From: Desulfomonilia bacterium
Lineage (GTDB): Bacteria; Desulfobacterota; Desulfomonilia; UBA1062
Length of the DNA: 64,000 nt
Reading direction: 5' to 3'
Assembly (NCBI GenBank): GCA_963664325.2
Contig: CAXXDQ010000003.1
Location: forward strand, 352,001-416,000
Part shown: positions 1 through 64,000 of the stretch, in pieces
Position numbering within the stretch: position 1 is the first letter of the stretch
Layout: the number at the start of each line of letters is the position of its first letter
Made by a program: the position numbers and the translations under genes
The notes under the pieces: generated by a model
What the model saw: only the letters and a program-made list of their open reading frames with translations
The model's database searches: none
What the model was told of the DNA's origin: nothing

Positions 1-423
1 TCAAACGGGTCTTTTGCCGGCAGGGAACTGCCGCTCAATTTTTCCCTGACATGGGGCAGCGGCAGTCTGCTCGGATTCCTGAATCCGTGGTCGGATGAAT
101 TTCTGAGAAGTGAAGCCAGAGGTTTTATTACGGTGGGAGGTCTGGTGAACAAGGCCGACTGCATTGGATCTCTGAAGCTCATGTATTTTTCAGGTCGTAA
201 GATTCGCTATGAGCTTGATTTCAAAGGTGACGACGGCAGGGCATACAGGTATGTTGGAGAAAAGGTGAATATCTGGCCCTGGAACCTTCACAAAACTCAT
301 GTCACCTGCTATGGAACGATAACGGATGCCACGACGGAAAAAATCATATCCAGTTCGGTAGTTTATTTCCCGTTGAGGGAGATGCTTGATTTCCTCAAGT
401 CGGCCAGGCTGGTCATATCATGA
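1..423 (+). CDS. Partial (5'-truncated) hypothetical protein of a GMC oxidoreductase locus
   Basis: Frame 1 is open from base 1 to the TGA at 421-423; first visible gene of a tightly packed + strand cluster. Confidence 0.65.
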   Translation, partial: SNGSFAGRELPLNFSLTWGSGSLLGFLNPWSDEFLRSEARGFITVGGLVNKADCIGSLKLMYFSGRKIRYELDFKGDDGRAYRYVGEKVNIWPWNLHKTHVTCYGTITDATTEKIISSSVVYFPLREMLDFLKSARLVIS

Positions 424-451
424 TTAAAGTGAATATATCCCGGAGTGTGGA

Positions 452-889
452 ATGCCATATAAAATTTTAAGTAAAAAGGATGCAAAGATTATTGCCGCAA
501 TGGCAGGCGGGGTAATTCCCAGGGGCGGGTCAAGCTTTGAACTGGGAGCTGCCGACATTGAAGAGAAGTGGCTTCCCAGGACAGATTATATACTTTCAAG
601 GATGTCTTTGATAACCCGGTTCACACTTAGAATGACGGCGCATGTGCTCAATTATGCCTGGCCGGTCATTTATATGAAGAAATTTAAACAGCTTGTCAAT
701 ATGGACGAACAGGAGAGGACGGAGCTTTTGCACCTGATTGAGAATTCCCCATTCCCCGGACCGATCTCGCTATTGGTTATAAAAGTCCTGGTGTTCCCGG
801 CCTTCTATGGTGTTCAGGAAGTCAAGGATGCAATAGGGTACAGGGAAAATTTCGATCACAGGCAGCATTTTGAAGGTATTAAGGATTAG
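452..889 (+). CDS. Small helical partner of the GMC oxidoreductase (gluconate 2-dehydrogenase subunit 3-like)
   Basis: 145 aa, ends ...LVFPAFYG...AIGY as typical of small subunits preceding GMC enzymes; GGAG upstream; 9 bp before the GMC gene. Confidence 0.6.
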   Translation: MPYKILSKKDAKIIAAMAGGVIPRGGSSFELGAADIEEKWLPRTDYILSRMSLITRFTLRMTAHVLNYAWPVIYMKKFKQLVNMDEQERTELLHLIENSPFPGPISLLVIKVLVFPAFYGVQEVKDAIGYRENFDHRQHFEGIKD

Positions 890-898
890 AGGCGGGAC

Positions 899-2425
899 AT
901 GATAAGGGAGAATGAGGATATAAAAGGCCATGTGAATATCGAGGCCGATATATGCGTTATCGGGACAGGAGCAGGCGGAGCGGTTGTGGCAAAGGAGCTT
1001 GCTGAAAAAGGACTTAAAGTAGTGGCGCTCGAGGAGGGCAGCTGGTTTACCAGTAAAAATTTCAACCAGGACCCTGGCGACATGACGGGAATGATGTACC
1101 GTGAGGGCGGGGCAACGATGGCTCTTGGACTGCCGCCGGTATCGATTACACTGGGCAAGGCCGTCGGCGGCACGACAATCGTTAATTCCGCGACATGCTT
1201 CAGGACACCGCGCCATGTTGTTGAAAAATGGGCCGCGGAGTATGACTGTGCTGGCCTTGATTATGATGCGCTTACGGGATATTTTGACAGGGTTGAAAAA
1301 GAGATTAATGTCACGGAACTGACCGAGGACATACTCGGCAATGTCTACCAGATTGTCAAACGCGGGGCAAAAGCCCTTGGTCTTGAGGCCAAACCACTTA
1401 AACACAACGTCAAGGACTGCAAAGGGACGGGAAGCTGCCAATGGGGTTGCGTCGAAGACGCCAAGCAGTCAATGGACATCTCATATATTCCCAGGGCCGT
1501 CACTGCAGGTGCTGATATATATGCCAACTGCAGGGCGACAAAGATCAATTTTGAAAACGGGCGTGTTACCGGAGTCGAAGGGCTTATCATTGACCCTTCG
1601 ACAAACCGCAGGCGCTACAGGATGAAGGTAAAGGCAAATATCGTCTGTCTTGCCATGGGTTCTTTGATAACGCCGGCCTTCATGCTGAAAAACAGGCTTG
1701 CCAACACTTCGGGTCTGGTGGGCAAGGGTTTGACGATCCATCCCTGCGGCCGGATTGTGGCGGAGATGGAAGAGGAGGTAAACGGACATTACGGCGTTTC
1801 CCAGGGGGGACAGATAGATGCCTTCAAGGATGAAGGCATAATGCTTGAAGGGATATTCGTTCCTCCTGCGGTTATGTTAATGGCTCTACCCGGGGTCGGG
1901 GAAGAGCACAAGTACCTGGCAAAACATTATAAAAACCTTGCGGCATTCGGTGTCTTGATATGCGATTCCACAAGGGGCTATGTGAAGCCGGGCAATTTCG
2001 GCTATCCCTTTCACGCGTTTTATTCAATGAACCAGGAGGATACGGAGAAGCTTCACAGAGGACTGGTGATAACTGCTGAGCTGTTCCTTGCCGCCGGCGC
2101 AAAAAGGGTTTTTACCGGCTGTATCACTATGCCGGTCGTCAACAATAAAGAGGAGCTGCTCCGCTTTAAAAATCTTAAGGTCAAGCCCTGGCATTTCGAG
2201 GTTATGGCATTCCATCCGCTTGGTACCTGCCGTATGGGCAATGACCCTAGAAAATCGGTAATCGATATCAATCTGGAAACACATGATATAAAAGGGCTGT
2301 TCATTCCGGATGGAAGCCCGTTTCCTACCTCGCTTGGCGTCAATCCGCAGGTTACCATAATGGCGTTTGCAGCGAGGTGTGCAGATTACATTTCAGCGAA
2401 TATAAACAAATATAAGGGGATATGA
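899..2425 (+). CDS. GMC family FAD oxidoreductase (long-chain alcohol oxidase-like)
   Basis: VIGTGAGG FAD motif, GKAVGGTTIVN, CxGxGxCxxGC segment, FHPLGTCRMG, DGSPFPTSLGVNPQVTI. Confidence 0.9.
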   Translation: MIRENEDIKGHVNIEADICVIGTGAGGAVVAKELAEKGLKVVALEEGSWFTSKNFNQDPGDMTGMMYREGGATMALGLPPVSITLGKAVGGTTIVNSATCFRTPRHVVEKWAAEYDCAGLDYDALTGYFDRVEKEINVTELTEDILGNVYQIVKRGAKALGLEAKPLKHNVKDCKGTGSCQWGCVEDAKQSMDISYIPRAVTAGADIYANCRATKINFENGRVTGVEGLIIDPSTNRRRYRMKVKANIVCLAMGSLITPAFMLKNRLANTSGLVGKGLTIHPCGRIVAEMEEEVNGHYGVSQGGQIDAFKDEGIMLEGIFVPPAVMLMALPGVGEEHKYLAKHYKNLAAFGVLICDSTRGYVKPGNFGYPFHAFYSMNQEDTEKLHRGLVITAELFLAAGAKRVFTGCITMPVVNNKEELLRFKNLKVKPWHFEVMAFHPLGTCRMGNDPRKSVIDINLETHDIKGLFIPDGSPFPTSLGVNPQVTIMAFAARCADYISANINKYKGI

Positions 2426-2426
2426 A

Positions 2427-3107
2427 ATGAAAAGTATAGTTGCCGTTCTGATAAGTATTGTTTTTTTTCTGCCTGGTAATGTTTGCGCTCAGGAAAAGTT
2501 AAACCTGAAAATGGACAAGGCAAAACTGGAAGCGGGAAAGCTCCAGACATTTACCGTTGAGATGAAGGTCGAAGGCAAGGGCAAGAAAAAAAGAGGCATC
2601 GGCGTGCTCCTGATAAATGCCACGCCTGAAAAAACATGGAAATATCTTTGCGACTGGAGTTCCATGGGCGAGTATGTACCCGGGCTGGAATATTATAAAA
2701 CAGTAAAGATGATAAAACCTGTCGAGGCAGGGGAAATAGGGGAAGTCCTTATGGAAGGCAAGCTTAAATTCCCTCTGCTGACGGTGATATACACCCTCGA
2801 TGTGAAAATCGACGGGAAGAATTTCAGGCAGGACTGGAGCCTGGCCTCACAGAGCCAGGTGGATGAATATCAAAAGCAGGGAATAAAGATAATCCGCTCT
2901 ACCAGCGGGCTCAAGAATGTTGAAGGTTTCGAATATATAGAACCTTATGATAGCGGCAGAAAGACCGTGTATTATTATGCACCGATTGTTGAAACATCTG
3001 TTCCCGTTCCGGCGTTTGCAGAAAGATTCATGACGAACAGTACTCTTCCGGGTTATATGGAGGGTGTCAAGAAGCGTGTTGAGTCAAACGGGACTTATAA
3101 AAAATAG
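2427..3107 (+). CDS. Secreted SRPBCC/START (polyketide cyclase-like) lipid-binding protein
   Basis: Signal peptide; INATPEKTWKYLCDWSSMGEYVPGL START-like motif; C-terminal helix LPGYMEGVKKRVE. Confidence 0.7.
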   Translation: MKSIVAVLISIVFFLPGNVCAQEKLNLKMDKAKLEAGKLQTFTVEMKVEGKGKKKRGIGVLLINATPEKTWKYLCDWSSMGEYVPGLEYYKTVKMIKPVEAGEIGEVLMEGKLKFPLLTVIYTLDVKIDGKNFRQDWSLASQSQVDEYQKQGIKIIRSTSGLKNVEGFEYIEPYDSGRKTVYYYAPIVETSVPVPAFAERFMTNSTLPGYMEGVKKRVESNGTYKK

Positions 3108-3140
3108 AAAAGACTCCTTCAGGCAGTCTTTCTATCTTTC
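3104..3140 (+). terminator. Putative intrinsic terminator
   Basis: TAGAAAAGACT-ccttcaggc-AGTCTTTCTA imperfect hairpin at the stop codon, followed by T-rich sequence. Confidence 0.45.
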
Positions 3141-3174
3141 TGTATGAGCATTACTTTTTAAAGGGGGTACAATT

Positions 3175-3990
3175 ATGGAAACAGGGGCTGTCAGGTCAAA
3201 AGGAATTCTTATAGCAGTCATAATAGTGATATTGATAATCCTCTTTGCAGCAAGGCCGGTCGTGGTGATTCCGGCCGGATATGTCGGAGTAAAGGACTTT
3301 TTCGGTTATGTATCGAGCGATACGCTTTCTCCCGGCATAAGGCTGATCGTGCCTTTCACGAAAGTTATCAAGATGTCCACGAGGTCTCTGACCATAATGG
3401 AAGAGGCCGACACCCCATCCCGTGAAGGGCTTATCATAAATCTGGATGTCTCTCTCATCTACAGGATAGATCCAGCCAAGGCCGTGAATATTTATAAAAC
3501 AGTCGGCAAAAGCTATCAGGAGATTATAGTCGAGCCCCAGCTGCGTTCCGCTATAAGGGAGATAACGGCATCCTATGACGCTAAGACCCTATATTCGGCG
3601 GAAAGGGACAAGCTGGCGGGAGAGGTCAAAGAGCTGTATGCAAAGATAACGAAAGACCGCGGCATAATAACCGAGCAGGTGCTGCTCAGGAAGATAGGCC
3701 TCCCGACAGTTGTGGCAAACGCAATCCAGGAAAAACTCAAGCGCGAGCAGGAAGCCGAGCAGATGAAGTTCGTACTCCAGAAGGAGCAGCAGGAGGCCGA
3801 GCGCAAGCGCATAGAGGCGCAGGGCATTGCAGACTTTCAGAAAATCGTCGCCCAGGGCATAAGCCCGCAGCTGCTTGAATGGAAGGGGATCGAGGCTACC
3901 GAGAAGATTGCCAACAGCCAGAATACGAAAGTCGTCATCATCGGGAATTCGAAGACAGGGCTGCCCATAATATTAGGAAGTGATAAATAG
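3175..3990 (+). CDS. SPFH/prohibitin (band 7) family membrane protein
   Basis: N-terminal TM, VIPAGYVGV, QEAERKRIEAQGIADFQ coiled coil, WKGIEAT. Confidence 0.92.
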   Translation: METGAVRSKGILIAVIIVILIILFAARPVVVIPAGYVGVKDFFGYVSSDTLSPGIRLIVPFTKVIKMSTRSLTIMEEADTPSREGLIINLDVSLIYRIDPAKAVNIYKTVGKSYQEIIVEPQLRSAIREITASYDAKTLYSAERDKLAGEVKELYAKITKDRGIITEQVLLRKIGLPTVVANAIQEKLKREQEAEQMKFVLQKEQQEAERKRIEAQGIADFQKIVAQGISPQLLEWKGIEATEKIANSQNTKVVIIGNSKTGLPIILGSDK

Positions 3991-4097
3991 AATAAGTAAG
4001 CCCATGTCGAAACCTGTCAGCACAGTTTAATCTGTAACGGGCCATTACAGCCCGGGCGGTTAATTTAAAAATAATACTTCAGATCAGTAAAAAACCT

Positions 4098-4188
4098 GGT
4101 GATAAAATATCACCGCCATGAATGAATGGCATGATATTTCCAATATGGAATTAAAATAAAACGTGTGATATCAAATATGGGATTTGAT
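4098..4188. promoter_or_regulatory. Cluster of palindromic operator-like sites upstream of the cholesterol oxidase gene
   Basis: GGTGATA-aaa-TATCACC (4098-4114), GCCAT-n6-ATGGC (4115-4130), TTCCA-ata-TGGAA (4138-4150), ATCAAAT-atggg-ATTTGAT (4170-4188). Confidence 0.4.
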
Positions 4189-4205
4189 GACTGTGGAGGT
4201 ATGGT

Positions 4206-5801
4206 ATGGACTTTGATTTTGCTGTTATAGGGAGCGGTTTCGGTGGAAGCGTGTCAGCCCTCAGGCTTGCTGAAAAAGGATACAGGGTTGTTGTGCTTGA
4301 AAAGGGCAAATGTGTAACGCCGGCTGATATGGAGGAGGCCTCCAAAAGCCTTAACAAGCTCATGTGGAATCCCATGTTCGGCATGAAGGGTTTTTTCACC
4401 TATGATTTTTTCAGACATGTCGCAATTGTGGGCGGTGTGGGGGTTGGCGGAGGAAGCCTCGTGTATGCTGCGACCACGTTAAGGCCGAAGGATGCATTTT
4501 ATAAAGATCCCTCCTGGAGCAGGCTGGGGATTGACTGGGACAAGGAGTTGAAGCCGCATTATGATATGGCGTCAAAGATGCTCGGTGTGGTGACGAATCC
4601 GAGTCTGGATGTCATGGATGATTACCTTAAAGAGACCGCAACGAGAATGGGGGCCGGTGATACGTTCGGCCCTACTGAAACCGGCATATATTTCGGGTCA
4701 CCCGAAGAGGTTGCAGATGACCCCTTTTTCAATGGAAAGGGGCCTTCCCGCACCGGATGCTATCTGTGCGGTGAGTGTCTTACCGGGTGCAAGCATGGCT
4801 CCAAAAACTCTCTTGATAAAAATTATCTCTACCTGGCCCGGAAACTCGGGGCCACGATATTGCCTTACCGGGAAGTGACAAATATAATTCCTCAGCCTGA
4901 CGGCACATATATCCTGAAAGTGAAAGACACCTCGGGCAGGTTCAGAAAGGCCCCCGATGTCAAGGCCGGTAAGGTTGTTGTAGCGGCGGGAGTTCTGGGT
5001 ACTCTCAAGCTTCTCTTCAGATGCAGGGATATTTCAAAGACTCTGCCGGGTCTCTCGGATCAGCTGGGTGTTGTCGTGAGGACAAACAGCGAGTCAATCG
5101 TAGGGGTTCTGCCGAGTGATGAGAACCTCGATCTTTCGCACGGTACAACGATATCGTCGGATTTTTATCCCGACAAATACACGCATATTACACAGAACCG
5201 GTTCCCTGAAGGATACAACTTCATGAAATATTTCAGCGTGCCCCTTGTAGACAATTCCAATCCGGTAATAAGGGCGCTTTTTACCCTTGGCAAGATGTTC
5301 ATTGATCCCGCCGGCCTTTACAGAAGGCTTTTTGCAAAGAACTGGACTAAACGGATCATCGTGCTCACTGTAATGCAGAACCATGACAATCAGCTTTCAT
5401 TCAAGTACGGACCCAGCGCCGTATTCTGTTTTATAAAAAGCCGCCTCAAGTCCAACAGGGTCAAAGGGAAAGAGGCCCCCGTCAACATTCCTGTGGCCAA
5501 TAAGGCCTGCGCCGTCCTTGCGGAAGTGGCGGACGGGATGCCGACCAATGTCAGCAATGAAAGCCTGATCAATATGTCTACGACCGCGCATATACTGGGC
5601 GGATGCCACATGGGGTCATCCCGTGAAAACGGGGTTATTGATTCATCTCATCAGGTCTTCGGCTATCCGGGGCTCTATGTAACCGACGGAGCGGCGGTTT
5701 CCGCCAATGTCGGTGTCAATCCGGCCCTGACTATAACAGCCCTTGCGGAAAGGGCCATGAGCCTCATACCGGACAAAAAGTCCGCCCTGAAAGACTTTTA
5801 A
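4206..5801 (+). CDS. choD: Cholesterol oxidase-like GMC oxidoreductase (ChoD family)
   Basis: VIGSGFGGSVSALRLAEKGY, GVGVGGGSLVYA, CYLCGECLTGCKHGSKNSLDKNYL, RTNSESI, TAHILGGC, ANVGVNPALTITALAER. Confidence 0.88.
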   Translation: MDFDFAVIGSGFGGSVSALRLAEKGYRVVVLEKGKCVTPADMEEASKSLNKLMWNPMFGMKGFFTYDFFRHVAIVGGVGVGGGSLVYAATTLRPKDAFYKDPSWSRLGIDWDKELKPHYDMASKMLGVVTNPSLDVMDDYLKETATRMGAGDTFGPTETGIYFGSPEEVADDPFFNGKGPSRTGCYLCGECLTGCKHGSKNSLDKNYLYLARKLGATILPYREVTNIIPQPDGTYILKVKDTSGRFRKAPDVKAGKVVVAAGVLGTLKLLFRCRDISKTLPGLSDQLGVVVRTNSESIVGVLPSDENLDLSHGTTISSDFYPDKYTHITQNRFPEGYNFMKYFSVPLVDNSNPVIRALFTLGKMFIDPAGLYRRLFAKNWTKRIIVLTVMQNHDNQLSFKYGPSAVFCFIKSRLKSNRVKGKEAPVNIPVANKACAVLAEVADGMPTNVSNESLINMSTTAHILGGCHMGSSRENGVIDSSHQVFGYPGLYVTDGAAVSANVGVNPALTITALAERAMSLIPDKKSALKDF

Positions 5802-5838
5802 AGAAGAATAAAGGGTATCTCTAAAAAAAAGAGGAGGG

Positions 5839-8025
5839 CTATACTGCCTCAAGCCTTATGAGCGCGCTGCCATAGTCGCCCAGGAAGATGGGCGAGCTGA
5901 GGCCCGCATTCATAAGGGTGTCGCCCTTATATAAAGTGTTGAATACAGCCACCTTGTAGGTTCTTTCAGGGTCCAGTCCGGCAAGTTTCAATGTTCTGAA
6001 AGGCTCCTGCGCTTCAGCAAGCACCCTGAAAAAGAACAGGGCTGCCCTTGATTTATCCGGGCTCACAAAAAGCCAGGCAGTGGAATTGCCTTCAAACGGG
6101 CTTTTAAGCCGGTACATCCTTCCGAACTGCACAACATCGCGCACCTCGTTCTTGTACAGCTCGATATGCGTCTTCAGCATGTCCGTCTCCTGCTGCGACA
6201 GTTTTGAGAGGTTCAGTTCGAGCCCGAAATTTCCGGCCATGGCCGTGTGGATGCGCGCGATAAGAGGTGTGGCGCGGTGAACCTGATGGTTGGGTATGGC
6301 GGAAACATGGGCGCCCATTGAAACAGCAGGGTAAACAATGCTGGTGCCGTGCTGGATCTTCAGGCGTTCGACCGCATCGGTGTCGTCGCTTGTCCATGTC
6401 TGCGGCATGTAGTGAAGCATGCCCGGGTCGAATCTGCCTCCGCCTCCCGAGCAGCTCTCGAAGAGTATTTCAGGGAAATCCGAAGTGATCTTTTCCAGTA
6501 CGCCGTACAGACCCAGCATATAGCGGTGGAACGTCTCCTGCCTTCTCTCTGAAGGCAGCGATACGGATGCCACCTCCTGCATGCTCCTGTTCATGTCCCA
6601 TTTGACATATGCTATCGGCGCGCTCTTAAGGACTGCGCTTACGCTCTCAATTATGTAATCGCAGACTTCCGGTCTGGACAGGTCCAGCACAAGCTGGTTC
6701 CTTGAATCGGTCCGCCTCCTGCCTTCGACATGGATGCACCAGTCGGGATGCGCCCGGTATAAATCGCTGTCTTTTGAGATCATCTCCGGTTCGAACCAGA
6801 GCCCGAATCTCATGCCCAGTGCGTTCACCTTTTCGGCCATACCCTTTATACCGCCGGGCAGTTTCTCCGTGTTTACGACCCAGTCGCCGAGCGAGCAGTT
6901 GTCATCGTTGCGAACGCCGAACCAGCCGTCATCCAGCACGAACAGCTCAACGCCGATCTCTGAAGCGGCTTTTGCAATTTCAAGGAGTTTCTCCTCGTTG
7001 AAATCAAAATAGGTGGCCTCCCAGTTGTTTATGAGTACCGGCCGGGGATTATCCCTGTGTATGCCTCTTGCCAGGTTGCTTCTGTAAAGCCTGTGATATG
7101 TATCGGACATGCCGGAAAGCCCGCTGCCCGAATAGACCAGTACGGTCTCCGGCGTCTGGAAGGTTTCGCCGGGCTTGAGCAGCCATGAGAAGGAGTACGG
7201 GTTAATGCCGATGGCCGCCCTCGTGGTCGAGAACTGGTCGACCTCGGCCGAGGCCAGGAAATTGCCCGAATAGATGAGGGAGAACCCGTAAGCCTCGCCG
7301 GAGAATTCTGTGCATCCTTTGCTGATGAGTGCCATGAAGGGGTTCTGCTGATGGCTGGAGGCGCCGCGCCTGCTTTCTATGGACTGGGTGCCTGGGACAA
7401 GAGGCCTTGCTACGATATGCCTTTCACGCGCCCATGCGCCCGAGAGCTGGAGCATATCATAATCGGAATCGGGAAAATCAACATTTGCACTCATGGCGTT
7501 TAATATTTTTATCTTTTTTTCAGAGCAGTTTTTAAATTTCACCGAACGCGCTATGGCGTCAAAATTCCTGAATGCGGTATATGAAAGCTCTACCGTGAGC
7601 CCTATAAGCTCATCCTTCATTTCAACGACAAGCGTGTCAGCCTCGTACAACAGTTCGACATATGTTGACGGAAGGCCGTTAATGGCAGGTTTGCCGGTGA
7701 TGATTTTGTAATCCGAATATTTCAGCTCGGCAAGCCTTGCCCCGTCTTCGGTCTCGATGGAAAATGCGGGCTGCCTGAAATCTCCGGTTCCTGATGACGG
7801 GTATTCAAACGGCAGGATATCCAGGGATACGCCGAGTTCATCCGGGTGCGTATCAGGAGAAAAAGCCCTCATGGCCGGCCTTAAGAGATAAGAGCAGTCC
7901 GGGTCGCTTAATTCTCTGCCCCAGTAAAGATGCAGAAGCTCGCCGTATGCCGCTTTCATGACATAACTCGTTTTCCCGGCCCTTAGATGGAATATCTTCT
8001 TGTTTTCATCGAACTGGATTTGCAT
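5839..8025 (-). CDS. Alpha-galactosidase, glycoside hydrolase family 36
   Basis: NNWEATYFDF, LFVLDDGWFG, FGLWFEPEM, YVKWDMNR, ESCSGGGGRFDPG, WTSDDTDA. Confidence 0.95.
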   Translation of the reverse strand: MQIQFDENKKIFHLRAGKTSYVMKAAYGELLHLYWGRELSDPDCSYLLRPAMRAFSPDTHPDELGVSLDILPFEYPSSGTGDFRQPAFSIETEDGARLAELKYSDYKIITGKPAINGLPSTYVELLYEADTLVVEMKDELIGLTVELSYTAFRNFDAIARSVKFKNCSEKKIKILNAMSANVDFPDSDYDMLQLSGAWARERHIVARPLVPGTQSIESRRGASSHQQNPFMALISKGCTEFSGEAYGFSLIYSGNFLASAEVDQFSTTRAAIGINPYSFSWLLKPGETFQTPETVLVYSGSGLSGMSDTYHRLYRSNLARGIHRDNPRPVLINNWEATYFDFNEEKLLEIAKAASEIGVELFVLDDGWFGVRNDDNCSLGDWVVNTEKLPGGIKGMAEKVNALGMRFGLWFEPEMISKDSDLYRAHPDWCIHVEGRRRTDSRNQLVLDLSRPEVCDYIIESVSAVLKSAPIAYVKWDMNRSMQEVASVSLPSERRQETFHRYMLGLYGVLEKITSDFPEILFESCSGGGGRFDPGMLHYMPQTWTSDDTDAVERLKIQHGTSIVYPAVSMGAHVSAIPNHQVHRATPLIARIHTAMAGNFGLELNLSKLSQQETDMLKTHIELYKNEVRDVVQFGRMYRLKSPFEGNSTAWLFVSPDKSRAALFFFRVLAEAQEPFRTLKLAGLDPERTYKVAVFNTLYKGDTLMNAGLSSPIFLGDYGSALIRLEAV

Positions 8026-8043
8026 GATGTCTCCTCGAAAAAA

Positions 8044-8114
8044 TGGTGAGTTATGAGTGGTGAGTTTTTAAGGAAGGCTTTTTCTATTTTTTACTCACCA
8101 CTGACCACTCAGGA
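8044..8114. repeat. Inverted heptamer-repeat hairpin in the MFS-GH36 intergenic region
   Basis: TGGTGAG TTATGAG TGGTGAG ... CTCACCA CTGACCA CTCAGGA; the arms are reverse complements. Confidence 0.6.
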
Positions 8115-8118
8115 CTGG

Positions 8119-9456
8119 TTACTTTTCTTTAGCCATTTCTTCCGCGCGCAGTTTCATAAGCTGCTGCAGTGCGTCGCGGTCCTTCCTGATGTACCGCATG
8201 ATCATGAAGAATATAAGACCGCACGGAATCCACCAGAACACCGCGAAGTTCATCATCCCTAAATAGCCGGCGAGCGGCAGCATGAGACCGCCTATTGCAG
8301 GCCCGAAGCCCTTGCCGATGTTGTCGGTGATGTTGAAGCAGGCGAACACCGTACCCCTGTTTTCGGGGCGGTTGACGTTCATCAGTATGGCCCTGACGTT
8401 CGGTCCGGCTGCGGAAACAAAGAAGCCCGTTATGATTGCCAGTATAATATATAGCTGGTAGCCCCAGCCGGCTGGGTCGACGGGGATGTTTACCAGCATG
8501 AACGCCGGAATTGCGCCCAGGAGCACGCAGACGCCGCAGAAGGCCGGCATGTACTTGGGGTCTTTGTTGTAGAGCCATTCCCCGATATAGCCCGCTACAA
8601 GGCCTCCGATTGTCGCACCCACGCCAAGCATGGTTATAACGAAAGTGGCCTTTTCCTTGCTGATGTGCCTTACCTGCTCGAAGAAATATATTATCCAGAA
8701 GCTGAGTATGCCCCATGGAACAGTGCCCGGAAGCCCCTGGAGGAACGACCAGATATTGGTCCTGTTGGAGAAGACGTATTTGAAATCGCTCAGGTGTATC
8801 TTCTGCCTGTATTCAGCACCGGACTCGATCAGGTCTTCCAGCGCAGTTTCCTTCCTGCCGCGCTGAGGGTCTTTCGCATATATCGCAAAGATTATGGCAA
8901 TAGGGATGTTCGGCAGGGCAATCACTATGAATGGTACCCGCCAGCTGAGGCCGTAAAGATTCATGGGCGTCAGGAATCCGGCCGCCATCATTCCGAAGAG
9001 GATTCCAATTGCCCAGGCGACTCCCAGCCAGGCCGATGCCACTGCCCTGTTGTCCTCATGGAAATAATCCGACAGGAGAGAGAACGTCAGGGGAAATATG
9101 CCGCCAAGCCCGATGCCTGAAAGGATGCGCCACAAGGCGAACATCCCGATGTTTTTCGTAAGCGCCGGAATACCAGTCAGGATACAGGGGATTTCCCCGA
9201 TGAGGACAATCGCCACAAGCAGCCATTTGCGCGAGCCCTTGTCGGAAAAGTATCCGAAGATAATGCTCACGACTGCCCCGAGTATGGTGAACAGCGAGCC
9301 TATAAACCCCAGGGTGACGACACTTACTCCGTACTCCTTCTTCAGTTCGGTCAGTATCCCGGTCATGATGTTCGTATCCGCCTGAAGGAACACGAACATA
9401 AGCACCATCAGGCCCAGCGTTATCTTATCCCTAGCCGGCATCTTGGATTTTGTCAT
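8119..9456 (-). CDS. MFS transporter, likely co-transcribed with GH36
   Basis: About 12 TM; GYFSDKGSRK motif A; GGAGG before the ATG at 9456. Confidence 0.9.
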   Translation of the reverse strand: MTKSKMPARDKITLGLMVLMFVFLQADTNIMTGILTELKKEYGVSVVTLGFIGSLFTILGAVVSIIFGYFSDKGSRKWLLVAIVLIGEIPCILTGIPALTKNIGMFALWRILSGIGLGGIFPLTFSLLSDYFHEDNRAVASAWLGVAWAIGILFGMMAAGFLTPMNLYGLSWRVPFIVIALPNIPIAIIFAIYAKDPQRGRKETALEDLIESGAEYRQKIHLSDFKYVFSNRTNIWSFLQGLPGTVPWGILSFWIIYFFEQVRHISKEKATFVITMLGVGATIGGLVAGYIGEWLYNKDPKYMPAFCGVCVLLGAIPAFMLVNIPVDPAGWGYQLYIILAIITGFFVSAAGPNVRAILMNVNRPENRGTVFACFNITDNIGKGFGPAIGGLMLPLAGYLGMMNFAVFWWIPCGLIFFMIMRYIRKDRDALQQLMKLRAEEMAKEK

Positions 9457-9712
9457 GGCACCTCCCATTTTGTTAGTTTGTCATTACTCAAGTTTCGCAA
9501 CTCGAAAAAGGAGTAAAAGCCTGAAGTGAACAATCTAATATGTTCAAGTGATTTGAGCAATCGGAATTTAGGCCAAGATTTTTGAGCAGGTTTTGTATTG
9601 AAGCCCTGAACAGGTAATAGAAGAAAGCTCAGTGCCTTTGACCATAGGTTATTTCTGCCGCTTTGTCTGAGAGATATTCAAACAGCTCGCCTTTTGCAGG
9701 CATCTTATCAGT

Positions 9713-10150
9713 ATGATTGAGATAGACAAGCATTGTGTCCCAATAAATTTCTATCTGTGGGGCGAAGACAAGCGCCGGTCAATCGAGTGGGTCATTCTGC
9801 GTCTGGTGAAGGCAGCAGCAAAGATCACCTTCCATGCGAAACGATGGCATGTGCGCGTCTCATCTGCTTTTCCGTTGCGGCATCACTACCGGTCGGTACT
9901 TGGTTGGCTGCATTGAAGTGGTTGCTTCGAGAAAAAGTTTGTTCGGAGATAAAGCTTGAACAGTCCAAGACGAAGATGTATGTTCAAATGAATTGATAAA
10001 GTGCTGCAACCAGGGGTTGCATGGTGGTTCGATAGGGTTTGGAGAGGTTTCAAGGACCTGTTATGGATTCAAACCAAGGTAAGGGCATAGGAAACGGGGG
10101 AAAAAGGTGTTAGCAAGTTATTCTTCAAGGAACTTGCCGCATAATTTGGG
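9713..10150 (+). mobile_element. IS1380-family remnant (transposase C-terminus plus right end)
   Basis: SIEWVILRLVKAAAKITFHAKRWHVRVSSAFP resembles IS1380 (DDE_Tnp_1_4) C-termini; ...GCCGCATAATTTGGG at ~10136-10150 resembles an IS1380 right IR; no N-terminal part present. Confidence 0.6.
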
Positions 10151-10387
10151 TTCGTTGAGTTATGCTGATTTTTACGTCAATGGCAGATTTATCTGAAGGG
10201 CTGTTGATATGCGGACGCTGGACTTGCGGCGCCTGCGGAAAATACTGGGTGCGGGATATCGGATGTGAAGGGGGATATGGCCAGAATCAAGCTCGCCGAG
10301 CTCACGGCAATCTAGGCAGGGAATGACGGGGGCGCTGGTGCGTTGACACGGCAAGACAGTCCATCTTGAGGACATAATAAAATCAAT

Positions 10388-11626
10388 ATGAAGAAGACAA
10401 AGACATTTTTCAATCGGACTCTATGGGGTTTCATCCTTCTCATGGCGCTGGCCGGCCTTCTTGTCTCCAGCTGCGGGAAAAAGGCATCTCTCCCTGGTAC
10501 GCAGACGCCGCAGGTGACCGTGATCAGGGTCGAGCCAAAGGACACCCCGGTGAGCGCGGAGTTCGTGGCGCAGACGCAGAGCTCCCACCAGGTGGAGATC
10601 AGGTCCAGGGTCGACGGGTTCCTCGACAAGCGGGAATATGTCGAGGGCAGCTTCGTCAAGGCTGGACAGGTGATGTTCAGGATGGACGCGAAGCCGTTCC
10701 AGGCGCAGGTGGAGGCCGCTGAGGGCGCACTTTCCCAGCAAAGGGCCCGGCACAACACGGCCAAGGCTGACCTCGCACGGGTCAAGCCTCTCGCAAAGAA
10801 GAACGCCCTTTCCCAGAAGGACCTTGACGATGCCACCGGAAAGGAGGAGGAGGCGGCCGCCTCGGTTCAGACTGCCAAGGCTGACGTCGATCAGGCTCGG
10901 ATCAATCTCGGCTACACCACCATCGCCACCCCTGTGTCGGGCCTGTCGAGCTATTCGCGGGTTCAGGAAGGCTCCTACATCAACATGCAGAACAGCCTCC
11001 TCACCTACGTATCGCAGATCGATCCCATGTGGGTATGCTTCAGCATGTCCGAGGACGACATGCTCAAGATGCGTGGCCAGGTGAAAAGCGGCAAGATCCG
11101 CCTGCCGAAGAACACCGAATACGAAGTCGAGATCACCCTTGCCGATGGCTCAAGCTTCCCAAATAAAGGGCGCATTACGTTCGCCGACGCCGAGTTCAAC
11201 CAGGAGACGGGCACCTTCCTCCTGCGTGCCACGATCCCAAACCCGGACAACGCGCTGAGGCCAGGCCAGTTCGTGCGGGCGCATATCCTGGGCGCGGTCA
11301 GACCGGGCGCGATCCTCGTGCCTCAGCGGGCCGTCCAGGAGGGAGCGAAGGGGCACTTCGTGTGGATCGTGGGCAAAGACAACAAGGCTGAAAACCGGCC
11401 CATCGAAGTCGGTGACTGGCAGGGCAACAGCTGGGTCGTCAACGAGGGGCTTCATTCCGGCGACCTCGTGGTCGTGGACGGCGGCCAGACGCTCGCGCCC
11501 GACAAGACGGTTGTCATCAAGGCCACCATCACGGACGATTCCCCGGCGCCTCCTGTCGCACTGCCGAAACCAGATAGTAAAAAGCCGGAGGCTGTTAATA
11601 GCCCTGGCCAGAACGGGAGAAGCTAG
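10388..11626 (+). CDS. RND efflux periplasmic adaptor (MFP) lipoprotein, copy 1
   Basis: Lipobox VSSC; VEIRSRVDG, EGSFVKAGQ, LRPGQFVR, ILVPQRAV. Confidence 0.93.
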   Translation: MKKTKTFFNRTLWGFILLMALAGLLVSSCGKKASLPGTQTPQVTVIRVEPKDTPVSAEFVAQTQSSHQVEIRSRVDGFLDKREYVEGSFVKAGQVMFRMDAKPFQAQVEAAEGALSQQRARHNTAKADLARVKPLAKKNALSQKDLDDATGKEEEAAASVQTAKADVDQARINLGYTTIATPVSGLSSYSRVQEGSYINMQNSLLTYVSQIDPMWVCFSMSEDDMLKMRGQVKSGKIRLPKNTEYEVEITLADGSSFPNKGRITFADAEFNQETGTFLLRATIPNPDNALRPGQFVRAHILGAVRPGAILVPQRAVQEGAKGHFVWIVGKDNKAENRPIEVGDWQGNSWVVNEGLHSGDLVVVDGGQTLAPDKTVVIKATITDDSPAPPVALPKPDSKKPEAVNSPGQNGRS

Positions 11627-11629
11627 CCC

Positions 11630-14600
11630 ATGTTCTCCAGGTTCTTCATAGAGCGCCCCATCTTTGCCACCGTCGTCTCCATCATCATCGTGATAGCGGG
11701 GCTCGTCGCAATCAAAGTTCTGCCTGTGGAGCAGTACCCCTCGATCACGCCGGTTCAGGTCACCGTGACCGCGCTTTATCCCGGCGCCGACTCTAAGACT
11801 GTGGGCGACTCGGTGGCGGCTCCAATCGAGGCCCAGATCAACGGTATCGACAACATGCTCTATATGACCTCCACCAGCTCCAACACGGGCCAGCTGACCA
11901 TCACGGTCTACTTCGACCTGGGTACCGATCCGGACGACGCCCAGGTGCAGGTGCAGAACAGGGTCAACCTGGCCCTGCCGACGCTGCCCGAAGCGGTGAC
12001 TAAGTACGGGGTGTCCGTGCAGAAGAAATCGTCCTCGATCCTGATGATCGTGGCCTTCTTCAACAAGGACGGCCGGTACAGCCAGGATTATGTGACCAAC
12101 TACACTAATGTCTACGTCCTCGACGCCGTCAAGCGGGTGAACGGCGCCGGCCAGGCGCAGATCTTCGGCATGCCCGATCAGGCCATGCGCATATGGATGA
12201 ACCCGGACAAGATGGCCGGGCTGGGAATCACCACCAGCGACATCCAGAACGCCGTGGCCAGGCAGAACGCCCTCTTTGGCGCCGGCCAGGTCGGCCAGCA
12301 GCCCATGGGCAAGGACGTACAGCTGACGTTCCCCGTGGTGACGCAGCCACCCTTCATGCAGCCCAAGGAGTACGAGAACATCATCCTGAAGTCCAGCCAG
12401 GACGGCAGCGCCATCGTGTGTTTGAAGGACGTGGCTCGGGCCGAGGTGGGCCGGAAGCAGTACATCGACTACAACCTGTTCAACGGCATCCCCGCTGCGT
12501 CCATCGCCATCTACCAGCAGCCCGGCGCCAACGGGCTCGAAGTTTCCAAAAACATCCGTAAGGTCCTCGCGGGCATGAAGTCCTCGATGCCCGAGGGCGT
12601 AGAATACGTCATAGCTCTGGACACCACGGATTTCGTGCGCATCTCCATCAAGGAGGTCGTCCACACTCTGTTCGAAGCCATCCTGCTCGTGATCCTCGTC
12701 GTCTATATCTTTCTGCAGAAGTTCCGGTCTACGATCATTTGTATAGTGGCGATCTTCGTGGCGCTCATCGGCGCCTTCGCCGGGATGCTCGCCATGGGCT
12801 TCTCCATCAACCTGCTCACGCTCTTCGGCATCGTGCTCGCAATCGGTATGGTGGTGGACGACGCTATCGTGGTGGTGGAGAACGTCGAGCGCAATATGAC
12901 CAAATTTAAACTCTCGGCCAGGGAGGCCACCATCAAGGCAATGGAGGAGATCAGCTCGGCGCTCATTGCCGTGGTGCTCGTCATGGCATCGATCTTCATC
13001 CCGGCAGCGTTCCTCCCCGGAACTACGGGCCAGCTCTACAAACAGTTCGCCGTCACCATCGTGATCTCCGTGACCATCTCGGGGTTCGTGGCGCTGACCT
13101 TAAGCCCGGCCATGTGCAGCCTCCTGCTCTCGCAAGGTGAGGCCAAACGAACGGGCCTCTTCAGCGTGCTGAACCGCTTCTTCGATTGGTTCAACCTGAA
13201 GTTCGAGCGCTTCACAGCGGGCTTCGGCGAAGCGGTGGTGCTCATGATCAAGCGTATGACCGTGGCATTCATTCTCCTTGGCTTCCTGATCTGGGCCCTC
13301 GTCCATCTGTTTCTCACCATACCTACGAGTTTCGTGCCCAACGAAGACCAGGGCTATGTTATGGCGCAGCTAGTCATGCCCGACGCCACGAGCTTTTCCC
13401 GTACGGTGGATACGGCCAGGAAAGTGGACGCCCTGTTTGCCCAGAACGAAGCGGTCCAGAACCGGACCACTGTGACCGGTTTCTCCCTCATCGACGGCCA
13501 GTACAAGCCGAACGCGGCCACCTTCTTCATGACATTCAAGGACTTCGAGGAACGCTACTCGTCCATCGCGAACGCTAAAAAAATGAACACCAAGGCCGTG
13601 CTCCTCGACGTATACGGAAAATCGCAAGCTATCAACACGGGCGTGTTCCTCCCGATCGCGCCGCCGCCCATCCCAGGCATCGGCACCACGGGAGGGTTCG
13701 AGTTCTGGATCCAGGACAAGGGGGGCGGCGATCCCGTGCGCCTGGGCGAGATCACCAAGCAGTTTATCGCCAAGGCCAAGGAAAGGCCTGAGTTATCCGG
13801 CCTGAACACCACCTTCCGCGCCTCCTCGCAGCAGCTCAAGGCCGAGGTCGACCGCGCGAAGTCGGTGCTCCTGAACGTTCCGATCGACGACGTGTACAGC
13901 GCCCTGCAGGCCCAGTTCGGCTCGATCCAGGTGAGTCAGTTCAACCAGTACAGCCGCGTATGGAACGTCATCCTCCAGTCCGACGCCCCTTACCGTCAGA
14001 CCCCTGAGGATATCACCCGCCTTTACACGAGGTCCAACACCGGCAAGATGGTCCCGCTCTCCGCTCTTGTGAAGACTAGTTATGTGACGGGGCCTGACCT
14101 CGTGCCGCACTTCAACGGATTCCCGGCAGCCCAGGTAACGGGCTCCGCAGCGACAGGCTACAGCTCGGGCGACGCGATCAAATCCATGGAGGATGTCGCC
14201 CAGCAGGTGCTGCCCGAAGGTTACGGCTTCGCCTGGTCGGGCATGGCCTATCAAGAGAAGAAGTCCGGGAGCACCTCGGCGATCGCCTTCCTGTTCGGCA
14301 TCATCATCGTCTTCCTCGTGCTTTCCGCGCAGTTCGAATCGTGGATCCTGCCCTGCTCGGTCCTGACGGCGGTGCCCTTCGGCATTTTCGGAGCCCTCGT
14401 CTTCAACTGGCTGCGGGGCCTCAACAACGACGTCTACTTCCAGATCGGCCTACTCGTGCTCATAGGGCTCGGCGCCAAGAACGCGGTGCTCAGAGTCGCA
14501 TTCGCTGTGGAGCTGAAGAAACAGGGGCTCTCGGTCATGGATGCGACCATCCAGGCGGGTGAGGAGCGCCTGCGGCCCATCATCATGACGTCGCTCGCCT

Positions 14601-14842
14601 TCATCCTCGGCGTTCTGCCGCTGGCCATTGCAACCGGCGCAGGTGCCAACGCACGCCACTCCATCGGCACCGGAATCATGGGCGGCATGATCGGCGAAAC
14701 CACACTGGCCATGCTCTACGTGCCGCTGTTCTTCTACATCTTCGATACACTTGCGGACCGTAAAAAGGAAAAGAAGAAAGTGTCCTCACCGCCGGGTGAG
14801 GCATCCAGCGGCTCTCCCGAACCGGGCAAAGGGGATACATAG
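11630..14842 (+). CDS. RND efflux permease (HAE1, AcrB/MexB/BepE-like), copy 1
   Basis: MFSRFFIERPIFA, GMVVDDAIVVVENVER, RLRPIIMTSLAFILGV. Confidence 0.96.
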   Translation: MFSRFFIERPIFATVVSIIIVIAGLVAIKVLPVEQYPSITPVQVTVTALYPGADSKTVGDSVAAPIEAQINGIDNMLYMTSTSSNTGQLTITVYFDLGTDPDDAQVQVQNRVNLALPTLPEAVTKYGVSVQKKSSSILMIVAFFNKDGRYSQDYVTNYTNVYVLDAVKRVNGAGQAQIFGMPDQAMRIWMNPDKMAGLGITTSDIQNAVARQNALFGAGQVGQQPMGKDVQLTFPVVTQPPFMQPKEYENIILKSSQDGSAIVCLKDVARAEVGRKQYIDYNLFNGIPAASIAIYQQPGANGLEVSKNIRKVLAGMKSSMPEGVEYVIALDTTDFVRISIKEVVHTLFEAILLVILVVYIFLQKFRSTIICIVAIFVALIGAFAGMLAMGFSINLLTLFGIVLAIGMVVDDAIVVVENVERNMTKFKLSAREATIKAMEEISSALIAVVLVMASIFIPAAFLPGTTGQLYKQFAVTIVISVTISGFVALTLSPAMCSLLLSQGEAKRTGLFSVLNRFFDWFNLKFERFTAGFGEAVVLMIKRMTVAFILLGFLIWALVHLFLTIPTSFVPNEDQGYVMAQLVMPDATSFSRTVDTARKVDALFAQNEAVQNRTTVTGFSLIDGQYKPNAATFFMTFKDFEERYSSIANAKKMNTKAVLLDVYGKSQAINTGVFLPIAPPPIPGIGTTGGFEFWIQDKGGGDPVRLGEITKQFIAKAKERPELSGLNTTFRASSQQLKAEVDRAKSVLLNVPIDDVYSALQAQFGSIQVSQFNQYSRVWNVILQSDAPYRQTPEDITRLYTRSNTGKMVPLSALVKTSYVTGPDLVPHFNGFPAAQVTGSAATGYSSGDAIKSMEDVAQQVLPEGYGFAWSGMAYQEKKSGSTSAIAFLFGIIIVFLVLSAQFESWILPCSVLTAVPFGIFGALVFNWLRGLNNDVYFQIGLLVLIGLGAKNAVLRVAFAVELKKQGLSVMDATIQAGEERLRPIIMTSLAFILGVLPLAIATGAGANARHSIGTGIMGGMIGETTLAMLYVPLFFYIFDTLADRKKEKKKVSSPPGEASSGSPEPGKGDT

Positions 14843-14981
14843 CGCGCGACGCTCTGTCATCCCCACAAAGCCTGCTCGAACATCTTGGCTTAAGTTCCGG
14901 TATTTTTCCTGATTTGGTTAAATTATTTAATTAAAGATACCGATAAACAACTTACTTATTGTTGTACGGGGAGGAAATAAT

Positions 14982-16199
14982 ATGAAGTCGAACGGAACTG
15001 ATATTTGTTTCACTACTTCATCCGGGCATATCGGATCCTATCTCGCAATATCGGTGATCTGCCTGACAGTGATCTTTGCGGGCGGCTGCGATAAATTTTT
15101 TAAAAAACCCCAGCCGAAGACCATGGGAAACGATGTTGTAGCGATAACGATAACCCAGAAAGATACACCTGTAACATTTGAACTGCTCGGACAGACCGAA
15201 AGTTCGCACAAGGTCGAAATAAGGGCGAGGATAGAAGGTTTCCTCGACAAACAGCTCTATGCTGACGGCTCTTATGTGAAGGCTAACCAGCCCATGTTTC
15301 TCATAGACCCCAAACCCTTCCAGGCCGCGCTTCAGGAGGCCAAAGGACAGCTTGCCGAACAAAAGGCCAGACACTGGACCGCGCAGGCGAACCTCAAGAG
15401 GGTAAAGCCCCTGGCTGCGAAGAACGCACTCAGCCAGAAAGATCTCGATGATGCGACCGGTCAGGAGCAGGAGGCCGCCGCAGCCGTCCTTGCAGCCGAA
15501 GGGCAGGTCAGGACAGCTGAGCTCAATCTTAGCTATACGAATATCTACTCACCGGTCGACGGGATTTCATCGAATGCACAGAAAATGACAGGAAGCTATA
15601 TTTCGGCCACTGACAGTCTTCTCACCTATGTGGCGAAACTGGACCCTATATGGGTGAACTCGAGCGTAAGTGAAAATGAATACCTGAGGCTTAGGAAATC
15701 GGCAGCTGAAAAGACCTTGATATTCCCGAAAGATGAAGCTTATGAGGTCGAACTGGTACTGGCTGACGGCTCTACTTATCCTATCAAAGGTCGCATGCTT
15801 TTTGCCGATCCCTCGTTCAGCCAGGAAACCGGCACGTTTATGGTCAGGGCTGAGATAGCCAATCCCCATCACATGCTCAAGCCCGGCCAGTTCGTCAGGG
15901 TGCACCTCAAGGGTGCGATCAAACCCAAAGCGATAAGCGTGCCAAGAAAATCGGTCCTTGAAGGTGCCAAAGGCAATTTCGTATGGGTTGTAGACAAGGA
16001 CAACAAGGCAGAGGTCAGGCAGGTCACTTTAGGACAATGGCAGGGTGATGATGTTTTCGTTGAATCCGGGTTGTTCCCGGGCGAAAGGGTCGTTACCGAC
16101 GGGATACAAAAGCTCTCAGACGGGATGGCCATCAAGATCGTCGACAAGCTGAAGTCCGATGGAGGGGGCGCTCAATCAAATACAGGCAGTTCCAAATAG
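14982..16199 (+). CDS. RND efflux periplasmic adaptor (MFP), copy 2
   Basis: Lipobox-like FAGGC; paralog of 10388-11626 (shared RVKPLAxKNALSQKDLDDATG). Confidence 0.93.
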   Translation: MKSNGTDICFTTSSGHIGSYLAISVICLTVIFAGGCDKFFKKPQPKTMGNDVVAITITQKDTPVTFELLGQTESSHKVEIRARIEGFLDKQLYADGSYVKANQPMFLIDPKPFQAALQEAKGQLAEQKARHWTAQANLKRVKPLAAKNALSQKDLDDATGQEQEAAAAVLAAEGQVRTAELNLSYTNIYSPVDGISSNAQKMTGSYISATDSLLTYVAKLDPIWVNSSVSENEYLRLRKSAAEKTLIFPKDEAYEVELVLADGSTYPIKGRMLFADPSFSQETGTFMVRAEIANPHHMLKPGQFVRVHLKGAIKPKAISVPRKSVLEGAKGNFVWVVDKDNKAEVRQVTLGQWQGDDVFVESGLFPGERVVTDGIQKLSDGMAIKIVDKLKSDGGGAQSNTGSSK

Positions 16200-16214
16200 G
16201 CTGAGGAGATTTGT

Positions 16215-19200
16215 ATGTTCTCTAAATTCTTTATAGAGCGGCCAATATTCGCATCTGTCATCTCCCTTGTAATCGTCATCGCCGGGGGTGTCGCGATGTA
16301 CAACCTCCCGATAGCCCAGTACCCTGACATCACCCCGCCGTGCATAACGGTGTCGACAAACTATCCAGGGGCAAGCGCCGATGTCATCGCGAATAACGTC
16401 GCAGCGCCTATCGAGCTGCAGGTTAACGGTGTCGACAACATGATATACATGCAGTCCGCATCGTCGAGCACAGGCAGCATGAACCTCATGGTCTACTTCG
16501 ACATAGGCACCAACCCCGACATGGCACAGGTGAATGTCCAGAACCGCGTGAGCCTTGCCATGCCAATGCTGCCGCAGGCGGTCGCCAATCAGGGTGTCCA
16601 GGTGCAGAAGAAGTCCACATCGTTCATGATGATCATAGGCATCTATTCCCCTGACGGCAGATATGACCAGAACTATGTCGCGAACTATGCAAACCTTTAC
16701 GTGCTGAGCGCACTGCAGATGGTCAACGGAGCAAACCAGTCTTCGATCCTCGGTATGCCGAATTACGCCATGAGGATATGGCTCAAGCCCGACAGGATGG
16801 CTCAATTGGGGATTACCGCCACCGATGTCACGAGCGCCATTTACAACCAGAATCAGCAGTTCGCAGTCGGCAAGATAGGGGCTGCCCCTACCGATCATCC
16901 CGTCGAGCAGACATTCACCGTTTCCACTCAGGGCAGGCTCACGACCCCGGATGAATTCGAAAACATAATCATCCGTTCCAAAAAGAATGGCGCTATTGTG
17001 AGACTGAGGGATGTCGGCAGCGCCCAGCTCGGCGCCCAGGACTATTCAGTCAGGACCAAAATGAATGGCAAAACGGCGACCCTTATAGCCGTCTACCAGC
17101 AGGCCGGCGCAAATGCCATGGATGTCTCGAAACAGGTGAAAGAAACAATGGAAAAGCTCAAGAAGAGCTTCCCTGACGGCATCGACTACAAGATAGCGCT
17201 TGACTCCACAGAATTTATAAGGGCTTCCATCAAGGATGTCATCATAACATTCTTCATCGCCTGCGTGCTTGTCATCCTGGTCGTTTTCATATTCATCCAG
17301 AACGTAAAGGCGACAATAATCCCGATACTTGCCGTCCCCATATCCATAATCGGAACAGCAATCGGAATGATGCTGTTCGGCTTCTCGCTCAATATGCTCA
17401 CGCTGTTCGGGATGGTGCTCGCCATCGGTATCGTCGTCGACGACGCCATAGTCGTCATCGAAAACGTCGAGAGGAATATGGAGCAGAACAAACTGCCGCC
17501 GAAGGAGGCGGCCATAAAGGCCATGGAGGAGGTCTCCGGGCCTGTCGTCGCGATTGTGCTCGTTCTTTGCGCCGTGTTCCTTCCTGTCGCATTCCTTTCC
17601 GGCATGACCGGTCAGCTCTACAAGCAGTTCGCAATCACGATTGCCATATCGGTCGTGTTCTCGGGCATCATAGCGCTGACCCTATCGCCTGCCCTGGCAG
17701 CGATCCTTCTGAAACACAGGGAGGGGGAGAAGAAAGGCTTCTTCAAATGGTTCGAGGCCGGCTTCACAGGGTTCACCAACAGCTATGTCAGGGGCGTGGA
17801 AAAGATACTGAGCCGCAAGAAGATGGCGGTGATAATATTTCTTCTGGTCATAGCCGCTTCTGCGGCCATGTTCCTGCATATCCCCACCGGATTTGTTCCC
17901 CCAGAGGACCAGGGTTACCTCTTCGGCATATCGATGCTGCCTGACGCATCGAGCCTCGACAAGACCGAGGCCGTGGATGACCGCGCAGCTGAGGTTTTCA
18001 AAAGTCACCCGGCCGTTCAGGATGTGAGCGAATTCAGCGGCTACAGTCTTATCGACTCGCAGACAAAGACCAATGCAGGGGTCATCTTCGTTTCGCTCAA
18101 GGATTTCGAGAAAAGAAAAGGCCTGAAACTCTCCGCGAAGGCGGTGATGTTCAAGGCGAACAATGAATTCGTGACGTACAAGGATGCCATGGTCTTCCCA
18201 TCGAATCCCCCATCCATCCCGGGCCTCGGAAACATGGGCGGATTCCAGTTCTGGATATTGAACCAGGGCGAGGGTGATACGACAAAACTCGCAGCCGTGA
18301 CCCAGAAGTTCATAGAAGAGGCAAACAAGCAGCCGGAACTCTCCAAAGTCAACTCAACGATTAACCCGTTTTCGCAGCAGGTCTGGGTTGATGTCGACAG
18401 GGAGAAGGCCGAAAACCTCGGCGTCCCGGTCCAGGATGTCTATCAGACCCTGCAGATATTCTTCGGCAGCGTCTATATCTCTCAGTTCACCAAGTTCAGC
18501 CGTCTCTGGCAGGTGATTGTCCAGGCAGAGTCCAAGTACCGGCTGAAGCCCGAGGATCTGGGCCAGGTTTATGTACGCTCCAACGACAACAAGATGGTTC
18601 CTATGAAGGCGCTGATAACGACGAAATATTATTCAGGCCCTGATATTATGAACCGCTTCAACAATTTCCCTGCGGCCAGCATCATAGGCGGCGCAGCCAC
18701 CGGCCACAGCTCAGGCGAGGCAATCGCCGCGATGGAACGAGTGGCCAAACAGGTCCTGCCTCAGGACTTCTCTTTTGCATGGGAAGGCGAGGCGTTCGAA
18801 CAGAAGAAGGCCAGCTCGGCGTCCTCAATGGTGTTCGTCTTCGGGCTTGTCATGGTGTTCCTCATACTTGCGGCCCAGTATGAAAAATGGTCTCTCCCCT
18901 TCGGTGTGCTGATGGCGGTTCCGTTTGCGCTCTTCGGCGCCCTTCTGGCGATTCTCTTAAGGGGGACCGAAAACGACATATATTTCCAGATAGGCCTTCT
19001 AACTCTTATCGCACTTGCAGCGAAGAACGCGATCCTTATCTTCGAATTCGCCGTGGACCAGATGAAAGCAGGCATGAGCGTAAGGGAGGCGGCCCTGACT
19101 GCAGCAAGGCTGAGGATCAGGCCGATCGTCATGACATCGATCGCCTTCGTGCTCGGATGCGTTCCGCTTGCTGTAGCCAGCGGCGCATCAATGAACAGCA

Positions 19201-19379
19201 GGCATTCGATAGGCACCGGCGTTATAGGCGGCATGCTCGGGGCGACGCTCATAGCAATATTCTTCATCCCCCTGTTCTTCGTCTTATTTGAAAAGGAGGG
19301 AAAGGAGAAAGCCTCGGCCGAAGCAGGTGAAGTGGAAAAAACTGCAGTTAAAGAACCTTTTGAAAAGGAGGGAAACTGA
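16215..19379 (+). CDS. RND efflux permease (HAE1), copy 2
   Basis: MFSKFFIERPIFA, GIVVDDAIVVIENVER, RIRPIVMTSIAF. Confidence 0.96.
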   Translation: MFSKFFIERPIFASVISLVIVIAGGVAMYNLPIAQYPDITPPCITVSTNYPGASADVIANNVAAPIELQVNGVDNMIYMQSASSSTGSMNLMVYFDIGTNPDMAQVNVQNRVSLAMPMLPQAVANQGVQVQKKSTSFMMIIGIYSPDGRYDQNYVANYANLYVLSALQMVNGANQSSILGMPNYAMRIWLKPDRMAQLGITATDVTSAIYNQNQQFAVGKIGAAPTDHPVEQTFTVSTQGRLTTPDEFENIIIRSKKNGAIVRLRDVGSAQLGAQDYSVRTKMNGKTATLIAVYQQAGANAMDVSKQVKETMEKLKKSFPDGIDYKIALDSTEFIRASIKDVIITFFIACVLVILVVFIFIQNVKATIIPILAVPISIIGTAIGMMLFGFSLNMLTLFGMVLAIGIVVDDAIVVIENVERNMEQNKLPPKEAAIKAMEEVSGPVVAIVLVLCAVFLPVAFLSGMTGQLYKQFAITIAISVVFSGIIALTLSPALAAILLKHREGEKKGFFKWFEAGFTGFTNSYVRGVEKILSRKKMAVIIFLLVIAASAAMFLHIPTGFVPPEDQGYLFGISMLPDASSLDKTEAVDDRAAEVFKSHPAVQDVSEFSGYSLIDSQTKTNAGVIFVSLKDFEKRKGLKLSAKAVMFKANNEFVTYKDAMVFPSNPPSIPGLGNMGGFQFWILNQGEGDTTKLAAVTQKFIEEANKQPELSKVNSTINPFSQQVWVDVDREKAENLGVPVQDVYQTLQIFFGSVYISQFTKFSRLWQVIVQAESKYRLKPEDLGQVYVRSNDNKMVPMKALITTKYYSGPDIMNRFNNFPAASIIGGAATGHSSGEAIAAMERVAKQVLPQDFSFAWEGEAFEQKKASSASSMVFVFGLVMVFLILAAQYEKWSLPFGVLMAVPFALFGALLAILLRGTENDIYFQIGLLTLIALAAKNAILIFEFAVDQMKAGMSVREAALTAARLRIRPIVMTSIAFVLGCVPLAVASGASMNSRHSIGTGVIGGMLGATLIAIFFIPLFFVLFEKEGKEKASAEAGEVEKTAVKEPFEKEGN

Positions 19380-19380
19380 C

Positions 19381-20815
19381 ATGATTAGGCGAATCATATA
19401 TCTTTTGATAATACTGACGCTCAGTGCCTGCGCCCTTGGAAAGGATTACAAGCGTCCCAAGATCGACACGCCTGAGAAGTTCAGGTTTTCAGAGAAGGAC
19501 GCAACGGCCATAGCGGATTCCGCCTGGTGGAAGACCTTCGGGGACGCGAATCTGGACAGCATCATCGATGAGGCGGTCAAGAATAACTATGACGTGAGGG
19601 TCGCCGAGGCAAGAGTCGAAGAATATATGGGAAAATTGAAGACAACCCGGTCATTCCTGTTCCCGCAGATCGGCGGCACTGCTGCGGGAGAAAGGCAAAA
19701 GTATTCCGAAAAGGGCATTACCACGATACCGGATAGCCAGAGTCCTTATGTCAATCTGTATCAGGCTAACCTCGCTGTTTCCAGCTGGGAGATCGACCTG
19801 TGGGGCAAATTGAGAAGAGCCACCGAGGCCGCGAGGGCCGACATGATAGGACAGGAGGAATACAAGAAGGGCATCCTCCTGACCGTCATCAACAAGGTCG
19901 CCATCGGATATCTCAATCTTGTCAGCCTGGACATCCAGCTTAAAATCGCCAGGGATACAGTAGGCACAAGGGCCGAGAATCTGAAGATATTCCAGGAGAG
20001 ATATGATGCGGGTACGGTCTCCGGCGTTGTGCTGAATCAGAACGCCTCAGACTATTACGCCGCTCTCGCCTCGATACCGCAGATTGAAAACCAGATTTCA
20101 CAGCAGGAGGACAATCTTGCCATCCTGCTCGGAAGAAATCCCGGGCCTATAGAAAGGACAATCCCGAAAAAAGATATATCTTATCCGGCCGTTCCTTCGG
20201 GGATCCCCTCCGACCTGCTTGACAGGAGGCCGGACATAAGGCAGGCGGAGGAGGCCCTGCATGCCGCTCAGGCAAGGATATGGGTTGCGAAGTCCCAGTA
20301 TTTTCCGAGCATACAGCTGAGAGGCGCATATGGCGTTGCAAGCACAGAGCTCAACAGCCTGTTCACGGGACCTGCCAACACATGGAACTTCATCGTTCCG
20401 ATAACCGCCCCTATATTCACGGCGGGCAACATCGCAGGCCAGGTCAGGACAGCCGAGGCCGCGCAGAAGGAGGCGCTGGCGACATACCAGAAGACCATCC
20501 AGCAGGCGTTCGCCGATGTCGAAAAACTCGCTCATAAACAACCAGAAGAGCCGTGAGCAGGCGGATGTCTTGTCCAAGCAGGTTGTCGCCCTGACAAACT
20601 ATTACCAGCTCGCCCGCCTGCAGTATGAAAACGGATACACCGACTACACGACGGTTATGGACGCCGAAAGGCAGCTATTCAGCTGCGAACTCAACTATGT
20701 CCAGACAAGGTTCACGCAGGGGGTCGCCCTGATAAACCTCTTCACATCACTGGGTGGAGGATGGAAGGACGCCGAGGCTGTCGAGAACGCGGACAGGAAG
20801 CAGGCGAAAAAATAG
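19381..20815 (+). CDS. Outer-membrane efflux lipoprotein (OprM/NodT family), one apparent frameshift near 20522
   Basis: Lipobox LSAC, WEIDLWG, PSDLLDRRPDIRQAE, SLGGGW; removing one A from GAAAAAC gives DVENSLINNQK and joins the two ORFs. Confidence 0.9.
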
Positions 20816-21029
20816 CTTAAAGGTTTAACAGGGATTCCGGGAATGAAGGTGCATAAAACCTTTTTTCAAGTTTTTATGTTCACTTTGCTTGTGCTTACGA
20901 TTACTGCTGGATGATTAACAAAAGGCAATGCTTAAACCCACACTCTATTTGTTCTAAGTTCATTAGAGATTTCGTGCCAAGATACAAGCTTTGAAAATGT
21001 ATCAATAAATGATAGATCTCTGTCTCAGA

Positions 21030-21700
21030 TCATGAATTTCTCGCTACTCTGTGTGAGCAGCCCTTTCCGGTTATATGGAAATCGTGCATGCCGAAGGTCC
21101 CCAGCCCTGCAGCATATGCTATGTGACGGTGCGACCGCGGCGAAGCCCAACCCACCACCGGATACCTCTTCTTCCTGAACATGGGGGTTACGTCTGGGGC
21201 TATGGCCAATATGCCGTTTCCCATCAGGAATTCAATAACTTCCCGGACGACGGTCTGGCTGAATATCTCGCCTGAAAGCCTTGTCTGAGCCCACCACTCC
21301 GAGGGCCAGTCTGTTTGGCCTTGTCGGAATTGGTCCTTTTCGTGATAGGCATGACGAACAACACAAAACTGAGGTCCCTGGCTTCAGGCGGGGCAACGCC
21401 GTTCTTTTCCGCCTGCCAGGCCATTATCTCATAGGGAGTGAAATGGTGGGGGCAGATGATCCTTTTAAAGTCTGTGAAAATGGGGTCGTCACCTCTGACA
21501 AAATCTATGAGCGACTCGTCAAATATCTTCTCGCCGTAAAATGGATATTCCATGCTGTTGTCAGGATGACTGGCGATTTTATCTCTGAGGGTGCTGATAA
21601 ACCATGCCTCTTCAAATTTGGAGTCGCTTCCTTTGCTTGCTTTATTCAGAGATGGCTGCTCCGGATGGCCTATGCCGCGCATCTCGCCGATGGTGTTCTT
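21030..21700 (-). pseudogene. Epoxyqueuosine-reductase-like (4Fe-4S) protein fragment, frameshifted and 3'-truncated
   Basis: KIFDESLIDFVRGDDPIF...LFVMPIT then SHRHIAYAAGLGTFGMHDFHIT; ends before the ferredoxin Cys motifs; boundaries approximate. Confidence 0.6.
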
Positions 21701-21849
21701 TATGCCGCCTATATCGCTCAGAAAGAAAAACCTGCGATAACCGTCCTTCATTTTTCGTCTGTGGTCCATAAAAGCATGACCTTCTCTCGTCGATTGTACA
21801 ATTATACCGTTTCGTTTATATTGATTCAAATATTTGTTTTGGAGGTGTT

Positions 21850-22674
21850 TTGATGGCAGGAAGGTCGGTCATAATAACCGGGGCGAGTGACGGGATCGGC
21901 GCATCGGCAGCGCGAACCCTTAAAAAGCATGGGGAGCGAGTTGTCATTGTCGGGCGTTCACCGGAAAAGACAAAGGCAATTTCTGACGAACTCGGAGTAG
22001 ACAGCTTCACTGTGGACTACGCCGATTTCTCCCAGGTTCGCACCCTTGCAGCTGCATTGCTTGCAAAATATGAGCGCATCGATGTCCTCGTGAACAATGC
22101 AGGCCTTACATGGAATGACCGCACGGTTACCAAAGACGGACATGAAATAATCTTCCAGGTGAATCACCTGGCCCCATTCCTCCTGACCAACCTTCTGAAA
22201 GACCGGCTTATAGCCTCCCGGTCAAGCATTATATTTACATCAAGCGTCGGCCACAAATTCGGGCATGTGAATCTTGACGACCTGGAGAGCGAACGCAAAT
22301 ACAGTGCACTTAACGCCTACAGCATATCGAAGCTGGAAAACATCCTCTTCATGAAGGAGCTAGCAAGAAGGTGGGGGCCTCAGGGCATCAGCACGGCGGC
22401 CTTTCATCCAGGAAACATAGCATCGCATTTCGCCAGCGAGGCAAAGGGATTCATATACCTGCTGTACAATTCGCCGATGAAATATCTTTTCCTGAGCAAG
22501 CCTGAAAAGGGCGCGGATAAGCTCATCTGGCTGGCTGAAGGCGAGCCCGGCAGGGACTGGATCTCGGGCGAATATTACTACAAACGCAAGGCCAGGAAAC
22601 CCAATAAGGAAGCCCTTGACCCCGTCCTGGCCGGTAAACTGTGGGACATTTCCGCACGTCTTGTAGGCCTTTAG
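21850..22674 (+). CDS. Short-chain dehydrogenase/reductase (retinol dehydrogenase-like)
   Basis: TGASDGIG, VNNAG, VNHLAPFLLT, YSISK, HPG. Confidence 0.93.
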   Translation: MMAGRSVIITGASDGIGASAARTLKKHGERVVIVGRSPEKTKAISDELGVDSFTVDYADFSQVRTLAAALLAKYERIDVLVNNAGLTWNDRTVTKDGHEIIFQVNHLAPFLLTNLLKDRLIASRSSIIFTSSVGHKFGHVNLDDLESERKYSALNAYSISKLENILFMKELARRWGPQGISTAAFHPGNIASHFASEAKGFIYLLYNSPMKYLFLSKPEKGADKLIWLAEGEPGRDWISGEYYYKRKARKPNKEALDPVLAGKLWDISARLVGL

Positions 22675-22769
22675 GGATACAGCTCTGTTATCCCTGCATC
22701 CCCGGCCAAAAAGAAAAGGCATATCAAGTAAAGGGACATTAGAATGACTGAAAAGGTGAAAAAATCAGT

Positions 22770-23513
22770 ATGGGTCATAGATATGAATATATAATGGGTT
22801 TTTTAACGCTGGTGCTATTCATCGTGATTACCGGCGGTGCATCAGCGTCTCAGGCACAGGTTGGTAATGCGGATTCAGCCGGCATAAAATCAGGTTCGTC
22901 CCAGACCGTCTCAAAACCTTCGATTATCTATGTAACGGATTTTTATCTGGACCCGGACCAGATTACGAAACAGAGCGTTATCAAACGTGACGGGCCCGTC
23001 AAAAAGAGGCTTGATAGAATCAGGGGCGATGATGACCCGGCTGACAAGGCGGCGAAACTCATATCTACCCTGTCGGAAGCAATCGTAGGCGGGATGCAGG
23101 CGGCGGGACAAAAGGCCGAAAGGCGCCCCAACGAAAAAGGTTTGAGGAAAGATTTCATGCCCGAGGCGCTAAACCTCCCTTCCAGCGGATGGCTTGTCGC
23201 CGGATGGTTTTCAAGTGTCGACGAGGGAAACCGTGCGCTCAGTTCCTCCGTAGGCTTCGGGAAAGGCTCAGCGAGCGTTCAGCTGGAGGTCGTGGTCTAT
23301 GATCTTTCAAACAAGGCCGGCGGGCCGTTTCTCCACCTGGGTTCTGACAGCGGGGCTAAAAAGATGCCAGGCGGGCTTATAACCAAGAATCCCTATTCAA
23401 TTGCTGCAAAATACGTCGTTTCGAAGGGTGCCACCGAAAAGGATGTTCAGAAACAGGGCTCGGAGATTGCAAAGGGCCTGCTTCAATATATCAACGATCA
23501 TGCCCTGAAATGA
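22770..23513 (+). CDS. Exported protein, DUF4410-like
   Basis: Signal peptide; IYVTDF, VDEGNRAL..VGFGKG, KKMPG. Confidence 0.65.
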   Translation: MGHRYEYIMGFLTLVLFIVITGGASASQAQVGNADSAGIKSGSSQTVSKPSIIYVTDFYLDPDQITKQSVIKRDGPVKKRLDRIRGDDDPADKAAKLISTLSEAIVGGMQAAGQKAERRPNEKGLRKDFMPEALNLPSSGWLVAGWFSSVDEGNRALSSSVGFGKGSASVQLEVVVYDLSNKAGGPFLHLGSDSGAKKMPGGLITKNPYSIAAKYVVSKGATEKDVQKQGSEIAKGLLQYINDHALK

Positions 23514-23640
23514 TTGTCCCGATTTGTATCGGGCCAACCGGAACAAGGCTGCTCAAAAAAGCCGTTCTCTGTAATTCAAGACTGCATGCGAGCCGTTTCA
23601 TCATTGACGCCCCGATGCAGCCTTGAGTGCGGAAAAGGAA

Positions 23641-24090
23641 TCAGAAGTATTTCTTTTTTTCCACCAGTTTATATTGGACGCCCATCTCGTCGCAGATTTT
23701 CTTGACCGCCTCAAGCACTATGTTCGGGGTTTTCTCTTCTTCACCTTTTGTCTTTTTCGATTCGATGGTCAGCAGGGAGAAGCCGTCTTTCTTGTCTTTG
23801 ATCTTCAGTGTGGCGTCACGCTCTCCTTTTTTAAATTCCAAGCTCATCTTTTTGTCGTCCTGTTTGACGATGGTCACATCGGGGGTTTTCTTGGCGACGT
23901 TGATGGCGGCTTGATATATTGCCTCCGGTGTAGCCTTCAGTTCGACTTCGGCTATGTCATGGGTTTTGCTTACTTCGTAATAGACAATAGCAGATAATAC
24001 CGCTGCGGTTCCGAGACCTCCCATGCACCCGGTTATGCTTACCGGTAGAGTAAACAACAAGCCTAAAATAATCCATTGCCTGATCTTCAT
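23641..24090 (-). CDS. Lipoprotein, DUF3568-like
   Basis: Lipobox ITGC followed by a hydrophobic Gly/Ala stretch; AGGAGG RBS. Confidence 0.65.
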   Translation of the reverse strand: MKIRQWIILGLLFTLPVSITGCMGGLGTAAVLSAIVYYEVSKTHDIAEVELKATPEAIYQAAINVAKKTPDVTIVKQDDKKMSLEFKKGERDATLKIKDKKDGFSLLTIESKKTKGEEEKTPNIVLEAVKKICDEMGVQYKLVEKKKYF

Positions 24091-24124
24091 AAATCCTCCT
24101 GCTTTATCAAATATTTTGTCTTTT

Positions 24125-26021
24125 CTAGTTCAATACCGCCACGGAACATGCCGGAACCTCAATAGTAAATGAATCTGTTTTAACATTCAAAGGTTTTTCT
24201 TCAAGCTTTATTGCATGCGGATTTTCAAAAGTGTTCTGGATCAGTGGCGATCCGGCTGAAAGGACGCTCATACGGACCGGACGAATACAAGGCCCTGTGT
24301 TTTTCAGATTGATTCCGACCTTCATTCGCCTTGACGGATGGCGGTTTACGAGCCCGATCGCCATATGCCGCCCGTCACGAGACCTCGTTGCAACGGCGTC
24401 AAGCCACGGGACATTCTTCATTGCCTCGATATTGCCTAACGCTTCAGTGTCGAATGACTGGCTTTCTACATTGCAGCCTACGGATACTTTCTGCATCTTT
24501 GCATACATCAGGAACGGATAATAAATGGCCGTCGGAATCGCCTCCGATTCATTTGTGATAATCGCCGGAAGCACATTTACAAGCTGGGCCAGGTTGGCCA
24601 TGTACAGGTCTTTGCACCGGCGGTGGAACGCATTCAGCATACCCGCACAGTAAACGGCATCCCGCATGCAGTAGTTTATATTGTGCATCGATGATGCCCC
24701 GGGAGCAGGTGGTAGCCACAGGTTCCACTCGTCGAATGTTATGCCTATATTCGACCCGGGCGCGTATTTCCTGATTTGCGCCGCAATGCGTTTGATAATT
24801 TGCTCAGCGGAAAGCGGCGCCGCACAGACTATTTTGTGCAGGCTGTCCCTGTCATAGCTCTCCCTCCAGCCTTCGTTTTCCGGCTGATAGATATGGAAAG
24901 AAAGGGAGTCGATTATGTCTCCGGCCTCTTCTAGGACGGTTTTATTCCAAACATAACCGGGGTCGTCCGGCGAATCGGTATGCACCTTGTCTCCGACCGC
25001 GACGACATGTATGTCAGGGTCGACACCGCGCATGGCAGAGACAAATTTCCTGAGCCGGTCCGTATATTCTTTAGGGCCTGTATGCCCTATCTGCCAGCGT
25101 CCCCAGACCTCGTTGCCTGCACCCCATATCCTGACATTGTAAGGTTCCTTGTGCCCGTTTGCAGCCCTTCGCCCGCCTTCTTTCCCCTCGGCGGGTTCGT
25201 TGCAGTATGCAACCCATCGGGCGGCTTCCTCAGGCGTTCCGTTGCCGTCGTTTATCACAAGGAATGGCTCGGTGCCGACCATCCTGCAGAATTCGATGTA
25301 TTCATCCGTACCCACCAGGTTTGTTTCATGCGACTGCCAGGCCTCATCAAACCTCTCGGGACGGGCTTTCCTTCGGCCCGATCCCGTCCTCCCAGTGATA
25401 GCCGCTTGCGAAGTTCCCACCCGGGTAATCTTATCACAGGGGGTTTCATCGCGCCTTATCAGGTCGAACGTGTCCTTTCTGAGAGCTGAACCGTCCCCGG
25501 TCCAGATGCCGTCATAGATGCAGCGTTCCAGATGTTCAATGAAGTGCCCGTAAACAAAAGGATTGATCTCGCCTGTTACGTCCTCGAGATCGACGTTAAC
25601 CTGAGCCTTCATTGCAGGTATCAGGAAAGAGGGGATCCTGAAGGGTTTTTTAGCCGAATCGGCAACTTCCCCGCCGGTTGCCTGAACTGTAAAGCTTATC
25701 TCCCCGGCTTCCTTCGTATCTATTCTTATCGTGAGTTTTCCGCTGCCCGGAGAGGGTAAGGGCTTTGACTGTATATACAACACCCACAGACAGGGGGAGC
25801 GGCCTCTCCGGAGAAACCTCATCCGCCTTTCTTAACTCTCCGCCCTCGGGACCCATGAAAAGGATGTTTTTGTCCACTCCGGAGCCGTCCACATCAAGCC
25901 CTACTGAAGAGAGCGTAGCCGGAGCAAAAGTATTATTGATTGCGAAGCTGAAACCTGCACCCTCCTTTTTAAGGCTGCCCTTCACGAACAGTTTTCTAAG
26001 GATAAATTCCGGGACCACCAT
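24125..26021 (-). CDS. abfA: Alpha-L-arabinofuranosidase (GH51) with an extra N-terminal beta domain; several apparent frameshifts
   Basis: YGHFIEHLERCIYDGIW, GTDEYI, WGAGNEVWG, TFDEWN, ANLAQLVNVL; the RYPGGNFASGYHWEDGIG motif is recoverable in an alternate frame; start at 26021 after GGAGG. Confidence 0.85.
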
Positions 26022-26040
26022 GTCATCCTCCCTTAAGATA

Positions 26041-26111
26041 ATGAAAACCCTGCCGTATAATTTTCAGGCAGGGTTTCATGATAGCACAGCGGGCAGTTTC
26101 CTGCCCACTGC
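26041..26111 (-). promoter_or_regulatory. Two tandem hairpins in the GH51 5' leader
   Basis: Minus strand: CAGTGGGCAG-GAAA-CTGCCCGCTG, then ATGAAACCCTGCC-n12-GGCAGGGTTTTCAT just before the RBS. Confidence 0.45.
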
Positions 26112-26269
26112 AATTCTCAAGTAAATCAATCCATGGGTCTGACTTTACAACCATCCCTTCATATTTGTTATGTTTTAATCAATTAATAAGAAATCAAAGC
26201 AAGCATGTTGTACAGCCACGATTCTTGTGTATATAGGAAGTTAATTCTAGACATTAAGGAGTCAAGACC

Positions 26270-27617
26270 ATGAACCTTGAAAAAGTTGGCCTGGGCCTGC
26301 CAGAGATTCTTCTGCCGAAAAACGGGACCGATCTCACCAAGTGGGCGGTTGTAGGCTTGCGATCAATACACATCGCAGCCTGAAGTTGTGGAAAGAAATT
26401 GAAAAAACAGCCGGGGATAATCCGTCCACTCTGAATATTATTTATCCGGAGGTTTATCTTGAAGAAAATAATCCGGACGAGAGGATTAAAAATATCAATG
26501 AACACATGGTAAAATATATTGCAGACGGGACGCTTGCGGCGCAAAAGCCGGGGTTTGTCCTGGTAGACAGGAAGACATCGCAGGCTCCTTCAAGGAAAGG
26601 GCTCGTTGTCTCTCTTTACCTTGAACAGTATGATTTCAGCCCGGATTCAAAGACCATGATAAGGGCAACCGAAGGGACGGTAATTGACAGGCTGCCTCCC
26701 AGGATCAGGATACGAAAGAATGCCGCCTTAGAATCGCCTCATTATAATGGTGCTTATAGACGACCCCGATAAAACTGTTATCGAACCCTTGTTCAAGAAA
26801 AAACTGAGAAAGCTATATGACTTTGATCTTATGCTGGACTGCGGCTTCATAAAAGGCTGGGCTGTGGATGATGAGGACTCTCTGAATCAGATAGCCTCGG
26901 CACTGGCGGAACTTGCCGAACCTGTCAGTTATGGAGATAAGTATGGTTATAGTGACGGCAGCGTCATGCTCTATGCGATGGGCGACGGCAACCACTCGCT
27001 GGCCACGGCCAAGAGCATATGGGAGGGCATGAAGAAAGAGGCAAAAGACCCGTCAGCTGATCATGGGTCATCCGGCGCGCTACGCCCTTGTCGAACTGGT
27101 CAATATCCATGACCCCGGACTCGAATTCGAACCAATCCACAGGGTGCTTTTCAATACGGACAGAGACGGCCTTATCGGAAAATTCAAGATCTATTGCGAA
27201 TCGGAAGGGTCCGCAGTTTCAATAATTGCCGCCGGCTCGCCGCAGGAACTCTGCCAGAAACCAGCGTCAAGAGCCGATGCGCACCTGATCCCGTTTGTCG
27301 CGGGCGGCCTGTGCGGGACCATAAAAGTAGAAAAGCCCAGGCGCCAGCTTGAATATGCCACGCTCCAGACTTTTCTTGACGGCTACTTGAAGGATAACCC
27401 GGCAACAAAGATCGATTATGTCCATGGTGAAAAGATCGTTGAAGACCTGGGCTCTAAACCCGGCAACATGGGCTTTTTCCTGCCGGTAATCCCCAAGGAT
27501 ACATTTTTTAGAACAATCATCATCGACGGTGTTCTTCCCAGAAAGACCTTTTCGATGGGCCATGCTGACGAGAAACGCTTTTATCTCGAATGCAGGAAGA
27601 TAAAACAGGAGGGATGA
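26270..27617 (+). CDS. DUF1015 family protein, split by several apparent frameshifts
   Basis: ILLPK..DLTKWAVVACDQYTSQPE, IRATEGTV..RLPPR, YAMGDGNHSLATAK, EFEPIHR, LPRKTFSMG..EKRFYLECR. Confidence 0.85.
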
Positions 27618-27621
27618 TAAA

Positions 27622-28210
27622 ATGAAAAGACGGTTGATTCTTGCAGCACCGGTTCTGATTGTCCCTTATTATTATGGCCGCTGCCGCCCCTGCTCAAAGG
27701 CCGTTGAAATGGGCGGAGCCTGTTAAGCTTGAAGGAGTGCCGAATCTCTTCAAGGTCAGTCACGGAACTGTACAGAAGTGCACAGCCTACGACGGAAGGG
27801 TTTAAAAACCTGAAAAAGCTGGGCATAAAAACTCGTGGTCAAACCTCAGGTCTTTTCATACGGATTCGACCCTCCTCAGGGACACCGGCCTCGATTATGA
27901 ACATATTTATATGAAATCCTGGCATGCGGAAAACGAAGACGCCGTGAGTTTTCTGAAAATCGTCACAGACCCGAAGCGCACTCCTGTTCTTATCCACTGC
28001 CAGCATGGCGCAGACCGCACCGGAACCCAGTGTGCGCGGTCTAATCCGGATGGCGGTTCAGGCTGGACAAAGGAAGAGGCGGTCAAAGAAATGACGGAAG
28101 GCGGCTTCGGATTTCATGAAGTCTGGGCGAACCTGCCGGAGTGGATAAAGAACCTCGATGTTGAAAAGATAGAAAAGAGGCCGGACTGCCGGATAATAAA
28201 AAGTAATTAA
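27622..28210 (+). CDS. Exported dual-specificity/tyrosine phosphatase family protein, frameshifted
   Basis: GVPNLFKV..LYRSAQPT..GFKNL; catalytic IHCQHGADRTG (HCx5R); GWTKEEAVKEM. Confidence 0.8.
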
Positions 28211-28339
28211 CAAGGGGCGGCTGACCTCAATCGGTTTGACGTGTCTGGTCCTGCCTGTCATTCTGGTAATCACCGGTACCATAACGTCCGGTGAATCGGC
28301 TGGCTCGGCTGTTGCTCATATGCCTTCCCTGACAGGTTT

Positions 28340-28818
28340 TCATTTAACAAGCGCCTTGATCATGGGAGGGGACCAATATACCTACTAGTAATATCGCCAT
28401 GACCGGACGCATCAGATTGACAGGCTTCATGTTGTGTTCTTTAAAGGCTGTCAATGCATGATTTGCAGAAGAAAGGGAAAAGAACAGCAGCATTAATGTC
28501 ACGATGGTCGCGTCCGCGTATCTCCCCCAGTCGAAATATGAAAACGAGCAGGGCCGTCATGGCTGTTGCCAGGTTGTTCAGGCCCGATTGGATCTGATAA
28601 GCCCGATTGGGTTTATAGCCGGTTTTTTCGGAAGAGACATCTCCAAGAATCAAGGATTCAAAGGCTACCGTTCCGCACATTAGAATTACCACGATCGGCC
28701 CTAGAATATGAAACTTCGATTCGGCATCGCTGCCCAGGTATTCTGCGAAGAAATATACAAGCGCTATGCCCGCCGGCCTGATCCACTCCATCATTATTGA
28801 GAGCTTCTTTCTTGTCAT
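28340..28818 (-). CDS. Small multi-pass membrane protein (DUF6790-like), frameshifted
   Basis: YQIQSGLNNLA motif; the C-terminus continues in another frame to ...MIKALVK*. Confidence 0.55.
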
Positions 28819-29243
28819 AATTTTATCCTGTTTGACTGACAACTGATTGCTGCTGCGTATGCACTGCTGTACTAATTCCTTGCCATGAGCTGTTATCTCC
28901 GGCAGCTAAACCTTACCTGCCATAAAAGACCGTCTTTCACTGTTTCGGTAAAATTATGACTGATGATTAATTCGGTAAATACTTGTTTCATGCCGGTATA
29001 ATTATCCTCAACAGATCGCCCTGTTATATTCTTCCAATGAAAGGCGCTTTCAAGGGTGGCAGCATTATGTTCAGAGTATAAATGTGGCGTCTCGGAATTC
29101 TAAAACATCTTTTAATTGGTTAAACCCGGCCCTTCCTTATGACTCATATCCAGGACAGTAATATCGTGCTTGAAATCCCGGGCCGGATTTGTATGATGCA
29201 ATTTTAAATAAGTCATGAAAGATTTGCACAAAAGGAGGTATCG

Positions 29244-31775
29244 ATGACGGATTGTCGAATTGCCGGGACTGTTTCCTGAAGAAAAAAGGTATCTTCGTCA
29301 TATCTGTTCTGGTTTGTTCATGCATTCTGGCCGGATGCGCATCGATACTCCTTAATAAAGGTTTTCCCGGCTTAATGGCGAGACTCAATACCAGGGTTAT
29401 CCGGGCGTGTAGAGGTTATCAGGGATCAGTTCGGCATTCCGCACATCTATGCGGCCAATGAAGAAGACCTGCTCATGGCGCAGGGATATGTGCACGCGCA
29501 GGACCGTCTGTGCAGATGGAGACATTCCGGCGCGTGGCGAGCGGACCCTGTCTGAAATCGGCGGCCGTGAAATGGTGGGTCTTGACCACTGGATGCGGCT
29601 GATCGGAGTTGCCAGAATCAGGGAGCTTCTGGCAAGCCCGTATCATAGATGAGCAGAAGCCGCTTGCCGAAGCGTATCTGAAAGGCATCAACACTTTCAT
29701 AGAGCAGAACAAAGACAATCTGCCCATCGAGTTTCAAAGGCTCGGCCTCGTTCCCCGGCCATGGAAGACCAAGGATCTCTATAACGTAGTCGGGAGTGAA
29801 CGCATGGTTCCTTGAGACCAATTTTGCGCAGGAGCTTGTTGCACTGGCGGGCCGTAAATATTTCGGTACGGAGGAGCTGAAAGATATTCTGCCCTCTTGG
29901 CCGGGGCCGTGCTTCGGAGGATCGGTACTTCGATTCGCTGCGCGGATTATCGTTGGGAAAATTCATTCCGGAGGTCGAAGCCCTGTACAAAATGACATCC
30001 ACATACGACGGCGTGGGCAGCAATAACTGGGTGACAAAAAAAGGTCCCGGCGGAAAACCTCTGCTTGAAAAACGATCCCCACCTTGCGCTGCTTGTACCA
30101 GGAGTATGGTACTTCTGCCATCTGGAATCGCCGGGTTACAGGGTGGCGGGCGCATCCATGGCCGGTATTCCGGGGATCATCATAGGCCACAATGACCGTC
30201 TGGCCTGGGGCTGGACCAATGTGATGACCGATGTTGCGGACCTGTATGTATTCCAGGTCGACCCGGGAGACCCGACTACCTACTATGTGAAAGGGCAGCC
30301 TTTTCGAATGCGGACCCGGGACGAAGTGTACGGCCTTCCTGACGGTTCCAGTGAAACCAGGGCGCATATACGAGACTGTTTCACGGGCCTGTAATCACGG
30401 AGGTCAGGCCCGGTATCAACGCCGTGGCCGTGCTCAAATGGTACGGGGACATTACCGGATGATAAGATCTTCGACGAGAGTGCCATCGGGTTTTTCAAAC
30501 TGAACAGGGCTCGTACCGTGCAGGAAGGTTTTGAGGCGGGCCGCCATTTCGGCCTGATCGGGCAGAACCTGGTGCTTGCCGACATTAACGGCAATATCGG
30601 CTGGCATGCATTCGGCGCGGTGCCGCTGCGCCAAAGGATATTCGGGACGGTTGCCTGCCGACGGTTCGGCTGGCGTTTGTGACTGGGTGGGATACCTGCC
30701 CTACGACAGGATGCCTTGCTCTTTCAATCCCGAAAGGGGGTTTTTATCGCGACTGCCAACAACCGTTCCGTGGGAGAAGCTTCCAGGGTATCCAATCACC
30801 TACGACTGGTGCGCCCCCTATCGCTATGGACGGATAACTCAGGTACTGGCGTCCATGAAAGAGCCGACCCCGGAGGCCTTTCAGGGAGCTTCAAAAGGAT
30901 GTCCATTCGCTTCAGGCGGATAAAATACTGCCGAAACTGAAACGGTATCAGTTTACTGACGAGAAGGCCCGGGCCGTGCAGGGCATGCTTCTTACATGGG
31001 ACCGGGAGGTCAGCGCACAGAGTGAAGGCGCTACGGTGTACGAGGTTTTTCTTACCGAGTGGGTCAGGGCCCTTCTGGAAGACGAACTCGGGGATGATCT
31101 GAATCTGTATTTACCATCTTCTGCCGGCGGCGTATCTCGTGCAGGATGTCATCCTGGACCGGCCTGATTCGCCGGTCTGGGACAGGGTCGACACTCAGGC
31201 AAGGGAGGAGCCTCAGCAGATATTGGAACTCGCCCTGAGGAAGACGTATGAGCAGCTTGAAGACCATCTGGGTCATGATGCAGGGAAATGGAATTGGGGC
31301 CGATTGCACACCTATTTCTTTGCACATCCCGGTGCGCGCAATAGGGATTGAGCATAAGCTCCTGAGCCGCGGTCCGATCCCTGCACCTGGAGACAACACA
31401 ACGGTCAATGCGGGATGTTATGATCCGGGCCTGGGCGGCTACGGGGTAATCGTGATCCCTTCGCTCAGGATGATCGCCCCGCTGGGAAATCTTGACCGGA
31501 CCACTATTGCGGGTCCTATGGGGCAATCCGGACAGCCTGGGAATCCTCATTATGATGACCTTATAAAGCCATGGATGAGCGCGGAAGGCGTACCTCTTTT
31601 TTTCAACCGGGCGGATGTGGATGCTAATGCGGCCCATCGATTGATAATTACACCGGGTCAAGCGGGGATAGAAAAGGGAATTGAAGTTGAACAACAGTTG
31701 ACTTTCATCGGCTCACTTACCATGCGCAACTGTTGCGTGCAGGTCAGATCCATATCCAGCATATACAGCTGTTGA
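29244..31775 (+). pseudogene. Penicillin acylase/AHL acylase family (peptidase S45) lipoprotein with many frameshifts (possibly sequencing errors)
   Basis: Fragments: lipobox [23 protein letters not shown] (catalytic Ser), NDPHL, IIGHNDRLAWGWTN, PSLRMIA, GQSGQPGNPHYDD. Confidence 0.8.
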
Positions 31776-31881
31776 AAACGGTTCTGACACCTTTTGCTTC
31801 CTATTGATACTGTTATCATTTTCAAGATATAATCCTCCAATCTGGCCGGCTTCCAGCCGGGCCTTTTAAGGAGGTAAACCT

Positions 31882-34483
31882 ATGATCAGGGACAAATCCG
31901 GAAAGGTGATCAAGACCGTATTACTGGTTCTTCTCGCGCTGGATCCTGCTCGTCTGCGGTGGCGGATACACTTACTACAGGTGCATGATCAACGGCCCGC
32001 AGCCCCAAGCTTGACGGGGAATTGAAAGCAGTCGGACTGAAAGGGCGCGTGGAAATTTTTCGCGACTCCTATGGAATACCGCACATCTATGCCAAAAACA
32101 TGCACGATCTGCTTTTTGCACAGGGTTACGTCCAGGCGCAGGACAGGTGGTGGCAGATGGAATTCTTCCGCAAGACCTGCGGCGGACGGATTGAGGAGCT
32201 CACAGGCAGGAAGTCCAAGCTGGTCAATACCGATATCTATCTGCGCTCGCTGGGACTCTATAGGGTGGCCAGGCAGGAGTACGACAGCTACCCGCCCGAA
32301 GACCGTGCACTCCTGGATGCCTTCGCAAGCGGCGTAAATGCTTATATCGCGGACAGAAGCCCGTGGCAGCTTTCTGTCAATTATTCAATACTGGGACTGA
32401 CGGGAGTTAAATTCAAGGTCGATCTCTGGTCTCCGCTTGATTCATTGGCCTTCTCCAAGCTGATGGCCTGGGACCTGGGCCTTTCGCGTGATCTGGAGTT
32501 GCCCCGCGTCAAGCTTTACAAAAAACTGGGGGCAGAGATGGCTGAACAATTTCTGGTACCGCCCTGGCCCCTTAAAGAGAAACGCACCATTCTGCTGGAA
32601 GAAGACATTAAGGCCACTTATCCGGCGGCTAATAATTCATCAAAACAGAATGCGGATAAAGGGATGACCCGTCATGGTCTCCATGCGGCATCAACCCTCG
32701 CGTATGATGACCCGGCCGCCGACCTCTCCCTGCTCATGGCCAGACCGAGGGAACGGGCAGCAACTCCTGGGTGGCCACAGGCAGTATGACCCGGAGCGGC
32801 AAACCCCTGCTTGCCAATGATCCGCATCTGGGTATTCAGCAGCCTTCCATCTGGTATGAGATTGCACTGCATTGCACTGACGATGGGACAGGACGTCCCT
32901 TTGATGTGGCCGGCTTCTCCTTTGCCGCAAGCCCCGGTGTGGTGGTGGGCCACAATAACGATATCGCATGGGGCACCACCAATGTCTATCCGGATGTCAA
33001 TGACCAGTATCAGATAAAAGTCAACCCAGCCGATCCTTTGCAGTATGAATGGAACGGCGCCTGGCGCGACATGACCGTACACGAGGAACCCATTTCGTTT
33101 GGCGACGGCAAGCCCGTCATCCTGGTCAAGGTGCGTGTTACCCATCTCGGCCCGATCATTAACGACAACAAGTTTGACGCCAAGACCGGAGAAATGGCCG
33201 GCTTCAACAACAAAGACCCGCTGGCCCTTCATTGGACCGGACTCGAACCCGGTACCATCGCACTATCCATACTCAGGCTTGACAGGGCGAGAAACTGGGA
33301 TGAGTTCCGTGCTGCACTAAAATACTGGGATACGCCGTCACAGAGTTTTGTCTATGCCGACCGTCAGGGCAACATCGGCTATCAGATGCCCGGCAAGATA
33401 CCTGTGAGGGCCAAGGGCCAAACCGGCCAGATGCCGGTCCCGGGATGGACTTCCGTTTATGAGTGGAAGGGGTATGTGCCTTTTGAACTGATGCCGCGCT
33501 CATATAACCCATCCCGGAATTTCGTTGTGGCCTGCAATCAGGAAGTGGCACCGCCGGACTACTATGCCATGCTCGACAAACAGCTGGGACCTGATGTTAA
33601 CGCCAATTTTGGCAGCAAGTATAACAAGTGGGTCTACGGCTACCGCTCGCAGCGCGCATATGAACTTATCAAGCAGCTGGCACCGAACTCCGTCGCCACA
33701 TTCCAGAGGATGCAGGGAGACAACAAATTATTGCCAGCCGATGAAGTGCTGCCATATATAGACGGTCTCAAGTTCAAAGACCCTGAGCTTGCCGCAGCCC
33801 GAGACTGGCTGCTTACGTGGGACCGGTTCACCGGCGGGGACAGCCCGCAGGCTGCGCTCTACATGGAATTCTGCATGAAGCTGTTCCAGAATACATTCCA
33901 GGATCAGCTTGGAGATATAGTAAAGTCCGATGGCCTCGACAAAGAGATGTGGGCCCTTTACCTGATGATGAAAAATCCCAGGGACCCCTGGTGGGATGAT
34001 GCCGCCACGGCTGCCGTCAAGGAAACCCGCGACGATATACTAATCCGCTCGTTTAATGAGGGATATACAGCCACAGTGGCCGCTCTTGGCAAGGACCGCA
34101 ACAAATGGAAGTGGGGCGCATTGCACAAGGCGACTTTCGTCAGCAACCCGCTGGGTGCCTCCGGGATCGGGCCGATCGAATCACTGGTCAACCAGGGGCC
34201 GGTGGAGACCGGCGGCAGCACCGAGTGTCTGAACAATAATATCTGGTATGCCAGCAAAGGCGATTTCAGCGTGGGGCTGATACCGTCCATGCGTATAATC
34301 GTGGACCTAAATGATCTGACGAATTGCGTCAGCATCAATTCCACCGGATCAAGCGGCCACCCGGGCAGCCCCTGGTACGGAGACCAGATCCAACTCTGGG
34401 CCATAGCCAGCTACCGCCCCATGCTGTGGAGCAGACAACAGGTGGAAGCAGGTGCCAAATACAGGCTTTACCTGAATCCCTGA
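31882..34483 (+). CDS. Penicillin acylase/AHL acylase family (peptidase S45), membrane-anchored; about 3 apparent frameshifts
   Basis: AAGGAGG-ATG at 31882; [25 protein letters not shown]; GSNSW restored by a 1-nt indel near 32738; LANDPHL, PSMRIIVD, GSSGHPGSPWYGDQ. Confidence 0.88.
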
Positions 34484-34860
34484 TGGCATAAAAGAAAGGG
34501 CATATCGTTCCGGGGTGTCCCGCACATAAAATGCCAGACCCGGCCCAGCCGGCCGGGATACTCCGGGTCACATTTTTATTAAACCCTGAATCCGGGAAAC
34601 GGTTTCCCATTGTATTGATCCTCCTGATCGCCTGCGCTCAAGCAGTTTACACGTTCTCTTCAGGAGTTCATCCTGAATGTCCCTAAAAACAATTTCTTTC
34701 GTTACTGAGGGGCAGAACTGTTACGATAATTCTCCGGCTTCATGTTCGGAAGAGGAATTTTTAAAAAAAATTAAATATTCATCATTATTATTCCGAAACG
34801 GTAAAATATATCAGATTGTGCGTGGCTGTATGGATAACGAAATAAAAAAGGAGAAGTGAG

Positions 34861-35070
34861 ATGCTTAGATTCTCAGGGCAAACTGCTCAGGGAGATAGAA
34901 TTAACTTTAGATTTAACGACATCAAACATATTGTAAAGGATGAGGACGTTGTCGTCCTGGACAGGCCCGACAAGGTCATTGTGAAATTCTCTTCCCTCGA
35001 AGTGGAGAAGTACGAGAAGGAAATTAGAGGCTCTGATTTCCCTCTGGTCGTCAGGCTGGGGTTTCATTAA
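34861..35070 (+). CDS. Small hypothetical protein (69 aa)
   Basis: AAGGAG RBS, protein-like composition, strong terminator directly downstream. Confidence 0.6.
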   Translation: MLRFSGQTAQGDRINFRFNDIKHIVKDEDVVVLDRPDKVIVKFSSLEVEKYEKEIRGSDFPLVVRLGFH

Positions 35071-35082
35071 GCGTTCTAACAG

Positions 35083-35129
35083 AAAGCCGGAACCCCCTGT
35101 TATTCGATAAACAGGGGTCTCCGGCTTTT
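35083..35129 (+). terminator. Intrinsic terminator
   Basis: AAAGCCGGAACCCCCTGTT...AACAGGGGTCTCCGGCTTTT long hairpin. Confidence 0.75.
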
Positions 35130-35687
35130 AAAAATATTCCCTGTCGAATTATCTGGATTTGCCTGATAAAAAGCGCCAGTCAATTAAAATCAATTGGTCT
35201 CAAATCGTTGTTAACAATATCTTGCAACCGGACATGTTCGAGATTTCCTCTTCAAGCCCGGTGATAAATGTACCGTTTTTCATGACTGATCGGAATAATG
35301 TGTTAATGGAAAGGCCAATGGGGCCGTCATCCTTGTTGAACGGTATTTTTAGGTGTGTGCCTTTTGTCCTAAAGAATATGCATTTTCTCTAATTTTGCTG
35401 GTTCATATGGCAGAGCCGAAATCATCTCCGGTTCGTTTTACAGGATATCACTGGGCTTATCATTCCTGTAAACTTCCTCCGTTAGGCTGCGACTGCTTTG
35501 CATAATACAAATCTTGAAATATTTGTCGTGTCATAAAAACTGCCTGCACCTCCTTGATTTGAGAGATATGTCCCTTATTAAAAATTGATTCATATGGAAA
35601 TCGATCTCTCTTTAAGTGCAATTTATTTCCACTTGTTACGGCATTAAAAATTAATTACATATCTAACTGGTTCCTTGAAAAAGCATC

Positions 35688-35755
35688 TAACTAATTGAAA
35701 ATAAATAATTTCTATGATTTTAAAAACAAAATCTTTTTCTGGTTTAATTATTGCA
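35688..35755 (+). promoter_or_regulatory. Sigma-54 (-24/-12) promoter with an upstream IHF-like site for the PEP-CTERM gene
   Basis: TGG-TTTAATTATT-GCA gives GG-N10-GC at 35741-35754; TAACTAATTGAAA (35688-35700) has one mismatch to the IHF consensus on the - strand; PEP-CTERM genes are known to be often sigma-54-driven. Confidence 0.55.
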
Positions 35756-35811
35756 ATATGATTCATCACAACAACAGAAAATATTAAATCTTACATCTGA
35801 GAGGTTTATTT

Positions 35812-36495
35812 ATGAAAAAGATTATCATCTTCTGTGTTTTATCAATACTAATAGGAGCTCCTGCCGCAGAAGCCACACCATATACATACACCTCAACTGT
35901 TACGGCTGATAACCATTATGCGATCTATACTGGCAATTCCGGTTCCATCAATTATATAGGCAGGAATGAAAGCGGTCCTTCGGGCTCGCCGGGTACTTAC
36001 AACTGGAGCAATCCTGAAAATTTTACATTCGATGTGAATTCCGGGGATTATATATATGTGGCCGGATGGAGCGATAATTCTGTGGCTCAGGGCTGGATAG
36101 GTCAGTTTGTCTCTGATTCAGGTACTATCTTGTCGAACGCAACGGACTGGCAGGTATTCCTTACCTTCAAGGACATTGATGATGGCGGTGCCGCCCCTAC
36201 GGCAGAAAAATTCCAGAATGATATAGCTGGCGCTTCCTGGGTTGGCATAACAAATACCAGAGATAACGGGGCATCGCCCTGGGGGACAATAGATGCGATT
36301 GACTCCAATGCTGACTGGATATGGGGAAGTGCTATGGAACCCGGAAGCGGCTTCGGCGAATATCAGGTATTCAGGGCACAGGTAGCTCCGGCTCCGGTCC
36401 CGGAACCTGCAACAATGACGCTTCTTGGAATCGGAATGCTCGGCGTGGGGCTTGTGGCAAGGAAAAGGAACAGGAAATCAAAATCAACAAAGTAA
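35812..36495 (+). CDS. PEP-CTERM sorting-signal surface protein with a lectin-like beta domain
   Basis: Signal peptide; VTADNHY...WIW domain; C-terminal PVPEPATMTLLGIGMLGVGLVARKR. Confidence 0.93.
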   Translation: MKKIIIFCVLSILIGAPAAEATPYTYTSTVTADNHYAIYTGNSGSINYIGRNESGPSGSPGTYNWSNPENFTFDVNSGDYIYVAGWSDNSVAQGWIGQFVSDSGTILSNATDWQVFLTFKDIDDGGAAPTAEKFQNDIAGASWVGITNTRDNGASPWGTIDAIDSNADWIWGSAMEPGSGFGEYQVFRAQVAPAPVPEPATMTLLGIGMLGVGLVARKRNRKSKSTK

Positions 36496-36517
36496 ATAAA
36501 ATTCTTAATATATCTCG

Positions 36518-36560
36518 GGGAATATTTTCCTGGAGGGGGAGAATATTCCCTCTTTTTATT
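36518..36560 (+). terminator. Intrinsic terminator
   Basis: GGGAATATTTTCC-loop-GGAGAATATTCCC followed by TCTTTTT. Confidence 0.7.
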
Positions 36561-36656
36561 CCTTGGCATAATCAATGGAGAAGGTTTCATGGTCTTGTTC
36601 CTTTTGCTATTTATGATGGTCCATGTTATTATAGTATAATTCAATTATTTTGAGGA

Positions 36657-37505
36657 GTGGTTATGAAAAATATTCTTGGCATTGTAGTCTGCACCGTTTT
36701 CCTTTTGTCCTGTAACGCTCCGGGTGTATACCAGAAAAAGACTCCGGACAATGAATTTTCCATACTCACCTATAATGTCGCAGGATTGCCTCAAGGCATT
36801 TCTTCAAGCAACCCCCTATTCAACATGCCCCAGATCGGGCAGAAATTGAACATCTTTGATATCGCGCTTGTTCAGGAGGATTTTTCATATCACTACAATC
36901 TGATGTATGGGGACGGCCATCCGTACGAATCAGCGTTTGATTCTTTCCACGGCACAGTGGGCGATGGACTGAATTCGTTCTCTTACTGCAGTTTTACCAA
37001 TCTCCAGAGAGTTACCTGGGAGGCATGCCATGGGGTTTTCGGTTACGCCAATGACTGTTTGACGCCCAAAGGTTTCATGTTCGCCCGCTATGAAATATCC
37101 GGTGGTGTATTCGTGGATATATACGATCTGCACATGGATGCCGGCGGTGCAGATGGAGATAATGAAGCCAGAATCATTCAAGTTGAACAGCTGATAGACA
37201 ATATCAATACCTTTTCAGCCGGTCAGGCGGTCATAGTATGCGGGGATTTCAACATGATTTACGACAATGTGAACGACAACATCAACCTGACGCGGTTGAT
37301 TTCAGGTACAGGGCTTTCCGATTCACGCCTGGAACTCGGGATTGCGGGAGAGCGGATTGACAAGATACTCTACCGCAGCAACAGCACGGTTCTTTTAACT
37401 CCCGTCGCCTATACTGTCGAATCTGATACTTTCCTCAACAGCAAAGGCAAACAGCTATCCGACCATGAGGCGGTCAGCGTACTTTTCAGGTGGGACAAGA
37501 TATAA
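36657..37505 (+). CDS. Endonuclease/exonuclease/phosphatase family lipoprotein (sphingomyelinase-like)
   Basis: Lipobox LLSC; LTYNVAGLP, VQEDF, LHMDAG, GDFN, IDKILYR, LSDH. Confidence 0.88.
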   Translation: MVMKNILGIVVCTVFLLSCNAPGVYQKKTPDNEFSILTYNVAGLPQGISSSNPLFNMPQIGQKLNIFDIALVQEDFSYHYNLMYGDGHPYESAFDSFHGTVGDGLNSFSYCSFTNLQRVTWEACHGVFGYANDCLTPKGFMFARYEISGGVFVDIYDLHMDAGGADGDNEARIIQVEQLIDNINTFSAGQAVIVCGDFNMIYDNVNDNINLTRLISGTGLSDSRLELGIAGERIDKILYRSNSTVLLTPVAYTVESDTFLNSKGKQLSDHEAVSVLFRWDKI

Positions 37506-37704
37506 TCCCTATTCTCAACCATGATTCGACCTCACTGCTTTCGTAAAAGTGCTATTTGAATTGTTAGGAGAAAGGCCTTGCATGAAAAATCAGCGATCAA
37601 AAATAATTCGTCATCTTTGGTAAGGTATTTGGAACCTAATGATAAGGATAATCCTGATATGAGGGTGAATGTGTTGCAGTTATTTTTCAGCAGTGAGGTT
37701 AATC

Positions 37705-38199
37705 ATGAAGGGGCAAATTGTTACCGGATTATTTATCATTTTACTAATAATATTTGAAACACCTGTCTTCGCATCATATTTCAAAGGGATTCCTGTTGTA
37801 CCGGATTCGGTATTCCAAGGCCTTGATACTCAGAATATCAGTAAATCCGAGTTAAAGGCGCAAAGGCAGAGCATATTCGACAAGATGGATGTGGAGAAGG
37901 ACGGCAAAATCAGCAAAGACGAATTCATGCTTTATGAGAAGAGTATTTTCGCGGGGCTTGACAAGAAGAAAGATGATGCCCTTACTCCCGATGAGGTAAA
38001 TAAAACCTGCCAGGTTTACTTTGTATGCCTTGATGCGAACAAGGACAACAAGGTCACGCTGCAGGAATTTGAGGCCAAGCTGGATGAGACATTCAAGCTT
38101 ATGGACGGAAAGGACCAGGACGGTTATATTACCAGTAAGGAATATTTCTCTTTCTGGAAAGACCATGACAAGGCCTGTGCCGGAAAACAGACAAGATGA
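37705..38199 (+). CDS. Secreted EF-hand calcium-binding protein
   Basis: Signal peptide; four EF-hand-like loops DVEKDGKISKDE, DKKKDDALTPDE, DANKDNKVTLQE, DGKDQDGYITSKE. Confidence 0.8.
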   Translation: MKGQIVTGLFIILLIIFETPVFASYFKGIPVVPDSVFQGLDTQNISKSELKAQRQSIFDKMDVEKDGKISKDEFMLYEKSIFAGLDKKKDDALTPDEVNKTCQVYFVCLDANKDNKVTLQEFEAKLDETFKLMDGKDQDGYITSKEYFSFWKDHDKACAGKQTR

Positions 38200-38235
38200 G
38201 CAAGTATCATTTATAATCCATAAAAGGAGAGCATT

Positions 38236-38736
38236 ATGAAAGATTGCGACCCCATTGCCATTTCCGAAACCCTGACAAACCGGATTAAAAAAGGTGCCTT
38301 TCTGACCGTCAAGGCCGGTGACTCCTTGAACACAATGACCATCGGCTGGGCCCTGATTGGATACATCTGGCAGCGGCCCGTGTTCATGGTGGCCGTTCGC
38401 AATTCGCGCCATACCTTTTCCATCATCGAAAAGGCTGTGGATTTCACTGTAACCGTACCTGCGGGAGATATGAAAGAAGCCCTCATGTTCTGCGGTTCCA
38501 ATTCCGGAAGGGATCTGGATAAATTCAAGGCCTGTAACCTGATAACCGCAGCGGCACATCAGACCGTCTCTCCCGTTATCAATCTGCCGGGTATCCACCT
38601 GGAATGCCGGATCTGTTTCAAAGCGCCCATGGATCCCGCTCATCTCGATCCTGCCCTTGAAGACCTCTATCCGGCTAAGGATTACCACACCCTCTATTTC
38701 GGAGAGATCTCAGCCTGTTACGAGACAGACAAATAA
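38236..38736 (+). CDS. Flavin reductase-like (flavoredoxin) protein
   Basis: NTMTIGW, VRNSRHT, CGSNSGRDLDKF, DYHTLYFGEI. Confidence 0.88.
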   Translation: MKDCDPIAISETLTNRIKKGAFLTVKAGDSLNTMTIGWALIGYIWQRPVFMVAVRNSRHTFSIIEKAVDFTVTVPAGDMKEALMFCGSNSGRDLDKFKACNLITAAAHQTVSPVINLPGIHLECRICFKAPMDPAHLDPALEDLYPAKDYHTLYFGEISACYETDK

Positions 38737-38889
38737 TAGGAGGAGACCTGTTGATTCACGGATAAAATCCTTCAAATGCATCGCTTTTCGACTGAACACG
38801 CAAAGAGTCAACAGCGATTTGATGAAAGAAGCATCACAATGTCGGGATTATTACAGAATCAGGTTTATGTTATTGGGCATTGACTGTAT

Positions 38890-39156
38890 TTACTCCTGAT
38901 CGGGATTCATGCTGCGATATTTTTCCTCGCCGCTTTCAGCCTCATCCCTAATTTCTTTCCGGTCTTCTTCTGTAACCTTATAACGTTCATCGGGGGTCAA
39001 TCTGGGATCGGATGAATCAAAGTCTCTTGCATCAGAATTAACGATGCCTGTGTCATTGCTGTCGCGGATTTTGACGGAATCCGAATAAACAGCACCGGCA
39101 GGCATAAGGAAACCGGCTATTAAAATAACTGCAAAAGCTGTTCTGAAACGATTCAA
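38890..39156 (-). CDS. Small secreted hypothetical protein
   Basis: TTG start after GGGAG; signal-peptide-like NRFRTAFAVILIAGFLMPAGA; acidic mature part. Confidence 0.5.
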   Translation of the reverse strand: MNRFRTAFAVILIAGFLMPAGAVYSDSVKIRDSNDTGIVNSDARDFDSSDPRLTPDERYKVTEEDRKEIRDEAESGEEKYRSMNPDQE

Positions 39157-39263
39157 GATGCACTCCCTGTAACTTGTCAGTCTTAAGTAGTCCTTTTCGG
39201 TAAAAAAGTGTTTGCCCTTAATCCCTGATATGCAAACATCAGCACTCGACAAGCTGCAGGCGC

Positions 39264-40520
39264 CTATTCAATAGGCTTTTGATGGCTCGGTTTCCTGAAA
39301 ATGGCTATCAGCAGGAAACCTGCAAGGAGTATGGCTGACTCTATGTAAAGCGCATTCTGGAAGCTGCCTGTAATCATCTTGACTCTGGCAAAGAGGTATG
39401 GACCCGATACCCCGGCCAGCCCGACCGCTGTGAAAATGACCCCGTAAATCCTGCCTATGCTGGAAGGCCCGAACATGTCTGCCGTGAAAGCTGGCAATGT
39501 TGAATACATGCCTCCATAGCAGGCAAGCAGGTAGCAGGCAAGACAGGTGAACATCAGGGTCCCGGTCGAATGGCCGATGGCCGCATAGCCTGCAGCCTGG
39601 GTCAGGAAAATAATCATGAATACAGCCCTTCTTCCCACCCAATCCGAAAACCATGCCCAGGCGAACCGCCCCAATCCGTTGAATATGGCTGCGATAGCCA
39701 CGATGGTGCCTGAAAGGATGTAAATGTTCTTGAGTATCTGTTCAGTAACGTAATTGCCCAGGCCCTGCCTGATGACATCCTGCGCAATGGGTGAAAGCTG
39801 CGAGATGAATCCGAGTCCGGCAGTGACATTCAGAAAGAGCATCAGCCATAAAGCCCAATACTGCCAGGTTTTTAAGGCCTGTGAGAACGTGAAGGACGAA
39901 GAATCAGCGATGGCAACGGTTTTTCCCTGCACGGGGACACGATGCTCCATCCAGCCTGAAGGCGGGTTTTTAATGAGCATTATCCCCAAAGGAACCAGCA
40001 CAATGCTTATGAGCCCCCATGCGGTAAATGTTTTTTCCAGACCTAAATCTAATATTGCCCTGGGCGCCAGGTTTCCCATGACAAACGACCCGAAGCCGTA
40101 GCCCATGACGGCAAGCCCCGTCACAAGCCCGCGCCTGTCCGGGAACCACTTGATTAGGGTCGTTATGGGGACTGTGTAACCCAGTCCTCCGCCCAGCCCC
40201 ACGATTATCCCGTACGCGACGTATAAGAGCCCTGCAGAACCTATGACATTTGCATAACCTGCCAGCAGCAGCCCTGAGCCGAAAAGGATGCCGCCCGCCA
40301 TTCCTGTCAGCCTGGGGCCTTTCCTGTCTATAAGCATGCCTCCCAGTGCAACGGAGACGGCAAAGCACAGGGACTGTATCATGAAGGCGGCCTGAGTGGC
40401 TGTCTCCGACCAGCCGTGCGCCGTCATCATGGGCTTTTTGAATATCGACCAGGCATAGACGGTTCCGAGACAGAGCTGGACGATCACACCGGCAGCGGCA
40501 ATGAGCCACCTTTTTTTCAT
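39264..40520 (-). CDS. MFS transporter, oxalate/formate antiporter (OFA) family
   Basis: RWLIAAAG..QLCLGTVYAWSIF, KWFPDRRGLVTGLAVMGYGFG, FNGLGR. Confidence 0.92.
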   Translation of the reverse strand: MKKRWLIAAAGVIVQLCLGTVYAWSIFKKPMMTAHGWSETATQAAFMIQSLCFAVSVALGGMLIDRKGPRLTGMAGGILFGSGLLLAGYANVIGSAGLLYVAYGIIVGLGGGLGYTVPITTLIKWFPDRRGLVTGLAVMGYGFGSFVMGNLAPRAILDLGLEKTFTAWGLISIVLVPLGIMLIKNPPSGWMEHRVPVQGKTVAIADSSSFTFSQALKTWQYWALWLMLFLNVTAGLGFISQLSPIAQDVIRQGLGNYVTEQILKNIYILSGTIVAIAAIFNGLGRFAWAWFSDWVGRRAVFMIIFLTQAAGYAAIGHSTGTLMFTCLACYLLACYGGMYSTLPAFTADMFGPSSIGRIYGVIFTAVGLAGVSGPYLFARVKMITGSFQNALYIESAILLAGFLLIAIFRKPSHQKPIE

Positions 40521-40586
40521 TAAATATGAGTTTTCTTCACCAAAGGACATTAGCCGTCATTTATAAAATGGAACCTGATAAAAAAG

Positions 40587-40787
40587 CTATCGTTTCTTTG
40601 TTGCCTGCTGAGATTTTTTTCTCATCTTCTCGCCTTGACTGGCGTTATATTCGAGCCATGAGGCGAGAAGCTCTTCGTTTTCTTTGTCAAAATCTTTGCT
40701 GCCCAGTTCATCCGGACTGCATGAGGCTGTCATCTTCATAAAGAAGTCATCATGGGCCTTCCGGGTTTTTCTGCCGGTTTTTTTCAT
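40587..40787 (-). CDS. Small hypothetical protein (66 aa)
   Basis: ATGA overlap with the stop codon of the upstream MBL gene. Confidence 0.4.
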   Translation of the reverse strand: MKKTGRKTRKAHDDFFMKMTASCSPDELGSKDFDKENEELLASWLEYNASQGEKMRKKSQQATKKR

Positions 40788-41623
40788 CCGAATACCGTAA
40801 AGCTATTGAACGCAGGCACAAACCTGATTTCTGCGGCCGGGACAGTTTTCATGGCTGAAGAGATGAATTCGTCGATGCGGACCCCCTTCAGCAGGCGCAG
40901 CCCTTTTTCGAACGGGGAGAAGAACCAGTCGTGGTGAACAGGTATTATCCTGTGGGCGCCGGTTTTCCTGACGGTTTCATGGAGATAGGGGCAGGTCTCT
41001 TTACGGCCTGCGAGGCACAGAAATACAGTATCAGCCTTGATTCCGTCGTACATCCCGGGAATCCAGCCTGCGCTCCCGTGATGGATGAATGTGCCCAGGG
41101 GATGGTTTATGACCATGCCGAAGAAACCGCCCAGCCTGTAATCAGAAGCCTTGGCAGGCGGGGCAAACGGTTTTTCAATGATGCCGGGGTAAGGTATCCT
41201 GCCGAGGAAGGCCGGCCCATGCACCCCTTCGATGAATCTTATGTTGAACTTTCCCAGATCCAGAGTACTGCCGTTTTTAATGACCCTGATTCTTTCTTCA
41301 GGCAGACCTGCTCCTCTGGCGACATTGGCGGTGCTTTCCGAACCCGCGAGCAGGGCGGTTGTCCTTATGGCGAATTCCGGCGCGTCAAGCAGGTGGTCGA
41401 AGTGGGAATGCCCCAGCAGAACAGCTGCAGCTTTTTGTCCGGATGTAAGGCTTATGCATTCATCGATCCTTTTGATATCCGGGCTGATCTTCCTCCCTGA
41501 AAAAACCTTGAAAGCCGGGGACCTGCTTACATACGGGTCTATATAAAACGAGGTCTCCCCGTCAGTAACATACAACCCTGCCGTTCCAAGCCAGGTAGCC
41601 TCTATATGGTTTGAACCGTTCAT
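40784..41623 (-). CDS. MBL-fold metallo-hydrolase
   Basis: WLGTAG, IDPYVSR, GHSHFDHLLD, IPVHHD. Confidence 0.88.
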   Translation of the reverse strand: MNGSNHIEATWLGTAGLYVTDGETSFYIDPYVSRSPAFKVFSGRKISPDIKRIDECISLTSGQKAAAVLLGHSHFDHLLDAPEFAIRTTALLAGSESTANVARGAGLPEERIRVIKNGSTLDLGKFNIRFIEGVHGPAFLGRIPYPGIIEKPFAPPAKASDYRLGGFFGMVINHPLGTFIHHGSAGWIPGMYDGIKADTVFLCLAGRKETCPYLHETVRKTGAHRIIPVHHDWFFSPFEKGLRLLKGVRIDEFISSAMKTVPAAEIRFVPAFNSFTVFG

Positions 41624-41729
41624 CCGATTTCCTCTTCTGCCTATAGAATTGAATATTGAATGCCGATCATTTTGAGACGGATTGCATTTTAGTCAAGGCT
41701 ATTCTGCAAATATCCGTATTTTGGCTGAA

Positions 41730-42491
41730 TCAGGGAATTTTACCGACAGGGGCGATGTAGATTGTGAATTCTTCATTGCCGTCAACCCCGATCAGCCTGT
41801 CGCATTCCTCCTGGTCATAGGCTGCTATGGCGCAGGTCCCTGCATGGATACTTTCGCACGCAAGGTAAAGGTTCTGGCAGACATGGCCCGCTTCGATTGC
41901 GATCACCTTGTGTGCAGCCAGGTCATAGCGCCACTCCATGCGTGCGGGTATCGCGGTCCATATAAAAACGACCGCGGAAGCCGATACAAACCCCTGTCCG
42001 AGACAGGCGACTGCGGCTTTGCGCATGATCCTTTCGTCGACGGACAGTTGCGCCAGCTGTCCGTCCAAAGGCAGATAACGGTAAAGCCCCGGAGCCAGAG
42101 AGCCAACCCTGCCTATTGCAAGATAGGTTTCCAGGGCATGCCGCGCCCCTGCGGATGGGACCGTTCGAAGAGCGCATTCGGGACTCAACATTTCGCGAAC
42201 GCCCTGTGTCGCCCAGAGCAGGGCGGCCAACTCCTCTATACTCAATGGCAAGCTGCCATATTGCCGCACGCTTTGTCTCCGGGTGATTGCATCACCAATC
42301 GGTGTCCCTCCCAGCTTTGCCAATGCAGCTCTTCCATCTGGAAGACTGATCCTGGCAGCTTCATGCGGACATGGCATTTGCAGGGGAGGCGCAGAGATGC
42401 CCCGGTTCTGCCCGGTCCGGGAGAAATCGATCTGCTGCCTTATATTATCCTTAAGGAAAAAGCGGTTTTGTTCGTACTTTTTGTCAGACAT
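41730..42491 (-). CDS. SagB/ThcOx-family nitroreductase-fold dehydrogenase (stand-alone)
   Basis: RRQSVRQY, LLWATQG, RTVPSAGARH, EAGHVCQNLYLA. Confidence 0.9.
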   Translation of the reverse strand: MSDKKYEQNRFFLKDNIRQQIDFSRTGQNRGISAPPLQMPCPHEAARISLPDGRAALAKLGGTPIGDAITRRQSVRQYGSLPLSIEELAALLWATQGVREMLSPECALRTVPSAGARHALETYLAIGRVGSLAPGLYRYLPLDGQLAQLSVDERIMRKAAVACLGQGFVSASAVVFIWTAIPARMEWRYDLAAHKVIAIEAGHVCQNLYLACESIHAGTCAIAAYDQEECDRLIGVDGNEEFTIYIAPVGKIP

Positions 42492-42587
42492 TTAATCCAG
42501 TCTCCTTGTCGTTTGTTTCCAAATAAACAGGGGGAATATGCTTCATACCTGTCAAGCCAGTAAAATTTTCTGGATAAAGAGAACAAA

Positions 42588-43942
42588 ATGGATACAATGT
42601 CCATCATGGACGTGATGTATCTTGCCAGAATCCAGTTCGCAATGACAGCTATATTTCATTTCCTGTTCGTTCCTCTTACGCTCGGGCTGGCCCCGCTGGT
42701 TGCATGGATGGAGACCAAGCACCTGACAACCGGTGATGAAATGTATGAGCGCATGGCGAAGTTCTGGGGCAATCTTTTCATCATTAATTTTGCCCTCGGG
42801 GTCGTGACGGGGCTTACCATGGAATTCCAGTTCGGCATGAACTGGGCCAAATATTCCACCTATGTGGGTGATATATTCGGCGCGCCGCTCGCAATCGAGG
42901 CGCTGGCTGCATTCTTCCTTGAAAAGCATATTCATCGGCCTCTGGATTTTCGGCCGAGGTTAAAATTTCCGGGAAACTTCATGTCGCCTCGATCTGGATC
43001 GTCGCGTTTGCCGTCAACCTGTCCGCCTTCTGGATACTGTTTGCAAACGGATGGATGCAGCACCCTGTAGGCTATACGATACAGCAGGGCCGTGCAGTGA
43101 TGACGGACTTTTGGGCTTTCCTTAAAAATACCTATGGCTGGTATAAATTCCTGCACACGATGTTTGCAGGTTTCGTAACCTCATCATTTTTCGTCCTCGG
43201 AATATCGGCGTGGCATCTTCTCAGGAAGAGCGGGACAGCCCTGTTCATGGCATCGTTTAAAATGGCGGCGATACTTGGGCTCGCCAGTTCGATTATGGTT
43301 TTTGTGCTTGGCGACATGGCCGGCGGCGATATAGCCATGGTCCAGCCAGAAAAGCTGGCCGCCATGGAATCCCACTGGGAGACCGCAAGGCATGTACCTT
43401 TTTATCTGCTCGTCATGCCCGATGAACGGAATTCGAAAAATTCCATAGAGCTCTTCGGCATCCCGGGAATGGTGAGCTTCCTTTCATTCAAGGATTTCAA
43501 TGCCGAGGTCAAGGGCCTCAGGGAATGGCCGAAAGAGGACAGGCCTCCGGTCCTGCCCGTGTTCGCCGGCTTCAGGCTGATGGTGGGCCTGGGCCTGCTG
43601 TTCATGCTGTTAACCGCGATTGCGGTATACATTTCAATTAGGGACGGATATGGAAAATGGGGTTGGTTTTTAAAGCTGCTTCCTTGGGCATTGCCGCTTC
43701 CGTATCTTGCAGCCGAACTCGGCTGGGTGGTCGCCGAGATGGGCCGGCAGCCGTGGATTGTGTACAGGGTCATGCGCACGGCTGAGGCGGTTTCTCCGTC
43801 CGTTGGAGCAGGACAGGTAGTCTTTACCATTATAAGCTTTCTGATGATCTACGGACTGCTTGCAGCCCTTGACATCTACCTTCTTGCCAAGGCTGCGCGC
43901 AAAGGTCCCGTACCCGCATCTGCAGAGAGGTCCGAATCATGA
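42588..43942 (+). CDS. cydA: Cytochrome bd ubiquinol oxidase subunit I (two apparent 1-nt insertions near 42922-42961)
   Basis: [50 protein letters not shown]. Confidence 0.93.
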
Positions 43943-44934
43943 GCCTTGCAGCCTTGTGGTTTTTTATCCTGGGTGTTCTGTGGGCCGCATGGATTGCCAC
44001 GGACGGCTTTGACCTGGGAGTCGGCATACTTTATCCGTTCATCGGTAAAACCCCTGGAGAAAAGTCACAGCTTGTAAAAACAATAGCCCCTCTCTGGGAC
44101 GGGAACGAGGTCTGGCTGATTACTGCAGCCGGCGCTACATTTGCAGCCTTCCCGGCGGTCTACGCTGCCCTTTTCAGCTTCATGTACATTCTGTTTGCAC
44201 TTTTGCTATTCTCGCTGATCCTCCGCGGAGTCGCGCTTGAATTCATATACAAGGGGCGAGGAGAGCTCTGGCTAAAGGCGTGGGGCATGCTGTTTTTTGC
44301 AGGGAGCATTTCAGCGCCGCTTTTCTTCGGACTTATCTTCGGTAACGTCTTTCAGGGGCTGCCTTTTGATGCCGCAGGCTTCAGGGGAGGTTTTTCCAGC
44401 CTTATAAATCCGCTGTCGATACTCACAGGTTGTTTAATGGTGATCCTCTGCATCCTGCACGGCAGTCTGTGGGTTTTTATTAATGCTGAAGGAAGCCTGA
44501 GAACTAGAGCGCGATCGACATCATCATCCGCATGGTTTATAGCGCTTGTCGTCCTAATAATATTTATCGCTGAAATCCCCATATTTACAGAGCTGCACAG
44601 AAATTATCTCAAATATCCGATAATTTTTATGTTGCCGGCAATACTGCTGGCAAGTTTTTTCTGTATCCGCCTGTTCATTGCAAAAGGCAGTCCCTGGATA
44701 TCGTTTGCATGCACGATGCTTTTAATAATAACGCTTTTCATGACGGCTTTTGCGGGGCTGTATCCGAATTTCCTTTTGTCGTTGATTGACCCGAATGAAA
44801 ACCTTACCGTTTCACGGTCGTCTTCAGGCAGTAATACCCTTGTCATCATGACAGGAGTCGCACTTGTAATGGTGCCCGTGGTAATAGCCTGCCAGGCATT
44901 TGTTTACAGGGTGTTCAGGTTTAAAGATAAATAA
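43939..44934 (+). CDS. cydB: Cytochrome bd ubiquinol oxidase subunit II
   Basis: DGFDLGVG, PLWDGNEVWL, FAAFP; ATGA overlap with cydA. Confidence 0.94.
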   Translation: MSLAALWFFILGVLWAAWIATDGFDLGVGILYPFIGKTPGEKSQLVKTIAPLWDGNEVWLITAAGATFAAFPAVYAALFSFMYILFALLLFSLILRGVALEFIYKGRGELWLKAWGMLFFAGSISAPLFFGLIFGNVFQGLPFDAAGFRGGFSSLINPLSILTGCLMVILCILHGSLWVFINAEGSLRTRARSTSSSAWFIALVVLIIFIAEIPIFTELHRNYLKYPIIFMLPAILLASFFCIRLFIAKGSPWISFACTMLLIITLFMTAFAGLYPNFLLSLIDPNENLTVSRSSSGSNTLVIMTGVALVMVPVVIACQAFVYRVFRFKDK

Positions 44935-45014
44935 AACCTCGCCGCATCTTGACTGAACATGCAAGCACCTTACCTTTATTTACAGGTTTTTTTACAAATT
45001 GCAGGAGGTGGCTG

Positions 45015-46016
45015 ATGAAAATCAAATCAGGCCGCAGTCGGGTCCTTGTTTTATTGATCATCGCAGCGGCGGTTGCAAGCCTCGGTTCTGCCAAAGGCTG
45101 CAAACCTGATTTGAGCCCGTTTGATCCGGCGGAACTGTATTCCCATGTAACAAAGCTTGCTGGAGAGATAGGTACGCGGAATATCAAGGAGCCGGGAAAT
45201 ATCCTTGCGTCCGTTTATATCCATGACAGGATGGTAGAATACGGCCTCTTTAACGTCCATTACGAATATTTCCCGGACGGCTATGGGAACCTCTACAGAA
45301 ACGTTGCAGGCACATGCCCGGGCACGACATTTCCGGACCTGATTATCATTATCTGCGCCCACTTTGATACGCAGAAAGGTGTGCCCGGGGCGGTTGACAA
45401 TGCAACTGGAATTGCTGCGATGCTTGAATATGCCCGCTATTTTTCGGATAATCCCGCCCCCTATACGTTAAAGTTTGTGGCCTTCAACGCAGAGGAATCC
45501 GGCTATTACGGTTCGTCATACTACCACAGGAAAAGCCTCTCAACGGGCGAGATTGGGAATACGCTCATGATCCTGAATCTTGATATGGTGCAGAGCAATG
45601 CCTCAGATCCAGAGGCGCCTTTTGTATTGTTTGTCCTTTCACCCAACAGGGCCACCGTAAAGTCTTTTTCCGAAGAAAAGGACGAAATGGGACCTGCAGC
45701 CTGCAATATCGTTTTAATTCCGGCAAAAACCGCTTCGGTAATATCTGAAGGACTCAGTACCGATGCAAGATTCTGGATTAATGATCCAGTTATTTTATGC
45801 TGGCCCTGGGCTTATGACACCTATTACAACAAGCCTGTCGATACCTGCGATAAGGTTGACGAGACAGGCCTTGCAATAGGCACGAAGTTTATTTTCGGGT
45901 TCTTCACTAGGATGCTCAAATGCGTACCTGATGAATTCAGGGAAGAACTTGTGGATTATGAGGTTTCTCCTGAACTGCTTGCGTGGCTGATTGATAAGGG
46001 GGGAATAAAGCCCTGA
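45015..46016 (+). CDS. M28 family metallopeptidase, exported
   Basis: AGGAGG-ATG at 45015; CAHFD, GAVDNATG, FNAEESG, NLDMV. Confidence 0.85.
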   Translation: MKIKSGRSRVLVLLIIAAAVASLGSAKGCKPDLSPFDPAELYSHVTKLAGEIGTRNIKEPGNILASVYIHDRMVEYGLFNVHYEYFPDGYGNLYRNVAGTCPGTTFPDLIIIICAHFDTQKGVPGAVDNATGIAAMLEYARYFSDNPAPYTLKFVAFNAEESGYYGSSYYHRKSLSTGEIGNTLMILNLDMVQSNASDPEAPFVLFVLSPNRATVKSFSEEKDEMGPAACNIVLIPAKTASVISEGLSTDARFWINDPVILCWPWAYDTYYNKPVDTCDKVDETGLAIGTKFIFGFFTRMLKCVPDEFREELVDYEVSPELLAWLIDKGGIKP

Positions 46017-46145
46017 AGGTCGGTCCCGGGCATCAAATAAGGTTCAAGCAGGGATTGTGCAATATCCTGAAAATGTGTAATATGCCTCCAAGATTCTTCA
46101 CCGCCTTTTTTTAGGGCAAAACAATTCTGGTTCTGGAGGACAAAA

Positions 46146-46445
46146 ATGAAAAAGCTTATAATTGCCATGCTGGTGATGTTCGGGATCATGTTCAGTACAA
46201 CGCTCATTGCAGCAGATCTTTACGGTATAGTAACGGACAAAAGCGGCAAACCGGTCGAATCCAAAATGGACCTCAAGGACGCCAAAGACGGAAAGGTGGC
46301 TGCAAGCGTCAAATCGGACAACAAGGGGAACTATTCATTCAAGGACATAAAACTTGGAAGCTATATCATGGTTATCGGTACAAAGGAGTTCAAGGTTCAG
46401 GTAGCCCCTGGCGATACGCGCAGAGACTTCCAGCTCGACAAATAG
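46146..46445 (+). CDS. Small secreted carboxypeptidase-regulatory-like beta-sandwich protein
   Basis: Signal peptide; GIVTDKSGKPV...SDNKGNYSFKDI..GSY. Confidence 0.75.
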   Translation: MKKLIIAMLVMFGIMFSTTLIAADLYGIVTDKSGKPVESKMDLKDAKDGKVAASVKSDNKGNYSFKDIKLGSYIMVIGTKEFKVQVAPGDTRRDFQLDK

Positions 46446-46506
46446 CGGCAGGCTCATCCGCGCCTGAGTTTTTCATAAAGCCCGACACGTCAAGCGAGGT
46501 TTTAAC

Positions 46507-47499
46507 ATGTCCGATGATATAAGGCCGAAAAAGGATTTCTGGGACATCATACAGGCGCTTGGTCCGGCAATCATTGCCGCCACTGTGGCCATAGTCGGTA
46601 CCATGTACAACCATCAGCAGGCGCAGATAGCAAAGGCTTCCGAAATGCGCGAAGTCTATACGAAGATAATGGCCGAGCGCGAAAGTTCGGACAACAACAT
46701 CCGGGCGACCATGTTCGGCATGCTCTTTAACGCCATGTTCCAGAAAGTGGGCGGTTTGAAGGGAGAGCCCACAGATGCGCAGGCTATAAAGCAGCAGGTC
46801 ATGTTTCTCGACCTTTTAAGCCGCAATTTCGATACGATCGATATAAAGCCCTTGTTTGAAGACCTCGACAATGAGATGACAAAAAAGGTTTATGACGAAA
46901 AATATCCTGCTGATTTCAGAGGGGAGATGTTCATCATGCGGGCCGACCTGAGACGCATAGGAAAGAATCTTTCCATCAAGCAGCTCAATGCCCTGGCCTC
47001 CCTTGCGGGCAGCGATGTGAGACGCGTCGTTATCATGCAGATGAATGACGGCACCATGCAGGCTATTCCGGATGAACCCCCTGAGGGCAGGACCGATGAC
47101 TTTCCTGTCGAGATCAAGCCCGAAGTTCTGCACGACGGGGTTATCGACCTGACGCTCGATTATAAAAAAAGCAAGGCCGCGGACCAGGGCTTCAAGGCGC
47201 CAAGCTTCTACATAACCTTTTACGACCTGCCTTATATAGACAACAGCGTTCTTGATAAGGATATGAGGGTGGCGCTTGTGCTGACCAAATTTTTCAATGT
47301 CCAGGACCTCGACAAATTCAGGGGCAAACTGGACAGGAGATTGCTCAAGGACTATCAGGATATGAAAGACGGCGGCATAGCAAAATATGCCGAGGTACGT
47401 CTGATCAAATTCCCGGCAAAATATACCGGCCACCGCGACAGGCCTTACTTGCAGGAGATTCTGCAGGACCTGGTCGATGATAACAAGCTGAAAAAATAA
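46507..47499 (+). CDS. Hypothetical protein with an N-terminal membrane anchor
   Basis: KKDFWDIIQ followed by a TM helix; 330-aa ORF with consistent codon usage. Confidence 0.7.
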   Translation: MSDDIRPKKDFWDIIQALGPAIIAATVAIVGTMYNHQQAQIAKASEMREVYTKIMAERESSDNNIRATMFGMLFNAMFQKVGGLKGEPTDAQAIKQQVMFLDLLSRNFDTIDIKPLFEDLDNEMTKKVYDEKYPADFRGEMFIMRADLRRIGKNLSIKQLNALASLAGSDVRRVVIMQMNDGTMQAIPDEPPEGRTDDFPVEIKPEVLHDGVIDLTLDYKKSKAADQGFKAPSFYITFYDLPYIDNSVLDKDMRVALVLTKFFNVQDLDKFRGKLDRRLLKDYQDMKDGGIAKYAEVRLIKFPAKYTGHRDRPYLQEILQDLVDDNKLKK

Positions 47500-47534
47500 G
47501 CCCGGAAAAGTTCGGCAGACCTGTAAACTGGCAG

Positions 47535-48029
47535 TTAGATAAACCTCTCGAAACGGTCCGCTTTAGCCTTGCAGATGGGGCAGACCCCCGGCGGGTTGTC
47601 GCGTGCGCAAAGGTAACCGCAGACCCTGCACCGCCAGACGGGGTAGGGGAGTTCTTTATTTAAAAGCCCGGATGCATTCACTGTTTTAGCCTCTTTCTTA
47701 CCGGCAGGCCTTCTGTCGGGTATTGAGGAAAGCTTTTTGGCGCCCGTTGCGATTTCTTCCGTCACATAAAGGGCGCAGTAGCAGGCACCGTAATCCGTCA
47801 GGTCGGCGTCCCTGTAGTCGCAGGGGCAGATCATGTCCCTGTCTTCTTCGATGGTGCCCGAGGCAAGCCTGCAGGGGCAGGCCTGATAGCCGTAGCGGGC
47901 TTCATTTTCGAGGAGGCCTTCAGCAATGACCGTGGTAAAACCGTCATCAGGATTTATCCGGTAACCGCCTGCCAGTGCGTCGGTCTTCAGCTTCGCCAGA
48001 AGACCGGAGGCCTTTGAAGCATCACTCAT
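47535..48029 (-). CDS. Ferredoxin:thioredoxin reductase catalytic-type subunit fused to a C-terminal rubredoxin (ferredoxin:disulfide reductase-like)
   Basis: CPCR, CPC, CYC cluster motifs; WRCRVCGY...CPIC rubredoxin. Confidence 0.92.
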   Translation of the reverse strand: MSDASKASGLLAKLKTDALAGGYRINPDDGFTTVIAEGLLENEARYGYQACPCRLASGTIEEDRDMICPCDYRDADLTDYGACYCALYVTEEIATGAKKLSSIPDRRPAGKKEAKTVNASGLLNKELPYPVWRCRVCGYLCARDNPPGVCPICKAKADRFERFI

Positions 48030-48304
48030 TTCAGCGCATCCCTTATATCGTCTTCCTTGAACCCTACGATGCAGCTGCTGCCGTTAATGACAAGGGTCGG
48101 GAACGAGCATGAAGGATTCCATCTTTTGACTTCATCAACTACGGCCTGTTTTTCATCTCCGCTCAGTGTATCGACATCGGTATACGAATAGGCCACGCCC
48201 AGTTCGTTCAATAGCCCCTTCGTTTTTCTGCACCACCCGCAGGTGCTGAGTGCGTAAAGCATGACCTTGCCCTTGTTCTTTCCTTCGACGTGGTTAACTG
48301 ACAT
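48026..48304 (-). CDS. Glutaredoxin (NrdH/methanoredoxin-like)
   Basis: LYALSTCGWC, SFPTLVI, IVGF; GAGGAGG RBS before the ATG at 48304; ATGA overlap with the FTR gene. Confidence 0.9.
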   Translation of the reverse strand: MSVNHVEGKNKGKVMLYALSTCGWCRKTKGLLNELGVAYSYTDVDTLSGDEKQAVVDEVKRWNPSCSFPTLVINGSSCIVGFKEDDIRDALK

Positions 48305-48320
48305 ATTTCCTCCTCTTCTA

Positions 48321-48445
48321 TACAGGGCGTCATAACTTTGCATACCTTTGTCGCTTCCTTGGCTCGTCATTGCGGCATACGCTAAAAGTATGCCTCATTC
48401 CTTGCCATCGTCGCTCCTCGGTCTGCTTTGTTCTTACACCCTGTA
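48321..48445. mobile_element. MITE/REP-like element A (125 bp) with TA-bounded terminal inverted repeats
   Basis: TACAGGGCGTCATAAC ... GTTCTTACACCCTGTA (13/16 IR); internal GGCATAC-n7-GTATGCC hairpin. Confidence 0.65.
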
Positions 48446-48645
48446 TTTATAATCGCTAGTGACTTATTATAAAACAATTTGCTTGAGAAAACGATCTCCA
48501 TCTGATGTCAGGGTTGCCTGTATTAATAAAACCCCTTCCTGGAATAGTCAGAAATTTGATTCCATGACATTTTGTCAATTGTTGGAAGCTGACCTTTTAA
48601 CTTCCGCAAAGTGGTCCAAATTCCAGAAGGTTGAAGTTGTCTCAC

Positions 48646-51600
48646 TCATTCAAAATTGTCTCTATAAAAATTAAGATTTCGTTCGTCAAGTTCTTGGCTA
48701 AATCGTTGAAATACTTCTCTGGCGTTTTCCTTCATTTTAAAATCCCGACAGCAAAGAAAAAATCTGAATACAGGCGCTTGGCTATGTCGGTCAAAATGAT
48801 ATTCGGGTTGTGCAATGAATTCAAAGAACCGCTGTACACACTTCTCATTCTTTCCCTGACGGTTCCAGATTGCTAGAAGTTCTGACATTGCATAAATGTC
48901 GAGCGGGTCTATTTCTAAAGACTCTTCTGCTTTTTCAGCGGCTTTATCGAGCTTATTCTGTCTCTGGTAAATCTTCGCCAGTTCAGTGCGGGGATGCAGT
49001 TGTTTATTGTCGATTTTCAAACTTTCCAACAAAAGAGCTTCAGCTTTATCGAGCTTATTCTGTCTCTGGTAAATCTTCGCCAGTTCAGTGCGGGGATGCA
49101 GTTGTTTATTGTCGATTTTCAAACTTTCCAACAAAAGAGCTTCAGCTTTATCGAGCTTATTCTGTTTCTGATAAATCTTTGCCAGCTCTGTGCGGGCTTG
49201 CAAGTTTTTCTTGTCTATATCCAAAAGCTTTTGCAAAACTACTTCAGCTTTATCGAGCTTATTCTGTTTCTGATAAATCTTCGCCAGCTCTGTGCGGGGA
49301 TGCAGTTGTTTATCGTCGATTTTCAAACTTTCCAACAAAAGAGCTTCAGCTTTATCGAGCTTATTCTGTTTCTGATAAATCTTCGACAGCTCTGTACGGG
49401 GATGCAGTTGTTTATCGTCGATTTTCAAACTTTCCAACAAAAGAGCTTCAGCTTTATCGAGCTTATTCTGTTTCTGATAAATCTTCGACAGCTCTGTACG
49501 GGGATGCAGTTGTTTATCGTCGATTTTCAAACTTTCCAACAAAAGAGCTTCAGCTTTATCGAGCTTATTCTGTTTCTGATAAATCTTCGCCAGCTCAGTG
49601 CGTGAATTTAAGTCATCAATTTTAATATCGAGCACTTCTAGCAATACAACTTCAGCATCAGTCAATTTACCTTGCCTCTGGTAAATCTTCGCCAGCTCAG
49701 TGCGTGAATTTAAGTCATCAATTTTAATATCGAGCACTTCTAGCAATACAACTTCAGCATCAGTCAATTTACCTTGTCTCTGATAAATCTTCGACAGCTC
49801 AGTGCGGGCTTGCAAGTTTTTCTTGTCTATTTCTAAAAGCTTTTGCAAAACGGCTTCAGCTTTATCGAGCATATTCTGTTTCTGATAAATCTTCGCCAGC
49901 TCAGTGCGTGAATTTAAGTCATCAATTTTAATATCGAGCACTTCTAGCAATACAACTTCAGCATCAGTCAATTTACCTTGTCTCTGATAAATCTTCGACA
50001 GCTCTGTGCGGGCTTGCAAGTCTTTTTGATCTATTTCCAAAAGCTTTTGCAAAACGGCTTCAGCTTTATCGAGCATATTCTGTTTCTGGTAAATCTTTGC
50101 CAGCTCTGTGCGGGCTTGCAAGTCTTTTTGATCTATTTCCAAAAGCTTTTGCAAAACGGCTTCAGCTTTATCGAGCTTATTCTGTTTCTGGTAAATCTTT
50201 GCCAGCTCAGTTCGGGCTTGCAAGTTTTTCTTGTCTATTTCCAAAAGCTTTTGCAAAACGGCTTCAGCTTTATCGAGCTTATTCTGTTTCTGGTAAATCT
50301 TTGCCAGCTCAGTGCGGGCTTGCAAGTTTTTCTTGTCTATTTCCAAAAGCTTTTGCAAAACGGCTTCAGCTTTATCGAGCTTATTCTGTTTCTGATAAAT
50401 CTTCGCCAGTTCTGTGCGTGTATGCAAATTATCAGGCACTTCTTGGATAAATAATTCTAATAAAGATACAGCTTCATCATCTTTGTCCTGAGATAGAAGC
50501 AACCAAAATTTGGCAAGATGAAGAGTTGCATACAGTTTTTGGGAGAGTTTAACTTTATCGACAAGGTAGCTGTTAAATAGATAATCAAAAATGGATTGAT
50601 AATTAACATGGTAATCTTCAATCAAGTAGTTCTTCTTAGTTCCAAAGATATTCACCAGCGCTTGAGAGTGCAATAAATCACGGAAATCAGTATGCTCGCA
50701 ACATTCCATTAACAGTTCAGTCTTTTCTAAATTGTGGTGCTCACGGAAATATACTTCTGAAACTATTTCATGTTTAGTCCTTAACAATATATTCTTTCGA
50801 CCTGAAACATCACGTCTTTCGTCTACAACTACGGGCTCGTATTCCAATCCACGGAATTTTTCTAGAAAGATTCTCTGCTGCACTTCATCAGCGTGTAAGA
50901 TTTTTGACAAAAGTGAAAACGGCATTTTGACGCCAAATAAATAAAAAAGCGCTATATATTTGTAGCCACCTTGGAAAGACGGAATATCTATGGTTAGCTT
51001 ACGATAATCATCCCAGTCGAAGTCAAAATCGATTTTCCGCTTTTTTTTGAGTTCTAACAATATGGTATATGTGGCGTTGACATAAGCAAGCCGTTCATTA
51101 AGACCGATTTCTCGTAATGTGGTTGTATCGTCGTCAGCAATTCCCAAAAGCTCAAAAAGCTTATTGTATACTTGTTGGCGCTGTTTGCGTGAATTCCTGA
51201 CAATGATAGGATCGTGTTCTTCTTCACCATGCAGATATGTCATACACCCATTCTTCTGCATGGCATGGTAACGGTGCCCTCGTTCTGCAATCAAAATGTT
51301 TATTTGCTCACAGTAATCAGGGATGAGCCTTAGGAGTAATCCCAATGCCTCTTCATCCTGTGCCGGGTTGTCAATACATAGCAGAACCTTGCCTGTAGCA
51401 TTACAGTATTTTATTTGGGATAGAACATTTTCAAGATCACTCCTATTAAGATTTGCTTCAAAATTAAGCATATAGACGTTCTGCCCGCTCAATGACAATT
51501 CCACGGCTAAACGATGCAAGATCGTAGTCTTGCCACTCCCACCATTCCCCAGAATCCAAAACGTCCTGCTGGAAGTATACTTTTTAAGTTTCTGAAGTGC

Positions 51601-52245
51601 ATTTTCCACAACATCGGTATTTCGAATGTCCATTTTGTTGCAGACGACTTTGAATACAACATCATCCCGGTCGTTAATTCTATAATATTCCAGTGCTAAC
51701 TTTTTACGTCTATCTGGATCGTCAATAAGTGCTTTTTGGATATCGTCAATCGTAATTTTTCTGAAACCAGGAGTATGTTTGATAGGGCATTGGGGAAAGA
51801 AAATGGGTATCAACGTTTCAGCATAATCCCAAATTTTTTCGTTTATCGTATCCCATCCCCAGTATTCTACAATAGTTTCTATAGTAGATATAGATTTGGC
51901 TTTTTGTTGGAGGTGAGTGTCATTCTTAAAAGTGGACGCAAAAATAAACCGCTTTGGACGAGTAGTGAGGTCTTTTGTCTTTCCAAATTCCTCCACCATT
52001 TCAGTAGTCAGAACTTCTCGAAGGTTTTTTTCACTTTCATATCGCAAATCTTTAAGTTTGCACTGAAATGTTATATCGGAAACAGTAGGAGAGTATCCGT
52101 CAATACCGTGCTGATTCTGACCTCTTCTGCCAAACTGTTCTATGCCGGGATCTTCATAAACCAGCCGCAAAATGTCGCGAACTAGTTTTTCAAATGTGTC
52201 TGCATCAATTAAAGGTGGCAGTTGATAAGTCATGGTTTCTTCCAA
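48646..52245 (-). CDS. Mrr-like PD-(D/E)xK nuclease + STAND-type P-loop ATPase + TPR array (Avs/NLR-like putative antiphage protein)
   Basis: N-terminal FEKLV..GRRGQNQHGIDG..FQCK; Walker A GNGGSGKTT; Walker B LLCIDN; 15 x 34-aa TPRs; AT-rich relative to flanks; ATG at 52233 is an alternative start. Confidence 0.8.
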   Translation of the reverse strand: MEETMTYQLPPLIDADTFEKLVRDILRLVYEDPGIEQFGRRGQNQHGIDGYSPTVSDITFQCKLKDLRYESEKNLREVLTTEMVEEFGKTKDLTTRPKRFIFASTFKNDTHLQQKAKSISTIETIVEYWGWDTINEKIWDYAETLIPIFFPQCPIKHTPGFRKITIDDIQKALIDDPDRRKKLALEYYRINDRDDVVFKVVCNKMDIRNTDVVENALQKLKKYTSSRTFWILGNGGSGKTTILHRLAVELSLSGQNVYMLNFEANLNRSDLENVLSQIKYCNATGKVLLCIDNPAQDEEALGLLLRLIPDYCEQINILIAERGHRYHAMQKNGCMTYLHGEEEHDPIIVRNSRKQRQQVYNKLFELLGIADDDTTTLREIGLNERLAYVNATYTILLELKKKRKIDFDFDWDDYRKLTIDIPSFQGGYKYIALFYLFGVKMPFSLLSKILHADEVQQRIFLEKFRGLEYEPVVVDERRDVSGRKNILLRTKHEIVSEVYFREHHNLEKTELLMECCEHTDFRDLLHSQALVNIFGTKKNYLIEDYHVNYQSIFDYLFNSYLVDKVKLSQKLYATLHLAKFWLLLSQDKDDEAVSLLELFIQEVPDNLHTRTELAKIYQKQNKLDKAEAVLQKLLEIDKKNLQARTELAKIYQKQNKLDKAEAVLQKLLEIDKKNLQARTELAKIYQKQNKLDKAEAVLQKLLEIDQKDLQARTELAKIYQKQNMLDKAEAVLQKLLEIDQKDLQARTELSKIYQRQGKLTDAEVVLLEVLDIKIDDLNSRTELAKIYQKQNMLDKAEAVLQKLLEIDKKNLQARTELSKIYQRQGKLTDAEVVLLEVLDIKIDDLNSRTELAKIYQRQGKLTDAEVVLLEVLDIKIDDLNSRTELAKIYQKQNKLDKAEALLLESLKIDDKQLHPRTELSKIYQKQNKLDKAEALLLESLKIDDKQLHPRTELSKIYQKQNKLDKAEALLLESLKIDDKQLHPRTELAKIYQKQNKLDKAEVVLQKLLDIDKKNLQARTELAKIYQKQNKLDKAEALLLESLKIDNKQLHPRTELAKIYQRQNKLDKAEALLLESLKIDNKQLHPRTELAKIYQRQNKLDKAAEKAEESLEIDPLDIYAMSELLAIWNRQGKNEKCVQRFFEFIAQPEYHFDRHSQAPVFRFFLCCRDFKMKENAREVFQRFSQELDERNLNFYRDNFE
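48898..50427 (-). repeat. Intragenic tandem array of 15 x 102-bp TPR-coding repeats
   Basis: 1530 bp = 15 x 102; RTEL(A/S)KIYQ core recurs every 34 aa; near-identical DNA copies of three module types. Confidence 0.95.
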
Positions 52246-52527
52246 TTATATTTTTTAGATGCCCAACAAGTTATTCTAAAGTTTCTGTATATCTTAGAAA
52301 TCCAAGGAATTCGTGAAGTTTACTACTATGACAAGGTATTTCTTTTGTTGTTTCACCACAGGCCAACCAAAATCCAATGATTCAATCAATCACAGGATAT
52401 TTCATACATTTAATATTTTAACAGGTTTGTTGCAAACCTTAAATTTTTAACTTTCCGTATGTCATATCGATTTTAATGTTATTTCAAGTTCGAAGGACCT
52501 CACATGCAAGCAATCCTATAAGCATTA

Positions 52528-52695
52528 TACAGGGCGTTATAACAAATTTTCTCTACACCTTCGGTTTGAGGAGCGAAACAGGATGCTCATGATCCCATTA
52601 TTGCATCACGAAAATTGACGCATCGAAGATACGCCCGAAGGGTGAGTGCCGATAATGGCCCGATTCAAAGGTGTATGAAGTTATAACGTCCTGTA
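52528..52695. mobile_element. MITE/REP-like element B (168 bp), related to element A and inverted relative to it
   Basis: TACAGGGCGTTATAAC ... GTTATAACGTCCTGTA (15/16 IR); subterminal TACACCTT/AAGGTGTA; abuts the deoC stop codon. Confidence 0.65.
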
Positions 52696-53394
52696 CTAAA
52701 CCTCGACGACGCCGTCCGGCAAGGCCGCGCATTCCCCGAGTATTTTAAGTCCCGAGGCGGCGCCTATGCCGAAACGCTCGGCGCCGAGTTTATACAACTC
52801 AATCATTGTCTTTAAATCCCTGATGCCGCCCGAAGCCTTGATCTTGAGCTGATCGCCGACACATTTTTTCATTAATGCGATGTTATGCGGGGTCGCGCCG
52901 GTCGGTGTGTGGCCTGTGGCTGTTTTCACAAATTTGGCCCCTGCCTCGATGCAGCATTCACAGCCCTTTTCTATGTCGTAGTCCTTCAGGTAGTGGACTT
53001 CGAATATGACCTTGACGGTCCTTCCGGCGGCCGTATCCACGACGGCCCTGATGTCGTCCCTGACATACTGATACCGGCCGGAGAGAAGCGCCGAGATGTT
53101 TATCACCATGTCCAGCTCTTTACAGCCGTCTTCTAACGCGAGCTTTGCCTCATGGACTTTAATGGCCGTTTTGTGGTTTCCGAACGGAAAGCCTATACCC
53201 GTTCCTATCAGCACATCGTCGCAGCCTTCAAGGAGCGCATTCAGCTCCGCCACAAAGTAGGGCAGGACATGGGCGCCGATAAACCTGTATTTTCTGACGT
53301 CTGCCGCAAACCCCCTCAGCTCCTTTTCGTCCACTTCCGGCCTTACGATGCTGAAATCCATCATCCTGGCGAGATCGTGCGCATTAAGCTTCAT
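52696..53394 (-). CDS. deoC: Deoxyribose-phosphate aldolase (DERA)-like class I aldolase, divergent
   Basis: IGFPFG, ELDMVIN, VKVIFE, FVKTATG (Schiff-base Lys), IKASGGIR, RFG. Confidence 0.85.
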   Translation of the reverse strand: MKLNAHDLARMMDFSIVRPEVDEKELRGFAADVRKYRFIGAHVLPYFVAELNALLEGCDDVLIGTGIGFPFGNHKTAIKVHEAKLALEDGCKELDMVINISALLSGRYQYVRDDIRAVVDTAAGRTVKVIFEVHYLKDYDIEKGCECCIEAGAKFVKTATGHTPTGATPHNIALMKKCVGDQLKIKASGGIRDLKTMIELYKLGAERFGIGAASGLKILGECAALPDGVVEV

Positions 53395-53413
53395 CTTTTA
53401 CCTCCGGTAATAA

Positions 53414-54895
53414 CTATTTCCAGTATCCGAGCATATGTTTGTAAAATTGTATAAATTCATTTTGCAATTCCTCATATATTCTGACGGATTTTTCATCAGG
53501 CTCGATAACGGTTTTTTCTGAAAAAAGCATGTTTGCAGCCCCGGATAAATCCGTTAACAACCCTAAACCGTATGCCCCGAGCATGCCGGCGCCGGATAGT
53601 GTTGTTTCGGGCTCTCCTGCGATTTCAACAGGCACACCGTAAACATCGGCCTTGATCCTGTTAAGAAGCCGGTTGCGGGTCGCACCACCGATGCAGCATA
53701 CCCTTTTAATTTTTACGCCAAGTTTTCTGAAGACCGCCGCGTTCATACCGAGCGCGAGAGCCGTGCCTTCCATGACGGCGCGGGAGAAATGACCTGATCT
53801 GTGCCCGGGAGTGATGCCGGCGAACATGCCCCGTGAGTTCACATTATCGCTCCTCCTCTCTCCGAGCAGGTAGGGATAGAACATGAGGCCGTCCGAGCCT
53901 TCGGAAATGTTCCCGGCAGATGTAATTATGTCATCATAAGATATACCGGCGCCGGCTGCCGATGAGATGAAATCCCTGCACCATTTCATGTTGAGCCCGC
54001 CCGTATCGAGCATGACGAAAGGCACCCAGCCGCCAAGCACATGCATGAGGTTCGAGACGGCAGGGTGAATAACAGGCGAATCCTTCTGAACGACGAAAAG
54101 GGAAGATGACCCTGTCATGTCAACAGCCGTTTCGCCGTCGGTCAGTCCGAGTGCAACCAGACTTACTATGAAATCACCGCCTCCCGCCATGACCGGTGTG
54201 CCTTCTGCCAGGCCGGTATGCATGGCGGCGTCTCTGGTAACACGGCCGATAATCTCATGAGACCTGAAAATCCCGGGGAACTTGTTCAGGTCAAGGCCGA
54301 GCCTTTCCGCCATTTCATCAGAATATTGCCCTTTATCCGAGTCAATCAGGAATGAACCCGAGGCCTCGCTGAAATCGGTTGCAAGGGAGCCTGTGAGTCT
54401 GTAATTGATGAAATCCTTGGGTACCAGGAAGCATTCCGTTTTTTCATATACCTCAGGCTGGTTGTCCTTTATCCATTTGACCTTGAGTCCGGTCCATCCG
54501 GCCCCCGGGACATTTCCCGTGGTTTCCTGAAGCAGTTTCTCGCCGAAGGAGAGCCTCGCCTTGATGCACTGAGGTTCGCACCTCTTGTCGCACCAGAGCT
54601 GGGTGAATTCCGTAGTGATGTCTCCGTCAAACCCGATGCCTGTCGGGCCGTGCATCTGGCCGCATGCCATGACACCTGCGATTTCCGATGGTCTTATTCC
54701 GCTCTTTGCCAGAACATCCCTTATGACGTTTGTTGTGATGTCCCACCAGGCGACGGGGTTTTGCTGAGCCCACCCCGGATGCGGGCTCTCGATTAAATGA
54801 ACCTGCTGAGATACGGCAACGGCCCTGCCTTCGGGCGTCATGAGGCCGGCCCGTATGCTCTGTGTTCCGAGGTCTATGGCCAGGATACGTTTCAT
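53414..54895 (-). CDS. FGGY carbohydrate kinase (xylulokinase-like)
   Basis: IDLGTQS, GQMHG, LWCDKR, PKDFI, TDFSEASGS, GGGD, GER, IGGA. Confidence 0.9.
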   Translation of the reverse strand: MKRILAIDLGTQSIRAGLMTPEGRAVAVSQQVHLIESPHPGWAQQNPVAWWDITTNVIRDVLAKSGIRPSEIAGVMACGQMHGPTGIGFDGDITTEFTQLWCDKRCEPQCIKARLSFGEKLLQETTGNVPGAGWTGLKVKWIKDNQPEVYEKTECFLVPKDFINYRLTGSLATDFSEASGSFLIDSDKGQYSDEMAERLGLDLNKFPGIFRSHEIIGRVTRDAAMHTGLAEGTPVMAGGGDFIVSLVALGLTDGETAVDMTGSSSLFVVQKDSPVIHPAVSNLMHVLGGWVPFVMLDTGGLNMKWCRDFISSAAGAGISYDDIITSAGNISEGSDGLMFYPYLLGERRSDNVNSRGMFAGITPGHRSGHFSRAVMEGTALALGMNAAVFRKLGVKIKRVCCIGGATRNRLLNRIKADVYGVPVEIAGEPETTLSGAGMLGAYGLGLLTDLSGAANMLFSEKTVIEPDEKSVRIYEELQNEFIQFYKHMLGYWK

Positions 54896-56073
54896 ATCCT
54901 CTCTTTCAATATCTCCGCAATATCTTCCCTGGTAAGCCTGACCGCATTGTTCTTAAGCTCGGTTTCACCGGCAATCCTGTCGATATCCGCATCAGTCACG
55001 CCGTAGCCGCGCAGGAGCGGCATTTGAAGCCTCTCGGACCAGCCGTAAAGCACGTCAGTCAGAATATCGCATAGTTCATTAACCTTTGATTCGTCATAGA
55101 CCCTTCCACTTAAAATGGCCCCGACCCATGCATGCTTTTTCAGCTGAACCCCGTCAGGGTCTTTTTCTTTTAAAACCTCAATATTCTTTTTAGTTGCCAC
55201 GGCAAGGAGCGTGCCGCAGATAACGCCGTGCGGGATATTAAAGAAGCCTCCTATCGCCGAGGCGAAGCCGTGAATGACCCCGAGGCCCGAATTGGCCAGT
55301 GTGATGCCCGATATGAGGGCTCCGTAGGCCATGTCCGAGCGAGCGCCGATGTCGCCAGCACCGGTGGTGCTGGCGCTGACAAGGCTCCTGCCGACAGCCT
55401 CCATGCCGCTCACGGCCAGGGCATCGGTCATGGGCGCAGGTTTTACCGACACATAGGATTCAAGAAGCTGGACGAACGCGTCCATGCCGCATGAGGCCGT
55501 TATTGCTCCGGGGCATGTCAGCATGAGCCCGGGGTCTATCAGTGCAACGTCCGGCACGAAATTATCATGCCTGAGAGATTTCTTATAACCTCCGGGCCCG
55601 ACCTTTGACAGCACGGCATTCTTGGTCGCCTCGCTGCCTGTTCCTGATGTTGTAGGAACAGCAATGAAAGGCACCTTTGTACCCGGGTGCACATCCCTGC
55701 CTATGCCTTCAAGAAAGCCCTCGACAGGCTTGTCAATCTTGAGCATTGCCGATACGGCCTTGCCTGAATCAACGGCGCTGCCTCCGCCCACAGAGACGAT
55801 GACCGAAATGTCATTTGCCCTGTATTTCTTTGCCATGGTGTCGATCAGGTTGGGTGAAGGTTCGGCCGTCACTGTTTCAACCGAGGCCGTGATGCCTTTT
55901 GTATTCAATCCGTTTAAAAGGTCATCAAGCTTGCCGGAGGTGTCCAGGAATCCGCCGCCTGAGATGATCAGCGCTTTTTTTCCGTATGCCGATATTATAT
56001 CCGGCAATGCCGAAAACTTGCCTGCCCCGAATTCTATCCTTGGTATCCTGGCAAAACCGAATGCGTTTATCAT
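54892..56073 (-). CDS. Iron-containing alcohol dehydrogenase
   Basis: GGGSAVDSGK, PTTSGTGSEAT, GMDA, GLGVIHG, IPHG. Confidence 0.92.
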   Translation of the reverse strand: MINAFGFARIPRIEFGAGKFSALPDIISAYGKKALIISGGGFLDTSGKLDDLLNGLNTKGITASVETVTAEPSPNLIDTMAKKYRANDISVIVSVGGGSAVDSGKAVSAMLKIDKPVEGFLEGIGRDVHPGTKVPFIAVPTTSGTGSEATKNAVLSKVGPGGYKKSLRHDNFVPDVALIDPGLMLTCPGAITASCGMDAFVQLLESYVSVKPAPMTDALAVSGMEAVGRSLVSASTTGAGDIGARSDMAYGALISGITLANSGLGVIHGFASAIGGFFNIPHGVICGTLLAVATKKNIEVLKEKDPDGVQLKKHAWVGAILSGRVYDESKVNELCDILTDVLYGWSERLQMPLLRGYGVTDADIDRIAGETELKNNAVRLTREDIAEILKERI

Positions 56074-56090
56074 TATAAGCACCTTGAAAT

Positions 56091-57071
56091 TTATTTTTGG
56101 CAAAGAGCCCTTAATCCATATGATTCAAAGCTTTCTGCTATCTGCTTTATCCTGTCTTCATCCAGCTTGCCGAACTCCCTGTAATCGGCGCCTCTGCCGA
56201 TCTTTTCAAATTTTGTTTTATACAGGGAATTATAAGGCATAAGATTGATATCACCATCAAAATCATATTTTTTGAAAAAGTCAGCGAATGCCTTGATTGA
56301 CGCTTCATCTGTGTTGACACCAGGTATTACTGGAATCCTTGGAACAAGCTTCTCGACTCCCGCCTTATCCAGAATCGAGATGAAATTATCGAGAATCCTC
56401 TTGTTGTCCTTTCCTGTCAAGGCTTTGTGCTTGGCCGCATCAATCTGCTTGAGGTCAAAAAGGAACAGGTCTGTCAGAGGAAGAAGTTCATCAATCAGGC
56501 TTTCGTCAAAATACCCGCATGTCTCTAATGCAGTATGAATGCCCGCCTTTTTTGATTGATCGAGCATCTCCAGCAGAAAAACCTTCTGCAGGCTTGGCTC
56601 GCCTCCCGAGAACGTCACGCCTCCACCTGAATTGTCATAAAACGGCCTGTCCGGCAAAACTGTTCCGATTACCTCTTTCACATCCATTTCTTTGCCTATC
56701 ATTTGCGTCGCCCCTGTCTCACAGACCGAGACACACATGCCGCAGGCTTTGCAGCGGGAGCCATCCCTGATGAGACTCCTGGCTTTTGCAGAAAGACTTC
56801 TGGATAAGATTGTTTTTATTTTGTTTATCGACTTGTCAGCTTGCGATTTATCAGCCAGCCTCAATGCTTTGTTCTGGCATACCTTCACGCACTTGCCGCA
56901 ACAGACGCACTTTTCTGAAAGGTATCCGGTCTCGGGTTTCATCTTCTGAGATTCGGGATTTTGGCACCAGGCGCATTTTAAGGGACAGCCTTTCAGGAAA
57001 ACGACAGTCCGGATTCCGGGGCCGTCGTGGATGCAGTAATGCTGAATGTCGAAGATAATTCCCATTCCCAT
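56091..57071 (-). CDS. Glycyl-radical enzyme activating enzyme (radical SAM with ferredoxin insert)
   Basis: HDGPGIRTVVFLKGCPLKCAWCQNPES; two CxxCxxCxxxC motifs; GGVTFSGGEP. Confidence 0.95.
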   Translation of the reverse strand: MGMGIIFDIQHYCIHDGPGIRTVVFLKGCPLKCAWCQNPESQKMKPETGYLSEKCVCCGKCVKVCQNKALRLADKSQADKSINKIKTILSRSLSAKARSLIRDGSRCKACGMCVSVCETGATQMIGKEMDVKEVIGTVLPDRPFYDNSGGGVTFSGGEPSLQKVFLLEMLDQSKKAGIHTALETCGYFDESLIDELLPLTDLFLFDLKQIDAAKHKALTGKDNKRILDNFISILDKAGVEKLVPRIPVIPGVNTDEASIKAFADFFKKYDFDGDINLMPYNSLYKTKFEKIGRGADYREFGKLDEDRIKQIAESFESYGLRALCQK

Positions 57072-57074
57072 TTG

Positions 57075-59642
57075 TCAGACCTGCTGGTGCTCCGAGCGCG
57101 AGATGATTTCCTCCTGAATCTCATAACCCAGGTCAACAAAATAGGCGCTGTAGCCGCCGACCTTCACGATCACATCCTGGTAGGAGTCAGGGTCTTTCTG
57201 CGCGGCCCTTAAAACTTCCGTTGAAACGACGGTAGGCTGAATCTGCTCACCGCCCATCTTGAAATAAGTATCAATGAGCGAGATCCATTTTTCTCTGACA
57301 GCGCCGGTTTCCCCGATACCTGTCGGGTGCATGCGGATATTGACGGCGCAGCCCAGTACATGGGAATAGTCCAGGGCTGAAACCGATTTTAAAACACCGG
57401 TAGGGCCTTTTGTATCGACGTTATAGGGGTTGCAGCTTGCTGCAAAAGGTTTGGCCGCCTTCCTGCCGTCGGGAGTCGCGATGAATATGCGGCCGTCATA
57501 GGTATGCGCGGTCATGCTGTTTATAAATGGTGCGTAAATTCCACCTTTATATGTCCTGTATTTTGACATCTCCTCGAAAATCGCTGTCGTAACCTTCCGG
57601 GCGATTTTATCGGTCTCGGGATTGCCATTGCCCCATTTTCCGGGCAGTGACAGGATATTTGCAAGCATGCCCTCATAGCCCTCATAATTGCTGTCGATTG
57701 CCTGAAGAAGTTCCCTGATGCTGAACAGCCTCTGTTCATAGACAAGCTTTTTGATAACATAAAGCGAGTCTGTCAGGTTCGCTATGCTGTTCATGACGAG
57801 AATGCCCTCAAGGTCATACACCGCCCCGCCCTGCGTAACATCCTTCTTTTTTTCAAGGCAACCCTGCATGAAAGCCGAAATGAGAGGCGCAGGCAGGTTC
57901 TCGGCATGCGTTTTGTCCCTGATAAACGAGGCCCGGGCAATGTTCCTTATCTGCAGGGAGGCCTGCTTTATGAACGCGTTTTCGAAATCTCCGTAAGACC
58001 TGAACGAATCCGGGTCGCCGGTTTTCAGCCCTGCGTCCTTGACAAGACATATGACGACCTGGGCGTCTCCGTTTCTGAGCGTCATGTCGAGCGTCCGGCA
58101 GAGCAGGATGGAACTGAAAGCCTCGCCTCCGGTCTTGCCCGGCGCGCACATGTCGACGCAGCCGGTTATTGCATAATCAAGGGCATCCTCATGGGAGAAG
58201 CCGTGCTTTTCGAGCGCCCTGACAGCGATTTCATCGTTCATTATGGAGATGCTCGAATTGCCCCTGTGCTGAAGTTCGGCGACCTTTTCCATCAGTTCCC
58301 TGGGGCTGTCCTTATGGATACGTACTGCAAAGTTGAGCGCCGCCTTTGATTCCGCGGCGGCATCAAGCATGACATATGTAAGCTCATTTGTGGCGTCTCG
58401 GCCGTCATGCGTCAGACCGCCCATTGTCACGGGCTCGGAGCCCTCATAGCGTTGTGTGAAATAGGCAGTGAAATTTGAGTACGGCCTCATGTTGTGGCTC
58501 ATGATCTTTAAAAAAAGCTCCTGCAGAATAAGAGAGGCTTCTCCTTCTGTAATCCGGCCTTCCTTCAGGTCATTTATGTAAAAGGGATAAAAAATCTGGT
58601 CGAGCCTTCCGGGTGCATGAACGTTGAAAGGTACGGCCAGCTCGACCGCTGTCTTGACCGTCCAGTACGACTGAACGGCCTCTTTGAAGGTGCGGGCCGG
58701 GTTCAGCGGGACTTTTGAACATGTCTCATACATTTCCGACAGGATGCGCCTCTGTTCGGGGTCGGTCTCTTTCCCAAGCTCCAAACCGAGCTTTTCGGCA
58801 AGGCGTTTTGAAAAAGTGATTACACCTTCAAGTGCTGTCTCGACTGATTTTAAAAAGGTATACTCTTCTTCGGCCTCAGCGCAGGTCGAGCTTAGAAGCG
58901 CGCTCACCTCATCCTTCATGGACAGGAGCCCTTTTTTGACGGGGGTTACATGATCGAGTATGAGATGCCCTTGCCATGTGCCCAGCGCGGCGCCTGCGGA
59001 AATCACCATGTCGTTCCTTGAGGTCGCCTGTGGCATGGCCGCTGTAAGGCTCTCAAGCTCGCCCCTGTGAATGTCAGTTTTGTCGACTGCGGACTTGATT
59101 TTATCGACCAGCGTTTTTCCCTTCCAGAAGGGCAGGAGTTTCTTTTGCAGGATGCGCTTGTCAACTGGGCTGATCCTGTATGGGTTTATCTTCCTTCTGT
59201 CCATTGTGGACAGGCCGATTGATGGCATGGCGATGCCCAGGCCCTTCATTTTCTTAAGGTTTTGAAAAAAGTTTGCAATGCCGTGACGCCTGAACATGTA
59301 GAGAAGGAACCTGGCATTGGATTTTATCTGATAGAAGAGCATGGAGCCCACATCCAGTTCGGTCTCGAATACGTTATTGAAAAGCCCCCTCTCGATATCG
59401 ACCGGGATGCCGAGAAAATTCTCCGTCCATGTGCCTGCAATGCGGTCGTCGGGATCAATATGAAACCCCATGTTATCATAGACATGCTTCATGGACTCGG
59501 CCGCTTTTATGGCGTTCGGCACCGAAGAATCCATTGAAATCCACTTTTCGGTAAATAACCCGGCCCTCTGGATTGAAATGAAAGGGGTCTCTTTGACGTA
59601 TCGGTTTCTGAGACTTTTAATCCTGTCGGGCCCTGTTCTCAT
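57075..59642 (-). CDS. Glycyl radical enzyme (non-PFL, eliminase-like), substrate unknown
   Basis: GRLDQ, Cys loop AITGCVDM, KWGN, ATPDGRKA, Gly loop VKVGGYSAYF; adjacent activase. Confidence 0.92.
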   Translation of the reverse strand: MRTGPDRIKSLRNRYVKETPFISIQRAGLFTEKWISMDSSVPNAIKAAESMKHVYDNMGFHIDPDDRIAGTWTENFLGIPVDIERGLFNNVFETELDVGSMLFYQIKSNARFLLYMFRRHGIANFFQNLKKMKGLGIAMPSIGLSTMDRRKINPYRISPVDKRILQKKLLPFWKGKTLVDKIKSAVDKTDIHRGELESLTAAMPQATSRNDMVISAGAALGTWQGHLILDHVTPVKKGLLSMKDEVSALLSSTCAEAEEEYTFLKSVETALEGVITFSKRLAEKLGLELGKETDPEQRRILSEMYETCSKVPLNPARTFKEAVQSYWTVKTAVELAVPFNVHAPGRLDQIFYPFYINDLKEGRITEGEASLILQELFLKIMSHNMRPYSNFTAYFTQRYEGSEPVTMGGLTHDGRDATNELTYVMLDAAAESKAALNFAVRIHKDSPRELMEKVAELQHRGNSSISIMNDEIAVRALEKHGFSHEDALDYAITGCVDMCAPGKTGGEAFSSILLCRTLDMTLRNGDAQVVICLVKDAGLKTGDPDSFRSYGDFENAFIKQASLQIRNIARASFIRDKTHAENLPAPLISAFMQGCLEKKKDVTQGGAVYDLEGILVMNSIANLTDSLYVIKKLVYEQRLFSIRELLQAIDSNYEGYEGMLANILSLPGKWGNGNPETDKIARKVTTAIFEEMSKYRTYKGGIYAPFINSMTAHTYDGRIFIATPDGRKAAKPFAASCNPYNVDTKGPTGVLKSVSALDYSHVLGCAVNIRMHPTGIGETGAVREKWISLIDTYFKMGGEQIQPTVVSTEVLRAAQKDPDSYQDVIVKVGGYSAYFVDLGYEIQEEIISRSEHQQV

Positions 59643-61013
59643 TTACTTTTCCCTTGTCTTAAGCTCGTCAAGGATTCTTTTGTGGTATGCGGCGTCTATC
59701 GGGTAGAAGAAAATCAGGATCATACCCAGAATGATAAAGGCGATCGGGATGAATGAAATTAATAGTCTTATGCCGACAAGCGTCTCCCCTGTCTGCTGAA
59801 CATTTGCAATAAATCCGAAATGTGCAAGCCCGGTGCCGGCCACATATCCTGAAATGGCTGAGCCTATTTTCATGCACAGAAAATAGACGCCGTATATCGT
59901 GCCCTCGCGTCTCAGTCCTGTTTTCCATTCGGAATATTCGACAGTGTCAGGCACCATGGCCCAGGGGAAAAGAAAGACTGTGGACATTCCGATTCCTGCA
60001 ATAAAGAACAGTGCAAAGATGGCATAGAGATTATCGCCGGGCATGAAATACATCCCTGTCAGGGATGCCATTAGCATGATCATCCCCACATTGAACCCGA
60101 ATTTTTTGCTCTTTTTGTTCGAGAGCCATATGAATGCAGGTATGAAAACCGCAGCTGTGACAAACAACGCAATAAATGCGATTGAGACGAGGTTTTCTTT
60201 ATGAAGATTGTATTTGAAGAAATAAACTACAATTATCGCCAGCAGGTTGACTGCAGCCATGTAAAGGGTGACGCCGCCGGCCAGAAGGAGAAAAGGGCCG
60301 TTTAAAAAAATTACTTTCAGATTCTCAAAAAAAGGAAGCTTTTCCTCCAGGTCGACATGCTTGACCCTTTCCCTGACGGTAGAAAATGTTATCAGAATAA
60401 TAACGGCTATGATAATACCGTATATGGCGCCTATCCATCTGAATCCGGTTGCCTCGTTCGGAAACAGCGACGCCAGAGGTTTGGTAGCCGCCGCTGCGAA
60501 AAGGGTCCCCAGGAGGGCGAACGTCATCCTGAATCCGGTAATGCCAGAACGTTCTTTGGCATCAAGGGTCATGTCTGCGGTTAAGGCTCCGTACGGCACG
60601 TTGACCGTGGCTATGGCAGTGCTGAAAACAATGAATGTCGCCGCTGCGTAAATTATTTTCATGTTAAGGCTTAGATGAGGTCCGTAAAAAAGAAGAAAGG
60701 TCATAAGGCCCAGAGGGACGGCCCCGAAAAGCAGAAACGGGCGCTTTCTTCCCCATCTGGAATTCGTGTGGTCGCTGATGGTTCCGATTATGGGGTCTAC
60801 TACGGCGTCCCAGATTTTGGATCCCATGAATATCATGCCCGCAATCCCGACAGGCAGCATGAAAACATCAGTAAAAAAGTAGAGAAGGTACAAGGCGCAA
60901 ACCTGATAACCGAGGCAAAAAGCAAAATCGCCCACGCCGTATCCGAATTTCATACCCAGGGGGACCCTTTCCGATTCCGCCAATGTCAAATCTTTTTCCA
61001 ATGTTTTTGTCAT
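59643..61013 (-). CDS. GPH (glycoside-pentoside-hexuronide):cation symporter, copy 1
   Basis: YGVGD, IWDAVVDP..G..SD.T.SRWGRKRPFLL, VPYGAL, PDTVEY.EWKTG.RREG. Confidence 0.93.
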   Translation of the reverse strand: MTKTLEKDLTLAESERVPLGMKFGYGVGDFAFCLGYQVCALYLLYFFTDVFMLPVGIAGMIFMGSKIWDAVVDPIIGTISDHTNSRWGRKRPFLLFGAVPLGLMTFLLFYGPHLSLNMKIIYAAATFIVFSTAIATVNVPYGALTADMTLDAKERSGITGFRMTFALLGTLFAAAATKPLASLFPNEATGFRWIGAIYGIIIAVIILITFSTVRERVKHVDLEEKLPFFENLKVIFLNGPFLLLAGGVTLYMAAVNLLAIIVVYFFKYNLHKENLVSIAFIALFVTAAVFIPAFIWLSNKKSKKFGFNVGMIMLMASLTGMYFMPGDNLYAIFALFFIAGIGMSTVFLFPWAMVPDTVEYSEWKTGLRREGTIYGVYFLCMKIGSAISGYVAGTGLAHFGFIANVQQTGETLVGIRLLISFIPIAFIILGMILIFFYPIDAAYHKRILDELKTREK

Positions 61014-61196
61014 GAAACATCCTTGAATTTTATTTTTCAGCAAGAGTAACTGAACATGATTCAGTAATAAACTTATAAGCTCCCATAGTCAATATCCATA
61101 ATCAATGTTGGGATTTTCTGAGCATATTTCACAAAAGGTATCCTGCAACATCTTCATGATTCGTTTGAGTTAAGGAATTGACCGGATTGCTGGCAT

Positions 61197-62346
61197 TCAG
61201 TATTCGCCGAATGCATGGGCTGCTTCCACCATGACTTTCAATTTGGAAGCGGGGTACAGTATCAATGGAATGCGCAGCGGCAAGTATGTATCTGCCTCCT
61301 TGGGCAAGCCCGTCTATAAGCCTTCTTACTTCTTCAACTACTTCTTCGGCGGTTGAACGTTCCGTCAACAAATAGTCAACACCGACATTTCCCATAATGG
61401 TGATCCTGTCACCGTGGAGTCTTTTCTCACTGTAAATATCCACGTTGGATGTCGGCTCGAATGCATGGAACCCGTCGAACCCCCAGGATATAAATGTATC
61501 GAACAAGAGCGTGTTGTCACCGCATGAATGCAGAAGCATTCTTGCGGAGCGGGCATGAACGGCTTTAATCACTTTCCTGTAAAATGGGCCGAAGACTTCG
61601 TTTACCATCTTCGGACCGAAAAAAGGTCCCGTTTTCTGTGCGAAGTCATCACCTATCAGAATGACTTTTGCCCCGGCGTCCAGCACGGCAGTGACCGAAT
61701 TGAAAATAATATCTGAACACCAGTCAAGGTATTGTTCTGTAAGCTTTTTTTCCTTCTTCATCCACAGGGGGGCATTTCCGATTCCTACTGAGAGCAGAAG
61801 GCTGTCCTGCAAACCGCCACATGGGCAGGCGAAGATGCAGATATCCTCACCATATTTATCAAGCATCCTTTTGTAGAATTTATATATTCTTTGAGCGTAA
61901 TCGTCCGGGCTTTCGAAATACGGCCATTCTTCGAAGTCTTTGGATGATCTTATCGCTGGCCCTCGGTACATGTAGCTCATGTTCCCGTAACCGTCTTCGA
62001 TCAGGTTGTAGATGAGCCCGTTGATATTTGCCATTGTATCATAATCCAGAATGACCATGTTCTCTCCGCATGCAAGCCACATGGCGTCGAATCCGAACCT
62101 TATCGCAGCTTTGGTGTGCTTTTCCATCCCGCCGTTAATGGCATTGTGTGCAATATGAGTGCTGATCTTCTGGTGATTGTTCAGGACATGTTTCATGAAC
62201 GGATTTCTGAAGAGTGCCTTGGGGGGTATAATGGGTTTTCCCATGATTTCATTTGCCGTCCTGTCCTCAAGGCCCGCGCACATAACCGGCACCCTGTCGA
62301 CAGGCAATCCGTCCATAGTTCTCAAAACTCGCTCGGTGGGGTTCAT
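61197..62346 (-). CDS. Uroporphyrinogen decarboxylase-fold (MtaA/CmuA-like) protein; 1-nt indel near 61252
   Basis: MNPTERV....G.PVDRVP, IGDDFAQKTGP, LHSCG, MGNV, GGRYIL; removing one base gives ...ASKLKVMVEAAHAFGEY* ending at 61197. Confidence 0.85.
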
Positions 62347-63708
62347 ATACTTTCCTTCATGGCTCCTATATCGCCGATGATCTTTAAATGGGCCTTTTCG
62401 TCGATGGGATAGAAAGAGAAAACTGTCATTCCGGCAATGATGAAAAGCAGCGGAACCAGCGTGACCATCACTTTTATGCCGAAAAGGGCAGTACCGCTCT
62501 GAACAGTATTAGGGACATAACCCGAAAGCTTTAGTCCCCAGCCGGCTATGAACCGGAAACAGCAGCGCTTATTTTGAAGCACAGGAAAAAGCATCCGAAC
62601 AGCGTCCCTTCACGCCTCAATCCTGTTTTCAGCTCCGAGTATTCGACAGTATCGGGAACAAGCGCCCAGGGAGAAAGATAGATCGTGGAAAAACCTATAC
62701 CGCCGAGAATGAAAAGCAGCATTACAATCGTTGTGCCGGCATCTCCCAAAAAGTAAAAAAGTATGAGCATAAGGCCCAGAAGGCCTACGCCAAGATTGAA
62801 GGCGAACTTCTTCCCTCTGGCCTTTGATATGAAAACGAATACGGGAATAAAGATTGCAGCCGTTACAAACAGGGCGAGAAATGCAAAAGGGATCATCTTT
62901 TCCATCCGAAGATTGTATTTGAAATAGTAATTTACCATTGCCGCAAGCAGATAGACCGCTATCATGTAAAGGACAGTTGAGGTAGCAAGGATGATAAACG
63001 GTGTATTGACCTTGATCACCCAAAGGCTGTTCTTTATGGAAAGCTTCTCTTCTAACGGGTGAGCTACCCGCTCTCTGACGCTGGCGAAGGTGATGATCAG
63101 TATCACTGAGATTATGATTGCATAAAAGATTCCAACCATCCTGAAGCCGTAGGCCTCATTCGGGAATAATGCAACCAGAGGTTTTGTAGCCCCTGCAGCG
63201 AAGAGTGAACCGAGAAGGGCGAATATCCCCTGAAGCCGGATATGCTCGATCGCTCTTTTGCATCCAGAGTCATGTCTGCAATCAATGCCGCATAAGGCAC
63301 ACTGACTACTGCGATAGCTGTGCTGAAAAGCATAAAGGTCACCGTCGCATAGGCTATTCTGTAGCCCTCTGACAGTTTGGGGCCGGCGAACACCAGAAAG
63401 ACAGCCAGCGACAGAGGTATTGCCCCAAACAGCAGATACGGACGCTTTTTCCCCCATTTAGTTCTTGTATGGTCGGTAATGACGCCGACAACAGGGTCGC
63501 TTACGGCATCCCAGAGTTTTGAGACCATAAAGATGGTACCTGCGCTCACGGCGCTTATCATGAACACATCGGTGAAAAAGTAGATAAGATAAAGCGCGCA
63601 AACCTGATAGGCAACATTAACGGCGAAGTCGCCCGTTCCGTATCCGAACTTCATCGAGAACGGGATATTATCTCTTCCCTCGATGTTTTGAACCGGCATA
63701 CTTTTCAT
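62343..63708 (-). CDS. GPH symporter, copy 2 (two apparent frameshifts)
   Basis: Paralog of 59643-61013: YGTGD, LWDAVSDP, KWGKKRPYLL, PDTVEYSELKTGLRREG; pieces in three frames. Confidence 0.85.
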
Positions 63709-64000
63709 ATCATTTTGTGTTCACTTCTTGCGATGATTTCTTCCTGTATTTCATTTCCGAGTTCGACGAAATATGCACTATAGCCTCCGACTTTTACAAT
63801 GACATCTCTGAACTGGTCAGGATTTTTTTTGCGCAGCGCGCAGGGTTTCAGTAGAAACGATTGTAGGTTGGAGCTGTTCTCCGCCGAGGCTGAAATATGT
63901 CTTTATGAGGGATATCCATTTTTTCTGCGTTTCCTCGGTTGCGCCGATCGCCGAAGGATGCACCTTGATGTTGACGGCGCAGCCCAGAACTTCACTGAAG
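63705..64000 (-). CDS. C-terminus of a second glycyl radical enzyme (extends beyond the window)
   Basis: Translation: VLGCAVNIKVHP...GGEQLQPTIVS...DVIVKVGGYSAYFVELG.EIQEEIIARSEH (one extra base in the T8 run near 63825); ATGA overlap with GPH copy 2. Confidence 0.9.

Follow-up and report, generated by a model that had tools for sequence, protein, structure and literature searches.

The nuclease of the Avs4 receptor is Mrr-like, and is joined in one polypeptide to a STAND NTPase and a C-terminal alpha-helical repeat sensor. The structure of this receptor has been solved as a complex (PDB 8dgf, 'Avs4 bound to phage PhiV-1 portal'). According to the available text of a preprint (Lee et al. 2026, 10.64898/2026.01.04.697583), 589 STAND clades can be distinguished, 198 of which are defence-associated, with Avs7-21 having been characterised, Mrr included among the seed effectors and nSTAND clades present in the tree. 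Near-identical repeats in NLR sensors are known in fungi and have been noted in bacteria, as set out in the accessible parts of two studies (Dyrka et al. 2014, PMC4986451; 2020 preprint, 10.1101/2020.01.06.895854). In the 64,000 nucleotide stretch of a Desulfomonilia bacterium contig analysed here (the window), a single gene encodes an N-terminal effector, a STAND NTPase and a C-terminal TPR-like sensor (Table 1), which is the layout of Avs proteins in the broad sense. Pfam, fold models and the 34-aa TPR units bear out the effector-STAND-TPR architecture which had been proposed for this stand-alone gene on the basis of its sequence (the original prediction). The layout is shared with the defence-associated prokaryotic STAND clades, and the protein would qualify under the 'immune-related effector domain' criterion as given in the accessible text of the preprint (10.64898/2026.01.04.697583). 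The product is probably an NLR/Avs-like conflict protein encoded by one horizontally acquired gene, and most likely an antiphage one. This Avs-like reading, which we infer, is the best supported of those considered below.

The original prediction placed the gene at 48646..52245, which is the maximal open reading frame on the minus strand and begins at a TTG upstream of the ATG at 52233. The reading frame itself stands, but translation is likely to start at this ATG rather than at the TTG, as it is preceded by GGAAG and the resulting 1195 aa agree with the length of the identical protein of the database copy P0002. All three sequence motifs that had been quoted (GxxGQxQxGID...QCK, GNGGSGKTT and LLCIDN) are found in the translation. 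The gene is AT-rich, as had also been observed, with a G+C content of 0.389 (38.9 %) versus 0.479 (47.9 %) for the genome, placing it in the lowest 2.8 % among 8556 equal-sized genome windows. A promoter scan of the upstream region gave six sites, fewer than the mean of 10.4 obtained for shuffled sequences.

Table 1. Features of the nuclease-STAND-TPR gene and its flanks; coordinates are those of the window
Feature	Coordinates	Strand	Basis or remark
Whole coding sequence	48646..52233	minus	ATG start at 52233 (likely); 1195 aa plus stop
Predicted Mrr-like PD-(D/E)xK nuclease domain, N-terminal, aa 1-150	51784..52233	minus	AF2 model, Foldseek, relatives, conservation
STAND NTPase module of P-loop domain plus helical and winged-helix-like parts, aa ~200-570	50524..51636	minus	Pfam, model, Foldseek
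Walker A GNGGSGKTT, aa 229-237	51523..51549	minus	Translation and conservation
Walker B LLCIDN, aa 284-289	51367..51384	minus	D288 invariant (42 sequences)
TPR array, 15 units spaced at exactly 34 aa, aa 606-1115	48889..50418	minus	Pfam, Tandem Repeats Finder, unit spacing
C-terminal cap after array, aa 1116-1195	48649..48888	minus	Conserved in relatives; aligns with P0046
Upstream region, AT-rich	52234..52527	minus	5' of nuclease-STAND-TPR gene
MITE-like dispersed repeat, copy 1, 16-nt terminal inverted repeats	48321..48445	.	Downstream of gene, just upstream of glutaredoxin gene
MITE-like dispersed repeat, copy 2	52528..52695	.	Between upstream region of gene and DeoC stop codon

The AF2 model of the N-terminal domain (pLDDT 91.6) comprises an alpha-beta-beta-beta-alpha-beta core, with a helix at aa 11-25 (E15), strands at aa 31-32, 46-47 (D45) and 54-59 (Q57, K59), a second helix at aa 68-88 and a final strand at aa 95-100. 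The motif GRRGQNQHGIDG...FQCKLK occupies aa 35-61, and E15, G35, G38, Q41, G43, D45, Q57 and K59 show little or no variation across the relatives. The candidate catalytic residues among these, E15, D45, Q57 and K59, do not vary or reach at least 90 % conservation in each of three alignments. The core with its conserved acid(s) and (Q/E)xK, and the G-x-G-I-D ... Q-x-K signature that follows a Glu-bearing helix, are shared with the Mrr catalytic domain (Mrr_cat, PF04471; Mrr_cat_2, PF13156). Foldseek comparison of the domain model placed the Avs4 chain 8dgf_A first among solved structures (E 6.9e-3, prob 0.99), followed by EcoO109I, BstEII, MUS81, SgrAI, Bse634I, Card1 and FokI; these E-values are weak, with none at or below 1e-3, and non-nuclease folds are interspersed in the list. 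The domain of this protein (aa 1-200) matched no Pfam family at E ≤ 10, and thus neither Mrr_cat nor Mrr_cat_2, while the N-terminal domain matched no PADLOC model at E ≤ 10 and had no match in a PDB sequence search. While direct profile matching to Mrr_cat fails, a transitive match via the relatives succeeds, with 21/41 relatives of the domain matching Mrr_cat at E ≤ 1 (best 1.9e-5, most E-values being weak) and 5/41 matching Mrr_cat_2. The nearest Atlas clusters are annotated as Mrr_cat_2 or Mrr_cat at 0.95. The predicted core, the fold matches to Avs4 and restriction enzymes and the relatives that touch Mrr_cat uphold the proposal of an N-terminal Mrr-type nuclease, and support the assignment of aa 1-150 as a divergent PD-(D/E)xK domain of this type. 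It belongs to a separate subfamily of 926 protein clusters (50 % identity), in which the domain is almost always N-terminal.

Fifty-three long proteins carrying this domain include fusions to nSTAND3 (11), NACHT (10), NB-ARC (10) and nSTAND5 (6). Matches to the defence models Dsr1 (1), LmuA (2) and SAVED/CBASS endonuclease effector (1) were observed among them, with no match to the PADLOC Avs models at E ≤ 1e-5. Furthermore, P0046 has the same STAND and TPR chassis, with SMEK_N replacing the nuclease domain. These comparisons support the view that the domain is a widely shuffled module, used as a modular effector. Such exchange among STAND types, and the substitution by SMEK_N, is the behaviour of an output module and argues against an NTP-dependent restriction-like enzyme, in which the Mrr-type domain would read foreign (e.g. 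modified) DNA, with the NTPase and TPRs in the roles of regulator and scaffold and not of protein sensor. This alternative draws on the matches of the relatives to Mrr_cat, the catalytic family of restriction endonucleases, and on the Klebsiella plasmid NZ_AP021931.1, where a distant relative with the N-terminal domain and a P-loop is encoded between restriction endonuclease and Hachiman genes. It is nevertheless very unlikely, given that the NTPase is a STAND switch by both Pfam and fold, and not a translocase or McrB-type GTPase, and that no methylase or specificity gene adjoins the gene.

The NTPase module matches Pfam nSTAND_NTPase5 (PF25199) at aa 206-327 with 56.7 bits in the whole protein and 59.2 bits when aa 201-578 are searched, above the curated cut-off of 34 bits. 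Both STAND motifs, Walker A (GxxxxGK[ST]) and Walker B (hhhhD), are present, and G229, G231, G232, G234, K235 and T236 of the former are at least 90 % conserved among 42 sequences. The same level of conservation is reached by E317-R318, after the strand at aa 311-318, and by R485-T-K-H488-E; judging from STAND motifs, R318 and H488 are candidates for the sensor-1 arginine and the winged-helix histidine, respectively. The STAND part was modelled with a pLDDT of 87.4, and Foldseek comparison of the 570-aa model returned EfAvs5 (3e-9), SAMD9 (9.7e-9), Apaf-1 (2e-6) and Avs4 (7.7e-6), with a nucleotide-binding, helical and winged-helix layout resembling that of solved STAND proteins; the TM-scores are low (0.26-0.35), as is expected with multi-domain chains. 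Sequence and model thus support a STAND switch of the nSTAND5 type, in line with the P-loop STAND ATPase of the original prediction.

Avs4 is the best solved match of the N-terminal domain, and the 570-aa model also matches it well, but the NTPase considered here belongs to nSTAND_NTPase5 and is structurally nearer to EfAvs5, SAMD9 and Apaf-1, and the sensor consists of canonical 34-aa TPRs, near-identical and regularly arrayed. Assignment to Avs4 is not supported, given the canonical TPR sensor, the ranking of Avs4 below Avs5, SAMD9 and Apaf-1 and the lack of a match to the Avs4 HMM. PADLOC includes Avs models. None of these was matched by the whole protein at E ≤ 1 (v2.0.0) or by its two halves at E ≤ 10, which agrees with the suggestion that the protein falls outside the named Avs types; the only models matched by the whole protein were PrimPol, through its TPR part, and mad8, through its P-loop.

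The gene is flanked by genes for cytochrome bd II, an M28 peptidase, glutaredoxin, a DeoC aldolase, an FGGY kinase, an Fe-ADH, a radical SAM protein and a ferredoxin-thioredoxin reductase fused to rubredoxin, all of which are metabolic or redox genes, so that its placement among unrelated metabolic genes was correctly described. It is single-copy in the genome and occurs in 0/40 related genomes, including three congeners, which share part of its neighbouring genes; in one congener (G003) other genes occupy the corresponding site. Approximately forty full-length relatives (49-63 % identity) are scattered over the Acidobacteriota, many of these being metagenome genomes, Chlorobium, Pseudoalteromonas and others, with 55-63 % identity across phyla in the first 570 aa, a fairly high degree of conservation for a gene of defence. 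Considering the low G+C content, the single copy, the absence from the forty related genomes, the different genes at the G003 site and the scattered relatives, the best explanation is that the gene is foreign-looking, horizontally acquired and accessory in its behaviour. Viral contigs, phage records and plasmids yielded no full-length relative. The neighbourhoods of eleven homolog loci (92 neighbours, raw counts) are mostly housekeeping, with single matches to AbiEi, MkoA, DpdF, mad6 and the kinase-type PD-T4-6, and no partner gene is conserved across these loci. Genomic context lends weak support to the original prediction that the TPRs sense a phage protein and thereby activate DNA cleavage. 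One distant relative, the protein with N-terminal domain and P-loop on Klebsiella plasmid NZ_AP021931.1, does lie in a defence island, which speaks for the Avs-like reading.

Metabolic neighbours would also suit a non-defence STAND regulator, with MalT- or AfsR-like functions in signalling or transcription and a nuclease-like domain that does no more than bind DNA. The STAND and TPR layout is found in regulators too, Pfam TPR_MalT is matched (E 1.8e-15), and the available text of Lee et al. (10.64898/2026.01.04.697583) describes STAND clades outside defence as intermingled with those of defence. However, the catalytic-type residues E15, D45, Q57 and K59 are retained in hundreds of divergent relatives, no HTH domain was found with Pfam, and the gene, with its low G+C content and no conserved neighbour, is missing from forty relatives that partly share the surrounding genes. 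We regard such a regulator as the least probable of all the readings.

The TPR array is real and far above chance. Pfam TPR_19 matches it with an E-value of 6.6e-52, and Tandem Repeats Finder reports a period of 102 nt, 14.6 copies and 85 % matches, so that the long near-identical array of the original prediction is confirmed; degenerate TPRs adjoin both of its ends, beginning at aa ~570 and reaching aa ~1150. The array is 97 % identical to itself over 102 aa (aa 606-707 vs 640-741), one pair of units is identical in nucleotides and three in protein, and for 13/15 units the nearest counterpart lies within their own protein and not in an ortholog, there being one tie. Three unit types can be distinguished at the nucleotide level, interleaved as AAAABABBCCCACC plus a degenerate last unit, which suggests reshuffling, and the relatives carry between 3 and 16 copies. 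As read from these sequences, whole 34-aa units appear to be gained, lost and reshuffled as the array evolves, and this turnover probably tunes recognition. The first helix of the unit, which by the TPR register would line the groove (T, K, Q, K/R), is nearly invariant from unit to unit and across phyla, with the variation residing in the second helix and loop.

This pattern resembles that of NLRs, in fungi and some bacteria, whose repeats show high internal conservation, for which the accessible text sets a minimum of 85 % identity over 100 aa or more in the repeat domain (PMC4986451), a value exceeded here, as well as unit-number polymorphism and interleaved unit types (PMC4986451; 10.1101/2020.01.06.895854). 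It differs in its NTPase clade and effector, its prokaryotic host and the near-invariance of the first helix relative to the second helix and loop. Among the characterised STAND families, the available text of Lee et al. (10.64898/2026.01.04.697583) describes none with a near-identical tandem TPR sensor. The resemblance raises the prospect of an NLR-like receptor with a non-phage trigger, namely other mobile elements, self/non-self recognition or regulated cell death, as in the fungal NLRs of this kind, with the same chassis and nuclease output and only the biological conflict being different. Whole-unit copy number changes, the many Acidobacteriota metagenome relatives and the lack of clear enrichment of defence genes around the relatives would fit such a trigger, a possibility raised for bacterial NLRs in the accessible part of Dyrka et al. 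(10.1101/2020.01.06.895854). All bacterial STAND receptors with triggers named in the available text of Lee et al. (10.64898/2026.01.04.697583) sense phage proteins, however, and no amyloid or death-domain partner was seen beside the gene; we consider a non-phage trigger unlikely, albeit the most credible of the alternatives.

The uniform repeat sensor is different from solved Avs sensors. While the latter wrap one globular phage protein, the regular superhelix of fifteen units may not do so, and could instead act as a 'molecular ruler', in which a uniform basic groove of adjustable length reads a repetitive or polymeric ligand, with specificity adjusted as units are gained, lost or reshuffled. 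Candidate ligands would include nucleic acid, extended acidic peptides and phage polymers such as a tube or lattice. We offer this view of the sensor as speculative and quite unlikely.

For the Avs-like receptor, a mechanism can be proposed by analogy with solved STAND receptors. The NTPase would keep the protein an inactive monomer in the resting state, until a foreign ligand docks on the TPR solenoid and permits nucleotide-dependent oligomerisation. The oligomer would gather the nuclease domains, which may then cleave DNA and halt the infected cell or the invader.

The N-terminal domain represents an Mrr-like effector subfamily which is large (926 clusters at 50 % identity) and for the most part unannotated, and defence-gene finders may overlook proteins containing it, since the copy in this protein escapes the current models of Pfam and PADLOC. 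No paper on nSTAND_NTPase5 (PF25199) was found in the literature searched. Should the gene prove active in defence, the bacterial NLR-like receptors would gain a further STAND clade, and a type of sensor unseen in solved Avs complexes, a near-identical TPR array of 3-16 units among orthologs. Such a sensor would likewise provide a bacterial, genetically tractable model of the repeat-reshuffling route to specificity which has been proposed for fungal NLRs.

The gene predicted to encode an effector-STAND-TPR protein is present on the minus strand, and its product combines an Mrr-like N-terminal domain, an nSTAND_NTPase5 module and a 15-unit TPR array in the order expected. The maximal ORF (48646..52245) opens with a TTG codon, with an ATG four codons further in which has GGAAG just upstream and yields a product of the same length as the identical public protein P0002. 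On the basis of these two features the gene was taken to begin at the ATG (see the table below). The three motifs on which the original prediction relied were all located in the translated product, namely GRRGQNQHGIDG ... FQCKLK (aa 35-61), GNGGSGKTT (aa 229-237) and LLCIDN (aa 284-289). The gene is likewise as AT-rich as had been claimed, with a GC content of 0.389 versus 0.479 for the 4.3-Mb genome, which ranks among the lowest 2.8% of 8556 equal-sized genome windows. Promoter and terminator scans around the gene gave no signals above those of shuffled sequences. The precomputed Pfam list of the protein and many of its relatives includes PF27483 and PF22401, two families absent from the Pfam version searched here.

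Coordinates of the STAND gene, its TPR array and the flanking MITE-like copies (window positions, unless marked aa)
Feature	Position	Strand or relation	Details
STAND gene	48646-52233	-	ATG start at 52233, 1195-aa product
15 TPR units, exact 34-aa spacing	aa 606-1115	-	Unit anchoring in protein
MITE-like element, copy 1	48321-48445	Flanks STAND gene	16-nt terminal inverted repeats
MITE-like element, copy 2	52528-52695	Flanks STAND gene	16-nt terminal inverted repeats

The central module is the most readily classified part of the protein. Residues 206-327 match the Pfam family nSTAND_NTPase5 (PF25199; curated cut-off 34 bits) with 56.7 bits in the whole protein and 59.2 bits when aa 201-578 are searched, with weaker, sub-threshold matches to nSTAND3, NPHP3_N, NACHT and NB-ARC. 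An AlphaFold2 model of aa 1-570, based on an alignment of 42 sequences, has a mean pLDDT of 87.4, and Foldseek comparison against solved structures retrieved EfAvs5 (9jap; E 3e-9), human SAMD9 (9.7e-9), Apaf-1 (2e-6) and Avs4 (8dgf; 7.7e-6), followed by AAA+ unfoldases. These matches have low TM-scores (0.2-0.35), which is common where chains contain several domains. In the same alignment the Walker A residues G229, G231, G232, G234, K235 and T236 are conserved and the Walker B residue D288 is invariant, while E317-R318 and an R-T-K-H488-E motif in the predicted winged-helix region are also conserved. R318 may be the sensor-1 arginine and H488 the nucleotide-contacting histidine of STAND proteins.

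The N-terminal domain is far more divergent. When aa 1-200 were searched alone, no Pfam or PADLOC model matched even at E<=10, and PDB sequence searches with the single N-domain sequence and with the profile of its 41-sequence alignment (A2) gave chance-level matches only, while searching the PDB with the A3 profile retrieved TPR proteins and NLR NTPases and nothing for the nuclease part. The domain is nevertheless widespread, with a HMMER scan of 1.84 billion representative proteins recovering 926 clusters at E<=1e-3, 127 of them reaching 1e-10. Among the 150 matches listed it is almost always N-terminal, in host proteins of 73 to 1510 aa. Ten residues (F14, E15, G35, G38, Q41, G43, D45, Q57, K59 and W127) are invariant or at least 90% conserved in three alignments of 42, 41 and 53 sequences. 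A model built from 41 sequences (pLDDT 91.6, pTM 0.85) contains a helix (11-25), two short strands (31-32 and 46-47), a strand (54-59), a helix (68-88), a strand (95-100) and a final helix-strand-helix. This predicted fold is the alpha-beta-beta-beta-alpha-beta core of PD-(D/E)xK nucleases. The first helix carries E15, D45 is located at the second strand, and Q57-x-K59 is part of the third strand.

When the N-domain model was compared with the PDB by Foldseek, nothing reached E<=1e-3. The Avs4 chain 8dgf_A ranked first (E 6.9e-3, probability 0.99, 18% identity over 150 columns), followed by EcoO109I, BstEII, MUS81-EME1, SgrAI, Bse634I, Card1, FokI and XisH, with some unrelated folds among them. 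The Pfam family Mrr_cat was detected at E<=1 in 21/41 members of A2 (best 1.9e-5) and Mrr_cat_2 in 5/41, this alignment comprising the N-domain under study, itself without any match, and 40 relatives. Furthermore, the protein-language-model clusters that lie nearest are assigned Mrr_cat_2 or Mrr_cat at 0.95. The N-domain is thus a divergent, predicted nuclease domain of the Mrr type with an intact catalytic signature. A predicted complex of two N-domain copies provided neither support nor counter-evidence for pairing.

The N-domain occurs in combination with a range of partner modules. Pfam analysis of 53 long proteins carrying it identified nSTAND3 in 11, NACHT in 10, NB-ARC in 10, nSTAND5 in 6 and TPRs in approximately 19. 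PADLOC matches among the same proteins include Dsr1 (one protein; E 8e-84), LmuA (two), SAVED/CBASS endonuclease-effector models (one) and the candidate systems PDC-M54A and PDC-S12 (three each), with no Avs model among them. The metagenome protein P0046 (841 aa) shares the nSTAND5-TPR chassis from aa 147 onward (33% identity), with the nuclease replaced by a SMEK_N domain (E 2.5e-33), and is a natural effector swap. Conversely, P0047 and P0048 (895 aa) have only the nuclease domain in common with the gene product (37% identity over aa 5-164), and their remaining ~730 aa, in which no Pfam family exceeds its curated cut-off, form a different partner module. The N-domain thus behaves like an exchangeable output module. 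A restriction-like enzyme whose Mrr domain would itself read the DNA is considered quite improbable.

The C-terminal sensor is the near-perfect tandem repeat that had been predicted. Tandem Repeats Finder resolved it into 14.6 copies of a 102-nt period at 85% matches, and degenerate TPRs occur on both sides of the 15-unit array. Positions 1-17 of the unit (RTELAKIYQKQNKLDKA) are near invariant, with the variation carried by positions 18-34. At the nucleotide level three unit types can be distinguished, with 0-11 differences per 102 nt within a type and 19-42 between types, in the order AAAABABBCCCACC with a degenerate unit at the end. One pair of units is identical in nucleotides and three in protein. 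Thirteen of the 15 units have their nearest counterpart within their own protein and not among the units of 43 relatives, while of the other two, one is tied and the degenerate last unit is nearer to an ortholog. The longest regular TPR chain among the relatives ranges from 3 to 16 units, and in most cases these proteins are longer or shorter than 1195 aa by close to a whole multiple of 34. The invariant half of the unit is presumably helix A, on the concave-groove side, and is predicted to line the groove.

The self-identity of the array reaches 97% over 102 aa, within the range defined as high internal conservation of NLR repeats (at least 85% over at least 100 aa) in the available text of Dyrka et al. 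2014 (PMC4986451). In the accessible parts of that paper and of a preprint (10.1101/2020.01.06.895854), fungal NLRs with highly conserved repeats are described, and such repeats are noted in bacteria as well. An NLR serving conflicts other than antiphage defence is a further explanation of this architecture and is judged unlikely.

The surroundings of the gene are metabolic, as originally described, with metabolic or redox genes on both sides. These include cytochrome bd subunit II, an M28 peptidase, a ferredoxin-thioredoxin reductase fused to rubredoxin and glutaredoxin on one flank, and a DeoC-type aldolase, FGGY kinase, Fe-alcohol dehydrogenase and radical SAM protein on the other. The fusion of the reductase beta chain with a rubredoxin-like domain (window 47535-48029, minus strand) adjoins the glutaredoxin gene, and beside it lies a 330-aa ORF without a Pfam family (46507-47499, plus strand). 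The STAND gene is single-copy in its genome and was found in 0/40 related genomes (three of the same genus, 21 of the same family and 16 of the same class; completeness 77-100%). The glutaredoxin side of the congener G003 is syntenic up to window position 48317 and again at 48428-48594, beyond which G003 encodes other small ORFs (L010 326-1243), including an aspartyl-protease-like one of 142 aa, while a second congener, G001, carries a 305-aa ORF without a Pfam family beside DeoC (L011 3978-4895). Since both hold other ORFs between glutaredoxin and DeoC, the site appears to be variable in the genus, with an inserted segment of roughly 48595-52527.

A MITE-like element of ~125-170 nt lies on either side of the gene, with five matches in the window versus 0.17 expected. 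Genome-wide there are 38 matches versus one in a reversed control, and dozens of copies occur in three genomes of the same genus; given this dispersal the flanking pair is not regarded as an insertion footprint. An 18-nt direct repeat around the gene was considered as a target-site duplication or att site and rejected, as it represents the terminal inverted repeat of this element.

A word-seeded search with aa 1-570 yielded 49 proteins, including that of the window, of which ~38 relatives are 49-63% identical to the query across 86% or more of its length. Their named sources include Pyrinomonadaceae, Blastocatellia, Chlorobium ferrooxidans, Pseudoalteromonas piscicida and Syntrophorhabdaceae, and they are annotated as TPR proteins only. 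One Blastocatellia MAG homolog (L026 10001-11637) matches aa 1-540 at 53% with no ORF larger than 162 aa across the match, and is probably either a disrupted gene copy or an artefact of assembly. Eleven homolog loci from named genomes, three with the homolog at a contig end and one (L026) with it apparently broken, were surveyed for up to five ORFs per side, selected by a script that kept the longest ORFs (90 aa or more) that did not overlap. Among the resulting 92 neighbours no conserved partner gene was found; Pfam assigned mainly housekeeping and miscellaneous functions, with any one family in at most 3/92. Isolated PADLOC matches include AbiEi, MkoA, DpdF and mad6 (one each), kinase-type PD-T4-6 (one to two) and HTH_VI (two). 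As these counts come without a background rate, the survey indicates neither enrichment nor depletion of defence genes. A non-defence regulator is regarded as highly improbable.

A search of IMG/VR viral contigs recovered no relative, and full-length relatives were not found on viral contigs, phage records or plasmids. Phage records gave one weak match, to the N-domain only, and plasmids 20 weak ones that cover 20-44% of the query at 23-34% identity, 15/20 of them on conjugative plasmids. One Klebsiella pneumoniae plasmid (NZ_AP021931.1; L027 6983-10105) encodes a 1040-aa hypothetical protein with a distantly related N-domain and P-loop (23.5% identity over aa 4-256), flanked by a TIGR02391-family gene, a restriction endonuclease, a metallophosphoesterase and a Hachiman HamA/helicase pair, and the same match occurs in 14 enterobacterial plasmid records. 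These surroundings are a defence island, yet the relative within it is distant. An accessory conflict gene would fit the low GC content, the patchy phyletic spread, the absence from related genomes and the effector swapping.

An Avs-like defence function with nuclease output is considered rather probable. Going by solved STAND receptors, as represented by structure entry titles and the available part of a preprint (10.64898/2026.01.04.697583), the C-terminal repeats would bind a ligand and autoinhibition would be released, whereupon nucleotide-dependent oligomerisation of the protein could assemble the N-terminal nucleases for cleavage of DNA. Within this Avs-like reading a single globular phage protein is a doubtful trigger, because the uniform array is unlike the solved Avs sensors. 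The protein falls outside the named Avs types, as anticipated, with no PADLOC Avs model matching. Its layout resembles that of Avs4, but it does not belong to that family, as it lacks an Avs HMM match and differs in NTPase clade and sensor.

The accessible portion of the preprint of Lee et al. (10.64898/2026.01.04.697583) lists 589 STAND clades, of which 198 are associated with defence, and counts Mrr as one of the seed effectors, while another preprint, as far as its available text goes, gives at least 90 Avs families (10.64898/2026.08.25.746987). The available sections of Kaur et al. 2020 (PMC7159879) describe effectors of the REase fold on such systems, among them one Mrr-like clade and one that had not been reported before. 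In the literature collection searched, nSTAND5, nSTAND_NTPase5 and PF25199 returned no paper, and 'nSTAND' few, naming nSTAND1 and nSTAND2. The general kind of system is well known, and the gene is a sound candidate that would not surprise a specialist, distinguished by its unusual sensor and an under-annotated effector subfamily.
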